Assembly: GCA_964404565.1 (NCBI GenBank)
Contig: CAYOKK010000001.1
Span: 5,674 to 53,661 of the forward strand
Length of the DNA stretch: 47,988 bases
Reading direction: 5' to 3'
From: an uncultured Candidatus Saccharibacteria bacterium
GTDB taxonomy: Bacteria > Patescibacteriota > Minisyncoccia > Phycocordibacterales > Phycocordibacteraceae
Shown here: positions 1 through 47,988 of the stretch, piece after piece
How the letters are laid out: every line of letters begins with the position of its first letter
Position numbering within the stretch: position 1 is the stretch's first letter
Notes under the pieces: generated by a model
Databases searched by the model: none
What the model was told of the DNA's origin: nothing
What the model saw: the letters and a program-made list of their open reading frames with translations, nothing else
Translations under genes and position numbers: made by a program

Positions 1-79
1 CATATTCCCTAAGGAACGTAGCCTTCACCGATATCCCGGAGAGTTTCAACTTGACTTTCGTACAAGAAGCTGCCAAATC
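1..79 (-). ncRNA. Possible 5' part of an intron (group I-like?) interrupting the tRNA-Asp-like gene; runs off the window
   Basis: Sequence after the anticodon is not tRNA-like. It has a 5-bp P1-like hairpin (CUGUC/GGCAG) with a U-G wobble at U35. It also has a hairpin capped by a GAAA tetraloop (CUUG-U-AC GAAA GU CAAG). The 3' exon is not in the window. Confidence 0.2.
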
Positions 80-116
80 GACAGGCGGGTGCTCTAACCA
101 GTTGAGCTACGACTGC
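80..116 (-). tRNA. 5' portion of a tRNA-Asp(GTC)-like gene (acceptor 5' strand, D-arm, anticodon-stem 5' strand, anticodon)
   Basis: Minus strand reads GCAGTCG-TA-GCTC-AACTGGTTA-GAGC-A-CCCGC-CTGTC. The next nucleotides (GATTTGG...) cannot pair with CCCGC, and no T-arm or CGACTGC acceptor strand occurs in the remaining 79 nt. Confidence 0.45.
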
Positions 117-333
117 ACATTCTTGTCAAGTCCAAGGACTTGGATCGCACGCTCTAGTTTCTCACGTTTCCGCGGAAGAAAGAGCGGCGCGACCTCAGCA
201 GTATTATACATAAGGCAGTAAAGTGCAAGGCTATCATGATGGCTGAACTTGAGCTCATACCCTCTGCGCTTCTCAGTTATGGTCCCTTTCCTAATCCCAT
301 TCTTGCGCAGACAAGCATGGAGCTCTTTCGATT
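107..333 (-). pseudogene. LAGLIDADG-type homing-endonuclease-like C-terminal fragment (remnant) between two tRNA genes
   Basis: The open frame ...ELHACLRKNGIRKGTITEKRRGYELKFSHHDSLALYCLMY...LPRKREKLERAIQ resembles the C-terminal half-domain of LAGLIDADG/intein endonucleases by eye. Its only start codon lies inside tRNA-Met, so it is not an intact gene. Confidence 0.3.
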
Positions 334-336
334 CGG

Positions 337-410
337 TGTCGGGGGTGGGGAATGATCCCACGACCTTAGCGTTATGAGTGCTACGCTCTAACCAACTGAG
401 CTACCCCGAC
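337..410 (-). tRNA. tRNA with CAT anticodon (elongator Met or Ile2/lysidine type)
   Basis: Hand-folded cloverleaf: acceptor GTCGGGG/CCCCGAC, D-arm GCTC-AGTTGGTTA-GAGC, anticodon loop CTCATAA, T-arm GTGGG-ATCATTC-CCCAC, discriminator A. CCA is not encoded. The T-loop starts with A instead of T. Confidence 0.85.
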
Positions 411-466
411 GTTCTTGCACAATACTATCTTTATATTCTCATTTCAATATGGCCTGGCTCGGAAAC

Positions 467-495
467 TTGACAAGTATCCCCCTCCAAGTTATTGT
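467..495 (+). promoter_or_regulatory. Sigma70-like promoter candidate (TTGACA-17 nt-TATTGT)
   Basis: TTGACA at 467-472 and TATTGT at 490-495, upstream of a short ORF, a hairpin and the GNAT gene. Confidence 0.3.
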
Positions 496-613
496 ATAAA
501 GGTATGCATTACATACACAGCTACAACAAGCAGGCGGTAATGACGTTCCTCATCGGACGCGATTTCCCTATTGCTTGCGTGTAGCCGTGATTGTTTTTAC
601 CTCCTAAGAATTA

Positions 614-644
614 CCTCGGCTCTACGTAGAGCCGAGGCTTTTCT
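614..644 (+). terminator. Intrinsic-terminator-like hairpin immediately upstream of the GNAT gene (possible attenuator)
   Basis: Perfect palindrome CCTCGGCTCTAC/GTAGAGCCGAGG followed by CTTTTCT. Confidence 0.5.
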
Positions 645-704
645 ATGGCCTCACATGCAATACTAGAGCGTGTGCATTGTTCTTTGAACAAGAGAGGATC
701 AGAA

Positions 705-1355
705 ATGAATCACTGCATCGTACACCATGGCCTCGTCGGCTGCTCGCTTGCAGTAATGCAAGAAGCATATCTCTCGACGTTCTTGCAATTCGCGAACGAT
801 CCGAGAGTGGTCGAAGGAGTCCGCCTGACACCGCCGGTCGGCATGCCGGAAGAGCTTGATTGGCTTCAAAGACTATCGAAAAGGAAGGGTACTGACCACG
901 TCTTTGCCGTACTCCGTCATGACGGCGAAGTCAGTTCTCCGAGATACATCTACATCGGCCATACGGGTGTCCACGGTATTCTTTGGCCGAATGCTACCGG
1001 AGTGACCGGCTCATTACTGGGCGACCTCGAGAATCTAGGCAAAGGACACGGAACAGAGGCAAAGCTCTTGCTTCAGTACCACGCTTTCCGCATTCTCGGA
1101 CTACGCAAGCTTACCTCAGGCGTGAAGTCGTTCAATGCCCGCAGCCTGGGTCATCTCATAAAATGCGGGTATCGCATCGTCGGCCGTTACAAAGAACATG
1201 AATTCCATAATGGCGGATACGTCGATGAGATTCTGCTCGAGTGCTTCCGCGAAGATTGGGAGCCCGTTTGGGAGCAGTATCAAGCTACCAGGGAGCTGCC
1301 GAAGCTCACGGATGCGCAGCGCGATCTCGTCTGCAAAGAAACCGGACAGGAATAA
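705..1355 (+). CDS. GNAT family N-acetyltransferase (RimJ/RimL-like)
   Basis: Family-typical N-terminus ...FANDPRVVEGV... and a GNAT core (GKGHGTEA). The ATG at 705 follows GAGAGGA. The track ORF starts at 645, directly after the hairpin. Confidence 0.8.
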   Translation: MNHCIVHHGLVGCSLAVMQEAYLSTFLQFANDPRVVEGVRLTPPVGMPEELDWLQRLSKRKGTDHVFAVLRHDGEVSSPRYIYIGHTGVHGILWPNATGVTGSLLGDLENLGKGHGTEAKLLLQYHAFRILGLRKLTSGVKSFNARSLGHLIKCGYRIVGRYKEHEFHNGGYVDEILLECFREDWEPVWEQYQATRELPKLTDAQRDLVCKETGQE

Positions 1356-1376
1356 TACTGTTTCTTATCTGTACCT

Positions 1377-1397
1377 AGCCGCCCCTACGGGGCGGCT
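1377..1397. terminator. Bidirectional hairpin terminator between convergent genes
   Basis: AGCCGCCCC-TAC-GGGGCGGCT, followed by CTCTCTTTAT on the plus strand. It lies 7 nt beyond the stop of the minus-strand gene. Confidence 0.65.
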
Positions 1398-1403
1398 CTC
1401 TCT

Positions 1404-1628
1404 TTATATCTGCACCAGCCGGAAGACGAATTCCAGCAGCAGGACCGGCGTGAAGACGACCATGTAGAAGACTGCGGCCTTCCGGAAGAAATCGTTCACG
1501 AGGAAGTACATGATGCGCTCGAGGAAACGCTCGAACCGCTCGCCGAACGGTATGACGAGGCCGCCGAGATGATTCTCGAGCCACTGTGGACCGCCCCCGC
1601 CTGAATGCGCGCCGTGGTGCTGAGACAT
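1404..1628 (-). CDS. Small membrane protein, hypothetical
   Basis: 74 aa with a C-terminal hydrophobic helix, G/C-ending codon bias like its neighbours, 7 nt downstream of the preceding gene. Confidence 0.6.
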   Translation of the reverse strand: MSQHHGAHSGGGGPQWLENHLGGLVIPFGERFERFLERIMYFLVNDFFRKAAVFYMVVFTPVLLLEFVFRLVQI

Positions 1629-1635
1629 GCTGTGC

Positions 1636-1944
1636 TTACGCGATTCTTAACTCGAGCGTGCGTATGCGCTTCCCGTAGTCGATGAGGGTGACTGAATTGG
1701 CGTCGACCGCCTGCGCAGTATCGCCCAGCAATTCTTTCACGTCCTCCATGCCTACTTCGAGATTCCCGACCCGCCGATTCAGTTCGTGCGTGGTGGATTT
1801 CAGCTCATGAACATCAAGCTTCAGCTCGCCAATATCGGCAGTAAGGCGAGCGAACCCGTCCCGCATCTCGACAATCAGATTCGCTACCATATCTGTAAGC
1901 GTATCCAGTCTGCTCTCGATTGCCGTAAATCGTGCCTCACTCAT
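1636..1944 (-). CDS. Coiled-coil protein, hypothetical
   Basis: 102 aa with a heptad-like Leu/Glu/Arg-rich sequence. No recognisable catalytic motif. Confidence 0.6.
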   Translation of the reverse strand: MSEARFTAIESRLDTLTDMVANLIVEMRDGFARLTADIGELKLDVHELKSTTHELNRRVGNLEVGMEDVKELLGDTAQAVDANSVTLIDYGKRIRTLELRIA

Positions 1945-2051
1945 GCAAACAGTATATCACCGCGCGTTTTATGAAGCCTTTTTATCGCTATCCACACCCG
2001 CCCATTTCTCTTTATCTTTCTCCTATCTAATCGCACACCTATACGAAATCT

Positions 2052-3290
2052 CTACTTCGCGCGAAGCACGCCGCAGACCCTCTCCCCTTGCGCTATGTCA
2101 CGCGCCAGCCCCGCCACACTCTCGAATGAGATATCTTGTATCGCCTCTGTGCGCTGTCCTGGCGAGCCATGCGCGTAGTCGACAGTATCGTCATGCGCGT
2201 ACGATTCTGCGATTTCTATCGCGCTTCCCATGTTGCGCATCATGTCTGCTTCTAAGAGCGCCTTCGCAGAAGCAAACTCTTCCGGTGTGAGAGGCATAGT
2301 TCCATAGGAGGATATCGCATCCTCTATCACCTCTCTCGCCTGCTGCTCTTTGCCAGCAGGAATGGCTGTCTGTATATAAAGGTAAGAAATGGTGCTGTAA
2401 GCTGCCGCATGAGCGGATATGTCATATCCTAACCCGGCTTCTCTGCTCAGCCGCGCAATGCGAGAATTACTCATGCCGCCGAATACGTATGCGAGCAGCA
2501 TATCCATATCCTGACCGATTCTCGGCAGGGGTAGTAACCAAGCCAGATACGTCTCCGCGCCCTCACCTTCTTGAGAGAATTCAACCAAATCAGGCAATTG
2601 CTCACGCCATAAGGACGGACTCTCCTTCGACAAGGAAGATTCCCGGACGAGAGTGCCGAAGTGTTCTTGTATTGTCTGAGCTACGGCATCAGTTCCAGAA
2701 CCGACGATATACACGCGTACCGCCGCCTGCTCCCAGTGCCTCTTTGCCCGTGCTGCGAAGAGCTCAGGCGAAAGGTCTGGCAGCCCTGAAAACGTACCGA
2801 ACAGCGACCTGCCTAGAGGACCCTGTATGGCCGCCTGTTCGAGCTGATCAGAAAGGATGAGCGGGTAGTCTGTCTGATATGCGGAGTATTCATCGTGCAT
2901 GATCTCTGACTCGCGAGCAATATCTTTCTCGCTCCACGAATGGTTCGTTATGAGCGACGCTAACAGCTGTATCGCTTCGGCAGCGTGAGACGGAAGGCAA
3001 TCTATCCAGTACGTACTGTACTCTTTTCGGACATGCGCATTGAAGGCTCCTCCCATGCGCTCGATACGACCTAAGATATTCTTATCCTGCAGCCCTGATC
3101 TGCGCGGGGAGAAGAACAGGTGTTCAAGCAGGTGCGTCTCTCCGTTCCGCTCATCTGAATCATGTATAGCCCCTTCGCCGACCGACAGAAGTATGGTCGT
3201 CGTCTTGGCATCAGTAGGGATATAGACGGCCTCAATCCCGTTAGGCAATCGTTCGGAGCGCATTTCACCTATAGTTGACATATGCGACAC
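2052..3290 (-). CDS. M16 (pitrilysin/insulinase) family zinc peptidase
   Basis: Inverted zinc motif HxxEH (ETHLLEHLFF) near the N-terminus, about 410 aa. The track start is GTG at 3290; the first ATG is at 3281, 11 nt downstream of a TATAAT. Confidence 0.85.
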   Translation of the reverse strand: MSHMSTIGEMRSERLPNGIEAVYIPTDAKTTTILLSVGEGAIHDSDERNGETHLLEHLFFSPRRSGLQDKNILGRIERMGGAFNAHVRKEYSTYWIDCLPSHAAEAIQLLASLITNHSWSEKDIARESEIMHDEYSAYQTDYPLILSDQLEQAAIQGPLGRSLFGTFSGLPDLSPELFAARAKRHWEQAAVRVYIVGSGTDAVAQTIQEHFGTLVRESSLSKESPSLWREQLPDLVEFSQEGEGAETYLAWLLPLPRIGQDMDMLLAYVFGGMSNSRIARLSREAGLGYDISAHAAAYSTISYLYIQTAIPAGKEQQAREVIEDAISSYGTMPLTPEEFASAKALLEADMMRNMGSAIEIAESYAHDDTVDYAHGSPGQRTEAIQDISFESVAGLARDIAQGERVCGVLRAK

Positions 3291-3358
3291 ATATTATACT
3301 ATAACGCGCGGAGCAGCAATCGTGCTTGTTCTCGGCCCGTAGTTGATAGGAGGTTGAT

Positions 3359-3502
3359 ATGGGCTTATTCGGTAAGAGCGGCAAGGGTTCGAAGGGCAGC
3401 AGGGCCGTTTCGGGTACCAGTTACTCGAAGGCGCGCAGCGTCCCGCACTCGACTCACAAGAGCGGCCGCACGAGCAAGGGCAGCAGCCGGATCAAGAAAT
3501 GA
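3359..3502 (+). CDS. Small basic Lys/Ser/Gly-rich protein (47 aa), hypothetical; not on the ORF track
   Basis: AGGAGG lies 5 nt upstream of the ATG. Product is MGLFGKSGKGSKGSRAVSGTSYSKARSVPHSTHKSGRTSKGSSRIKK, with TGA at 3500-3502 and a strong hairpin 14 nt downstream. Confidence 0.6.
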   Translation: MGLFGKSGKGSKGSRAVSGTSYSKARSVPHSTHKSGRTSKGSSRIKK

Positions 3503-3515
3503 CCGGCACATGAGA

Positions 3516-3551
3516 CGGGCGGAAGACAACTGTCTTCCGCCCGCATTCTTT
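3516..3551. terminator. Bidirectional intrinsic terminator
   Basis: GGGCGGAAGACA-AC-TGTCTTCCGCCC followed by GCATTCTTTT, between convergent genes. Confidence 0.75.
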
Positions 3552-3567
3552 TATATAGAGTTCGAGG

Positions 3568-4953
3568 CTATGCCGAACCCTCCGGAAGCTCCACGATGAA
3601 CGTAGAGCCCTTGTCCTTTCCTTCTGATTCCGCCCATACCTTGCCGCCGTGCGCCTCGATGATGTTCTTCACGATATAGAGGCCGAAGCCGGTCGAATCT
3701 ACGTTCACCTTCTGGCTCTCTGCGCCGTGGCCGCCCTCGGTGAAGAGGTGCCGCATGTCTTCCGGCGTGATGCCGACGCCGGTGTCCTCCGTCGTGAAGC
3801 GGATGACCTTACCGTCGTCGGTGAGCGTTATCTTTATATTCCCCTGCGGCGTGTACTTGATGGCATTGTCTACGAGGTTGCGGATGGCGTTCTCCATCTG
3901 CATCTGGTCGCCGATGAGCGTTACATCTTTCTTCGGCATCGAGAGCGTTATTCCAACACCTTTCTTCTCTGCGACAGGCATAAGCGAGTCAACGATTGTT
4001 TTTATGAGCTCGTTGAAATCAAAAGCTGTCTTAGCATATTCCACCTTTCCGCTCTTGATGTTCGCTGCATTAAGTATCTCCTGAATAGTTTGCGCGCCTT
4101 TCGTGGCAGAGTTGAATCCTTCCTCGATCATGGGCTTCATAGCATCCGGTACCGGACCGAAATCCTCCTCCTGGATCATCGAGAAGATGTTGCGCGACTT
4201 CGCGACGAAGCCCTTCAGTTGGTGGGTAATGAAGTGTATGAGCGTAACCTGCTGCCTGTTCGCTTCCGTAAGCTCGCCGTTCAGCTTCTGGAGCTCCTTG
4301 TATATGCGTGCACGATCAAGTGCGACCGCCGCAACGTCGATGATGCTTTCGAGTGACTCCTTCTCGAACTTCGTCAGCTCGTCGTAGGGGCGGTTGAAAC
4401 ACATGATGAGCACGTCGGTCATCTTTCCGTCGATGCGGAGCGGGTAGGCGAGCATGCTCTTTATGTGGGCCTCGTCAATCGCCTTTTGCAGCACTTCCTC
4501 TGGAAGCGTCTTTCCCCACAAATCCCTCAGGTCATGGGAGTGGCTCGCCTCGCCATCAAGGAGTTTCGTGAAAAAAGGATGTTTCGAAGCTTCTAATATC
4601 GTATGTGACTGGAAAGGGTGATCACCCTTAACGACTTGTTCGAGACGGTCAGAACGGCTGAAAACGAGAGGAGTAAGGGTATCTGCATCGCGATCGTATC
4701 TGAAGATGCATACCAGATCGAATTCGAGCGCTTCGCGTATGATAGTGACGATCTTCTCAGAAAGCGTTTCGGGGTCAAGAGTGACAATGCTTATCTGATA
4801 GAGCTGGCGGAGAAGAGAAAGAGTCTTGTTATGGATCGCAAGCTCGTGGCTATGTTCGTATAGCCGCTCATTCGCGAGACGGAGCTGCTCCTCCATCGAA
4901 GCAGCGGAATTGACGGGGACCGTAGTCGTGCGGCCGGCTTCTTGCGGGTCCAT
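3568..4953 (-). CDS. Cytoplasmic sensor histidine kinase with GAF-like domain
   Basis: H-box region FITHQLKGF; N box NLVDNAIKYT; G1 DTGVGI; G2 GFGLYIVKNIIEAHGG. No predicted TM segments, and a coiled-coil N-terminus. Confidence 0.9.
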   Translation of the reverse strand: MDPQEAGRTTTVPVNSAASMEEQLRLANERLYEHSHELAIHNKTLSLLRQLYQISIVTLDPETLSEKIVTIIREALEFDLVCIFRYDRDADTLTPLVFSRSDRLEQVVKGDHPFQSHTILEASKHPFFTKLLDGEASHSHDLRDLWGKTLPEEVLQKAIDEAHIKSMLAYPLRIDGKMTDVLIMCFNRPYDELTKFEKESLESIIDVAAVALDRARIYKELQKLNGELTEANRQQVTLIHFITHQLKGFVAKSRNIFSMIQEEDFGPVPDAMKPMIEEGFNSATKGAQTIQEILNAANIKSGKVEYAKTAFDFNELIKTIVDSLMPVAEKKGVGITLSMPKKDVTLIGDQMQMENAIRNLVDNAIKYTPQGNIKITLTDDGKVIRFTTEDTGVGITPEDMRHLFTEGGHGAESQKVNVDSTGFGLYIVKNIIEAHGGKVWAESEGKDKGSTFIVELPEGSA

Positions 4954-4965
4954 ACGGCACTGCTA

Positions 4966-5253
4966 CTACGCAGCCGCAAGCGTCGAAGGAACGTCGGACG
5001 GCGAAAGATCTGCTAAAAGCGAAACGACCGCTTCCCTACAGACCTCCCGCGATGCGCGGCCGAAGAGACGTTCATAGCGGTCTACGAGATTGTCTACAAC
5101 CGTCTTCGGCTCAGCTCCTGAAATCTGGACCGCAGTGTGGTTCTGAAAGACGAGTCCTGAGACATGTTCAGCCTCTTGCCAGGCAATAGGGCCTATGATG
5201 AGCTCCTGCTCCTTGATGATCCTTGTGGCGATCTGATCGAAGGTTGTGGTCAT
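4966..5253 (-). CDS. Hypothetical small soluble protein
   Basis: 95 aa, overlaps the upstream gene by 4 nt and sits 12 nt upstream of the HK gene. No motif recognised. Confidence 0.55.
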   Translation of the reverse strand: MTTTFDQIATRIIKEQELIIGPIAWQEAEHVSGLVFQNHTAVQISGAEPKTVVDNLVDRYERLFGRASREVCREAVVSLLADLSPSDVPSTLAAA

Positions 5254-6080
5254 ACGCTTGAAGATGGCTCTTTCTGATGCGGGCGCGGACGAGTGAACCC
5301 GAGGACGCCGAACGTCAGTGCGAAAGTGCCAAGCGAGAGTATGAGATCTCCCACATTCGCATTGTAGTACGTTCCGACCGTCGTAGTGTATGAGAATATC
5401 GCATCTGCCACGAACATGATGGCGAGTCCTGCAAGGATAACGTATATATCAAAGCGGTACCTGCCGCCGAGATACGGGAACGATAAGCCTGAGATGATCA
5501 CCGCGAGAACTGCGGCAAGGAGATCGCCAAGCGGATAGACAATATCCAAGAACGCCTTGAGCAGCGGTTCACCTTCTGGAACGAGGACACCGCCCCGGGC
5601 AACCATAACGAGAATATGGTATGAGAGGGCTGTAATCCCTACGAACGCAAGGAAGACAAGCCACTTTGTATACCAGTGCCGAAATGCGAACTTGGCGCCT
5701 GTAGCTTTTGCAAGATATATCGCGCCGATTCCATAAAAGAATATGGAAGGCGCGAATCCTATGTCAGCAAGCGAAGGGTACGGTGCCGGGATGCCTGCAA
5801 AGAAGTTGTAGTACGACCAGATGGTCTCTCCGCACCCCCACAAGAAGACGCCGAGCCCTATGAAGAAAACTGCCTTTCCGACAGCGCTATGCAGCCCTCC
5901 CCAGACTTGTGATAGGAACATGGCAACAATACCGCCGAAGAGCGGGACGAGGCCGAAGAGGAAGGAGAATAGGTAATTATAGGTACCGTCCGTGAATCCC
6001 GACCATCGGATCCATGCCCAGAAGAGGGTGTTAAGTACAAAAAATGCTAGCGCGAGTTTCTGCGGTAGCGTGAGGCTCAT
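5250..6080 (-). CDS. Polytopic membrane protein (about 8 TM), hypothetical; possibly a sensor-type membrane module
   Basis: 276 aa that is almost entirely hydrophobic helices, at the head of a co-directional trio ending in the soluble HK. Confidence 0.65.
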   Translation of the reverse strand: MSLTLPQKLALAFFVLNTLFWAWIRWSGFTDGTYNYLFSFLFGLVPLFGGIVAMFLSQVWGGLHSAVGKAVFFIGLGVFLWGCGETIWSYYNFFAGIPAPYPSLADIGFAPSIFFYGIGAIYLAKATGAKFAFRHWYTKWLVFLAFVGITALSYHILVMVARGGVLVPEGEPLLKAFLDIVYPLGDLLAAVLAVIISGLSFPYLGGRYRFDIYVILAGLAIMFVADAIFSYTTTVGTYYNANVGDLILSLGTFALTFGVLGFTRPRPHQKEPSSSV

Positions 6081-6110
6081 AGATACAGTGTACCCCCTAC
6101 TGGGGGGCCG

Positions 6111-7241
6111 TCAAACGAAATACACATCTGGCTTGGGGAAACCGTTAAATGGAGAAATCGCGACCAAACTGTACGCGCCTACGTCATGGAATACCAGCTT
6201 ATCCCCCACGTTTATGTCTGCCGGCAGCAGTGCCTCTCGACTTATCACATCCGGGCTATCCCCTGTCGGCCCTGCAAGGGCAAAAAGCTTCTCTCCAGCA
6301 TCGTATGAAGGGCGAAGACTGCTTACCTTATACCGAGTCGAGCCTTGATAAGCCATGGTTTCAAAAAGACCGCTGTACACTCCGGCATCCAAGAACAGCC
6401 ATGAATTCTCACGGCGTTCTATGCGAGCGATCACGCTTGCAACAAGAACGCCTGTCTCAGCGACCAAACCGCGCCCTGGTTCAAGCATGACATACGGCTT
6501 ATAGGGAAGCCTATTATACGCTTCGTACGTATGCGCAGCGATTTCTTCCAAGGTGAGCGCAACCTCAGATGACGCGTATGCGCACGGGAACCCGCCTCCC
6601 ATGTTGAGCATCTTTATCTTAATGCCGTGCACTGCATCCAGTTCCTCGAGGACAGGGGTGAGCTCTTCTATCGCTTCAGCCCATGCGCGAGGGTTGCTTG
6701 CCTGAGAGCCGACGTGGAAGCTGATGCCATACGGGTCGAGTCCGAGCTCTTTGGCACGGAGCAAGAGCGGTATCACGTTCGCCTTCTCTGTGCCGAATTT
6801 CTCGGAGAACTTGAATACGCTGCCGGTATCATTTACGGTCATGCGGATATAGACTCGGGACCCCGGTGCGGCTACCGCTATCTTTTCCACTTCCTCGAAA
6901 GAGTCCGCAGCATACCGTTCGACACCGTACTCATGAAACTCACGGATATGCTGCGCCGGCTTAACAGAGGTACCGTATATCATTCTTTCGCCGGGTATCT
7001 TAAGTTCCTTGAGCATGTGAAGCTCATAAACTGATGCTATCTCGAAGTTTGCCCCTTCCTCGTAGAGGGTTGCGAGTATTTCAGGCTCTGCATTCGCCTT
7101 CATGGCGAAGTTGATGATCGCGTCGGGGAAATGGGTCGCGAAGTTCCGATACTTCTCTTTCACCTTATCAAGAGAGAATGCGAAGAAGGGCGTTTTTTTC
7201 TGAAGGCTCTCTAGCGCTTCTGGCGAGAACGGGTTGTTCAT
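6111..7241 (-). CDS. PLP-dependent (alanine-racemase-fold, group IV) ornithine/lysine decarboxylase-like enzyme
   Basis: PLP-lysine motif FAMKAN, GGGFP, EPGR (MLEPGRGLV) and GPTGDSPD (GPTCDS-like). 376 aa. Confidence 0.8.
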   Translation of the reverse strand: MNNPFSPEALESLQKKTPFFAFSLDKVKEKYRNFATHFPDAIINFAMKANAEPEILATLYEEGANFEIASVYELHMLKELKIPGERMIYGTSVKPAQHIREFHEYGVERYAADSFEEVEKIAVAAPGSRVYIRMTVNDTGSVFKFSEKFGTEKANVIPLLLRAKELGLDPYGISFHVGSQASNPRAWAEAIEELTPVLEELDAVHGIKIKMLNMGGGFPCAYASSEVALTLEEIAAHTYEAYNRLPYKPYVMLEPGRGLVAETGVLVASVIARIERRENSWLFLDAGVYSGLFETMAYQGSTRYKVSSLRPSYDAGEKLFALAGPTGDSPDVISREALLPADINVGDKLVFHDVGAYSLVAISPFNGFPKPDVYFV

Positions 7242-7255
7242 GATGATAGTATGTA

Positions 7256-8149
7256 TTACAGCACAGATACGAGCATAATGCCAATAACAATGACTACGCT
7301 CGCGGCGAGCTGTACGGAAGTTGTCCGTTCTTTAAGGAATACCCGCGCAAGTACGATTGTCGGCAGCGAGAAGGCTCCTGAGAGGAGCGCCACCACGCTC
7401 GTGAGCGTAGTGGCGCCGTACCCCCAGCTGATAGCCAGATATGCACCCATTTCCGTCGCTCCAATAAGGATAAGATACTTCCATATTTCCGGCTTCTCCA
7501 CCTGTAGCCGTATCTTACGGAGCCATGCAAAGCACAAGAGCGCGAGCGTCATGAATACGTACATGAGCATCGAGTAGGTAAGCCAATCTTTCCCGCTTAC
7601 GAATTCGTTCCACCCTAAAGTCCATACAGCAGCAAGCACGGCAGCAAGAGCTACTTGCCGGAATCCTGGAACACGCACGAAGCTCAACCTCCGCATGCGC
7701 AACGCGGCGAAATCAACATTGAGAAGAAATATGCCGATGAAGATAACGACCAGCGCCATGACTAGCTGGCCGCTTAGGACTTCGCCCAGGAACAGCGTTG
7801 AGAATAGTGCGACGAGACCTGAGTATGAGGCAAAGAACGGGTTCAGGATGGCTACCTGCCCTTTCCCGAAGCCGATATATACCAATAAATAAACGATTCC
7901 CTGAAGGAGGCCGAAGAACGCTAGACCGGCCCACACTCCCGCATCTTTCGGTAACAGGAACACATGCCCTCCGATAAGCGCTATGAGAACGACTGCCGCG
8001 ATGGCTAATGTTCCGAATATATGCGCTATGACGAGCGTAACAATATCTCCTATCTCATCTATGGTCTTCTTGGCGAAAAGGTCGGCAAGTCCCCAGCCGA
8101 GCATGCCACCGAGGCCGGTGAGTACGGCGATAAGTAGTTCTTGTTGCAT
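7256..8149 (-). CDS. EamA/DMT family transporter
   Basis: 297 aa with about 10 TM helices in two similar halves, typical of the DMT superfamily. Confidence 0.75.
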   Translation of the reverse strand: MQQELLIAVLTGLGGMLGWGLADLFAKKTIDEIGDIVTLVIAHIFGTLAIAAVVLIALIGGHVFLLPKDAGVWAGLAFFGLLQGIVYLLVYIGFGKGQVAILNPFFASYSGLVALFSTLFLGEVLSGQLVMALVVIFIGIFLLNVDFAALRMRRLSFVRVPGFRQVALAAVLAAVWTLGWNEFVSGKDWLTYSMLMYVFMTLALLCFAWLRKIRLQVEKPEIWKYLILIGATEMGAYLAISWGYGATTLTSVVALLSGAFSLPTIVLARVFLKERTTSVQLAASVVIVIGIMLVSVL

Positions 8150-8294
8150 GAAATCAGTATAGCAGTTGAAATGAATGCTCTAAGAGTCACGTTAACAAGA
8201 CATAGTGAGACTCGAGAGCGTTAGTCGGCTCATCGGGATGAGCATTTCAAGATTACGCGACGCTAAACGCAGGAACTGAACCCTGCTAACCTTT

Positions 8295-8822
8295 TTACAA
8301 CAGAATGTAATATCTCAAAGTATTAATCGGACTTCCGCGTTTAATGCGAGATGCTTTTATGACTGCCTCTTCGTTAAAACCGTTCGCCTCAAGCGCTTTT
8401 GCAATTCCCAGATTATCAGCTTCAAACTCCGCAACGATCCTCCTGAGTCCCATAGCATCTTTTGCATACGCGAGAATCGCTCTGATAGATTCTGATGCGA
8501 TTCCCTTTCCCCAATAGTCCTTTTCTCCAATTACGATACTTAACTCGGCAACTCCGTGATGGGCATTGATCTCGTGAAGTGAGATCGTGCCGATAAGTGT
8601 TGAGGTCTCTGTGTATACAATTGACCAGTACGCCGCATCATCTTCCATTAAACACTCCTCAAGGTAACGCTCCTGCTCTTCAACCGTCGTCGGCTCATTC
8701 AGTGGTTCGGGAAGATACTCCTGCACATCAGGGTCAGTATCCCATTTCTGCCACGATTCTATGTCAGCCAGTTCGTTTGGGCGTAACGTAAGTCGTTCAG
8801 TATGAAGAGTTTCTACTTTCAT
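8295..8822 (-). CDS. GNAT family N-acetyltransferase (RimJ/RimL-like)
   Basis: TERLTLRP...D...W..DPDV N-terminus and the acetyl-CoA loop WGKGIASE. Confidence 0.85.
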   Translation of the reverse strand: MKVETLHTERLTLRPNELADIESWQKWDTDPDVQEYLPEPLNEPTTVEEQERYLEECLMEDDAAYWSIVYTETSTLIGTISLHEINAHHGVAELSIVIGEKDYWGKGIASESIRAILAYAKDAMGLRRIVAEFEADNLGIAKALEANGFNEEAVIKASRIKRGSPINTLRYYILL

Positions 8823-8859
8823 TTTTCTAGGTAGGATTCTTTAAAAAAGATTAATAGTT

Positions 8860-8890
8860 GAGGCCGCTATCTAGATAAGATAGCGGCCTC
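8860..8890 (-). terminator. Hairpin terminator after small peptide gene B
   Basis: GAGGCCGCTATCT-AGATA-AGATAGCGGCCTC (13-bp stem). A T-rich tract follows on the minus strand. Confidence 0.65.
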
Positions 8891-8902
8891 GCTCTTCAGT
8901 GG

Positions 8903-8995
8903 TCAGGGAGCGGGGTAGCAACCGCCGGCTTGGTCTCCGCCGCAATTGCCATCGCTATCACCGCCATTACCGCCGCTGGATACGAACTTCAGCAT
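8903..8995 (-). CDS. Small Gly/Asp/Cys-rich peptide B (30 aa): MLKFVSSGGNGGDSDGNCGGDQAGGCYPAP; not on the ORF track
   Basis: GGAGGAG lies 6 nt upstream of the ATG. It has its own TTGACA-17-AATAAT promoter and its own terminator hairpin, and a paralogue sits at 11218-11304. Confidence 0.6.
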   Translation of the reverse strand: MLKFVSSGGNGGDSDGNCGGDQAGGCYPAP

Positions 8996-9059
8996 CGTAA
9001 CTCCTCCTTCCTAGACTTCTCACCGAGCGTCTATTGCACAGCAAGGTTATCCAGTTCTA

Positions 9060-9088
9060 ATTATTGAGGAAAATTGCAATACTGTCAA
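9060..9088 (-). promoter_or_regulatory. Sigma70-like promoter for peptide B (TTGACA-17 nt-AATAAT)
   Basis: -35 at 9088-9083 and -10 at 9065-9060 (minus strand). It lies in the gap after the S9 peptidase stop. Confidence 0.45.
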
Positions 9089-9114
9089 AAATCGTCTAAT
9101 TTACTGAGCAAAAC

Positions 9115-10914
9115 TCAGTCGTTAAATATTTTTTCTAAGAATGCCACTATCTTTGGATATGCATCAAGACGATTCTTGAGCTTAGCAAGACCATGACCTT
9201 CATCAGGATAAATAAGGAGTTCAACTTCCCTGTCGCGCCTCTTAAGTTCTTCTACTATTTGTTTGGCCTCTGAAAGAGGCACCCTCGGATCATTAGCGCC
9301 ATGAACGACTATAAGCGGCGCTATTATATTCTCGACCGAGTTGATTGGAGAGATTTGCTCAAGCAATTCTCTATCATTCTCTAAAGATCCATACTCTGCC
9401 TCACGAATGCTTCGTCGGTATGGAGCAGTGTTCTCGAGAAACGTAACGAAGTTTGCTATACCGACCACATCCACACCCCCAGCCCAGAGCTCTGGATAGA
9501 ATGCAAGTCCTGCGAGTACCATGAATCCACCGTAGCTCCCTCCTGAAAGGACCACTTTCGTACTATCGAACTCTGGAACGGCCCGTATATGACCATGAAG
9601 TGCGACGAGGTCCTTTACAGAATCCATGCGCTTCTCGACGTTATCCAGGGTAAGGTAGGTCTTACCGTACCCAGAGCTCCCGCGCACATTCGGTGCAATG
9701 ACCACATAGCCGTTATAGACAAAATACTGCGTCAGTCGGATGAGGGCTGGTCGGTACTGGGATTCGGGACCGCCGTGTATATCGATAATTACGGGCAGTT
9801 TCTTGTTGATGCCAATATTTTTAGGCTTATATACAAATGCCGGGACAGAAAGTCCATCAAATGAGGTAAAGCGTATCAATTCCGGTTCTACCAGGTCATC
9901 AGAACGGACAGCTTGATAGCTGTGAGTAAGCTGGCGTGAAGTGTGAGATTCGATATTGTACAACCAAATATCTTGTGTGCGAGTTGAGTCCGTGAAAGTA
10001 AATACAAGTCTTTTTCCATCGTTTGAGAAACGTAGCGCTTGTACGAGACCTTTTGTTGGCAGCGCTAATGGCAATTCCGTGAGCGTGTTCGTATCATACA
10101 TACGAACTCTGTCATATCCGTCCTCGTTTATGGTTAGTACGAGATATTTCCCTTCACCATCTATCGCCAAACCGTCAATGTCCCATTCAGGCGTGAGGAC
10201 ATACGCAAAGGACTTTTCCGCCAGATCATACCTTGCCAATCCCATAAACTCCCGTTCACGGTCCATAGGTACAAAGAAGGCCGATTCGTCGGGAAGCCAG
10301 CGAGGAGTACCATGAGTTTCCTCCTTCTCGTGTGGAGTGATGCACTCAATAGCGCCTGTTAGCAAGTTGCAGAGATACAAATCACTATGTACTAGCGAAT
10401 GTTGTTTGGACATAATAAGATACGTATTTTCTGGGGAAAAGGAAGCTGCCACCATTGTTCCTCCCCCATCGTATACGCATCGTCTTTCCTTTGTCTCGAT
10501 TTCCATTACATATATATCGAAGTCCTTTCCGTTGCGTTCGTTCGAACGGAATGCAATATATTTCCCGTCATTAGACCAAGCTCCGAAGTTATATCGATAC
10601 TCAGGATTATCGGTCAGTGGAATTATTTCATTTGTCGATGGAGTAATGAAGAATAGCTGTGAATTCTCATTACCACCTATCGACATCTCGAAGATAATGA
10701 GTTCTTTGGTAGGAGAAAAGATAACGCGGGACACCGAATCGTCATACTGCGTAAGTTGCGTAGACACACCGTTCTCAATATCCAAAAGATATACCTGCGA
10801 AGTGCCCGTATCATTATTTAGATAGCAAATTTGCTTTCCGTCTGGACTAAAGGAAGCGGCTCCAGCGGCTTTAGCTTCAAGGAAATCATTAATACTGTAT
10901 TTTTTAGACTCCAT
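9115..10914 (-). CDS. S9 family serine peptidase (prolyl oligopeptidase / acylaminoacyl-peptidase type) with N-terminal beta-propeller
   Basis: Catalytic Ser in GGSYGG, Asp in HGANDPRV and His in DEGHG. The N-terminal approximately 350 aa are propeller-like. The ATG at 10914 is preceded by an in-frame GTG at 10917. Confidence 0.9.
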   Translation of the reverse strand: MESKKYSINDFLEAKAAGAASFSPDGKQICYLNNDTGTSQVYLLDIENGVSTQLTQYDDSVSRVIFSPTKELIIFEMSIGGNENSQLFFITPSTNEIIPLTDNPEYRYNFGAWSNDGKYIAFRSNERNGKDFDIYVMEIETKERRCVYDGGGTMVAASFSPENTYLIMSKQHSLVHSDLYLCNLLTGAIECITPHEKEETHGTPRWLPDESAFFVPMDREREFMGLARYDLAEKSFAYVLTPEWDIDGLAIDGEGKYLVLTINEDGYDRVRMYDTNTLTELPLALPTKGLVQALRFSNDGKRLVFTFTDSTRTQDIWLYNIESHTSRQLTHSYQAVRSDDLVEPELIRFTSFDGLSVPAFVYKPKNIGINKKLPVIIDIHGGPESQYRPALIRLTQYFVYNGYVVIAPNVRGSSGYGKTYLTLDNVEKRMDSVKDLVALHGHIRAVPEFDSTKVVLSGGSYGGFMVLAGLAFYPELWAGGVDVVGIANFVTFLENTAPYRRSIREAEYGSLENDRELLEQISPINSVENIIAPLIVVHGANDPRVPLSEAKQIVEELKRRDREVELLIYPDEGHGLAKLKNRLDAYPKIVAFLEKIFND

Positions 10915-10960
10915 CACGCAATTATACTAAATCTTATATCAGTATTGAATTAAAAGAAGT

Positions 10961-10986
10961 TGAGCCGAGAACTTAATCTCGGCTCA
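10961..10986 (-). terminator. Hairpin plus T-tract between peptide A and the S9 promoter
   Basis: TGAGCCGAGA-ACTTAA-TCTCGGCTCA, followed on the minus strand by CTTCTTTTAATTC. Confidence 0.5.
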
Positions 10987-11178
10987 GGTCTAGCTCCTGC
11001 CACGGAGCGATAAGATCATCGTATTGGTTCTCTGGCATAACCTCTACAAACTCGCCTTGCGGTGTAAGAGTTGTGTGATTGCTGGAGACCAGCTTATGCG
11101 CACGAATCTCGGGAGAAGAAAGTCGGTTTCGAGACACAATTCAATTCCCTTGTCCGATGTTGGAGTGGTTCTTGATTT

Positions 11179-11207
11179 GGAGCTGCCATCTAGACGATGG
11201 CAGCTCC
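11179..11207 (-). terminator. Hairpin directly after small peptide gene A
   Basis: GGAGCTGCCATC-TAGAC-GATGGCAGCTCC (12-bp perfect stem), 11 nt after the stop. No clear T-tract. Confidence 0.45.
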
Positions 11208-11217
11208 CGATCGAGGA

Positions 11218-11304
11218 TCAGTGACCGCAGGCAATGCCGTCGCCACCGTCACCACAGCCGCCGTCGCCATCGCAACCGCCGCCGCCACGATTGAACATGG
11301 TCAT
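11218..11304 (-). CDS. Small Gly/Asp/Cys-rich peptide A (28 aa): MTMFNRGGGGCDGDGGCGDGGDGIACGH; not on the ORF track
   Basis: AAAGGAG lies 9 nt upstream of the ATG. It has its own TTGACA-17-TATCAT promoter and a downstream hairpin. It resembles peptide B in composition and length. Confidence 0.6.
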   Translation of the reverse strand: MTMFNRGGGGCDGDGGCGDGGDGIACGH

Positions 11305-11367
11305 TGTCAAGTACTCCTTTCTGGTTCTTTCTGTCAGAGTGATTTCCTCCAGGGAACTCCGTGAAGA

Positions 11368-11401
11368 ATGATAGAGGAAGTAAGGTTACTTGTCAAGTAA
11401 C
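11368..11401 (-). promoter_or_regulatory. Promoter for peptide A with a perfect 8-1-8 palindrome over the -35 box
   Basis: -35 TTGACA at 11396-11391 and -10 TATCAT at 11373-11368. The palindrome GTTACTTG-N-CAAGTAAC spans 11385-11401. Confidence 0.45.
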
Positions 11402-11423
11402 GCTTTAATGAGCTACATACTCC

Positions 11424-13217
11424 CTATTCATACAACCCGATATGCAGCTCATACAGCTTCCGATACTCACCATTCGGAATCTTCATGAGCTCGCCGTGGC
11501 TGCCCCGCTCCGCTATCTTCCCGTCCTTCAGGAAGAGGATGGTGTCTGCCTTGCGGACGGTCGAGAGGCGGTGCGCGATGATGAACGTGGTGCGTCCTTT
11601 CATCAGCTTCTCGAGAGATTCCGTGATAAGCCGTTCTGTCCGAGAATCGAGCGCGCTCGTCGGCTCGTCGAGGATGAGGATCTCGGGATCGCGCAGCACC
11701 GCGCGGGCGATTGCGACCCGCTGCTTCTGCCCCACGGAGAGCTTCACGCCGCGCTCGCCGACCAGCGTGTCATATCCCTTCTCAAGCCCTGTTATGTAGT
11801 CATGGATATGCGCCTGACGTGCAGCCTCTTCGACCGCCGTATCGGACGCGTCGAAGGTACCGTACCGAATATTCATGCGAACCGTGTCGTTGAAGAGCGC
11901 GACCTCCTGCGGGACGACGGCGATGCGCGAGCGCAGGTCTACGAGATCCCATCTGCGCGTGTCCACGCCATCGACAGAGACCGAACCATCCGAGGGGAAA
12001 TAGTAGCCGGAAAGAAGCGAGATCATGGTGGATTTTCCGGCACCGGATTCGCCCACGAGCGCGACGACCTCCCCAGGTCGCGTCTGGAAATCGACACCAT
12101 GCAGCACGCCTGTAGCATCGTCCTTGTAGGCGAACGAGACGTCGGAAAATTGTACGGTTCCGTCTGAGCGTTCGGGAGCCTGGGCGTTTTCGGGACGGTA
12201 CGTCTCTTCGGGGATGCGGAAGATTCCTTCTAGATGCGCTGCGGAGGTGAGGCCGTTCTGTATGGTCTGCCAGCTGAAGCCGAGCGCGACGAACGGTCCG
12301 AAGAACATGAGCGCATACCCGTTGAGCGCGACGAGCTCGCCGACAGTGAGAACGCTGCCCGCCACGTACTGGACCGAGATCACGAAAATGGCGAGCTGCG
12401 TCAGGAAGACGATGAGGCGCTGGTAGAAGCTGACGTCGCTCCAGGTACGCTCGAGCTTCATCCAGAGCTCGTACACCTTCCCCATGAAGGTTGTATCGTT
12501 CTTTTTCCTCTCATACTCCTCCGCGGCAGCCTGCTTCACGGACGTCACCTGGTGCACCGCTTCCGCAGCATCGCTCCAGCTCTCCTGCCAGAGCTTGCGC
12601 GCTTCGTTATCCTTCTTAGCCACAGGAATGAGGAGCGGTATGAGCGTGGCGACATATACCAGGACGCCCAGGGCGAGCACGCCGGCGAGGAGCGTGTTGA
12701 TGCTGAGCGCAAGCACGATGCCGATGATGACCGAGAGGAACTGCGGCGTGAGGTTTATGACATTCTGCACGATCATGGATATCTGCCATGACGCGTTACT
12801 TACCTTGTTGAGCTCGCCATTCACGTGCGCATCCGTGTGGTACGAGAGCGGGAGCCGGAGGAAATGATTGAAGCCGCTGGTCTCGACATTGAATTGTATC
12901 TTTGTGTCGAGCATTCGGCGCATGCGGTCCTTCACCCAGTCCGTGCCGTTCGCTACGACCTGGATGAGCGCCCAGGCGGCGAGCAGGATTCCCCAGAGCG
13001 GGAGGCCGGATGCGCTGGCGGGCGTTCCTGCGGATATGCCGATGAGCGCGTCGAAGAAACGGCCGGTCACGTAGGGAACGAGACCGTTCGCGACGGCGGA
13101 TATAAGCCCGAGGATGATGAGCCATACGAGCAGTGCCTTGTGCGGAAGCACGTGCCGCCATACGCCCTGAACGCCTTCCTTGAAGGGTGCTTTCTCTTGT
13201 TCTGGCTCTTCTTGCAT
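11424..13217 (-). CDS. ABC transporter, fused permease/ATPase (type I exporter, MsbA-like half transporter)
   Basis: Six N-terminal TM helices; Walker A GESGAGKST; signature LSVGQKQRVAIARA; Walker B ILILDEPTSALD. No C39 peptidase domain. Confidence 0.9.
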   Translation of the reverse strand: MQEEPEQEKAPFKEGVQGVWRHVLPHKALLVWLIILGLISAVANGLVPYVTGRFFDALIGISAGTPASASGLPLWGILLAAWALIQVVANGTDWVKDRMRRMLDTKIQFNVETSGFNHFLRLPLSYHTDAHVNGELNKVSNASWQISMIVQNVINLTPQFLSVIIGIVLALSINTLLAGVLALGVLVYVATLIPLLIPVAKKDNEARKLWQESWSDAAEAVHQVTSVKQAAAEEYERKKNDTTFMGKVYELWMKLERTWSDVSFYQRLIVFLTQLAIFVISVQYVAGSVLTVGELVALNGYALMFFGPFVALGFSWQTIQNGLTSAAHLEGIFRIPEETYRPENAQAPERSDGTVQFSDVSFAYKDDATGVLHGVDFQTRPGEVVALVGESGAGKSTMISLLSGYYFPSDGSVSVDGVDTRRWDLVDLRSRIAVVPQEVALFNDTVRMNIRYGTFDASDTAVEEAARQAHIHDYITGLEKGYDTLVGERGVKLSVGQKQRVAIARAVLRDPEILILDEPTSALDSRTERLITESLEKLMKGRTTFIIAHRLSTVRKADTILFLKDGKIAERGSHGELMKIPNGEYRKLYELHIGLYE

Positions 13218-13282
13218 AAGACCATTCTACCCCTTCTCCTGTGCACGTACGAATCGCGCGCATCTGGTAGAGTACCTATTAT

Positions 13283-13831
13283 ATGGACCTCGAAGAGCTC
13301 GCCGGGATAGAGCCGGAATCGCCGGAAACGGAACATGCCGTCTATGAGCTCTTCAAGTGGAGCGTCATCCTGAAAGGACTCATCTCGCTTGCCGAGGTGC
13401 TTGCGGCGCTCGTGCTCATCCTCGTGCCGGAGCGGTACGTTATCGCGCTCACGCAAGCCGCTGCTGAATGGATTTCCGCACACGCGGGTACTGCGCCCTT
13501 GGCCGGGCATATCGTGGAAGAGCTCGCCGCCTTCGGCGGCGGCGCGGTGCTCTTCGTCGCCTTCTTCCTCTTTTCGCGCGGGCTTATCAAGTGCGTCCTT
13601 ATTTGGGCGCTCTTGCGCAATATTCTCTGGGCGTATCCTGCCTCGCTCGGGGTCATGGGCGCGCTCGTGCTGTATCAGCTCTACGAGACTTTCCTTACCG
13701 GCTCGGTTTTCATCATTGGCATCACGCTCTTCGACCTGGTCGTCATCTATTTCATATGGCGCGAGTGGCGCATCGTGCTGCGCCATGTAAGAGACAGCGC
13801 ACGAAGCGCGCGGGATACGCGCGCTTCGTAA
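13283..13831 (+). CDS. DUF2127-like membrane protein
   Basis: YELFKWSVILKGLISLAEVL and four hydrophobic helices. It is divergent from the ABC gene. Confidence 0.65.
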   Translation: MDLEELAGIEPESPETEHAVYELFKWSVILKGLISLAEVLAALVLILVPERYVIALTQAAAEWISAHAGTAPLAGHIVEELAAFGGGAVLFVAFFLFSRGLIKCVLIWALLRNILWAYPASLGVMGALVLYQLYETFLTGSVFIIGITLFDLVVIYFIWREWRIVLRHVRDSARSARDTRAS

Positions 13832-13834
13832 GGA

Positions 13835-16492
13835 TCAGGATCCTTGCCCTCGCGTATCGTCATTCTGACGCCGTGCGCCGATGAAGAAGAGGAGCGCGAA
13901 CAGCAGCAGCGCGATGCCGAGAAGGAACGGCCAGGAACGTGCGAGCAGCCCTGCGGCTGCGGCCTGATTCCCTGCTCCTGCTGCGTGGGCGACCGCGATG
14001 CCCGGGAACACCTTAGTCAGAAGACTGTCGCTGTCTCCCTTGGTATCCGTGCCGTCGGCATCCGATGAATCGCCTGACTCAACGCTCATCATGCTGCCAA
14101 GCACCTCACCCGCCTGTCTTGCGAGCGACTCTTCCGGTGCGACCAGCACGAGCGTTCCGTTGCCGGCGAATGTCTCGAGCCGTTCTCCTTGTTCGGAATA
14201 TACGACGGTCGAGAGCGTGTAGGTGCCGCGCGGCGCTCCTTCGCTGAACGACGTATCGTAGCCGAGCGCTACGCCGGCGCCGGCCGGAATGGCGCCTACG
14301 TTCCAGACCTCTTCGTGAATCACGGTGCCGTCAGGAGCGGAAAGCACGTCGTGGATAGCTACGGGCGCGGATGCTGCGTCGCGGTCGTTAAGGACCGTAA
14401 GGTTCTGATGTACTACCGCGGCCCCGTCGGACGTTGCTGACGCTGGGGAGCGCGTCACTGAAAGTGATGAGAAATCAGCGGCACCTGTATCTGCAGCAGG
14501 GGCCGTTTCCTGTACCTCTTCAGGCTCATCCCTCCGCTGATGGTGTGACGGGTGAGGAATGGAGATGGTAGCGGTGTCCGTATCGTCGGCACGGTTCGCA
14601 TCGGTCTCATGCCTGGTCGCGGTGACGGTATTCGTGATGTCCGTGCCCGGCGGCGCGTCATAGATCGTGCCTTCGTAGGTAACCTCTACCGCGCCGCCGG
14701 CCGGAATGGTACCGAGTTCCCACACGGCGTTTCCATCCTCATCGGCCGCATACGGGGATGAAGAGTCGCCCATGCGTATGTGGTCTTGCGCATACTCATC
14801 GGTAAGCGTGACGTCCGTCGCAGGCGAATCCCCGTTGTTTATGACCGTATAGGTGTACGTAACCCTGTCGCCGTTGCCGACGTCGCTCGGCACGGAGACC
14901 TGTTCCCCGACCCACAGGTCAGGCCGGCCGAACGCGATATTCCCGTTGAAGTCGCCGAAGATGTTGATGATGGCCATGATCCAGTTCTTGCCGACGATGT
15001 TCGTGTTCGCGATATTCATCACGTTCGCGCTCGCAAGCGCGTTTCCCGTCGTAATGAGGGCGGAGTGCGCGTTGTTCACCCTGTTCTGTCCGGTTAGTGC
15101 GAGAACATCGACGTGATTGCCGATGTTTGCCGTCGAGGACGCCGTTACCTGCGCCATGCTCTGCGTACCGCTTCCCGTGCCGCCGCTTGCGTCGAAGAGC
15201 GCGATCGTCCCATCCGGGCCCTGCGTCCACTGCAGGCCTTCGGGCGCGCCGAAGACCTCGCCAGCCCAGTCGCCCTGCACGCGGAAAAGGATGGAGACAG
15301 CCATCCCGCCCAGCATATCGGTGTTGATCTGATTGAAGACGCTGCCGCTAGAGGCGCTTCCGCCAGTCTGTATGGTGCTGGACGCGGTATTGCTCGTCTC
15401 GTTTCCTCCGGATTCTGCATTCGCATTCACGTCGTTCTCGACGTTCGCCGTGCTGTTGATCGTAAAGACGCCAGGCGCAAGGTTGCTTGCCAGAGAAGCG
15501 AGGAAGTTGGCGAGGCTCGGAAAGACGATATCGCCGTCCACGCCCTGGAAGGCGTTCATGGTGACGAGCAGGTAGTTTGAGTCGATGATATTCGTGTTTG
15601 CAAGGTTGATGAGATTGAGGCCCGCATAGGCGTCGCCCGTGGCGATCACTGCATCGTCAGCGTTCTCGATCTCGTTTCCTCCTGAGGTCGCATTCAGCAC
15701 GACGGCGTTCTGGATGTTCCCTTCGCTCTCTAGGTTCACGGACACGCCGTCGGTACCCGCGCAGGCGAAGAGCGCGCACATGGCGCTCGAGGTCGATATG
15801 CCGCCGAGCGCGCGCAGGTCGATCGTACCCGTCACCGGGTCGATGTAGTTGAGCATGAGCGCGTTCCCGCTCGAATTCACCAGGTTGGTATTGATGATAT
15901 TGAGGATGTTGGCAAGCGCGACGGCCGTACCGGACTCGATAGTCGGGCCGGTACTGGTCGCAGCTGCGCTCGTGGAAGTTGCCGACGTAGACGACGCTGC
16001 CGGCTCATCCGGTTCGGCAGGAGCAGCCGGAGCATCTGACGTACTAGACGCCGCGGCATCATCCGCCACGGCCGTGCTGCTCGTAGCCTGTGTCGAGGTG
16101 CCCGTCAGCTCTATGTCAGGCAGCGATGAGGAATTCGACGCAGATGTAGATACGGTATCTATAGATTCCGACGTGCTGCCAGTCACGTCTTCGTTCGCCA
16201 TGTTCATATTTGCTTCTGCCGCATCGCCTCCTCCTGTTTCGCTTTCTTCCATAGAAGTATCCGTATCTTGGCCGCCTTCGTCAGCGCCGTCCTCATCTGA
16301 GTCCACAGTGTCTTGAACGGTATCCGGCGCAGCTTCATCCTCAGCAGTCTCATCCGCAGTACCGGTCGAGACGGTAGCTGGTGAATCTACGGTCTCCGCA
16401 TGCACGAAGCGGATGCCAGAGAGCGCCATGGGCTCCAAGAGGAGTACGCCCGTAAGCGCGATGGCGAAAATATTTTTAAGGAACGTATTCAT
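13835..16492 (-). CDS. Large secreted, C-terminally anchored surface protein with 3.5 copies of an Asn/Gly/Thr-rich repeat module and DUF11/CARDB-like domains
   Basis: Signal peptide MNTFLKNIFAIALTGVLLLEP...; an acidic/Ser-Thr linker; repeats at residues approximately 185-521. DUF11-like sequences VTYTYTVINNGDSPATDVTLTD are present, plus a C-terminal TM helix with a basic tail. Confidence 0.8.
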   Translation of the reverse strand: MNTFLKNIFAIALTGVLLLEPMALSGIRFVHAETVDSPATVSTGTADETAEDEAAPDTVQDTVDSDEDGADEGGQDTDTSMEESETGGGDAAEANMNMANEDVTGSTSESIDTVSTSASNSSSLPDIELTGTSTQATSSTAVADDAAASSTSDAPAAPAEPDEPAASSTSATSTSAAATSTGPTIESGTAVALANILNIINTNLVNSSGNALMLNYIDPVTGTIDLRALGGISTSSAMCALFACAGTDGVSVNLESEGNIQNAVVLNATSGGNEIENADDAVIATGDAYAGLNLINLANTNIIDSNYLLVTMNAFQGVDGDIVFPSLANFLASLASNLAPGVFTINSTANVENDVNANAESGGNETSNTASSTIQTGGSASSGSVFNQINTDMLGGMAVSILFRVQGDWAGEVFGAPEGLQWTQGPDGTIALFDASGGTGSGTQSMAQVTASSTANIGNHVDVLALTGQNRVNNAHSALITTGNALASANVMNIANTNIVGKNWIMAIINIFGDFNGNIAFGRPDLWVGEQVSVPSDVGNGDRVTYTYTVINNGDSPATDVTLTDEYAQDHIRMGDSSSPYAADEDGNAVWELGTIPAGGAVEVTYEGTIYDAPPGTDITNTVTATRHETDANRADDTDTATISIPHPSHHQRRDEPEEVQETAPAADTGAADFSSLSVTRSPASATSDGAAVVHQNLTVLNDRDAASAPVAIHDVLSAPDGTVIHEEVWNVGAIPAGAGVALGYDTSFSEGAPRGTYTLSTVVYSEQGERLETFAGNGTLVLVAPEESLARQAGEVLGSMMSVESGDSSDADGTDTKGDSDSLLTKVFPGIAVAHAAGAGNQAAAAGLLARSWPFLLGIALLLFALLFFIGARRQNDDTRGQGS

Positions 16493-16557
16493 AGGCTGCG
16501 TGGATTATGCGGAGAGTTCTGTCCTCGGACGCGCGTTCAGCGGCTGCCGAGCGCGCG

Positions 16558-16587
16558 TCCGAAAACAGGAATGCTCCTGTTTTCGGA
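16558..16587 (-). terminator. Hairpin terminator after the 395-aa gene
   Basis: TCCGAAAACAGGA-ATGC-TCCTGTTTTCGGA, 8 nt after the stop. Confidence 0.6.
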
Positions 16588-16594
16588 TAAACGG

Positions 16595-17782
16595 CTACAG
16601 TATGTCGTCGAAGATAGAAGAATCTTCGTCCGCTGTACGCATGATATGCGTCATAGTGTGGCCTGAGATTGTTACGAACTCGCTGTAGCTGCTGGACGTG
16701 CCGGACGTAATGTTGCCGCCGTTGCCGCCCATGCCGCCGTTGCCGCCGGTACCGCCCGTCGACGTGCGCGTGCCGTTGCCGCCATTGCCGTCGCCGTCGC
16801 CTCCGCCCGAACCGGAAGCTGTCGCGGTGCCGCCGTTAGCCCCCATAGCGCCTTCGCCGCCGAACGAATGGTTGTCGCCGGTAAGCGCGTCGATGGTGAT
16901 GTCGTTATCGGCATCCGACCTGCCCGAATTCGATACCGTTATGTCGTTCCCGCCGTTGTGCGTACGGGTGTAGTGGATATCAAGATTGTCATGCTCTCGT
17001 GCCGCATCGTTCGTACGGTTGCGGTACGAGTTGTCGACGTCGTTCTGGAACGAGCTCTCAGTATTGTCGTAGTGGTCCTCAGAAGCGCTCGCTGCGTCGC
17101 TCGAGCTCTGGCTGTCTGCATCATACGAGGATGAGTCTGAATCGCTGCTGTCGCTATCCTCGGTATCAACGCCGTTGTTGCCGTTGCTGTCGGTAGAGGA
17201 CGAGCTGTCGCTGCTGTCATGGTCTTCCGTACTGCTCTCCGAAGAGGATTCGTCGGATGAATTCGACGACTCGTCGCTCGAATCGGAGCTGGTCGTCGAA
17301 TCGGAGCCGCTCGAGTGATCGCTCTCGCTCAGCTGCTCGTCGGTCGAGGATTCAGATGATCCGCCGGTATGGTGCATATAGTCGAATGTCTCGTCATAGT
17401 CGCCGCCGCCGATATCCTCGATGTCCGTATCAGTCGAGTTAAGGTCGTTGGCTACATATACTTCCGCAATAGCATCGCCCGTGGTGATCGAGCCGCCATT
17501 GCCGCCGTCGCCTCCCGTGCCGCCGTCGCCTCCCGTGGCGCTGCCGCCGGAGTTATGGCTGCCGCTCACCGTGGCATTGCCTCCCATCGCGCCGCGGCTT
17601 CCTGAGCCGCCGCGCGAAGAGTTGCTGCCCGTATTCGCGGATATGCTTACCGAATTCGTGACACTTGAATCGCCGTCATTCGTCACCGTTATGGTGCCGG
17701 CGAATGCTGCAGGCGCGCCGAATGCTAGCATGCCTGCCATCGCGAGTGCCGAACTCGTCTTTGCTAGTAGTTTTGTTATCAT
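16595..17782 (-). CDS. Secreted Gly-rich / hyper-acidic Ser-Asp-rich protein carrying two copies of the same repeat module as the 885-aa protein
   Basis: Signal peptide MITKLLAKTSSALAMAGMLAFGAPAAFA. Modules ITVTNDGDSSVTNSVSISANTGSN...SITTGDAIAEV and ITVSNSGRSDADNDITIDALTGDN...NITSGTSSS carry GGxGG-rich insertions. The central approximately 150 aa are Ser/Asp-rich. Confidence 0.8.
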   Translation of the reverse strand: MITKLLAKTSSALAMAGMLAFGAPAAFAGTITVTNDGDSSVTNSVSISANTGSNSSRGGSGSRGAMGGNATVSGSHNSGGSATGGDGGTGGDGGNGGSITTGDAIAEVYVANDLNSTDTDIEDIGGGDYDETFDYMHHTGGSSESSTDEQLSESDHSSGSDSTTSSDSSDESSNSSDESSSESSTEDHDSSDSSSSTDSNGNNGVDTEDSDSSDSDSSSYDADSQSSSDAASASEDHYDNTESSFQNDVDNSYRNRTNDAAREHDNLDIHYTRTHNGGNDITVSNSGRSDADNDITIDALTGDNHSFGGEGAMGANGGTATASGSGGGDGDGNGGNGTRTSTGGTGGNGGMGGNGGNITSGTSSSYSEFVTISGHTMTHIMRTADEDSSIFDDIL

Positions 17783-17934
17783 AGTAGTGTGTCTTAGTGG
17801 TAAAGAACTGCTAATGCACGTGCGGGTATAGCACGTATGCCCCAGTTGCGAGCATAGAACGTAGTATTCGTCTCAGGCACTAAACCAGAGATGAATCGCC
17901 ACCGTAGTGCGCAGCATACGCAGGGCGTGCGCGC

Positions 17935-17968
17935 AAAAGAGCGCCTGGCTTTCGCCAGGCGCTCTTTT
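17935..17968. terminator. Bidirectional intrinsic terminator
   Basis: AAAAGAGCGCCTGGC-TTTC-GCCAGGCGCTCTTTT, 16 nt after the KGG gene stop. Confidence 0.75.
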
Positions 17969-17983
17969 GCTGTCCGGTCCGGA

Positions 17984-18175
17984 TCAGGGATTCGCAAGCC
18001 TTTTCGACCGCCCTCCCTTTCCTCCGGCGACGCTCGCGCGAAAGGGGTGGTGTGCGAAATTCGCAGGGTTGCTTCCCTTGCCCTGACTCTTGCCTCCCTT
18101 CGAGGAGAGTATCCGCTGGAGCTCTTTGCTCATTGCAGCGAAGCCGCGTTTCTTTTTCTCGTCTTCCATATCCAA
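17984..18175 (-). CDS. KGG-repeat general stress protein (small, basic)
   Basis: RGFAAMSKELQRILSSKGGKSQGKG...AGGKGGRS matches the stress-induced KGG motif family by eye. 63 aa. Confidence 0.7.
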   Translation of the reverse strand: MDMEDEKKKRGFAAMSKELQRILSSKGGKSQGKGSNPANFAHHPFRASVAGGKGGRSKRLANP

Positions 18176-18257
18176 TTTTTAAATACCTCGAATGACTATA
18201 GGAGCATCGTACGCTCGGCATACTGAACGCTTAGTTAAAGCGGAACCGTAGCGACGG

Positions 18258-19148
18258 TCAGAAGACCACGCGTATGATGACCGTTCCCGGCGCGGGCGAG
18301 ATAGTCTGCAGCGGCACTTCGCGCTTCGGCGCGCGCTCTGTCTGTACCGCGCGGTATCGGCGCTTCAGCGCATCTAGGAGATCTTCTCCCTCATCAGCAT
18401 CGAGGTAGGCGACGGTAAAGCCGTTCTCATCGACAGCGCTCGGCGCCGCCTGGATGGAAGCGTGCGAGCGATCCATCATGATCGGCCCTGCTGCGTCCGC
18501 TGCAGTGAGCGAGGAGAGCGATACCAATCTCTTTTGTGCGGTGAGCGCACCCGCATTCGTGAAGCGGGCCGTATCAAAATCGCTGAGCGGAAGGTACCCT
18601 GTATCCCGTTCCGTTATCGCGAACGGCCGCTCGACGATCCACTCGGCCGAATCGTGATGAGAAACGTAGTAGACGTACGTCTCGTACTCTGTGCCTGCCG
18701 TATCGTTCCTGAATATCATATGCCAGAGATTCGGGAGTTCTTCTTGGAGCGCCGCCGACACCCTGTCGCCCGGAGCTATCGCGATAGGCAGCGCGCGCTC
18801 GACGTCAGGAAGCGTTTCGTACCATGCATGATACGTAGTCGTACCATTATTTGTCAGCGCTTGGGTTCCGAGCTGGATAAGGTCCCGCGATCCTGAACCG
18901 CCGATGCCGATCCACACCGCGCTTGCAGAGAGAGTGCCCTCGGGTGTCGAGGTGGGTACGGTCCAGCTGCCGTGCACGCCTGTATACGCGCCTTCGTCAG
19001 CGACGTATCCGGCCCAGTTATGAGAGAAATGGATGCGCGAGGCTTCTGGGAGCGGGATCTTCTCTGCGGCGGCGGCATGCGGCACGCCTGTCGCGAACCC
19101 CAAGAAGACGAGCGCGCTAAGTGCGATACAGGAGTACAGAGACTTCAT
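18258..19148 (-). CDS. Peptidase G1 (eqolisin / scytalidoglutamic peptidase, Pfam Peptidase_A4-like), secreted
   Basis: SHNWAGYV, WIGIGG, LIQLGT (catalytic Gln context), YHAWYETLP, AEWIVERP (catalytic Glu context) and FTNA all align by eye with aspergilloglutamic peptidase. A signal peptide is present from the ATG at 19148; the track start at 19169 is TTG. Confidence 0.8.
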   Translation of the reverse strand: MKSLYSCIALSALVFLGFATGVPHAAAAEKIPLPEASRIHFSHNWAGYVADEGAYTGVHGSWTVPTSTPEGTLSASAVWIGIGGSGSRDLIQLGTQALTNNGTTTYHAWYETLPDVERALPIAIAPGDRVSAALQEELPNLWHMIFRNDTAGTEYETYVYYVSHHDSAEWIVERPFAITERDTGYLPLSDFDTARFTNAGALTAQKRLVSLSSLTAADAAGPIMMDRSHASIQAAPSAVDENGFTVAYLDADEGEDLLDALKRRYRAVQTERAPKREVPLQTISPAPGTVIIRVVF

Positions 19149-19202
19149 ATACAGCTGTAAGCATAGCAAAGAAACAAGAACGGCAGATGAAGAAGCGGGC
19201 CC

Positions 19203-19796
19203 TTAGATGAGCGAAGGCGGCGGCGGAAACTTCTGCGGGGGTATCTTCTTTCGCGGAAGGCGCGAGACTGCCCAGCCGGTGCCGGCGACGAGAATCAAGA
19301 AGGCGAACGCCCACCATGGCACCGGCGACGGATCAGCAGGAGGCGTAGTCGAGGATGCAGGAATGGTGGCAACCGCTGCCCCCTCTGCCGACACGACGCT
19401 CACGGCCGGCAGGATGCCCTGCCCGAGCGGCCCGATCCCCTCCGGAGAGAGGGTCACGAGGTAGTGGAGCGACTTCGCATCGCCTTTGCGCGCTGTCAGT
19501 ATGAAGGTGTATGCATGAGAAGAGGAAAGGTCGTCGACGGTGAAGAGATGATCTACCTGCGCCGCGGAATCCGTGAGCGTTATTTCTGAACCGTCGAAGG
19601 CGGTGTAATCAATCTTTCCGACTGCAGGGACGTTCGTGACGAATGAAAGAGAGATCGTGCTTGAAGAGATATGGATAGCGCGGATACGCGAGATCGAGAC
19701 ATCCGGGACATCAGCGGCAGACGCAGCCTGCGCCGCCGGAGCGGCGCAGGCGAGCAGTATTCCTACCAGCAGTAAGGGAACGAGACGTGCGCGCAT
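19203..19796 (-). CDS. Secreted Fn3-like protein with C-terminal TM anchor, hypothetical
   Basis: The ATG at 19796 is preceded by GGAGGG. Signal peptide MRARLVPLLLVGILLACAAPAAQA and a C-terminal WWAFAFLILVAGTGWAV helix with a basic tail. The 331-aa track ORF is an artefactual 5' extension that overlaps the next gene. Confidence 0.7.
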   Translation of the reverse strand: MRARLVPLLLVGILLACAAPAAQAASAADVPDVSISRIRAIHISSSTISLSFVTNVPAVGKIDYTAFDGSEITLTDSAAQVDHLFTVDDLSSSHAYTFILTARKGDAKSLHYLVTLSPEGIGPLGQGILPAVSVVSAEGAAVATIPASSTTPPADPSPVPWWAFAFLILVAGTGWAVSRLPRKKIPPQKFPPPPSLI

Positions 19797-19852
19797 TCCC
19801 TCCACTATACCGCACTTCCCTCTTTGCGGCTCTCGGCGATCCGGTTCGTCGC

Positions 19853-20275
19853 CTAACGCTTGGCGCGCGCAGCGAAATGGAAGCTCGAGTATGCGAGGTA
19901 TCCGGCGATGATGGCGCCGAACCAGGAAAGCCAGAGCGGGACGTCGAAGCTGCCTAGGATGAGCGTCCAGCCGAAGGCCAGGCGCACCAGGTGCACGAGG
20001 CAGACGACGAGGAAGATGACTCCGGCAAGGAAAAGGAGCGTATGCTCGCGCGGCGATGCTGGCAGCTTCGTACGCCATGCATAGTGCGAAAGAAGAATGA
20101 TGATCGCCAGGTCGAAGGCAGCGAGCGGCAGTATCGCCGATGCCGTCCAGGTTACGCCGAGTACCGTAAGCGGGAAGAATCCCGCGCTCCCGAACCAAAG
20201 GACGCTCACAAGATCGGCGATGAAGAGGCCGACTCCTACCTTTGCGAGCTCCCTCAGTGCTTTATGGTGCTTCAT
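19853..20275 (-). CDS. Membrane protein (4 TM), hypothetical
   Basis: 140 aa, hydrophobic throughout. Confidence 0.65.
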   Translation of the reverse strand: MKHHKALRELAKVGVGLFIADLVSVLWFGSAGFFPLTVLGVTWTASAILPLAAFDLAIIILLSHYAWRTKLPASPREHTLLFLAGVIFLVVCLVHLVRLAFGWTLILGSFDVPLWLSWFGAIIAGYLAYSSFHFAARAKR

Positions 20276-20302
20276 AGTATGAGTAGCTAAGGTTAGTACC
20301 TC

Positions 20303-22669
20303 TTAAGTATACCGCTCTCTGCGCAGCCGTTCGTGCGGCACGTGCGCAACCTTTACGAGTTCGCCGAACTGCATGAAGCCGATACACCACAGCCAGATGA
20401 ATACGGCGAGCGGCCACGGGAGCGGCGCAGGCATGAGCCAGCCCGTGAGCGCGAGGATGGTAGCGAGCGCCTGGGTGAGCGTCGTCGCGAGTATGACCGT
20501 GCGGCTCGGCAGGTAGCGCCACCAGCGCTCCTTCGTATGCGCGACGTAGATGAGCAGATGCCCTGAGACCGTGAGCTTGAGGAAGAAGAGCGTCTCGAGT
20601 ACCGGCAGCGGCAGATGAAGGAAATAGACCGCGATGAAATAAATGAGCAGGCTGTTCACGATGCCGACGCAGCCGTAGAGGAGGCTCTGCTCGAACTGCT
20701 TGCGCACGTCAAGCTTCGCCGGCCGATTCCCTATCCGCACGCGGTCAGCGGCCAACGAGATGATAGGAATATCGTTCAGGAGCGCGAGCAGGATGAGCTG
20801 CAGCGGCGAGAGCGGGTACGTGCCGGTGACGATGCCGAGAATGACGATCGTAACGATGAGGCGGAAGCTTTCGGAGATTCGATATAGAGAGTATGCATAC
20901 AGGCGTTCGAATATCTTGCGCCCTTCGATGATCGCATCCTTGATGACGCCTATGCCGGAAGAAAGCAGCACGATGTCGGCCGCGCCCTTGAGCGCATCTA
21001 CCGCGTTGGATACGGCGAAACCGACGTTCGCCGCCTTCACTGCCGGAAGGTCGTTTATGCCATCGCCGTTGGACGCGACGACGTAGAACTTGCGGGCGCG
21101 CTCGACCAGCGCGAGCTTGTCTTCGGGAAGTATCTCGGCAAATGCCTGCGCTGAGCGGAATGTCTGGGCGTTCACCGCGCTCCAGCCGTCTTTCACCAGT
21201 TCATCGCGCGCGATGACCTCGGTTCCGGGAAGCGAGAGCTTCTCTGAGATTTCCCGAGCGATCGCGCGATTATCGCCGGTCACCATCACGACCGTGATGC
21301 CGTTCTCTCCGAGAAACGAGACGACCTCTCGCGCATCTGCTCGCAGCTCGTCAGAAAGCGCGAAGACGCCCAGCAGCGTCATGTGTTCCTCCTCCGTACC
21401 CTCTGCCTGCGCGAGCGCGAGTGCGCGGTACCCTGCTTCCGCGAGCCGGTTCACGTCTGCCGTGAACTTCGTACCGAGCGCGGCCGGCAAATCGCAGAGT
21501 CCGGCTATAACCTGCGGAGCGCCGAGCGAGAGCGTCTGTACAGCGCCGTCCTTTCCGTCTCCTGCGGCGAACGTGAGCGTCGCGCGCTTGCGGGAAGAGT
21601 CTGCAGGAACGTACTGCCGCACCGCGTGCTGCGCCGGCTGCGCATCCTGAACGATCGCCGTATTGAGCGCCGCCTCAGGCTCTTGAAGCGCCACGAAGGC
21701 TCCGAGGGCGCGCACTTCAGCTTCAGCCGCGCCGTACGCGATGACCTCGTTCACGGTAATGCGGTTCTGCGTGAGGGTACCGGTCTTGTCCGTGAGCAGG
21801 AGGTCGGTATTCGCCAGCTCTTCAAGAGAAGAGAGCTGCCGCACGATGACCTGCTTCTTCGCGAGCGCGATGACGCCGAAGGCGATGATGAGCGAGATGA
21901 CGGTGGGCAGCGAGATAGGGATGCCGGCTATCACGAGCGAAAGGTCGAGCCGCAGCACCTCGAGCCAGGACGCGTTGCCGAGCAGGAGCGCGAAGGTAAG
22001 GACGGCGACCGCGACGAGGCTTATGATCGAAAGGAATTTCGTGATGCGCAGGATGTCGCGTTCAAGCGCGCTGCGCCGCGGCGCAGCATCTGCCTTTGCG
22101 AGCGTCTTTCCGAAAGAGGTCTCATTCCCGATAGCGGTCACGCGTGCGGTGAGGACGCCGGAGGCGATGAAGGATCCAGAGTAAAGCGGATCGCCGGCGT
22201 TCTTCTCTTTCGGGAGAGATTCGCCCGTAAGCGCCGCCTCGTTCGCGCTCGCGCTATGCGCTTCAACCGCTTCCGCATCTGCCGGAATGACGCTGCCGGA
22301 ATGCAGCTCGATGATATCGCCGGGAATCAGCAGCCGCGACGGGATCGCCTGCCACGACCCGTCGCGCAGCGTCTTTACGGATGCTGCAAGGTTTTCGTTC
22401 AGCTTTTGGATCGCCGTGTCTGCCTTGCGCTCCTGCCAGACCGAGATGCCGACGTTAAGGACGAGCAGGATGAGTATGAATGACCCGTCAAAGCCCTTTC
22501 CGCTCACGAAAGAGAGTACGGCTGCCAAGAGCAGCATCCCTGTTATCGGCGATATGCTCTTCTTCAGGATCTTCTCGGCGAGGGATTGCGTATGTTCAGC
22601 GATCTCGTTGTATCCGTGGGTGTCGTGGTATGCCTGTGCGGTCTGCGTGCTGATGCCGGAGGTGTTCAC
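20303..22669 (-). CDS. Cation-translocating P-type ATPase (P3/H+- or Mg2+-type-like)
   Basis: LTGESLP, the phosphorylation motif DKTGTLT, MVTGDN and GDGINDLPAVKAANVGFAV. 788 aa with a GTG start. Confidence 0.9.
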   Translation of the reverse strand: MNTSGISTQTAQAYHDTHGYNEIAEHTQSLAEKILKKSISPITGMLLLAAVLSFVSGKGFDGSFILILLVLNVGISVWQERKADTAIQKLNENLAASVKTLRDGSWQAIPSRLLIPGDIIELHSGSVIPADAEAVEAHSASANEAALTGESLPKEKNAGDPLYSGSFIASGVLTARVTAIGNETSFGKTLAKADAAPRRSALERDILRITKFLSIISLVAVAVLTFALLLGNASWLEVLRLDLSLVIAGIPISLPTVISLIIAFGVIALAKKQVIVRQLSSLEELANTDLLLTDKTGTLTQNRITVNEVIAYGAAEAEVRALGAFVALQEPEAALNTAIVQDAQPAQHAVRQYVPADSSRKRATLTFAAGDGKDGAVQTLSLGAPQVIAGLCDLPAALGTKFTADVNRLAEAGYRALALAQAEGTEEEHMTLLGVFALSDELRADAREVVSFLGENGITVVMVTGDNRAIAREISEKLSLPGTEVIARDELVKDGWSAVNAQTFRSAQAFAEILPEDKLALVERARKFYVVASNGDGINDLPAVKAANVGFAVSNAVDALKGAADIVLLSSGIGVIKDAIIEGRKIFERLYAYSLYRISESFRLIVTIVILGIVTGTYPLSPLQLILLALLNDIPIISLAADRVRIGNRPAKLDVRKQFEQSLLYGCVGIVNSLLIYFIAVYFLHLPLPVLETLFFLKLTVSGHLLIYVAHTKERWWRYLPSRTVILATTLTQALATILALTGWLMPAPLPWPLAVFIWLWCIGFMQFGELVKVAHVPHERLRRERYT

Positions 22670-22714
22670 TATGAAAAGTATACCGCCAAGCTGCCCGCTC
22701 CGCAGGTACGTTCT

Positions 22715-23818
22715 CTACGGCGCGGCTGCTTCTACAGCCGCAGCGCTCTGCGGAAGGACCGGATCGAGCGCGTGCGTCGCATTGAATGCCAGTACGCTGA
22801 GCGCGAATGCGATGACGATCAAGCCGCCAGAGAGGACTTCCAGGTACCGCACGCGGGCATGCGCAAAGAGCGCGAAGATGAGCAGCACTAGCAAGATGCC
22901 TGCGAGGCCGCCGAGCGCGTAGACGCTCGTATGGAGCGGCGATGCCGCGAGACGCTTGAAGAACTGCAAGGCGGTCGGTTCGCGCGCATACGTCTCGCCG
23001 GTCTGCACGCCGAGCACCGTCGTCGTGCTCACGGTGGAATCTTGTGCAGCATCTGCCGATTCGCCTGCTGAGTCGCTGCTCGCCTCGTCAGAATCAGTTC
23101 TCTCTTGTTCCTGTGCAACCGCGTCCGTTTCTTCCGGGGCAATGGTTTCGGGTTCCGTATCAGCCGTTTCCTTATCACCCGGCACCACCTCCCTCACCGC
23201 TACGGCGATCGGATTCTCTGTACGCGCTTCTTTGGTCACGGTCTGGTCCATGGGTTTTGCCGCGAATTCTTGCACGACGAAAACCGTCTCTTCTCCTTTG
23301 TATATTCCCTTCGCAACCGCATACCCCACGCGCGTATACTGCGGCTTCACGATATTGGCGCGGTGCGTGGGCGAATTCATCCACGCCTCCTCCACTTCCG
23401 AAGAGTCATCGAAGTTTACGGCAAGATTCTCTCCGGCATACGTGTATTCGTATCCTACCTGGTCGAGCCAATACCACGGAGATTTCCCTTCAGGACTCGT
23501 ATGCGCGAAGTATCCCTTCGCCGCCATGTCATTCGCCTTCAGCTGGGCTGCCTTCGCGAGCAGCGGGTCATTCACGAGCGGCGCGACGCCGTTATCTTCC
23601 CGATCGGCATTCGTAAGGCCGAGGAGCGCACCGGGAAGGACGGACGCGAGGAATGATGTGTCATCCTGTGCGATCTCCGTATCGATGACGTATGCGCCTT
23701 CGAAGAGAAGGATAGCGGCGAGGAGCGCAATCACCGCCGTCCGCTTAAAGAGCTTCGGATGGTATCCGTTCCCTGTATGGGGCACGAGAAGATCCTTGAG
23801 CGGTGAACGGGAAGCCAT
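22715..23818 (-). CDS. CAP/SCP (PR-1-like, YkwD-type) domain protein with N-terminal TM and acidic linker
   Basis: LAKAAQLKANDMAAKGYFAHTSPEG...GENLA...AWMNSPTHRANI. Confidence 0.8.
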   Translation of the reverse strand: MASRSPLKDLLVPHTGNGYHPKLFKRTAVIALLAAILLFEGAYVIDTEIAQDDTSFLASVLPGALLGLTNADREDNGVAPLVNDPLLAKAAQLKANDMAAKGYFAHTSPEGKSPWYWLDQVGYEYTYAGENLAVNFDDSSEVEEAWMNSPTHRANIVKPQYTRVGYAVAKGIYKGEETVFVVQEFAAKPMDQTVTKEARTENPIAVAVREVVPGDKETADTEPETIAPEETDAVAQEQERTDSDEASSDSAGESADAAQDSTVSTTTVLGVQTGETYAREPTALQFFKRLAASPLHTSVYALGGLAGILLVLLIFALFAHARVRYLEVLSGGLIVIAFALSVLAFNATHALDPVLPQSAAAVEAAAP

Positions 23819-23875
23819 TGCATTCAGAGTACGACGCTTTTACAAAACAGCAAGCCCGCGTAACTGATTCCCCCG

Positions 23876-24343
23876 TTATGCAAGTATCGAAAAAATACGG
23901 TACCCAGAGAATGTCCCGCCGTTCATGCGGGAAAGGATACAGCTGCGGATATGGCGCGTCTCTCCGTCAGCAAGCGTAAGATTCGTAGCGTGCAATTCAT
24001 ATGCATTCGGCTTCTTCGTGGGTGCGGCTTTTTCATGCAAGAGTGCTGGCTGGGAAGATGATGCTGCTATCGGAAGCGGCACCGGCAGCACGCCCGTCAC
24101 CTTCTCTCCGAGCACGTCTTTTTCCGTACGGCCGAATACCTGAGGCATATCTCCAGATGCGCGCACCACCCGCCCAGACGCATCGCTCTCTATCATCGTC
24201 CACGGCGTCTTCGCATCCGGCGCCCACGTCGTGAATGAACCGCATCTTCGGCACTTTACTTCGACAACGCTCGAAAACAGCAGCCCTTTGAAGAGGAGCT
24301 TCCCGCATGTACACCGATACTCGATAAGGTGAGGGGAACTCAT
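23876..24343 (-). CDS. Com-type zinc-ribbon fused to a PAS-like domain
   Basis: The N-terminus YRCTCGKLLFKGLLFSSVVEVKCRRCG matches the phage Mu Com pattern (RC..C.KLLFK....IEIKC.RC). The C-terminal approximately 110 aa look PAS-like. Confidence 0.6.
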   Translation of the reverse strand: MSSPHLIEYRCTCGKLLFKGLLFSSVVEVKCRRCGSFTTWAPDAKTPWTMIESDASGRVVRASGDMPQVFGRTEKDVLGEKVTGVLPVPLPIAASSSQPALLHEKAAPTKKPNAYELHATNLTLADGETRHIRSCILSRMNGGTFSGYRIFSILA

Positions 24344-24452
24344 ATGGCGCAGGAGGCCGTTGTTGGCCGTTCCTTATATATAAGAGTACTGAATGAAATA
24401 TAAAGAAATCCTCAAGAAATCTCGCATTTTGACTAGAACCTGTTGATAACTT

Positions 24453-25859
24453 TTAAGCCATTTCACTGAGGAATTCGACGCTACGGCGCTGTTCGGCAAG
24501 CGCTTCCTGCGCGGTCCGCTCATTCCGGCTTATGAACTGCTCAAGCGGAGCAGGGTTCTCAACGAAAGAGAGCGTCTTAAGAGCTTCACGCGACTGTCGC
24601 GTATGCGCGAGCACTGATTCGCAGACCGGAACGAGCGTCTGGAACCAGAAGAGATGCTCGAGCTCCGGCATGTCCTTTTTCAGGTCTATCGTCTTCCGTT
24701 CGGGATGCTCCTCTTTCCATACAGAGAGGAGTTTCGCGACAACCGTCGATATATGGCCGCGCGCCAAATCTTCCTTCCAGTCGTGCGCATCATCGTTGAG
24801 CTGCATCGCGATGAGGTAGTGCGCGAAGTACGGAAGGAGGCCGGCCACTTCAGGGCCGTCGAGCGTATACCCAAGTCCAAGCAGCATGACGACAGGCCCG
24901 AGCACGTGGCCGGCAGCAGGAAAGAACTTTATATCGTACGCTCCGTATGCGGGCAGTTTCTCAGGAACCTGGAGGCGGGAGCCGGTGCGCTTCAGGCGGC
25001 AGGCGCGCATCTCCCACCCGTTCGCTGCATCCAGCTGATCCATGAGGCTGTGGAAGAAGGCGGGGAAACCGCTTTCTTCCGGCGCGCCGCGCTCGAAGAA
25101 TGCAGTGTAGTGCCGCGCGAAGAGATTCGCGATAGGAAGCAGTTTCGGCTCAGCCGCCTCATCTTCATCCCAGAAATCGTCATAGATGATGAAGGCGGTC
25201 CAAAAGAAGATGTTTGCCAGGCCAAGCTCTGCAGTGCGCTCATCGCTGAAGCGTTCGCCCGCACTCCCGAGCGCCTGGCGAAGGTACAGCGGCATGAGCG
25301 ACATCTGCTTGTCGGGGTTCCCGCGCATCGTGCGGCCGATAACGCTGCGCGCATCTTCGGCAAAAGCTTTAGGGAGCGTCGAGAACCGGTCGTTCGCCGC
25401 ACGGAATATCGCTCTCATGATCCGTTCTTCTTCAGGCGTAACGCGTTCGCCTGAACTAGGTTCCGCAGACAAGCCTTCGCCGGTTCGATACTCGCGCAGG
25501 AGCATTTGGAGCTGAGGCGTCTCGACATACGCCGAAGATACGCTATCAAGATCAGAAAACTGCTTTGCGAGGAAGACGTCGAGGTTCGGAAGGCGTACGC
25601 CCTGTCGCGCGAGAAAGACAGCGACAGCTAGGTTGAGGCCAGTATCAGCCTTCTTGAGCGAACCGTCAGAAGCTGCTGCGTACGGGCCTCCTTCCGCTAC
25701 CTCATGCGCAGCGAGCCCCGCGAGAATGCGTGCGAGTCCCGCGCCGTCGGTAACGGTTCTGTGCGCCAAAGACGCGAGAATATCGGAAAGGAACGAAGGA
25801 GGTGGAGGAGTCCGCATACGGCATACCCCGAGCGCATGCGCATCGGGTGCGGAACTCAC
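24453..25859 (-). CDS. Divergent isoprenoid (polyprenyl/terpene) synthase-fold protein, hypothetical
   Basis: Two DDxxD motifs 129 aa apart: IIYDDFWDEDE (25181-25167) and MQLNDDAHD (24794-24780). The second is in an FQxxDDxxD-like context. The GTG start overlaps the HK stop (GTGA); an alternative ATG is at 25817. Confidence 0.45.
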   Translation of the reverse strand: MSSAPDAHALGVCRMRTPPPPSFLSDILASLAHRTVTDGAGLARILAGLAAHEVAEGGPYAAASDGSLKKADTGLNLAVAVFLARQGVRLPNLDVFLAKQFSDLDSVSSAYVETPQLQMLLREYRTGEGLSAEPSSGERVTPEEERIMRAIFRAANDRFSTLPKAFAEDARSVIGRTMRGNPDKQMSLMPLYLRQALGSAGERFSDERTAELGLANIFFWTAFIIYDDFWDEDEAAEPKLLPIANLFARHYTAFFERGAPEESGFPAFFHSLMDQLDAANGWEMRACRLKRTGSRLQVPEKLPAYGAYDIKFFPAAGHVLGPVVMLLGLGYTLDGPEVAGLLPYFAHYLIAMQLNDDAHDWKEDLARGHISTVVAKLLSVWKEEHPERKTIDLKKDMPELEHLFWFQTLVPVCESVLAHTRQSREALKTLSFVENPAPLEQFISRNERTAQEALAEQRRSVEFLSEMA

Positions 25860-27295
25860 GGTTCTCGTATGGGTAAGTATAGCGTGAAGGCTGAGCCCTC
25901 GCCGAGAGCGGTGTCGACAGTTATCGTCCCGTGAAAATCTTTCTCGGCGATGCGCTTGGCAAGAGAAAGGCCCAGGCCGAGGCCTTCTTCGCGTTCCTTG
26001 GTGGTAAAGAACGGGTCGAAGATGCGCGATACATCGTCCTCAGCGATGCCCTTTCCGTAATCGCGCACGCAGATCACTGCATGACCGGCTTCACGGGAAA
26101 GCGTCACCGTCACGTCACGCGCGGTTCGAGACGAACTATCTGATGCCGCTTCTGGTGCCAGCCGGTATGACTGGATCGCGTTGCTGATCAGGTTCGTGAG
26201 CGCCTGGGTGAAAGATACAGGGTCGCCGTACAGATGCAGGTCTTCCGGCGCGGAGAGGCGGAGCTTGACGGTACGTTCCCGCGCATACGACGCGAGAATG
26301 CCGGTCACCTCTTCAAGCACCGTGCGTACGGAAAACAGTTCTTGCGCTCCTTCCCGCACCAGATGCTTCTTCATGGAACCGAGCAAGGACTGCATATGCG
26401 CGGCGGCGCGCTTCGCGCGCCGCGCGTCTTCTGAGAGCGTGGTACGCGCCTGCGGCGCATCCGCGATCCGATCGATGTTGAGCGAGAGCGCCGCGAGCGG
26501 GTTCATAAGGTCGTGGAAGATCCCGCTTGCCAAGCGGCCGAACTCGACGAACCTGTATGCCTGGCTCATCCGTTCGAGCTCCGCCTGCCGCAGCTCTCGG
26601 GTACGCTCTTCCACACGCACCTCAAGCAGGTCGCGCTCCTCTTTCAAGGCTGCTTCCGAACGCCGCGCCCGCGCGAGCGATTTCCCTATCTCGCGGTTAC
26701 TGAGCCATGCGACCGTCGCGACGATCGCGTAGATGATGACGGTCATGATCACGTCGCCCCACCGCCACGTGTCTCCGCGCCAGTACGTATCGACGGCGAC
26801 GATACCCTGCTGCTGCGCGTATGCCGTTGCGCACATGACGATCGCGATCAGTACCGTGGTCAGGAATGCTGTGCGCGTACTCAGGAGAATGCCCGCCATC
26901 ACGATGACGAGGGGATAGAAGACGATCTGCGCGGGAACATCGACGCCCCATCGGTACCCCATATATGCCGTAAGCAGGAGGAAGGCGCCGACGAGAAGGT
27001 AGGACGGCAGCCGTACCATCCGGTTTCGCGAAAGCGCATACAAGCCTGCGAAAAATATGAAAATGAGATAGAGCGCGAGTTCTGGCAGCGACTCTGCCTC
27101 ATGCGCAAGCGGATCTGAGAAAATACGGTGGATGCCGTCGATGAGCACGCCGGTACCGAAGAGCGCGAGCAGGCTTAGCAGCAGGACGTTGAGGATAAAT
27201 TCTCGGCGCGCCGTATCTTCGTCATGCGACTTAGGCGCTGTAGCGTTCCTAAGAAAAGAGAAGAAGCCGAACGGCAGTTTCAAGACTGAGTTCAT
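25856..27295 (-). CDS. Membrane sensor histidine kinase
   Basis: About 6 TM helices; H-box FHDLMNPL; N box LISNAIQS; G boxes DYGKGI and GLGLGLSLAK. Start chosen at MNSVLKL (27295). The track extension to 27493 looks non-coding. Confidence 0.85.
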   Translation of the reverse strand: MNSVLKLPFGFFSFLRNATAPKSHDEDTARREFILNVLLLSLLALFGTGVLIDGIHRIFSDPLAHEAESLPELALYLIFIFFAGLYALSRNRMVRLPSYLLVGAFLLLTAYMGYRWGVDVPAQIVFYPLVIVMAGILLSTRTAFLTTVLIAIVMCATAYAQQQGIVAVDTYWRGDTWRWGDVIMTVIIYAIVATVAWLSNREIGKSLARARRSEAALKEERDLLEVRVEERTRELRQAELERMSQAYRFVEFGRLASGIFHDLMNPLAALSLNIDRIADAPQARTTLSEDARRAKRAAAHMQSLLGSMKKHLVREGAQELFSVRTVLEEVTGILASYARERTVKLRLSAPEDLHLYGDPVSFTQALTNLISNAIQSYRLAPEAASDSSSRTARDVTVTLSREAGHAVICVRDYGKGIAEDDVSRIFDPFFTTKEREEGLGLGLSLAKRIAEKDFHGTITVDTALGEGSAFTLYLPIREP

Positions 27296-27513
27296 ACGTG
27301 CGTACGGGCATCGGCGTGCCTCTAAATTAGGTGCTTGAGCTAGCCGCTCCATGGGCTGCCGACCTGTACGGCCGAGACCAGGAGCGCGGTAAGCGCGGCG
27401 TTGTTCCGCACAGCTCTGCTGCTCAAGAATGCGGTCATGAGATCTCTCATAACGAATACCCGTTACTACGTAATAATAGTTCGACCTATACACTAGTATA
27501 CCGGCGCGCGTTC

Positions 27514-28170
27514 CTAGCTGATCACATATCCCCGCCCGTGTATCGTGCGGATGAGCTTATCCTTCCCTATCTTCTTACGTACGTTGGCGAGGTGCGTCTC
27601 TACCGAATTGGAGAACGGGTCGGCGGCGGCGCTCCACACATGCTCGATGAGCTCCTCCTTCGGAACGACCGAACCTTGGTGACGCATGAGGTATTCGAGG
27701 AGCGAAAACTCTTTTCCGGTCAGGGGGAGCAGCCGTGAGCGGTACCAGGCGCGCCGCTGCTGCGCATCGATCTTGAGATCGCCAGCCTGCAGCACGTCGG
27801 GAATGACCGCGTGCGAACGGCGCAGGAGCGCGCGCATGCGCGCGACCAGCTCCTCGAAGACGAACGGCTTCTCAAGGTAATCGTCCGCGCCTGCCGAAAG
27901 GAGCCGCACCTTCGATTCTGAGGTGCCGACGACCGTGAGCATAAGTATCGGCACCACGGGCGATGACTCTCGCAGATGCGTTACCACGTCTTCCCCGTCC
28001 ATATCAGGCAGGTTCAGGTCGAGCGCGATAAGGTCGTAGCCGTGGAGCTGGGCAAGGCGCACCCCTTCCTCGCCCGTCGCTGCCAGGTCGCAGGCAAAAC
28101 CCTGCGGAGGCAGGTGCTGACCGAGGAATCCGGCAATCTCCTGGTCGTCTTCGATGATGAGGATGCGCAT
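27514..28170 (-). CDS. OmpR-family response regulator
   Basis: REC domain with ILIIEDD, DLIALDLNLPDMDG and KPF, plus a winged-helix C-terminus ending RTIHGRGYV. Confidence 0.9.
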   Translation of the reverse strand: MRILIIEDDQEIAGFLGQHLPPQGFACDLAATGEEGVRLAQLHGYDLIALDLNLPDMDGEDVVTHLRESSPVVPILMLTVVGTSESKVRLLSAGADDYLEKPFVFEELVARMRALLRRSHAVIPDVLQAGDLKIDAQQRRAWYRSRLLPLTGKEFSLLEYLMRHQGSVVPKEELIEHVWSAAADPFSNSVETHLANVRKKIGKDKLIRTIHGRGYVIS

Positions 28171-28199
28171 GAATATATAAAGGATAGCATCACGAGCGC

Positions 28200-28979
28200 C
28201 TACATGAGCGAGGCGCCGATCAGCCCGCTCTCGTCCCGGAAGGCTGCGAGCGCAAGCGGCGGAAGCGGAAGCGTGCCGGCGAGATGCGCGAGCCGCGCAG
28301 AGACAACCTGCATGCGATATCCGTCTTTTTCATCCATAAGAGAACCGTTCAGCACGAGCATATCAGGCCTCCACTCACGGACGAGGCCGTAGAGCCCTTC
28401 GGCCAGGACTCCTGCACGTTCATCGAGGACGCTGCGCGGAAGCCCGGCCGCCGGCATCCCGAATTCTTTCTCAAGCGCTGCGCCGCCGACAAGAGACTCG
28501 AGCGTTCTTCCCGTATCGTGATCGATGATCTTCTTGCCCGGTTCGAGCGTTCGCGCTGCAGGAGCGAGCCGGCCGTCTTCGAGCAGCGCGCCGCCTACGC
28601 CGGTTCCTACGGTGACGTACCCAACCCTATGCGTGCCCTTTCCTGCGCCAATACGCGCTTCAGCGACGCCGGCGATAGCCGCATCATTATATAGGCGGAT
28701 CGGAAACGAGAGTTCCTGCGTCCACTCCTCTTCAAGGGGTGCGCCTTCCCACGCCGGGAGATTCGGTGATTCTATCAGTACGCCGCCCTGAAACGTGCCG
28801 GCGATGCCGGCGACCATCCCAGACGGAACTTCAGACTGCAGAGCGACGTACGCACTGATGAGCCGGAGCGCCTCTGCAGGCGCCTCGGGCGTCGGATATC
28901 GCGCGACACTCTTGATCGTTCCATTGTCTCCGAAAGCGAGGCGCATCGTCGTGCCGCCGATATCGCCTACGAGGTTCAT
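28200..28979 (-). CDS. ROK family sugar kinase (glucokinase-like)
   Basis: N-terminal GDIGGTTMRLA ATPase motif and GTGVGGA. 259 aa, with a 4-nt overlap with the upstream gene. Confidence 0.75.
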   Translation of the reverse strand: MNLVGDIGGTTMRLAFGDNGTIKSVARYPTPEAPAEALRLISAYVALQSEVPSGMVAGIAGTFQGGVLIESPNLPAWEGAPLEEEWTQELSFPIRLYNDAAIAGVAEARIGAGKGTHRVGYVTVGTGVGGALLEDGRLAPAARTLEPGKKIIDHDTGRTLESLVGGAALEKEFGMPAAGLPRSVLDERAGVLAEGLYGLVREWRPDMLVLNGSLMDEKDGYRMQVVSARLAHLAGTLPLPPLALAAFRDESGLIGASLM

Positions 28980-29905
28980 GCGGCGAGAGATTCCTTAAAT
29001 GCTTCTATGAACGGCACCTCGTCTGCCGGCACCTCGTACTGTCCGGCTAGGCGCGCGGCTACGCCGCGCGCCAGCATCCATACGTACGCAAGCCGCTCGA
29101 ATCGGTCCATAGCCGGAAGCGCCGCCGCTCGGATGCGCAGGCCGCGCGCCTGGGCGGCTTCCGCGAAGCGTTCCATCCGGTCGCGTATGCGCGCATCGTC
29201 ATGCGGGTCTTGCAGTATGAGGATCGAGAAGCGCGCCGAGAGCGGTGCCGTGTTCCCCAGCGGATCGAGCCCCTGCATCTCGTTATGGTTCAGTTCCGGA
29301 AAGACGTTGGCAAAGGCGGGAATCTTTCCCGTCTCGTTGAGCGTTATCTTCATGATGTACCCGAGCGCTTCGTTCTCAGTCGAGGCGTATATGAGCGGGA
29401 TACTGTTCATAAGGAAGTCGGCGGTCTCTTCCACATGGGCATGCGCCGTGTTCGCAAGCGCGGCCGTATCAGAAGCCGACGGCACTTCTTCTCCTAGGAG
29501 CGCGATGAGCGCCTTTGTCATATAGAGGAGCGCATCACGCGGCTGGAGCCCTGCAGGAACGGCAACGAGCGGCACCTTCGCCTTTCGCGCCTCCTTCAAG
29601 AGCTCTCCTCCTGAAGCTATGGCCGCAAGCGGTATCCCCTTTTCCTGCGCAGCGCGAAAGAACGATAGCGTCTCTTCCGTGTTCCCTGAGTACGATACGG
29701 CGATCGCTACCGCATCCGCAGGCAGCGGCTGGGGAAGGCCGTACGTCCGGTGCGCGATGAGCGGCGTGCCGGTAAGGAACGGCACTGCGCGTGCCGGAAG
29801 GCCCGAACCGCCCATGCCGCCGACAATGAACGCGCCCTTCGGAAGCGGCCCGTGCTCTATGCGCGGCACGTAGGCGAACTGGTCTTCAAGCGAGAACGTG
29901 CTCAT
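28976..29905 (-). CDS. Bifunctional phosphoglucose/phosphomannose isomerase (SIS domain, PGI/PMI type)
   Basis: GMGGSG and VSYSGNTEETL SIS motifs, approximately 310 aa, typical of archaeal/CPR-type PGI-PMI. Confidence 0.75.
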   Translation of the reverse strand: MSTFSLEDQFAYVPRIEHGPLPKGAFIVGGMGGSGLPARAVPFLTGTPLIAHRTYGLPQPLPADAVAIAVSYSGNTEETLSFFRAAQEKGIPLAAIASGGELLKEARKAKVPLVAVPAGLQPRDALLYMTKALIALLGEEVPSASDTAALANTAHAHVEETADFLMNSIPLIYASTENEALGYIMKITLNETGKIPAFANVFPELNHNEMQGLDPLGNTAPLSARFSILILQDPHDDARIRDRMERFAEAAQARGLRIRAAALPAMDRFERLAYVWMLARGVAARLAGQYEVPADEVPFIEAFKESLAA

Positions 29906-31092
29906 AGTTCCATCATATCAAGAATCAGCGTACCCCAGGTAAAGTCGTGTGCACCGTACGCTTCTCCTGTCTCAGGATTGAAGTACTCGCGCCATCCGTT
30001 CTTCTCGATGAGCGTGGCGGTACTGTCGCGGATCCACGCCGCTTCGTCGGCATACCCGTATGCGTTCAATCCTTGATAGATGAACCAGTGCGGCGCGAAC
30101 CACACCGGACCGCGCCAGAATCCGTCAGGCCGGTATGCAGGCTCTGCTTTCGAGGTTGTGCGGATACCATAGGGCGCACGGAACGTGTCCGGGTCGTGGA
30201 AGTGCCGCTCCATCAGCAGGTCGGCCTCCTCTTTCGTATAGAGATCCGCGAACAGCGGCACGAAGTGCGCCCAGGTCGCGACGCGGAGAAGCGCATGATC
30301 GTTCCCTGCTGCAGACCAGTACGCCCCGTCAAGGAAGAGCCGCTCCCGCATAGCTTCCTTGATGAGCCCGGCATGGAGCGTTGCGTAGTGCACAGCATCT
30401 TCGCGTCCGAGAAGCGAGGCGATATGCCCGAGAATCTCGAGGTTCTTCACGAGGATGGTATTGAACGGAACGTCCTTCACCCAGAAGAACTGCTTCATGC
30501 AGTCCTCTGCATTGAAATCGCATGTCAGGTTCTGCTCCATGAGCCTGCGGCGCTCCTGAATATGGCCGTCGAACGTGATATCCGTACCGACACCCATAGG
30601 AAGGTCGAAGCGCGGAGAGTTGTCTTCGCCCGACTCGTCCGGATTGATGATCCCGATCAGGTGGTGGTCGCGCGGATCGCGCTTGTCTATGAGGTGCCGG
30701 TAGAACGCTTCAAGATGAGGGAACAGTTCTTCGAGGAACGCCGTGTCCGATGTGGCACGGTATGCCTCCCATACGGCGTACGCGATCATCGGCGGCTGCG
30801 TTATCGAGCTCGTACCCTCTTTGCCCCATCCTACGTTGTAGGGGCGCTTGATCGAAGGGTCCCAAAAGATAATGTGCGGGATCATGCCGTCTGGGAACTG
30901 CTTCGCGCAGAGCGAGCGAAGCTCCTCTTTCGCCGCTTCGGGATCGAACTTCGCAAGGACAATGGCGTGGAAGCACGAATCCCAGAGCCACTGATAGGGA
31001 TAGACGTCCGGAGAAGGGATCGTGTACTGATGGCCGTCGGTTTGGCGGCGATTTTTTTCATAGAGCGCCTTCGCCTCTTTCATGAAGTCCAT
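29902..31092 (-). CDS. GH63-like / MGH1-like (alpha/alpha)6-barrel glycoside hydrolase
   Basis: YPYQWLWDSCFHAIVL, GMIPHI and WRGPVWF motifs, as in glucosyl/mannosyl-glycerate hydrolase-like enzymes. Confidence 0.7.
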   Translation of the reverse strand: MDFMKEAKALYEKNRRQTDGHQYTIPSPDVYPYQWLWDSCFHAIVLAKFDPEAAKEELRSLCAKQFPDGMIPHIIFWDPSIKRPYNVGWGKEGTSSITQPPMIAYAVWEAYRATSDTAFLEELFPHLEAFYRHLIDKRDPRDHHLIGIINPDESGEDNSPRFDLPMGVGTDITFDGHIQERRRLMEQNLTCDFNAEDCMKQFFWVKDVPFNTILVKNLEILGHIASLLGREDAVHYATLHAGLIKEAMRERLFLDGAYWSAAGNDHALLRVATWAHFVPLFADLYTKEEADLLMERHFHDPDTFRAPYGIRTTSKAEPAYRPDGFWRGPVWFAPHWFIYQGLNAYGYADEAAWIRDSTATLIEKNGWREYFNPETGEAYGAHDFTWGTLILDMMEL

Positions 31093-31201
31093 GTACTGAG
31101 GATACCAAATGCGCTACACGCGTTGTTCATACTTGACAATTTTTATACCTCGTGCTATATACCTAGGAGGGGGTAACTTTAATTACTCAGGAGATTTCAG
31201 A

Positions 31202-31900
31202 ATGCGTGCTCTATTCCTTGGTGCGCTGCTTGCCGCCACGTGTTTCGGCGGAAAAGCGTATGCTGCACCGCAGGAACGCACCGTGCAGCAGCCTACCTGG
31301 GTCGTTCCGATCCTAGAACCCGCTCCGCCGAAGGCCGAAGCTATGGCAGCAACGCCTCAAGCGGTACCCTCGGCCCCTGTGCCGAAAACGCCCGAACCCG
31401 TGCCGCCCAGACCGGCTGCGCAGGTTCCGGACGCTTCCCTCTCACAGGGAGATCCGCGGTGGAAGAACAAACTGCTCGCTCGAGGGGTAACCGTCGGGAA
31501 AGCAGGATGTCTTTTTATGTCCTTATTCACCTCCGTGGTGGAGCTGGGATACCGCTTCGGCGTGCTCGACTTCCTGGATCTGCTGAAGGACAACAGTATC
31601 TTCGACAGCCGCGGACGGCTCCGCTGGGACCTGAGCAAGGTTCTTCCAGGGCTTTCTGCAAAGCGCCTGCTCCTTTCAGGAGAGGCTGCGCTTCGGATGG
31701 CTCGCGAAAGCATCGCCGCCGGCAGCCGCGTGCTCGTCGAGGTCGCTACCTCGCACGGCACCAAGCACTGGGTCGCCATCGTGAAGACGATCGGGGATTC
31801 CTTCCTCATCGCCGACCCAGATGGCGGCAAGGTGGGCACGCTTTCCGACCTGTACAGTACGAAACGCGTGACCGGCCTGGCTGTGCTCACGCAGAAATGA
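31202..31900 (+). CDS. Secreted papain-like (C39-like) cysteine peptidase domain protein with Pro-rich linker
   Basis: AGGAG lies 7 nt before the ATG. Signal peptide MRALFLGALLAATCFGGKAYA. Candidate Cys in KAGCLFMSL and His in KHWVAIV...DPDGG. Confidence 0.55.
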   Translation: MRALFLGALLAATCFGGKAYAAPQERTVQQPTWVVPILEPAPPKAEAMAATPQAVPSAPVPKTPEPVPPRPAAQVPDASLSQGDPRWKNKLLARGVTVGKAGCLFMSLFTSVVELGYRFGVLDFLDLLKDNSIFDSRGRLRWDLSKVLPGLSAKRLLLSGEAALRMARESIAAGSRVLVEVATSHGTKHWVAIVKTIGDSFLIADPDGGKVGTLSDLYSTKRVTGLAVLTQK

Positions 31901-32074
31901 TTCCCAAATGCTCTTTGCCTGCCATAGTGCCGCAGATCCTTCGGATCTGCGGCACTTTCGTATCCCCGTCGCGCGTACACACACACATACGTCTGCATAT
32001 TTGACGATACCTTTATATCGTGGTACAGAAAATACAGACTCTTGTTCACTTTTCACCACGAAAGGAGCATCCTC

Positions 32075-33217
32075 ATGGCAGGATACCTCGAACGCTGGAT
32101 GTGGCATCGGCTGCAGAAGGCGGGGAACGGCGAATCCGTTCCCTCGTTCACCGTCAACAATCCACTATTCTTGATGCGCGTTCCCTTCGAAGGAACGCTC
32201 GCTATCGGGGACGCGTACATGCGGGGAGACTGGGATACGCCCGACCTTCCTGCGCTGCTCTCCTATGGATTCCGTCATGGCATTCAAGACCGCTTCGACG
32301 GGATCCTGGCTCACCTGCTGCGCTTCTCGCACCGCTTTACCAACCCGCAGAACGTGCGGCGGTCGCGGCGAGTGGCGCGAGAGCACTACGACCTGGGCGA
32401 GCTTCTTTACCGTCGCATGCTCGGGCGTTCGCTCGCGTATAGCTGCGCCTACTGGAAAGATGCCGACGAGCTCGACGCTGCGGAATTCGCGAAGTTCGAT
32501 CTCGTCTTCCGTAAGCTGCGGCTTGCTCCCGGCATGAGGCTGCTGGACATCGGCTGCGGCTTCGGAACGTTCGCTACGTACTGCGCGAAGCGCGGCGTGG
32601 AGGTGGTCGGCATTACGCTCTCTGAGAGTCAAGCGCGTATCGCACGAGCTGAGTGCGCGGGTTTGTCGGTAGAGATCCATGTCATGGACTACCGCCGCCT
32701 CAGGGACCGGTTTCCTCGGTACAGGTTCGACCGTATCGTTTCCATCGGGATGTTCGAGCATGTAGGCCCGCAGAACTTCCGTACGTTCATGGAAGCGGCG
32801 GCGCACATGCTGAAGTGGAACGGGCTGTTCCTGCTTCACGCCATCGGAAAGCCTGAGAGCGGCGGCTTCGACCCGTGGCTCGACAAATGGATCTTTCCCG
32901 GCGGATACATCCCGGCGCGGGCAGAGACCGAACGCGCGTTCGAGTACCCGACCCGCCTCTTCTATGAGATCGACTTCCATGCATTCGGCGGCGAGCACTA
33001 TGCACGCACGCTAGCGGCATGGCGGGAAAATTTCCTCATAGCGTGGCCTGAACTCCGCAGCATATACGGGCCGCGCTGGAACGGCACCTTCTATCGAGGC
33101 TGGCTGTTTTATCTTGCCTCGTGCGAAGCGGCATTCCGGTACGGCGATCTGGACGTATACCAGTTCCTCCTCTCGCCATACGACATCACAGACAAGAAGG
33201 CGTATGCGGTGCGGTGA
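32075..33217 (+). CDS. cfa: Cyclopropane-fatty-acyl-phospholipid synthase family SAM-dependent methyltransferase
   Basis: HYDLGELLYRRMLGRSLAYSCAYW, the SAM motif LLDIGCGFG, SIGMFEHVG and the YLASCEAAFR C-terminus. AAAGGAG lies 8 nt before the ATG at 32075. Confidence 0.85.
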   Translation: MAGYLERWMWHRLQKAGNGESVPSFTVNNPLFLMRVPFEGTLAIGDAYMRGDWDTPDLPALLSYGFRHGIQDRFDGILAHLLRFSHRFTNPQNVRRSRRVAREHYDLGELLYRRMLGRSLAYSCAYWKDADELDAAEFAKFDLVFRKLRLAPGMRLLDIGCGFGTFATYCAKRGVEVVGITLSESQARIARAECAGLSVEIHVMDYRRLRDRFPRYRFDRIVSIGMFEHVGPQNFRTFMEAAAHMLKWNGLFLLHAIGKPESGGFDPWLDKWIFPGGYIPARAETERAFEYPTRLFYEIDFHAFGGEHYARTLAAWRENFLIAWPELRSIYGPRWNGTFYRGWLFYLASCEAAFRYGDLDVYQFLLSPYDITDKKAYAVR

Positions 33218-33249
33218 ATACGTATCGGCATACGGCCGGTCAAAATTAT

Positions 33250-33276
33250 GGGCGCCGAAGCGAAGCTTCGGCGCCC
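33250..33276. terminator. Bidirectional hairpin terminator
   Basis: GGGCGCCGAAG-CGAAG-CTTCGGCGCCC, flanked by AT-rich runs between convergent genes. Confidence 0.65.
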
Positions 33277-33323
33277 ATTTCCTATATGCCCTGCACAAGC
33301 CTGCGTTCGCAGGAACCCTCACG

Positions 33324-33671
33324 CTACACGCCGCCCTGCCGATAGCTCCCGAGTGCGAGTGCCGCTGCCGCAAGCGCGAGAGAGATGTCCCGGAACACGA
33401 TCTGCATGAGCGGGATGTTGAACGCCACGATTAGCGCAAGCAGTACGGTCGCCGCAATCGACGGCCAGAAGATGCGCTTCCCGCTCAAGATCCAGAGCGC
33501 GATCACGACCTCGATGATGCCCCAGCCGACGAGCATGACGGTATCTGAAACGTGGCCGAGCATGAACGGCGGGAAGTACCCGAGCCATGCCTGCGGGTGA
33601 AAGATAGAATCTATCGGCGGATACAAGAACGCGATGGCGATGGCGACCCGCAGCAAGAGAGAATTCGTCAT
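33324..33671 (-). CDS. Small membrane protein (DoxX-like, 4 TM)
   Basis: 115 aa, hydrophobic. The alternative overlapping 137-aa frame is Arg-rich and was rejected. Confidence 0.6.
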   Translation of the reverse strand: MTNSLLLRVAIAIAFLYPPIDSIFHPQAWLGYFPPFMLGHVSDTVMLVGWGIIEVVIALWILSGKRIFWPSIAATVLLALIVAFNIPLMQIVFRDISLALAAAALALGSYRQGGV

Positions 33672-33677
33672 ACGGCG

Positions 33678-34157
33678 TTACTCTACGACAATATCGATCG
33701 TATACGGCTTGGCGATATTGGTCGCCGGCCAATACGGAGTGAATGAGAACGAATGATCCGCGGTGAAGGTCACAGACTTGGTAGCTCCTGGCGCGATGGT
33801 GCCGGTATTTACGACCGAGCTCCTGAAGTCGAGCCCGCCGTGGTACGTGCTTCCGGCATCGGCGCCGAACGTGATAGTGACCTCGGTGCCGGCCGGGACG
33901 GTAATGGTCTTGCGGTCAGCTGTCTCGTCATTCCCGTTCACGGTGAAGCTCTGCGGAGCAGGCGTTCCTGACTCCTCAGACGTCGTGGTTGTGGTTGTCA
34001 CATTCGTCACCGTGACGCCGGCCGTTCCCTCTTCTGCCGGGCCTCCCTGTTCAGATGATTCCTGGTTTGGCGCTGCAGCCGGACGCGTCGCGAACCAAGC
34101 TACGCCGGCGAGTACGATCAGAGCGAGTACGATTCCTATGATAGTCGAGCTTTTCAT
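33678..34157 (-). CDS. Membrane-anchored secreted protein with cupredoxin-like beta-sandwich, hypothetical
   Basis: N-terminal TM helix, Thr-rich linker, then TITVPAGTEVTITF...IAPGATKSVTFTA. Confidence 0.55.
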   Translation of the reverse strand: MKSSTIIGIVLALIVLAGVAWFATRPAAAPNQESSEQGGPAEEGTAGVTVTNVTTTTTTSEESGTPAPQSFTVNGNDETADRKTITVPAGTEVTITFGADAGSTYHGGLDFRSSVVNTGTIAPGATKSVTFTADHSFSFTPYWPATNIAKPYTIDIVVE

Positions 34158-34240
34158 AAAAATAGCTTAGGGCTGGTACGCATATAGTGTAGCACTCGCT
34201 CGTAGAACGATCAGTGAACCGCAAGGAGCGTACGCAAGAT

Positions 34241-34268
34241 AAATGCCCGACCTTGGAGTCGGGCATTT
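34241..34268. terminator. Hairpin terminator
   Basis: AAATGCCCGAC-CTTGGA-GTCGGGCATTT, 17 nt after the stop of the regulator gene. Confidence 0.65.
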
Positions 34269-34284
34269 TAGTTGTACATAACGA

Positions 34285-35010
34285 TTACGCCACTTTCGCA
34301 GCATCTTCATCGCTCGCGTCGGCCATGCGATACCCCAGGCCGCGGACAGTCTGGATGACCCCGTCAGCATCAGGGTGGCACTCGCGGAGCTTTTTCCGCA
34401 CGCGAACCATAAAGACCTCGACCGTGTTGCTTTCGTTGCTGTTCCCGAAAATACCATGCAGCCCTTCGTCGAGATCGCTCCGGCTTAAGATGCGTCCCCG
34501 GTATAGGACGAGCATCATGACCATTCTCAGCTCATACGACGTGAAGGTAACCGGTTCGCCGTTCACCGTCACGGACTGGAAGGCAAGGTTCACCCTCACC
34601 CTCGCATCGCCGCTCTGGAACTCGGACGCATCGCGCAGGACGCACACCTCGCTGAGGCGGGTGAGCGCCCGCATCGCCGCGGCGAGCTCGCGCGGTTCGG
34701 CCGGCTTCCTGAAAAGGTCGTTCCCGCCGTTCTCGAGAAAGTACGCGCGCTGGTCCGGCCATTCTGCCAGGCCGTTGCCTTTCGTAAGGCCGACGATCGG
34801 AAGCGTCACCCTCTTGCTACGGAGATACCGCACTGCGAAGGCGCCCCAAGGCGTCTCGTCTAGGTCGATGAGCAGGGCATTGAACTTCTCGGAATCGAGA
34901 TAGTCTTTCAAGTCTTCGGCATCGAGCACCTTGTTCGTGAGCGAAAAGAAGCCTTTTGCCTTCAGGGAGACCAGTAACTCCTTCTCGACTCCAACGTGAA
35001 AGATCTTCAT
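34285..35010 (-). CDS. Atypical OmpR-type response regulator (receiver lacking the N-terminal acidic pair)
   Basis: Winged-helix C-terminus (TVRGLGYRM). The receiver retains LLIDLD, the Thr in IVGLT and the Lys in FRKP. It reads IFHVGVEKE where DD/ED is expected, and no kinase gene is adjacent. Confidence 0.75.
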   Translation of the reverse strand: MKIFHVGVEKELLVSLKAKGFFSLTNKVLDAEDLKDYLDSEKFNALLIDLDETPWGAFAVRYLRSKRVTLPIVGLTKGNGLAEWPDQRAYFLENGGNDLFRKPAEPRELAAAMRALTRLSEVCVLRDASEFQSGDARVRVNLAFQSVTVNGEPVTFTSYELRMVMMLVLYRGRILSRSDLDEGLHGIFGNSNESNTVEVFMVRVRKKLRECHPDADGVIQTVRGLGYRMADASDEDAAKVA

Positions 35011-35163
35011 TCCAGCCTCCTCTCTAGTAAAAGCGCGATCGGTTTGGAATACTTTCGATTAAACTCCTTTTATTCCGTAGCGTCAATCATCCTTCAGCCG
35101 TCCTTTATACGTTCCATGCTGTACTGCTATAGCTGAGTACTACCAGAACTAACCTATACGCGT

Positions 35164-35658
35164 ATGAATGACTTAGAACAGATATATAAGATGAAGCTGA
35201 GAAAGATGCTGAATGTCGAGGAGCAGATTATCGCCGCGCTCCCTGCCATGATAGCGAACGCGACTGACGAAGACCTTCAAGAAGGTCTTGACCAGCACCT
35301 GCAGGAGACGGAAGAACAGCGCGATCGCCTCATGGACATACTGGCCCGTCACGGCGAAGCGGGCGCCGAGGAAGATGTCGCGTTCAAGGCGCTCCTTGCA
35401 GAATCCGAGAAGGCCATGCGGATGATCACGGATGCGGCGACCCGCGATGCCGCTATCATAGCCGATGCGCAGGTAGTCGAGCATATTGAGATCGCCCGCT
35501 ACGGCACCCTTATCGCCTGGGCGAAAGCCGTAGGCGATGACGACTCGGTATCCGCGCTCGAAGAAACGCTTTCTGAAGAGGAGAATGCCGATAAGAAGCT
35601 CACCAGCGTCGCGGAAAGCGGCTTGCTTACGACCGGCGTGAATGAAGAGGCAGTATGA
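35164..35658 (+). CDS. YciE/YciF-like ferritin-like protein (DUF892)
   Basis: LQEGLDQHLQETEEQRDRL and ...VVEHIEIARYGTLIAWA are typical of DUF892. Confidence 0.75.
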   Translation: MNDLEQIYKMKLRKMLNVEEQIIAALPAMIANATDEDLQEGLDQHLQETEEQRDRLMDILARHGEAGAEEDVAFKALLAESEKAMRMITDAATRDAAIIADAQVVEHIEIARYGTLIAWAKAVGDDDSVSALEETLSEEENADKKLTSVAESGLLTTGVNEEAV

Positions 35659-36596
35659 TTCTCGGCGCTGTCCAGTGGTTTCCTTTCGAAGACCGGGATG
35701 GCGTTGAAAGGTCCGTCGCTATCTGCAAGGATCTCTCTATCCGCGAGCTGCGGGTGCTCTTTTCCTGGGCGGACTGGATGCGCGAAGGCGGCCCGGAGTG
35801 GTTCGACTGGTACATCGGGCAGCTCGCGGCGGTACCAGGCCTCCGCCTGCTTCCTGCCCTTTTCTATACGCCGACGCAGGTATCGATGAAAGACGCAGAG
35901 GGAAAGACGAAGACGTCGTATCCGCCCGAAAAGCCCGAGACGTACGCCGCGTTCGTGCGCGAGATGATCGGACGGTACGGCGAGCGCTTCGACTGGATAC
36001 AGCTCTGGAACGAGCCGAACTGGAATCCGTACTGGGACTGGGATATGGATCCTGACGGTTCAAGGTTCGCGGCTATGGCCATCCCCGCGGCAGATGCAGC
36101 GCATGAACTCGGAAAGAACGTGGTGCTCGGCGGAACGACGCCGCTCGCGTATGCATGGTTTGGCCGCATGGAGGAATGCGGCGTGCTTGAGCGCATGGAC
36201 GCGATCTCTTTCCACTATTCTCCGAGCTGGGAAAACCAGCACCGGCGCTGGATGCCGCTTTCCTCTGAGATACCTACGCTCCGCGCGCTGCTGAAAGGGC
36301 TCGGCCGCTCGTGCGAGATATGGCTCGATGAGATGGGATTCTCGACCGAGACGTCGAAGGATCATGACACGGAAAAGCTTGAGCAGGAGCAGGTGGCGTT
36401 CTTCGACGAGGTTCGGCAGCTTCCCGCCGAGCGCGTCTACTGGTTCTGCCTTCTCGATCAGGATCAGGGCACGCTCACGGATGACGCCATCAACACGGGC
36501 GGCACTCCTGACCCGACCGCCTATCATTTCGGGCTCGTTACCAGTGACGGAAAACGCAAGCCGCTCTACGAGCACTGGAAATCGCTCACGGCGTAA
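35655..36596 (+). CDS. TIM-barrel glycoside hydrolase-like protein (clan GH-A, NEP motif)
   Basis: IQLWNEPNW acid/base motif and WLDEMGF (candidate nucleophile Glu). 4-nt overlap with yciE-like. Confidence 0.55.
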   Translation: MILGAVQWFPFEDRDGVERSVAICKDLSIRELRVLFSWADWMREGGPEWFDWYIGQLAAVPGLRLLPALFYTPTQVSMKDAEGKTKTSYPPEKPETYAAFVREMIGRYGERFDWIQLWNEPNWNPYWDWDMDPDGSRFAAMAIPAADAAHELGKNVVLGGTTPLAYAWFGRMEECGVLERMDAISFHYSPSWENQHRRWMPLSSEIPTLRALLKGLGRSCEIWLDEMGFSTETSKDHDTEKLEQEQVAFFDEVRQLPAERVYWFCLLDQDQGTLTDDAINTGGTPDPTAYHFGLVTSDGKRKPLYEHWKSLTA

Positions 36597-36637
36597 AGAC
36601 ATGCCGGCGCTTCGCGCCGGCTGTAAAAAACGAACCC

Positions 36638-37360
36638 TCACAAGGAGGGTTCAGAAAGGCAAAGATCGTCGGCGATCGGCTCGAAGCGGTCGTTCGCCGC
36701 GTCATACCGGCAGACGAGCATGCTGCCGAAGCGGCAGCTGCGGTTTTCTGCGAACTTCGCGACTACGTCTGTATCGCTTGTTCCGTACGCAAGCTGGTGC
36801 ACGCACTCGATGATGCCGGCATGGGTCATGACGAGCGTCGCGCCCTCGAAGTGCGTGAGCCGCTCAAGGAACATCTTCACGCGCCAGTCGCGTACGCGGC
36901 TGTGCGATTCGCCGAAAGGAGGGCAGGCATCGAGAAATCCTGCGTGCGCTTCCGTATCGAATTCGGGGAACCGAGCGCACACCTCTTCGAACGTACCGAG
37001 GCAGCGCGCGCCCGGGTCAAGCTCGACGAGCTCCTCTGCTACGTGGCATTCGATATCAGGAAACCGCTCGATAAGAGCGTCCGCGCTCTCGAGCGTACGC
37101 CTATAGGGCGAGACGAATATTCGCCGGAGCGGAACGCCGAGACGCTCGAGGTAGGCCGGGAGGAGCTCGGCCGTCTTCTCTGCGCGGCGCTTTCCTTCGG
37201 CACTCAGCCCTACCTTTTGACGGTCAGTGCGGTTCCAGGCAGCTACGTGCTCCTGCAGCGTCTCGTCGGATACGCCCAGGTCGCGCAGCAATCCTTCGAT
37301 ACCGGTTCCTGGATGCGGCTCTTTCTCGAAGTGCCGCATGAATAGCAATATAGATCGCAT
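36638..37360 (-). CDS. Histidine phosphatase (phosphoglycerate mutase) family protein
   Basis: LFMRHFEKE (RHGE-like) at the N-terminus, SPYRRT, and the THAG motif near the C-terminus. Confidence 0.7.
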   Translation of the reverse strand: MRSILLFMRHFEKEPHPGTGIEGLLRDLGVSDETLQEHVAAWNRTDRQKVGLSAEGKRRAEKTAELLPAYLERLGVPLRRIFVSPYRRTLESADALIERFPDIECHVAEELVELDPGARCLGTFEEVCARFPEFDTEAHAGFLDACPPFGESHSRVRDWRVKMFLERLTHFEGATLVMTHAGIIECVHQLAYGTSDTDVVAKFAENRSCRFGSMLVCRYDAANDRFEPIADDLCLSEPSL

Positions 37361-37391
37361 GATACTATCTCCGAATGTTCTGTACCGACTA

Positions 37392-37436
37392 TCGCTTCAT
37401 GCGCGAATCCTGTCAACTCATTCGCTTCATGCACGA
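37392..37436 (+). promoter_or_regulatory. Direct repeat TCGCTTCATGC(G/A)CGA x2, 30-nt period, upstream of the second glycosidase-like gene
   Basis: Copies at 37392-37406 and 37422-37436 match at 14/15 positions. Each is followed by CTGTCA, 3 nt after the first copy and 8 nt after the second. Confidence 0.35.
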
Positions 37437-37492
37437 TACAGGCCCTGTCAGGTATGTTCCTAGAAGAGCAATAACAAAACAGGAGACGCACC

Positions 37493-38860
37493 ATGCGCAC
37501 TGATTGGAGTTCTTTTACATCTAGGCGTTTGGCGGCGCTCCCGCCGTATCAAAGCGTCCATGCGCCCGGCTACTTAGTCTGGGCCAAGATCGACCATGAG
37601 TGCCTTAGGCGGCCTGACCTCGGCGACCTGCTTGCCGAAGAACATACCATCGAGGAAGCTGAAGCGTCTGGCGATACGTGCAGGATCGCTGTCGCGGTCG
37701 CAAAGGCACGGATCCGCCTGGCTGCCGAGCGGCTTCACGCCCGCGGCATCCGCCAGATATGCACCGGCGTATCGTGGTGCGATCTGCACTGCATGCCCGG
37801 CGCGCCTGCGTGGGTAACGTGGTATCTCGAAAGGCTTGCAGAACACGCCGAGGTACTGCCGCGCATCACCTACACGCCTCCGCCGCTTACTGATGGCGGA
37901 AAGCACACGATCAACGCCCCGCCTGCCGACCCGATCCGCTTTGCCGAATTCGTAGACACGTTCCTTTCGAAGCACGGCCATCTATTCGACCATGTCGAAC
38001 TCTGGAATGAATGGAATCTTTCGACTGACTGGCGGCCCGATCTCGATTCTGGGTATCGCCGATTCGCGGTCATGATCGCGCCTGCCGCGCTCGTCGTGCA
38101 CCACCACGGGAAAAAGGTGGTGCTCGGCGGCGTAGCGGGCGTAGACGAAGAAAGCGGGCACATGCTTGCAGACCTCGCCCGTTACGGCCTCTTCCGCTAC
38201 GTAGACGTAGTCGGCTTCCATAACCTGCGCGGTACCTGGAGCGACGACACGCCGTCGCCGCCGATTTCCGAACAGGCGGAGTGCGTCCGAAAGGCCGTAA
38301 GCGCCGCGCCTACGAAGCATGCCTGGCTCGCAGCGGGAGTCATGTGGGAAGCGGAACACGCATGCGCGCGCGTGCGCGATATCATCCGGCGTGAACAATT
38401 CCGGCTGCGGAAGGCGGGCGCAGTACCGGACGTCTGGCTTACGGAGTACGGAATTCCTGTTGTCGATCCAGAAAAACGGTTCGATCCTGAGTACCTGGAA
38501 CGGATTCAAGTCGCGCTCTTCGCATACGCTGCGGACTGTATCCGCAGCGGCGCGATCGACCGCGTGTACTGGTACACATTCCAGGACTTCGTCGGCGATT
38601 CAGTGCGCAAGCATACCACCGGCTGGGAAGATGTGCTGCAGCACTACTATGGCGATACGTGCGAAGCGGGCAACCCGCGCCTGCTGGGTCGCCTTCTGAA
38701 TGCCGGCGGGCCCGAAGAGGTCCATCGGTACGCGCTGCGGCACGACCTCTTCCCGCTCGTGGACGCCGCTTCGCTCGGAAGAAGCAAGCCTGCCGCATAT
38801 AAGAGCAACCAGGAAGTTGCTCGGGATCCTGCGGCAAAGCGAGAAACGGTACACGATTGA
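37493..38860 (+). CDS. TIM-barrel glycoside hydrolase-like protein, paralogue of 35655-36596 with NEW instead of NEP
   Basis: The segment FDHVELWNEWNLSTDW...RRFAVMIAPAALVVHHHGKKVVLGG aligns by eye with FDWIQLWNEPNWNPYW...SRFAAMAIPAADAAHELGKNVVLGG. Confidence 0.5.
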   Translation: MRTDWSSFTSRRLAALPPYQSVHAPGYLVWAKIDHECLRRPDLGDLLAEEHTIEEAEASGDTCRIAVAVAKARIRLAAERLHARGIRQICTGVSWCDLHCMPGAPAWVTWYLERLAEHAEVLPRITYTPPPLTDGGKHTINAPPADPIRFAEFVDTFLSKHGHLFDHVELWNEWNLSTDWRPDLDSGYRRFAVMIAPAALVVHHHGKKVVLGGVAGVDEESGHMLADLARYGLFRYVDVVGFHNLRGTWSDDTPSPPISEQAECVRKAVSAAPTKHAWLAAGVMWEAEHACARVRDIIRREQFRLRKAGAVPDVWLTEYGIPVVDPEKRFDPEYLERIQVALFAYAADCIRSGAIDRVYWYTFQDFVGDSVRKHTTGWEDVLQHYYGDTCEAGNPRLLGRLLNAGGPEEVHRYALRHDLFPLVDAASLGRSKPAAYKSNQEVARDPAAKRETVHD

Positions 38861-38871
38861 CCGTACATCCT

Positions 38872-38899
38872 AAGGGCGCTCGTACGAGCGCCCTTTTTC
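38872..38899. terminator. Intrinsic terminator
   Basis: The palindrome AAGGGCGCTCGTACGAGCGCCCTT followed by TTTC, between convergent genes. Confidence 0.75.
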
Positions 38900-38923
38900 T
38901 TATCGCACATGTATTTTACGCAG

Positions 38924-39859
38924 TTACGGCAGCGTCGGGAATCCAGGATCGTACGTCGGGCAGTAGATCTTGTTTATCTTGTACCGCGTCGTCTTGTACT
39001 CATATCCGGTCGGCGTATGCTCGTTCGGGAGCCCGTACGGTATCCAGGGCGCGAGCACGTCATGCGAATACTTCAGCTGGAATTGGTTTACCGCGCTCTC
39101 CGTGATCGGGCCGAAGAATCCCGTTACGGGAATAGATATGCTGAGCTCCTGATTCAGGAAATTCTGAAGCTTCACGACTTCTGCCTGATCGTTCGCCTGA
39201 TGCTGGCGCATATACGTGGTGAGGAGCGGCCCGCACGAGCCGACAAACGTCGAGGCGCCGAGTACCTCGCCATTGTTGCCTCCGTTCGAGGATCCGCCGC
39301 TCCCGCTGCGGTTATGCGAACCGCCGCCGTTGCTATCGTTATCGCCACTGCCGCCCCCTCCGCCGCCATTACCTCCATCGTCATCGTTCCCATCGCCGTT
39401 GCCGCCTCCTCCCCCGCTGCCATCATCATCGCCCCCGCCGTTGTTCCCGCCGCCGTCATCATCGTCATCACCTCCCGAACTGTCGCTATGGCAATCGGTA
39501 TCACGGCTGCCTACGGTTCCTGAAGTGCCTATCGTTCCATCCGGAGAAGAAGGTCGCGTAGGGCTGCTAGGACTGGTCGGGCAGGCCGGCTCAGCAGGAG
39601 ACGTGGGCGAGGTCGGCGTAACCGGGTCATCGCCGTCCGTCGTGCCGGTGCTCCCCGTCTCATCCGTGGCATCTGTATCGTCCGTACTTTCTGTTACGGG
39701 AGTCGGGGCCGTAGGAGGCGTCGGTACGTTTGGCGCGTTTGCGGCATAGGCGTGCGGCGCCGTGCCGGAGAGCGCAAACGCAGCTATGAAGACCGCCATC
39801 ATAGCCATGCGCACGAGACTCAGCGATGCTTTTTTTCTGAATATAGGTGAGGACGTCAT
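38924..39859 (-). CDS. Secreted protein with Pro/Thr linker, 70-aa Gly/Asp/Asn low-complexity run and C-terminal peptidoglycan-binding (PG_binding_1-like) domain
   Basis: Signal/TM segment MAMMAVFIAAFALSG. The GGDDDDDGGGNNGGGDDDGSGGGGGNGDGN... run spans 39269-39478. PG-binding sequence VVKLQNFLNQ...GFFGPITESAVNQFQ. Confidence 0.75.
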   Translation of the reverse strand: MTSSPIFRKKASLSLVRMAMMAVFIAAFALSGTAPHAYAANAPNVPTPPTAPTPVTESTDDTDATDETGSTGTTDGDDPVTPTSPTSPAEPACPTSPSSPTRPSSPDGTIGTSGTVGSRDTDCHSDSSGGDDDDDGGGNNGGGDDDGSGGGGGNGDGNDDDGGNGGGGGGSGDNDSNGGGSHNRSGSGGSSNGGNNGEVLGASTFVGSCGPLLTTYMRQHQANDQAEVVKLQNFLNQELSISIPVTGFFGPITESAVNQFQLKYSHDVLAPWIPYGLPNEHTPTGYEYKTTRYKINKIYCPTYDPGFPTLP

Positions 39860-39947
39860 AAGTGAGGGGGCGATTGTTTCTATTCCCTCTTATCATTTAC
39901 CAAGCGGAACAAATATTAGATGAATGCGGCACCGTATGCAGATGGAA

Positions 39948-39988
39948 GCATAAAGGACATCCGTATTCCACACGGATGTCCTTTATGC
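39948..39988. terminator. Long hairpin (17-bp stem) terminator
   Basis: GCATAAAGGACATCCGT-ATTCCAC-ACGGATGTCCTTTATGC, 16 nt after the ycnI-like stop. Confidence 0.65.
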
Positions 39989-40003
39989 CGCCGCGTAACT
40001 GAG

Positions 40004-40606
40004 CTATCTTCCGGGGCGTACCGTTCGAGAGAACCCGAGGAGCGCGACGGCGAGCGCCACGACGGAAATAACTCGCGGAATCGAATCTTTGCGCTCCGGC
40101 GTATCGGCAAGGTCGTTGATCACGTGAGTTACTGAATATGGCCCCGTGTCTTCAGATTCGTTATCGCTGTCGGCAGCAGGATCTTGATTCCAAGAAACGG
40201 TCGAGCCGTCTGCGTACGTCTGGTATACCTTCCAGACAAGAGCCGTCGGCTCGGAAGGGACTTTCGCGCTGAAGGAGAAGTCATCTCTGAAGCCTGCGGG
40301 TATGGAGCCGCCAGTCCAGGCAAGCTCGGTCACTTCGCCTGAATCGTCTTTCTGTACAGAAATCTCCCACCCGGGCTTTACGACCGGCGTTACGTGCGAG
40401 AGCCCTTCGGGCATAACGAGCCGGACACCGACCGTTTCCTGGGCTTTTTCGGACGGTACGCCGAGGGTAAATGACTGAAACTCCGCCACTCCTGCCTCGC
40501 CAGGCTTCACCACCGCATGCGCCGAAGCCGTGCTCGTGCCGAGGGTGAACGCGAGAGCGGACGTCAGAGCAACGGCGAGCATTAGGCAGGGTGTCTTTTT
40601 TATCAT
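40004..40606 (-). CDS. ycnI: YcnI family (DUF1775) copper-binding protein, C-terminally anchored
   Basis: A signal peptide ending ASAHAVVKPGEA (mature N-terminal His), FTLGVPSEK and VKPGWEI. C-terminal TM helix. Confidence 0.75.
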   Translation of the reverse strand: MIKKTPCLMLAVALTSALAFTLGTSTASAHAVVKPGEAGVAEFQSFTLGVPSEKAQETVGVRLVMPEGLSHVTPVVKPGWEISVQKDDSGEVTELAWTGGSIPAGFRDDFSFSAKVPSEPTALVWKVYQTYADGSTVSWNQDPAADSDNESEDTGPYSVTHVINDLADTPERKDSIPRVISVVALAVALLGFSRTVRPGR

Positions 40607-40623
40607 AAAGGCGGGCTAGATAG

Positions 40624-41196
40624 TTACGATTTCAATAAAGCGCGTTCTTTCTTCTTCTTTCGCTCATCCCTGATGATGAGCACGGCAGATATGAGTATGG
40701 CACCGCCGAAGAGCGCTCCGTGAAGAATATGCTGCTGTATGAACGACGCGCGCGGCGCAGAGCTGCCCTCCTCAGCAACGCGAATGTCGTACGTGAGCTC
40801 GAATGCCGGGGCGCCGCCCTGCGGCGCCCCGGCCACCGTAAGCTGGTACACGCCTTTCTTAGGAAAGGCGTAGGAAAATGCGAGCGTATTCTCGGACGTC
40901 TCCTTGAGGTCTTCTTTAGGAATTGCATGAGCGACGTTACCCGACTGAGCGGAAACGGAGAGCGAGATGTCATAGTCAGAAAATTCGAACGCCTGCGCGT
41001 CGCTCTTGAACTCAAGATACCCTGAGGTCACGGGGCCGGCTAAGGGGTCATCGCTCGGAGAAAGATGCAGCACCGCACCTACAGTTCCGTCGATCTTCAG
41101 CGAGTGAGCCGTCGCCGAAATCGGCGCGGCGGCAAGAGCGAGCATGGCGATAGCAGGCACCATCCTGGCATAGCTGAGTCTTTTCATATAGTTCAT
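40624..41196 (-). CDS. Secreted, C-terminally anchored beta-rich protein, hypothetical (copper-module associated)
   Basis: The ATG at 41196 overlaps the stop of the upstream gene (ATGA). Signal peptide ...AAAPISATAHS and a C-terminal TM helix with a KKKKE tail. The longer track ORF start was rejected. Confidence 0.6.
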   Translation of the reverse strand: MNYMKRLSYARMVPAIAMLALAAAPISATAHSLKIDGTVGAVLHLSPSDDPLAGPVTSGYLEFKSDAQAFEFSDYDISLSVSAQSGNVAHAIPKEDLKETSENTLAFSYAFPKKGVYQLTVAGAPQGGAPAFELTYDIRVAEEGSSAPRASFIQQHILHGALFGGAILISAVLIIRDERKKKKERALLKS

Positions 41197-41918
41197 GTGT
41201 GCTGATGGCCTAGGTAATGCAGTAATACTAGTCCATAGCCGAGCATAAGTCCTGCAGCGGCCAGGATCGCGTTCCATCCCCACGCCGGCATGCGCGGGTA
41301 CGCCTCGGCCAGGTACCGCCTAATGGAGGCGGCGTGCAGTACCAGAAGCGCCAGCACTCCGGTCAGCGTGGCAAGATATGCGAGGCTGCCTGCATTCTCA
41401 TAGTGGTTTCCGATGAGAAGCAGGTGGATGAGCGTCGCGAGAATAGCCACATAGACGAAGCGGTGGAGCTTTTTCCATGCGGGTCCGAGGGCTTTCATCG
41501 CCCAGGTAAAGGAGGTGCCGGCAAGAAGCGCGAGGATGAGTAGCGCCAGAAACCCGCACAGCGCCGAGACGAGGTCGCCAGGTATGAGAAACGGAATGCC
41601 GGCAAATCCGTAGAGAAGATAGAAGAACGCGACGATCGTGTGCAGGAGCGCGAAATAGAAGGCTGATATGCCGAAGCCGCCGAGCGACCCGAAGTACAGG
41701 CTCTTGAGCGGCGCGCCCGGGAATACGCGGTACAACGGCCCGGCAAGCGCGGCGAGAAACAGGAACGCTATCGAAAGGAATCCGTACCATTCCTCGATCT
41801 TAATATGCAAGAGCGTACCTGAAGGGATGCTCTGCGTAAGTGCCAGGTAGATCGCCGCACTCGCAAGGAAGCTGAAAAGGAGTATTCCGCTCTTGAGGTA
41901 TAGCCGGGAACGGTGCAT
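41193..41918 (-). CDS. Ferric-reductase-like transmembrane domain protein (MsrQ/YedZ-like haem-binding membrane protein)
   Basis: Six TM helices with conserved His pairs (LLHTIVAFFY and KLHRFVYVAILATLIHLLL). Confidence 0.65.
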   Translation of the reverse strand: MHRSRLYLKSGILLFSFLASAAIYLALTQSIPSGTLLHIKIEEWYGFLSIAFLFLAALAGPLYRVFPGAPLKSLYFGSLGGFGISAFYFALLHTIVAFFYLLYGFAGIPFLIPGDLVSALCGFLALLILALLAGTSFTWAMKALGPAWKKLHRFVYVAILATLIHLLLIGNHYENAGSLAYLATLTGVLALLVLHAASIRRYLAEAYPRMPAWGWNAILAAAGLMLGYGLVLLHYLGHQHT

Positions 41919-41944
41919 ATATTCAGTATAGACCTTTTCATAAG

Positions 41945-41975
41945 AAAGCGCCCCGGCCGAAGGCCGGGGCGCTTT
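41945..41975. terminator. Intrinsic terminator
   Basis: AAAGCGCCCCGGCC-GAA-GGCCGGGGCGCTTT. Confidence 0.75.
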
Positions 41976-41992
41976 GCTAACAGGACTATGTC

Positions 41993-42856
41993 CTAGTCGT
42001 TCACGAAGTTGTAGATGTGCAGCGTCACGACGTTGTCCTGAGAATCCTCGTCGGTATCGAGCATGAGCGTCATATCGCCATCGCTGAATACGTCGTCTAC
42101 GTCCTCGTCGACAAGCGTGTCAGCGTCGTCGTTCTCCATGAGCGCGTCAGGAGTGAACTCGAGCGCGCCCGCGCGGACGTCGCCCGGCGTCTCGCTTTCC
42201 GTAACGGTCACGTTGCCGCCTGCGACTCCCTCGAAGGAGTACATAGAGGTCTCGAGGCAGGTACCGGCATCGATGTCGCCGTCGCCGTTCACGTCGAAGT
42301 CAACGTCCGTTTCGCAGAGCTTCATCGGCATGAACTCGGCATCAGAGATGGTCATCTCTTCGCCGTCATCGCCGGTGACCGTGAAATTGAAATCACGCGT
42401 CTCCGGGAAGTGGACCGTGCCGTCGACATAGCTGTCGCCATCGAGTACGACGGTCGGGCAGTTCAGCACCTTGTCATGGAAGTCGGTCGTGTCGTTATCG
42501 TCAGGACCGTCGAACGAATCGAACTCGTCGACCGTCTGCGTATCCTCGTCGCAGATGTGGTTCATGACGTTGATGGTGACGGTGTTGTCATCATCGGTAT
42601 TCATGTCATCAGTATCGTCAACGGTTCCGCCGCCTCCGAGGTCGTCCTCAAGGGAGCTGCCGTCAAGGAGAATCACGCCGCTATGGATGCCTATCGCAGG
42701 TGCGGTCGCGATAGCCTGCTGAGGAGAAGGAGCTTCAGTGCTGCGTACGTTGCCCGACGTATCTACGTAGGCATAGGTAGCGGCAAAGGCCCCCACCGGC
42801 AGCGCGATAAACAGTGCTGCTGCAGGAATAATTCTTTTAAGAGTATTAGTAGTCAT
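41993..42856 (-). CDS. Secreted hyper-acidic Asp-rich protein with a Ca-binding-loop-like DVNGDGDID motif, hypothetical
   Basis: Signal peptide MTTNTLKRIIPAAALFIALPVGAFA, with many DxD runs. The opposite-strand 284-aa ORF is an Arg/Val-rich shadow. Confidence 0.7.
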   Translation of the reverse strand: MTTNTLKRIIPAAALFIALPVGAFAATYAYVDTSGNVRSTEAPSPQQAIATAPAIGIHSGVILLDGSSLEDDLGGGGTVDDTDDMNTDDDNTVTINVMNHICDEDTQTVDEFDSFDGPDDNDTTDFHDKVLNCPTVVLDGDSYVDGTVHFPETRDFNFTVTGDDGEEMTISDAEFMPMKLCETDVDFDVNGDGDIDAGTCLETSMYSFEGVAGGNVTVTESETPGDVRAGALEFTPDALMENDDADTLVDEDVDDVFSDGDMTLMLDTDEDSQDNVVTLHIYNFVND

Positions 42857-42969
42857 GGGTTTCGTAAGTAGTTAGTTTTTCGGTATGTTCTCAATTCGAA
42901 CTCTAAAACACCTTATCGCAGGCTTTCTTAAGGTAGTATGAAGGACCGCCCTTGCGCATTCTCACTAGT

Positions 42970-42994
42970 AAAAAGCCGCCAGAGGCGGCTTTTT
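42970..42994. terminator. Intrinsic terminator
   Basis: AAAAAGCCGCC-AGA-GGCGGCTTTTT. Confidence 0.75.
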
Positions 42995-43077
42995 ACGTCA
43001 TTCTTGTTGGGAGGGTCCGAATTGAAATGAGGGTCTTGCGGCTTACTTATTAGGTTGCTACTTCTCGCCCCCATTGC

Positions 43078-44859
43078 TTACCACCATATCCCCGTAAGCC
43101 CTGTCGATCTTATCTGTGCACGCGTGATAGGACCGAAATATCCGACCGCAGGCAGTATGCCATGCGCCGCCTGATACTTGGCGAGCGCAGATTTCGTACG
43201 TGCGCCGAAGTACGTAGTCTCGCTGCCGGGAGCGCCCGCACCGGACAGGGCGAGTTGGTACCCATTTGCATTTAAGAGCTGCTGGAGTGCGAGCACGTCG
43301 GCGCCGGTCATACCGAGTTCAAGGTCGCGAACCGTCATCCTACTTGAAGCACTGGCAGTTACGTCCGAAGAAGTCTGGGAGTCGTCAAAAAGATGCGGCC
43401 ACTGTGCCTTAAGGGCATTCGCTGCCACTGTATTTCCCATATCCATCAGGTTCTTGACCCGAGACTGGATCGAGGAGCCGGAACGTGAACGAGAGTTCGG
43501 GCTGGAGTCCGCCGGATCAGAAATGATGGGGCAATCGCTCGTTGTAAACGACGCGTCGGGTTGCGTGCTTGTGCCGGCTATATTTACTGCATACGCCGCG
43601 TAATGGTAGGTCGTGTTGCACGAGAGGCCCGAGATCGATGCAGCGAAGGCTCCGGCACTGAAGTTGCCCGACTCGGTGGTAGTTGCGGTATAGGAAGTGG
43701 TCGTACCGTAGGCAAAACCTCGAACCGTGACCACAGCATTCCCGACGTCAGTGATTGTGCCGTTTCCAGTGGCGCTCGTAGAGGCGATAGCGCTGGCCGC
43801 ATCGGTTGTGACGACTGGCGGCGTGCTGAGTACGCCAGTCCATACATCAGCCGCCCTGACGACCCCGGCAACCTTCGCGCCGTCAGAGGATGAGGTTATG
43901 GAGTACCACCCGCGAGGGCCAGCGCTAGTCTGGGCTGCCCACGTCGCGCCTGAGTCAAAAGAGGCGTAGTTATAGTCTACGGTCGCCACAGCCGCAAGCC
44001 TGGTCCCATCGTCTGAGGAGGTTATGGAAATCCAGTTCTTGATGCCCGAATTCGTCTGCCCGGTCCAAGTAGCGCCAGAGTCGGCCGAGGTATAAATGAG
44101 TCCGTTATACACCACGGCCGCGAGCTTCGTACCATCAGAGGATGAGGTTATGGAGTACCAGTTGCGGGTACCTGCACTCGTCTGCTCGGTCCAGGTGGCA
44201 CCTGAATCGGTGGAGGTGTAAATGCCTCCGCCGCCTTGAATGACTGCCGCAAGATTGGTGCCATCGTCTGAGGAAGCTATGGAAATCCACGTCCCACTAC
44301 CGGACGCGGTCTGCTCGGTCCAGGTGGCACCGGAATCAGCAGATGTATAGATATACCCTCCGTTATCGACGGCGGCGAGCTTCGTGCCGTCGTCTGAGGA
44401 AGCAATGTCATACCACCCCCGGGTACCAGACGCGGTCTGCTCGGTCCAGGTGGCGCCGGAGTCGGTGGAGGTGTAGATATAGCCTCCGTTATCGACGGCG
44501 GCGAGCTTCGTGCCGTCGTCTGAAGATGTTATGGAGGTCCAGTTCCGGCTACCGGCGGTCGTTCGATCGGTCCAGGTAGCACCGGAATCGGCAGAGGTGT
44601 AGATATCGCCTCCGTATACGACAGCGGCGAGCTTCGTGCCGTCAGCGGAAGAGGTTATTGCGAACCATTCTCGACTGCCAGCACTCGTCTGATCGGTCCA
44701 GGTAATTGTTGCGGCAAGCGCAGATAAGGGAAGAACGGAGCTGATAAGCAAGAGCAATGCAGCTGAAAAGACTCTGAAGCTGTCGGCAGGGATTCGTCTC
44801 ATGTACATAGCATAAGTATAAACCATACCCGATAGTCCTAGAATAAATGGACTTAACAT
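43078..44859 (-). CDS. Secreted Asp-box (BNR) beta-propeller protein with Fn3-like and C-terminal peptidoglycan-binding domains
   Basis: About 7 repeats carry the SxDxGxTW Asp-box (SADSGATW/STDSGATW) and ITSSxDGTKLAAV. The C-terminus reads DVLALQQLLNANGY...YFGPITRAQI. The true start is probably at 44808 or 44802 (MYMRRIP..., signal peptide). Confidence 0.8.
   Translation of the reverse strand: MLSPFILGLSGMVYTYAMYMRRIPADSFRVFSAALLLLISSVLPLSALAATITWTDQTSAGSREWFAITSSADGTKLAAVVYGGDIYTSADSGATWTDRTTAGSRNWTSITSSDDGTKLAAVDNGGYIYTSTDSGATWTEQTASGTRGWYDIASSDDGTKLAAVDNGGYIYTSADSGATWTEQTASGSGTWISIASSDDGTNLAAVIQGGGGIYTSTDSGATWTEQTSAGTRNWYSITSSSDGTKLAAVVYNGLIYTSADSGATWTGQTNSGIKNWISITSSDDGTRLAAVATVDYNYASFDSGATWAAQTSAGPRGWYSITSSSDGAKVAGVVRAADVWTGVLSTPPVVTTDAASAIASTSATGNGTITDVGNAVVTVRGFAYGTTTSYTATTTESGNFSAGAFAASISGLSCNTTYHYAAYAVNIAGTSTQPDASFTTSDCPIISDPADSSPNSRSRSGSSIQSRVKNLMDMGNTVAANALKAQWPHLFDDSQTSSDVTASASSRMTVRDLELGMTGADVLALQQLLNANGYQLALSGAGAPGSETTYFGARTKSALAKYQAAHGILPAVGYFGPITRAQIRSTGLTGIWW
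43842..44706 (-). repeat. Coding tandem repeat, 126-bp period (one 129-bp unit), approximately 6.8 copies
   Basis: TCTGCTCGGTCCAGGTGGC recurs at 44181, 44310 and 44436. Central units are near-identical at the DNA level. Confidence 0.8.
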
Positions 44860-45051
44860 TCATGTGCTTTTTACGCTAACTCCTTGAACCGCATTGGAGT
44901 CTCGAATTGACTTATATGCAATGTTGTTGCAGTTCGTTTCCCCTCCCCCGTCTCAAAATCAGCCTCTCTGCTCTGTGACGACGACACGAAACTCCTCCGA
45001 ACACGAGAATCGGAATAGAACTGGATATACATTGGAAATGCTACATAACAG

Positions 45052-45082
45052 AAAAAGCCAGCGCTGTATTCGCTGGCTTTTT
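45052..45082. terminator. Bidirectional intrinsic terminator
   Basis: AAAAAGCCAGCG-CTGTATT-CGCTGGCTTTTT. Confidence 0.7.
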
Positions 45083-45308
45083 CTGATGAACACCCGGACC
45101 GATACCGTACCGATTTTTAGGGGGAACGGTACTGGTTCCTGGCGTCACAACCGTGTTGCGGGGGCACTAATTGAACTACTGATTCTGCGGCTTAAATACT
45201 TGGTTGCGTATTCCGGCCCGGGTTGCGGCGGATGCACGGCCGATTCGATTCCGGTCCTCCCTCTGCATAGAGTCCCGAGGTGCGACTTCCTAAGAGAACA
45301 GCTCGCCA

Positions 45309-45836
45309 TCAATCAGAATGGCGAGCTGAAAGTATATCGGACCATGAATGCACAACTTTCACATGATTCAATGCTCCTGTTTCCCTAAATACCTCAATCT
45401 CTTGCGGTTGAGGATGAAATAGGAATAAGTTGGGTGCCTTGCCCACAAAGTGGCTAAGCACCTCAAGGCGATCGTCTATTACGATAGTCGTGCCTTGATG
45501 GACCCCATTCTCCTGCTGGAGGTAAGGGGTTTTATCGCGGCCACTTCTTGATCGTATAACCCGTTTCCTTGAAATATTGGTGCGGTTGAAGAAGTCATGC
45601 GCCTCAAGCCAATTTGCTATTTTCTGTTCAGCAATATTCGTCGCATTATAGACAACGGTAATATTGCCAGTGAATTTAAGGCTTAACGCGCGCAAACTTT
45701 CAAACGCACCAGGCACCTCAGGTATCGAATTATAATCAATAGTGTGAAAGTTCTCTGGGGAGATGTTTGTGAGCCAATGGGCAATTATTACATTGCCCAG
45801 ATCCACAATTGCTCCCCCGTGACTGCGTTTTAGCAT
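45309..45836 (-). CDS. HAD-superfamily-like (NT5C/deoxynucleotidase-like) protein with a degenerate motif I
   Basis: AIVDLGNVII appears where DxDxT/V is expected (second Asp replaced by Gly), with a VIDD motif near the C-terminus. AT-rich codon usage unlike block 1. Confidence 0.5.
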   Translation of the reverse strand: MLKRSHGGAIVDLGNVIIAHWLTNISPENFHTIDYNSIPEVPGAFESLRALSLKFTGNITVVYNATNIAEQKIANWLEAHDFFNRTNISRKRVIRSRSGRDKTPYLQQENGVHQGTTIVIDDRLEVLSHFVGKAPNLFLFHPQPQEIEVFRETGALNHVKVVHSWSDILSARHSD

Positions 45837-45897
45837 CGTCTTACCTCCAGGGTGAGCTACCTAGACTGATTATCCCATATATACTAGTATTTGCAAT

Positions 45898-46929
45898 ATG
45901 CAAACATCGCCCGAGAATGTGGCGTTACCGATTTGTCTCGATATTACAGACGAAGGGATTGGGGTGGTGTTGGCTAAGATTCCGAAATTAAATCTCAGAG
46001 AACCTTTCCTCATCGACTCATTAAGTACTCGCTTTGGGGTGGCCGATGTCAGTAAGGAGATAGAGTCTGAACAAAATATATTGGTGAGACCTCTTCACTA
46101 TAACGTCAACGATGAGCGTATCATCGTACTTCCCCTTTATGATTTTATTGCGAAATATGTAGCCTTATCTACGCCTTCCCAAAGAACTAATTTCATATTT
46201 CACATGTCTCGTTGTGGTTCCACGTTAGCCACTCAGATGATTGCTGCAGTAGATCGGTTTTATATGATTTCCGAACCGAACATAGTAAATGACATACTAA
46301 ATCCGTCACTCATACTGCCTCAGGACATTTCAAGATGGGATTTATTAAGAGCAACTATAAATGCAATATATTTATTCAAACCGGAGCATTGCGACCGTCT
46401 CTTCATAAAGTTCCGCAGCTGGAATATTTTATTTCTTGCTGAGATATTAGCCGCCTTCCCGAATACCAACTGGATGTTCATCCACCGCAACGGAGCCGAG
46501 GTACTGGAATCAGTACTTCGAGACCCTCCTGGTTGGCTCCGCGGGCGGTATACAAATAAAGCATTTTTCTCAAAGATTCTTGGTGTACCTCAATCGGAAC
46601 TCCAACTGATGGGCGATAGTGAGTATTCGGCACGACTCCTTGGTGCCTTTTGCAGCCGAGCTGCGCTCCATAAGGACGAGAGAAGTGTTTATGTATCCTA
46701 TGAAGATATTCGAAATAATCTGCCGCGAATAATTGATAGATCATTCTCACTCAATATGAACGTTGTTGAAAAAGACGCGATGCTCGCGCGCGCCACGTTT
46801 TATTCAAAAGACGGCTCAAGAGACACTGTATTCACTGATGACAGCGCACGAAAGCGTGCTGCGATAAGTAAGTCAGATATGCTCAACGCGGAGAAGTTTG
46901 TTGAAAGCGCTAGGAAAAAGCTTCTATGA
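45898..46929 (+). CDS. Sulfotransferase-family-like P-loop protein with an approximately 95-aa N-terminal extension
   Basis: FIFHMSRCGSTLATQMI resembles the 5'-PSB loop (RSGST type), and FIHRNGAEVLESV resembles the 3'-PB region. AT-rich codons. Confidence 0.5.
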   Translation: MQTSPENVALPICLDITDEGIGVVLAKIPKLNLREPFLIDSLSTRFGVADVSKEIESEQNILVRPLHYNVNDERIIVLPLYDFIAKYVALSTPSQRTNFIFHMSRCGSTLATQMIAAVDRFYMISEPNIVNDILNPSLILPQDISRWDLLRATINAIYLFKPEHCDRLFIKFRSWNILFLAEILAAFPNTNWMFIHRNGAEVLESVLRDPPGWLRGRYTNKAFFSKILGVPQSELQLMGDSEYSARLLGAFCSRAALHKDERSVYVSYEDIRNNLPRIIDRSFSLNMNVVEKDAMLARATFYSKDGSRDTVFTDDSARKRAAISKSDMLNAEKFVESARKKLL

Positions 46930-47216
46930 AGCTTCGTATTCCAAATGATGAGTTCTACATCCGCCGATGCATTGAACTTGCAGCGGATGGTTCAAGGCTG
47001 GCTGATTTCCCGTTCGGATCTATATTGGTACACAAGAATTCCGTTATAAGCGAACGCCATAACGAGTCTCTTGAGAAGAATGCAGTATATATGCACGCCG
47101 AGATGCTCGTATTATCTGACGCTCAAAAGAAGCTCTCTCCTGATCAACTCAAAGAATCGGTCTTATATAGCTCAATTGAGCCATGCGCCATACTTTCTTC
47201 GATCGACACCCTGTAG
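46926..47216 (+). pseudogene. CMP/dCMP-type zinc deaminase (nucleoside/tRNA-adenosine/guanine deaminase-like), 3'-truncated
   Basis: The HAE zinc/catalytic motif (YMHAEM) is present. The second motif stops at EPCA and lacks the final Cys of PCxxC; the frame then reads ILSSIDTL-stop at the compositional junction. Confidence 0.6.
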
Positions 47217-47226
47217 GAGTTCGTGC

Positions 47227-47988
47227 ATGATTTGCCGGCCGACAATGCCGTTTCTTCGCGTTTCCCTGTGCGCCGGCCTGCTGCTGGCAGGTTTTTCGGC
47301 AGCGGTGCAGGCCGCCGATGAAAAGGCCTTTCGCTGGGTCGACGGTCCCGAATCGGGAATGACCGATCTTGTCTACGGCGAACAGCCGGTGCTGCGGTAT
47401 ATGCACGCCTACGACGCATCGAGCGATGAGCGGCTGCACGAAACTTATAAGGTCTACCATCATGTGTTCGGTCCCGGCAGCGACCAGATCATTACCAAGG
47501 GGCCGGGGGGGCAGTTTACGCACCATCGCGGGCTGTTTGTGGGATGGAACAAGACGAAGTTCGACGGCAAGGAACTCGACTTCTGGCACTGCAAGAACGG
47601 CGCGCACCTGAAGCACGTGGCGTTTAAGGAGAAGCGAGCCGACGCCAAGCAGGCTTCGATGACGGCCGAAATCCACTGGAACGATGCCGAGGGGAAGCCG
47701 GTGATTGTCGAAACCCGCACCGTCAGCGTCCGTAAGCTGCCGACCGACAAGGCGCCGGGCTACGGGTGGCAGATCGACTGGCAGACGACGCTCGAAAGCC
47801 GCCGGGGCGAAATCAAACTGGACGGCGACCGGCAGCATGCCGGTTTCCAGTACCGCGCGGCACAGCAAGTGGCCGAAAAGACCAATGCCCGGTACATTCG
47901 GCCGGCCGCTTTTCCGCAGCAGCCGGAGGCGATTCAGGTGGGGGACAAGGGGGACCCGCCGCCGCACATCAACCTGAACTGGTTTGCG
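47227..47988 (+). CDS. DUF6807 / PmoA-family-like secreted protein, 3'-partial (runs off the window)
   Basis: The open frame (254 codons with no stop) is absent from the track because it lacks a stop. GGAG lies 7 nt before the ATG. Signal peptide ...LLLAGFSAAVQA and GGQFTHHRGLFVGWNKT...DFWH. The 272-aa minus-strand ORF is its shadow. Confidence 0.7.
   Translation, partial: MICRPTMPFLRVSLCAGLLLAGFSAAVQAADEKAFRWVDGPESGMTDLVYGEQPVLRYMHAYDASSDERLHETYKVYHHVFGPGSDQIITKGPGGQFTHHRGLFVGWNKTKFDGKELDFWHCKNGAHLKHVAFKEKRADAKQASMTAEIHWNDAEGKPVIVETRTVSVRKLPTDKAPGYGWQIDWQTTLESRRGEIKLDGDRQHAGFQYRAAQQVAEKTNARYIRPAAFPQQPEAIQVGDKGDPPPHINLNWFA

Follow-up and report, generated by a model that had tools for sequence, protein, structure and literature searches.

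A family of cysteine-containing microproteins encoded beside an S9 peptidase gene in Patescibacteria

Are two minute open reading frames (ORFs) that flank a serine peptidase gene real genes, and do their products belong with the peptidase? To our knowledge, Patescibacteria, with their tiny genomes, have yielded few recognised systems for specialised metabolites or signalling. Standard annotation is blind to their genes of fewer than 30 codons. The window (the whole 47,988-nucleotide stretch of DNA that was analysed) contains only two Gly/Cys-rich mini-ORFs, mini-A and mini-B, which an earlier note had described as bracketing an S9 peptidase gene, with an ABC exporter and a GNAT acetyltransferase on the flanks and all five genes co-directional. 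All five were found, on the minus strand, with the following features:

11424..13217 (-): ABC exporter; Pfam ABC_membrane and ABC_tran, no C39 domain
11368..11396 (-): mini-A promoter, TTGACA-17-TATCAT; 11/12 consensus match
11218..11304 (-): mini-A gene, 28 aa, MTMFNRGGGGCDGDGGCGDGGDGIACGH; A-type microprotein with the core C-x5-C-x8-C-x-H
11179..11207 (-): mini-A hairpin, 12 bp, perfectly paired, without a U-tract
10973..11137 (-): orf54, 54 aa, motif TxLTPxGEF[VI]; lies between mini-A and S9, conserved in relatives
10961..10986 (-): intrinsic terminator of the mini-A/orf54 unit; its loop holds the orf54 stop codon
10921-10926 (-): S9 -10 box, TATAAT; leaderless mRNA as read from sequence
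9115..10914 (-): S9 serine peptidase; Pfam Peptidase_S9 with PD40 beta-propeller
9060..9088 (-): mini-B promoter, TTGACA-17-AATAAT; 11/12 consensus match
8903..8995 (-): mini-B gene, 30 aa, MLKFVSSGGNGGDSDGNCGGDQAGGCYPAP; B-type paralogue, tail C-x7-C-YP
8860..8890 (-): mini-B hairpin/terminator, perfect 12 bp, 3′ of mini-B
8295..8822 (-): GNAT acetyltransferase; Pfam Acetyltransf_3

The conserved 54-codon orf54, with its own terminator, was overlooked by the earlier reader.

Expression signals and coding status of the mini-ORFs

The two best sigma-70 matches in positions 8000-13500 (11/12 positions) are the sites 5′ of mini-A (11396..11368) and mini-B (9088..9060), and a GGAG-type Shine-Dalgarno sequence lies 7-9 nt 5′ of the ATG in both mini-ORFs (GAAAGGAG, 9 nt upstream, in mini-A; GGAAGGAGGAG in mini-B), in agreement with the earlier description of a TTGACA-17 promoter, a strong Shine-Dalgarno sequence and a hairpin for each. 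Comparison of six loci (the window, L034, L036, L038, L039 and L040) yielded ten such units, all of which carry a GAAAGGAG-like Shine-Dalgarno sequence and a hairpin of at least 11 bp, and most of which have a TTGACA promoter; the TTGACA box is located about 90 nt 5′ of the A-type ATG, at the same distance in L034, L036, L038 and L039. The hairpin begins 8-13 nt past the stop codon in eight units and approximately 27-31 nt past it in the remaining two (the A-type unit of L036 and the C-type unit of L034). Three compensatory base-pair changes distinguish the mini-A hairpin of L034 from that of the window, and this element is probably a leaky terminator or a stabiliser preceding orf54. The terminator of the mini-A/orf54 unit was also found in L034, L040 and L038. 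Because the interval between S9 and mini-B contains no terminator, the mini-B hairpin probably ends the S9 transcript as well. In all six loci, S9 has its own TAnAnT box and no Shine-Dalgarno sequence; the -10 box precedes the start codon by 6 nt, except in L040, where the distance is 7 nt. S9, mini-A and mini-B thus have separate promoters, and the latter two are, as read from these signals, independently transcribed and translated.

Homologues of the mini-ORFs occur in five independent metagenomic loci with identical frame, Cys positions and stop position. The A-type core reads GCDGDG[GS]CG[DN]GG[DE]G[VI][AG]CGH and is followed directly by a stop codon, for which TGA, TAA and TAG all occur at the one shared position. 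Across 22 codons of the A core, the variable columns at codon positions 1, 2 and 3 number 6, 4 and 19, respectively; mean dN is 0.066 and mean dS is 0.886 (dN/dS approximately 0.07). Between the window and L034, mini-B shows a dN of 0.04 and a dS of 1.9, with a single in-frame indel of 3 nt. Nucleotide identity of the core is 72-90% among the A-type loci, whereas the 5′UTR, the N-terminal codons and the 3′ flank are near random (approximately 48% identity), the closest pair excepted. The segment of 6-12 residues at the N-terminus varies freely, and selection falls on the C-terminal core. Conservation of frame, Cys positions and stop, together with the coding substitution pattern, bears out the earlier proposal of genuine peptide genes and indicates that mini-A and mini-B are under strong purifying selection.

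Peptide length in the cassettes ranges from 25 to 35 residues. All six A-type peptides retain three Cys and the C-terminal His, with Gly flanking each Cys; acidic residues of the core are also conserved, and Pro is absent from it in all six, with A-type Pro residues confined to L036 and L040, within the variable segment at the N-terminus. Most B- and C-type paralogues retain only two Cys and have lost the His, which weakens the case for a fixed four-ligand (Cys3His) metal site.

The GGC-rich stretch is open in all six frames, and one antisense frame, whose wobble position coincides with that of the true frame, seems nearly as conserved. As a practical caution, antisense conservation with the wobble position in common can mimic a true frame.

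No match to the mini-peptides was found in Pfam, NCBIfam or PDB, and no Pfam metal- or Ca-binding motif was detected in them even at E<=10. ORFs encoding fewer than 30 aa are rarely called. When 1.84 billion proteins were searched exhaustively with HMMER, a single true relative emerged, itself S9-adjacent, and gene callers missed the microproteins in the window and the related loci, the two copies of L039 alone being called. The family appears from these searches to be undescribed until now, and the earlier remark that the peptides fit no described class stands. Rfam gave no match at E<=1 in positions 8000-13500 and no gathering-level match in the related loci.

The peptidase and the extent of the cassette

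The S9 product matches Pfam Peptidase_S9 (4.6e-42), with additional PD40 and propeller matches, and its translation contains GGSYGG, ANDPRV and DEGHG, by which motifs the Ser-Asp-His triad was assigned. Its best solved relative is the aminoacyl/acylaminoacyl peptidase 5l8s, matched over the full length at E 8e-64, whereas prolyl oligopeptidases match the catalytic domain only, at approximately 1e-12 to 1e-18. By sequence, then, the enzyme is acylaminoacyl-peptidase-like (S9C), with a beta-propeller and an alpha/beta-hydrolase domain. Visual inspection revealed no evident signal peptide at the N-terminus of S9 or in the mini-peptides. An S9A prolyl-oligopeptidase identity of the GmPOPB/PCY1 macrocyclase type was rejected on the far stronger, full-length match to 5l8s; the macrocyclase analogy drawn in the earlier note finds no support in this match or in the Pro-less A-type core.

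All members of the microprotein family were found by anchoring on S9, so further copies may lie elsewhere; within this sample the mini-ORF homologues always adjoin the closest S9 relatives (72-80% identity). Mini-A lies directly upstream of S9 in six of the seven genes of this clade, which is monophyletic, and three loci (the window, L034 and L039) have B-type copies 3′ of S9; the gene next to the B-type unit of L039 is convergent. The family thus occurs, as sampled, in one clade of Patescibacteria (Saccharibacteria-like), always directly beside S9. The expectation that frame and Cys positions would be conserved at orthologous S9 loci held for this closest clade (six loci). No mini-peptides were found in L037, a nested member of the S9 clade, or beside S9 genes at <=67% identity, so the enzyme is not dependent on the peptides. 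S9 orthologues without the peptides are near-universal in Patescibacteria (more than 7,700 matches at E<=1e-50), and no mini-ORFs were seen in 27 S9 loci inspected. The peptide-S9 association has a single evolutionary origin and could therefore be inherited synteny.

Outer neighbours differ in every readable locus (ABC, EamA, DUF2127, GNAT(-), LeuRS, SET); of what adjoins the mini-genes in the window, only S9 and orf54 recur. Homologues of orf54 were found in L034, L040 and L038, only in loci carrying mini-ORFs, and occupy two different positions among the cassettes, indicating a second small gene that often accompanies the peptide genes and S9; its AlphaFold model has one predicted beta-hairpin (residues 21-33), the remainder being disordered. 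The earlier note had counted the ABC exporter and the GNAT as parts of the unit, a proposal that the related loci contradict. No ABC gene stands beside the cassette in L034, L036 and L038, nor do ABC or GNAT occur among the called genes there; the ABC adjacent to the L039 cassette is only 32% identical to that of the window, and the adjacent GNAT is the orthologue of another window gene (645-1355). In the close ABC relatives L025 and L026, homology to the window ends exactly at the ABC stop codon, and just beyond the point where homology to close relatives ends begins the low-GC cassette, a segment of 41-49% GC adjoining DNA of 56-63% GC. Gene content across loci thus indicates that ABC exporter and GNAT are neighbours rather than conserved partners.

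A Pfam scan of ORFs of at least 150 aa in positions 645-23818, extending approximately 7.5 kb beyond the GNAT and 10 kb beyond the ABC exporter, detected neither YcaO, radical-SAM, Lan or MNIO genes nor lasso B/C or C39 genes, as the earlier note had stated for YcaO, radical-SAM, lanthionine and C39 genes, and no RiPP maturase is conserved in the related loci. By gene content, the cassette is not a canonical RiPP cluster.

Possible function and alternative explanations

The beta-propeller of S9 enzymes limits substrates to peptides of about 30 residues or fewer. We tentatively favour, at a little short of an even chance, a new family of acidic thiol/carboxylate microproteins that probably bind cations and would be genetically coupled to a cytoplasmic oligopeptidase which may trim them or turn them over. 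The Gly-rich core would be a flexible loop of thiol/carboxylate(/imidazole) groups, either chelating a cation or serving as a small thiol peptide, and the S9C-type oligopeptidase, its propeller gating peptides of about 30 residues or fewer, would probably trim the variable N-terminus or turn the peptides over. On this basis the peptide genes and the peptidase would constitute one functional cassette, moving together, with the ABC exporter and the GNAT as bystanders.

Chance ORFs in GC-rich low-complexity DNA would account for the six open frames and the antisense conservation, but their probability is negligible: start codon, Shine-Dalgarno sequence, frame, Cys positions and stop position are kept in six loci, the substitution pattern and dN/dS are those of coding sequence, and three loci offer no antisense start codon; the idea was discarded on these grounds. 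A cis-regulatory role, in which leader peptides sense the supply of Gly-, Asp- or Cys-tRNA and attenuate transcription into the peptidase gene, or the transcripts act as non-coding sRNAs, is highly improbable. In its favour, mini-A lies 5′ of S9, a hairpin follows its stop codon by 8-13 nt at all A-type loci but one of the six, and Cys-rich leader ORFs (polycysteine uORFs) are attenuators in mycobacteria. However, read-through transcripts would be expected to translate S9 poorly, since S9 lacks a Shine-Dalgarno sequence and carries a separate -10 box (6-7 nt 5′ of the start) in all six loci; moreover, the B-type unit of L039 faces a convergent gene, the UTRs are unconserved and without an Rfam match, and it is the specific 19-residue sequence, beyond its composition, that is under purifying selection.

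It is less probable than the coupled cassette, and on balance somewhat unlikely, that the microproteins function independently of S9, for instance in metal or redox buffering or as a stress protein, adjacency being simply inherited gene order. The origin of the pairing only once in the S9 tree, the retention of S9 in L037 after loss of the peptides, the near-universal occurrence of S9 without them, and the separate promoters and terminators with a leaderless S9 promoter are all consistent with such autonomy; yet the peptide-S9 pair persists while both outer flanks have been reshuffled wherever they are readable, two unrelated small-gene families (the Gly/Cys peptides and orf54) follow this S9 clade, and the cassette forms a compositional island in the window. 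S9 enzymes mature some RiPPs. Short-leader RiPP-like precursors, matured by S9 through leader removal and/or head-to-tail cyclisation, with modifying enzymes possibly encoded elsewhere and an exported signal, antimicrobial or metallophore as product, would fit the variable N-terminus and conserved core, the several paralogous peptide genes around one peptidase, the U-tract-less hairpin between mini-A and orf54 (compare operons of structural and accessory genes) and the CYP-x-P tails of B-type peptides, which are suited to post-proline cleavage. This is nevertheless unlikely: no maturase of the classes sought was found in the scanned region or conserved elsewhere, the enzyme is S9C-like rather than POP-like and the A-type core lacks Pro, the conserved part is the core and not the leader, and neither a conserved exporter nor, by eye, a signal peptide on peptides or S9 is present. 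A minimal pathway, in which the S9C oligopeptidase alone matures short-leader precursors by trimming or cyclisation, perhaps assisted by orf54, to a Cys/Asp/His thiol product of approximately 19 residues, is given a slightly smaller chance still.

A strongly selected and, by its sequence signals, highly expressed-looking microprotein family has largely escaped gene callers. Should its members bind metal or be processed by S9, three parts, each 19-54 residues long, together with one enzyme would make a tractable system in which to study microprotein function, thiol/metal handling or peptide signalling in episymbiotic bacteria. An S9C-matured thiol peptide, if real, might be a metallophore, a cofactor-like thiol or a host-interaction signal, and S9C-only maturation would represent a new RiPP-like class without a classical modifying enzyme.

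Comparison with known systems

The cassette resembles POP-dependent RiPP systems (amatoxin GmPOPB, orbitide PCY1, class III lanthipeptide FlaP) in placing tiny peptide genes beside S9 and in peptide size (25-35 residues against a propeller limit of about 30), but its enzyme is S9C (5l8s) rather than S9A POP, a conserved core replaces a conserved leader or follower recognition sequence, the Pro-less A-type core runs to the stop codon with only the B-type offering a C-Y-P tail, and no further maturase lies in the cassette region. Microcin B17 and other thiazole-oxazole-modified microcins are likewise small Gly/Cys/Ser-rich peptides; however, neither the scanned ORFs of 645-23818 nor the related loci include a McbBCD/YcaO cyclodehydratase or dehydrogenase, and the mini-peptides are Asp-rich and acidic, lack a 26-residue leader and have no conserved ABC exporter. 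Double-glycine-leader bacteriocins differ in that the ABC protein here has no N-terminal C39 domain and is not conserved beside the peptide. An S9 gene beside a small peptide gene also recalls lasso peptides with an Atxe2-type S9 isopeptidase, and the Gly...Asp spacing could in principle form a ring, but S9 scores 74 bits with NCBIfam lasso_peptidase, whose cut-off is 400, and the Pfam scan showed no B or C genes.

With leader-peptide attenuators the cassette shares a tiny Cys-containing ORF and a hairpin 5′ of a gene; unlike them, its mini-ORFs carry promoters and terminators of their own, S9 has a separate, leaderless one, the B-type copy of L039 is not 5′ of any co-directional gene, and purifying selection on the mini-ORFs is sequence-specific. 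Excalibur and thrombospondin type-3 Ca repeats are similar in their Asp/Gly-rich loop with Cys, and [DE]-G-[IV]-[AG]-C echoes D-G-x-x-C. The Excalibur motif is given as DxDxDGxxCE (PMC8391695); the acidic spacing of the A-type core departs from it, Gly-His takes the place of the terminal Glu, and only [DE]GxxC is common to the two. Mini-A is, moreover, a free-standing peptide of 28 residues, predicted to be cytoplasmic, whereas Excalibur is a domain of an extracellular protein.

Gene content and signals of the locus

All five genes named in the earlier note are present on the minus strand, and its observation was confirmed and considerably strengthened; a 54-codon ORF (orf54) between mini-A and the S9 serine peptidase gene had been overlooked. 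The features, in window coordinates, are:

11424-13217, minus: ABC exporter (ABC_membrane and ABC_tran; C39 domain absent)
11218-11304, minus: mini-A, a Gly/Cys-rich mini-ORF
10973-11137, minus: orf54, ending in a canonical terminator
10921-10926: −10 box of the S9 gene (TAnAnT), with the start codon at 10912-10914
9115-10914, minus: S9 peptidase (Peptidase_S9 and PD40-type propeller)
8903-8995, minus: mini-B, a Gly/Cys-rich mini-ORF
8295-8822, minus: GNAT (Acetyltransf_3)

A composition scan identified mini-A and mini-B as the sole two Gly/Cys-rich mini-ORFs in the 48-kb window. The two units are alignable along their length and share a common architecture, with a GGAG-type Shine-Dalgarno (SD) sequence 7–9 nt ahead of the ATG and a perfect 12-bp hairpin 3′ of each. 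The sites directly 5′ of the two ORFs are the two best sigma-70 matches in the region 8000-13500 (11/12 positions each), a region with no overall surplus of promoter-like sites (7 observed vs 5.1 ± 2.4 expected). No terminator was found between S9 and mini-B.

Closer relatives of S9 (67–80% identity) were collected by protein search and their contigs were then examined for mini-ORFs, which were found beside S9, in the same orientation, in five further distinct loci. No mini-ORFs were present in 24 S9 loci of GTDB representative genomes (S9 identity 33–60%), and none were found in ABC-anchored metagenome loci.

Table. Mini-ORF peptides of related loci (A-type, upstream of S9; B-type, downstream; C, third copy)
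L034/L035, A-type: MMTLDQRGGCDGDGSCGNGGEGVGCGH
L036, A-type: MSKMRNSPGCDGDGGCGNGGEGVGCGH
L038, A-type: MLKLVLGGGGGSGCDGDGGCGNGGEGVACGH
L039, A-type: MQYMYKMTYGGCDGDGGCGDGGDGVACGH
L040, A-type: MTLFIPGGGCDGDGSCGNGGEGVGCGH
L034, B-type: MLRFVFGGESDGDGSCGDQAGGCYPAS
L039, B-type: MYKLTYNDLNGGGCDGDGSCGSGETGGCYPLPPRH
L034, C: MAMNTGGGDGCHDNGDGGGCIPSAA

A GAAAGGAG-like SD sequence and a hairpin of at least 11 bp accompany all ten mini-ORF units, most of which also have a TTGACA promoter; the hairpin starts 8–13 nt past the stop codon in eight units, and at ~27–31 nt in the other two, L036 A and L034 C.

Coding evidence for the mini-ORFs

Selection on the A-type ORFs was tested over the last 22 codons, in which variable columns number 6, 4 and 19 at the first, second and third codon positions, respectively, and the mean dN and dS are 0.066 and 0.886 (Nei-Gojobori). 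The stop codon has an identical position in all of them, with TGA, TAA and TAG each used. The B-type tail, compared between the window and L034, gave a dN of 0.04 and a dS of 1.9, and its 3-nt indel is in-frame. Nucleotide identity of the A-type core is 72–90% for every pair, whereas outside the core (5′UTR, N-terminal codons and 3′ flank) it is ~48%, the random level, except between the two closest loci. The hairpin sequences differ among units, yet all are self-complementary, with three compensatory pairs between the window and L034.

Conservation is almost as high in the antisense frame with the same wobble position (amino-acid identity of 0.84 vs 0.87 for the sense frame), which reads as a Pro/Ser-rich string at 11221-11277 of the plus strand (WPQPTPSPPLPQ...); because it lacks a start codon in L034, L038 and L039, it was rejected as a gene in favor of the sense frame. 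Its near-equal conservation is thus an artefact, one that could mislead conservation-based sORF callers. The coding substitution pattern, the unconserved flanks and the missing antisense start codons all disfavor a chance origin of the mini-ORFs, the products of which are a genuinely new, strongly selected small-protein family.

Comparison of the peptides with NCBIfam, Pfam, PDB and PADLOC returned nothing, and a protein search with the concatenated A and B peptides yielded 16 word-sharing candidates, none of which scored. Searched exhaustively with HMMER against 1.84 billion representatives, mini-A had one true relative, the 29-aa peptide of L039, which is a called gene; a second match was a spurious tandem-repeat translation. 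Scanning viral contigs for a degenerate DNA motif gave 72 matches, all of them chance occurrences within larger ORFs or in poly-G/AAT-repeat DNA without a start codon or SD sequence. Near-identical stretches ending in ...ECDGDGVCG[ED]H and a stop codon occur beside such repeats in six IMG/VR contigs (L042, L068, L092, L110, L054 and L105); these also lack a start codon or SD sequence and were regarded as chance or low-complexity sequence. Rfam searches of the region and related loci returned nothing except the tRNA-Met gene of the window (335-410), distant from the locus.

The S9 cassette and its surroundings

In a neighbor-joining tree, the S9 genes that bear mini-ORFs form one clade, in which L037 is nested, yet without mini-ORFs; the sister of the clade, L113 (67%), and all more distant S9 genes lack them. 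Homologues of orf54 (window 10973-11137, minus; L034 766-930; L040 193-351; L038 5869-6021) are confined to these cassettes, being located between mini-A and S9 in L034 and L040 and downstream of S9, with its own promoter, in L038. They encode 50–54 aa with the motif RTxLTPxGEF[IV][EQ][IV]; the orf54 terminator (GAGCCGAGAtTAAnTTCTCGGCTC) has the TAA stop codon of the gene in its loop. A protein search gave no candidate for orf54, Pfam, NCBIfam, PDB and PADLOC gave no match, and AlphaFold predicted, for orf54 alone, one beta-hairpin, the remainder being disordered or of low confidence. The microprotein family and orf54 are physically coupled to one S9C-like peptidase clade in Saccharibacteria-like Patescibacteria, a label taken from related MAG records; the sampling of mini-ORF loci was anchored on S9, and the association has a single origin.

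The outer neighbors of the cassette differ in each readable locus, L040 being too short to include an upstream gene:

Window: ABC ... GNAT
L034: EamA ... 121-aa ORF / SET
L036: 164-aa ORF (opposite strand) ... LeuRS
L038: DUF2127 upstream (opposite strand)
L039: GNAT (opposite strand) ... 182-aa ORF (opposite strand)

The ABC of L039 shares 32% identity with that of the window, and the L039 GNAT corresponds by orthology to window 645-1355 (45% identity) rather than to the GNAT at 8295-8822. In the nearest relatives of the window ABC, L025 (85%) and L026 (81%), similarity ends exactly at the ABC stop codon, downstream of which lie elements other than those of the window. ABC and GNAT, ruled out as partners by these orthology tests, are therefore bystanders. 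The cassette coincides with a segment of 41–49% GC (8100-11100; S9, mini-B and GNAT) that adjoins DNA of 56–63% GC and starts just beyond the ABC stop codon at 11424, the stretch between the two having intermediate GC; this contrast suggests that the cassette may have been acquired horizontally, as a block, from a lower-GC relative.

Directly 3′ of the orthologous ABC gene, L025 (~8836-8930) and L026 (3825-3893, 4087-4156) contain one or two tRNA-like elements with an intact acceptor stem and GGTTCGATTCC T-arm, the remainder being degenerate (Rfam tRNA score of 23 bits against a gathering threshold of 29; ARAGORN negative). Each is preceded by a conserved TCTTTATCTTTCTCTT...ATTGCTA and followed by a terminator; a tRNA-like sRNA and a decayed tRNA/att site are both candidate identities. 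These relatives also have two tandem ABC half-transporter genes after DUF2127 (L025 5284-6957, L026 237-1910, vs window 13217-13283); only the second is kept in the window, the first therefore having been lost. Elsewhere in the window, minus-strand genes encode a large low-complexity DUF11/CLIPPER surface protein (13835-16492), a Peptidase_A4 (eqolisin-type) protein (18258-19169) and a CAP-domain protein (22715-23818), a secreted/surface repertoire typical for episymbiotic Patescibacteria.

Possible roles and comparison with known systems

The invariant A-type core, Cys-x5-Cys-x8-Cys-x-His, is embedded in Gly and Asp/Glu/Asn and would for this reason form a flexible thiol/carboxylate ligand loop that may bind cations or serve as a small thiol; the B and C paralogues retain just two Cys. 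S9 propeller enzymes gate substrates by size. Since the 25–35 residues of the peptides match such gating, S9 is, by analogy, a plausible trimming or turnover enzyme for them; S9 orthologues mostly exist without the peptides.

That the mini-ORFs might be leader peptides of an attenuator controlling S9 is disfavored, as S9 has a promoter of its own: in six loci (window, L034, L036, L038, L039 and L040), a TAnAnT box lies 6 nt 5′ of the start codon (7 nt in L040) with no SD sequence ahead of S9, which makes a leaderless S9 mRNA probable. The mini-genes have leaders of ~55 nt and consensus SD sequences, and a reading of the units as sRNAs is likewise disfavored. A RiPP-like pathway, as the earlier note proposed, is possible, but a supporting enzyme is absent: no YcaO, radical-SAM, Lan, MNIO, lasso B/C or C39 was found among ORFs of at least 150 aa from 645 to 23818. 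From that proposal, the peptide genes with S9 are retained, whereas ABC, GNAT and the macrocyclase analogy are not. The best solved relative of S9 is the aminoacyl peptidase 5l8s (full length, E 8e-64), with far weaker matches to prolyl oligopeptidases. S9 was also rejected as a lasso isopeptidase (74 bits vs the 400-bit cut-off of the NCBIfam model).

Neither the motif strings nor Patescibacteria RiPPs yielded anything relevant in the literature searched, and the peptides were not assigned to the Excalibur, lasso or TOMM groups. Their spacing and terminal residue are unlike those of Excalibur, which Pfam did not detect in them, although their segment [DE]G[IV][AG]C recalls the Excalibur motif DxDxDGxxCE (PMC8391695).
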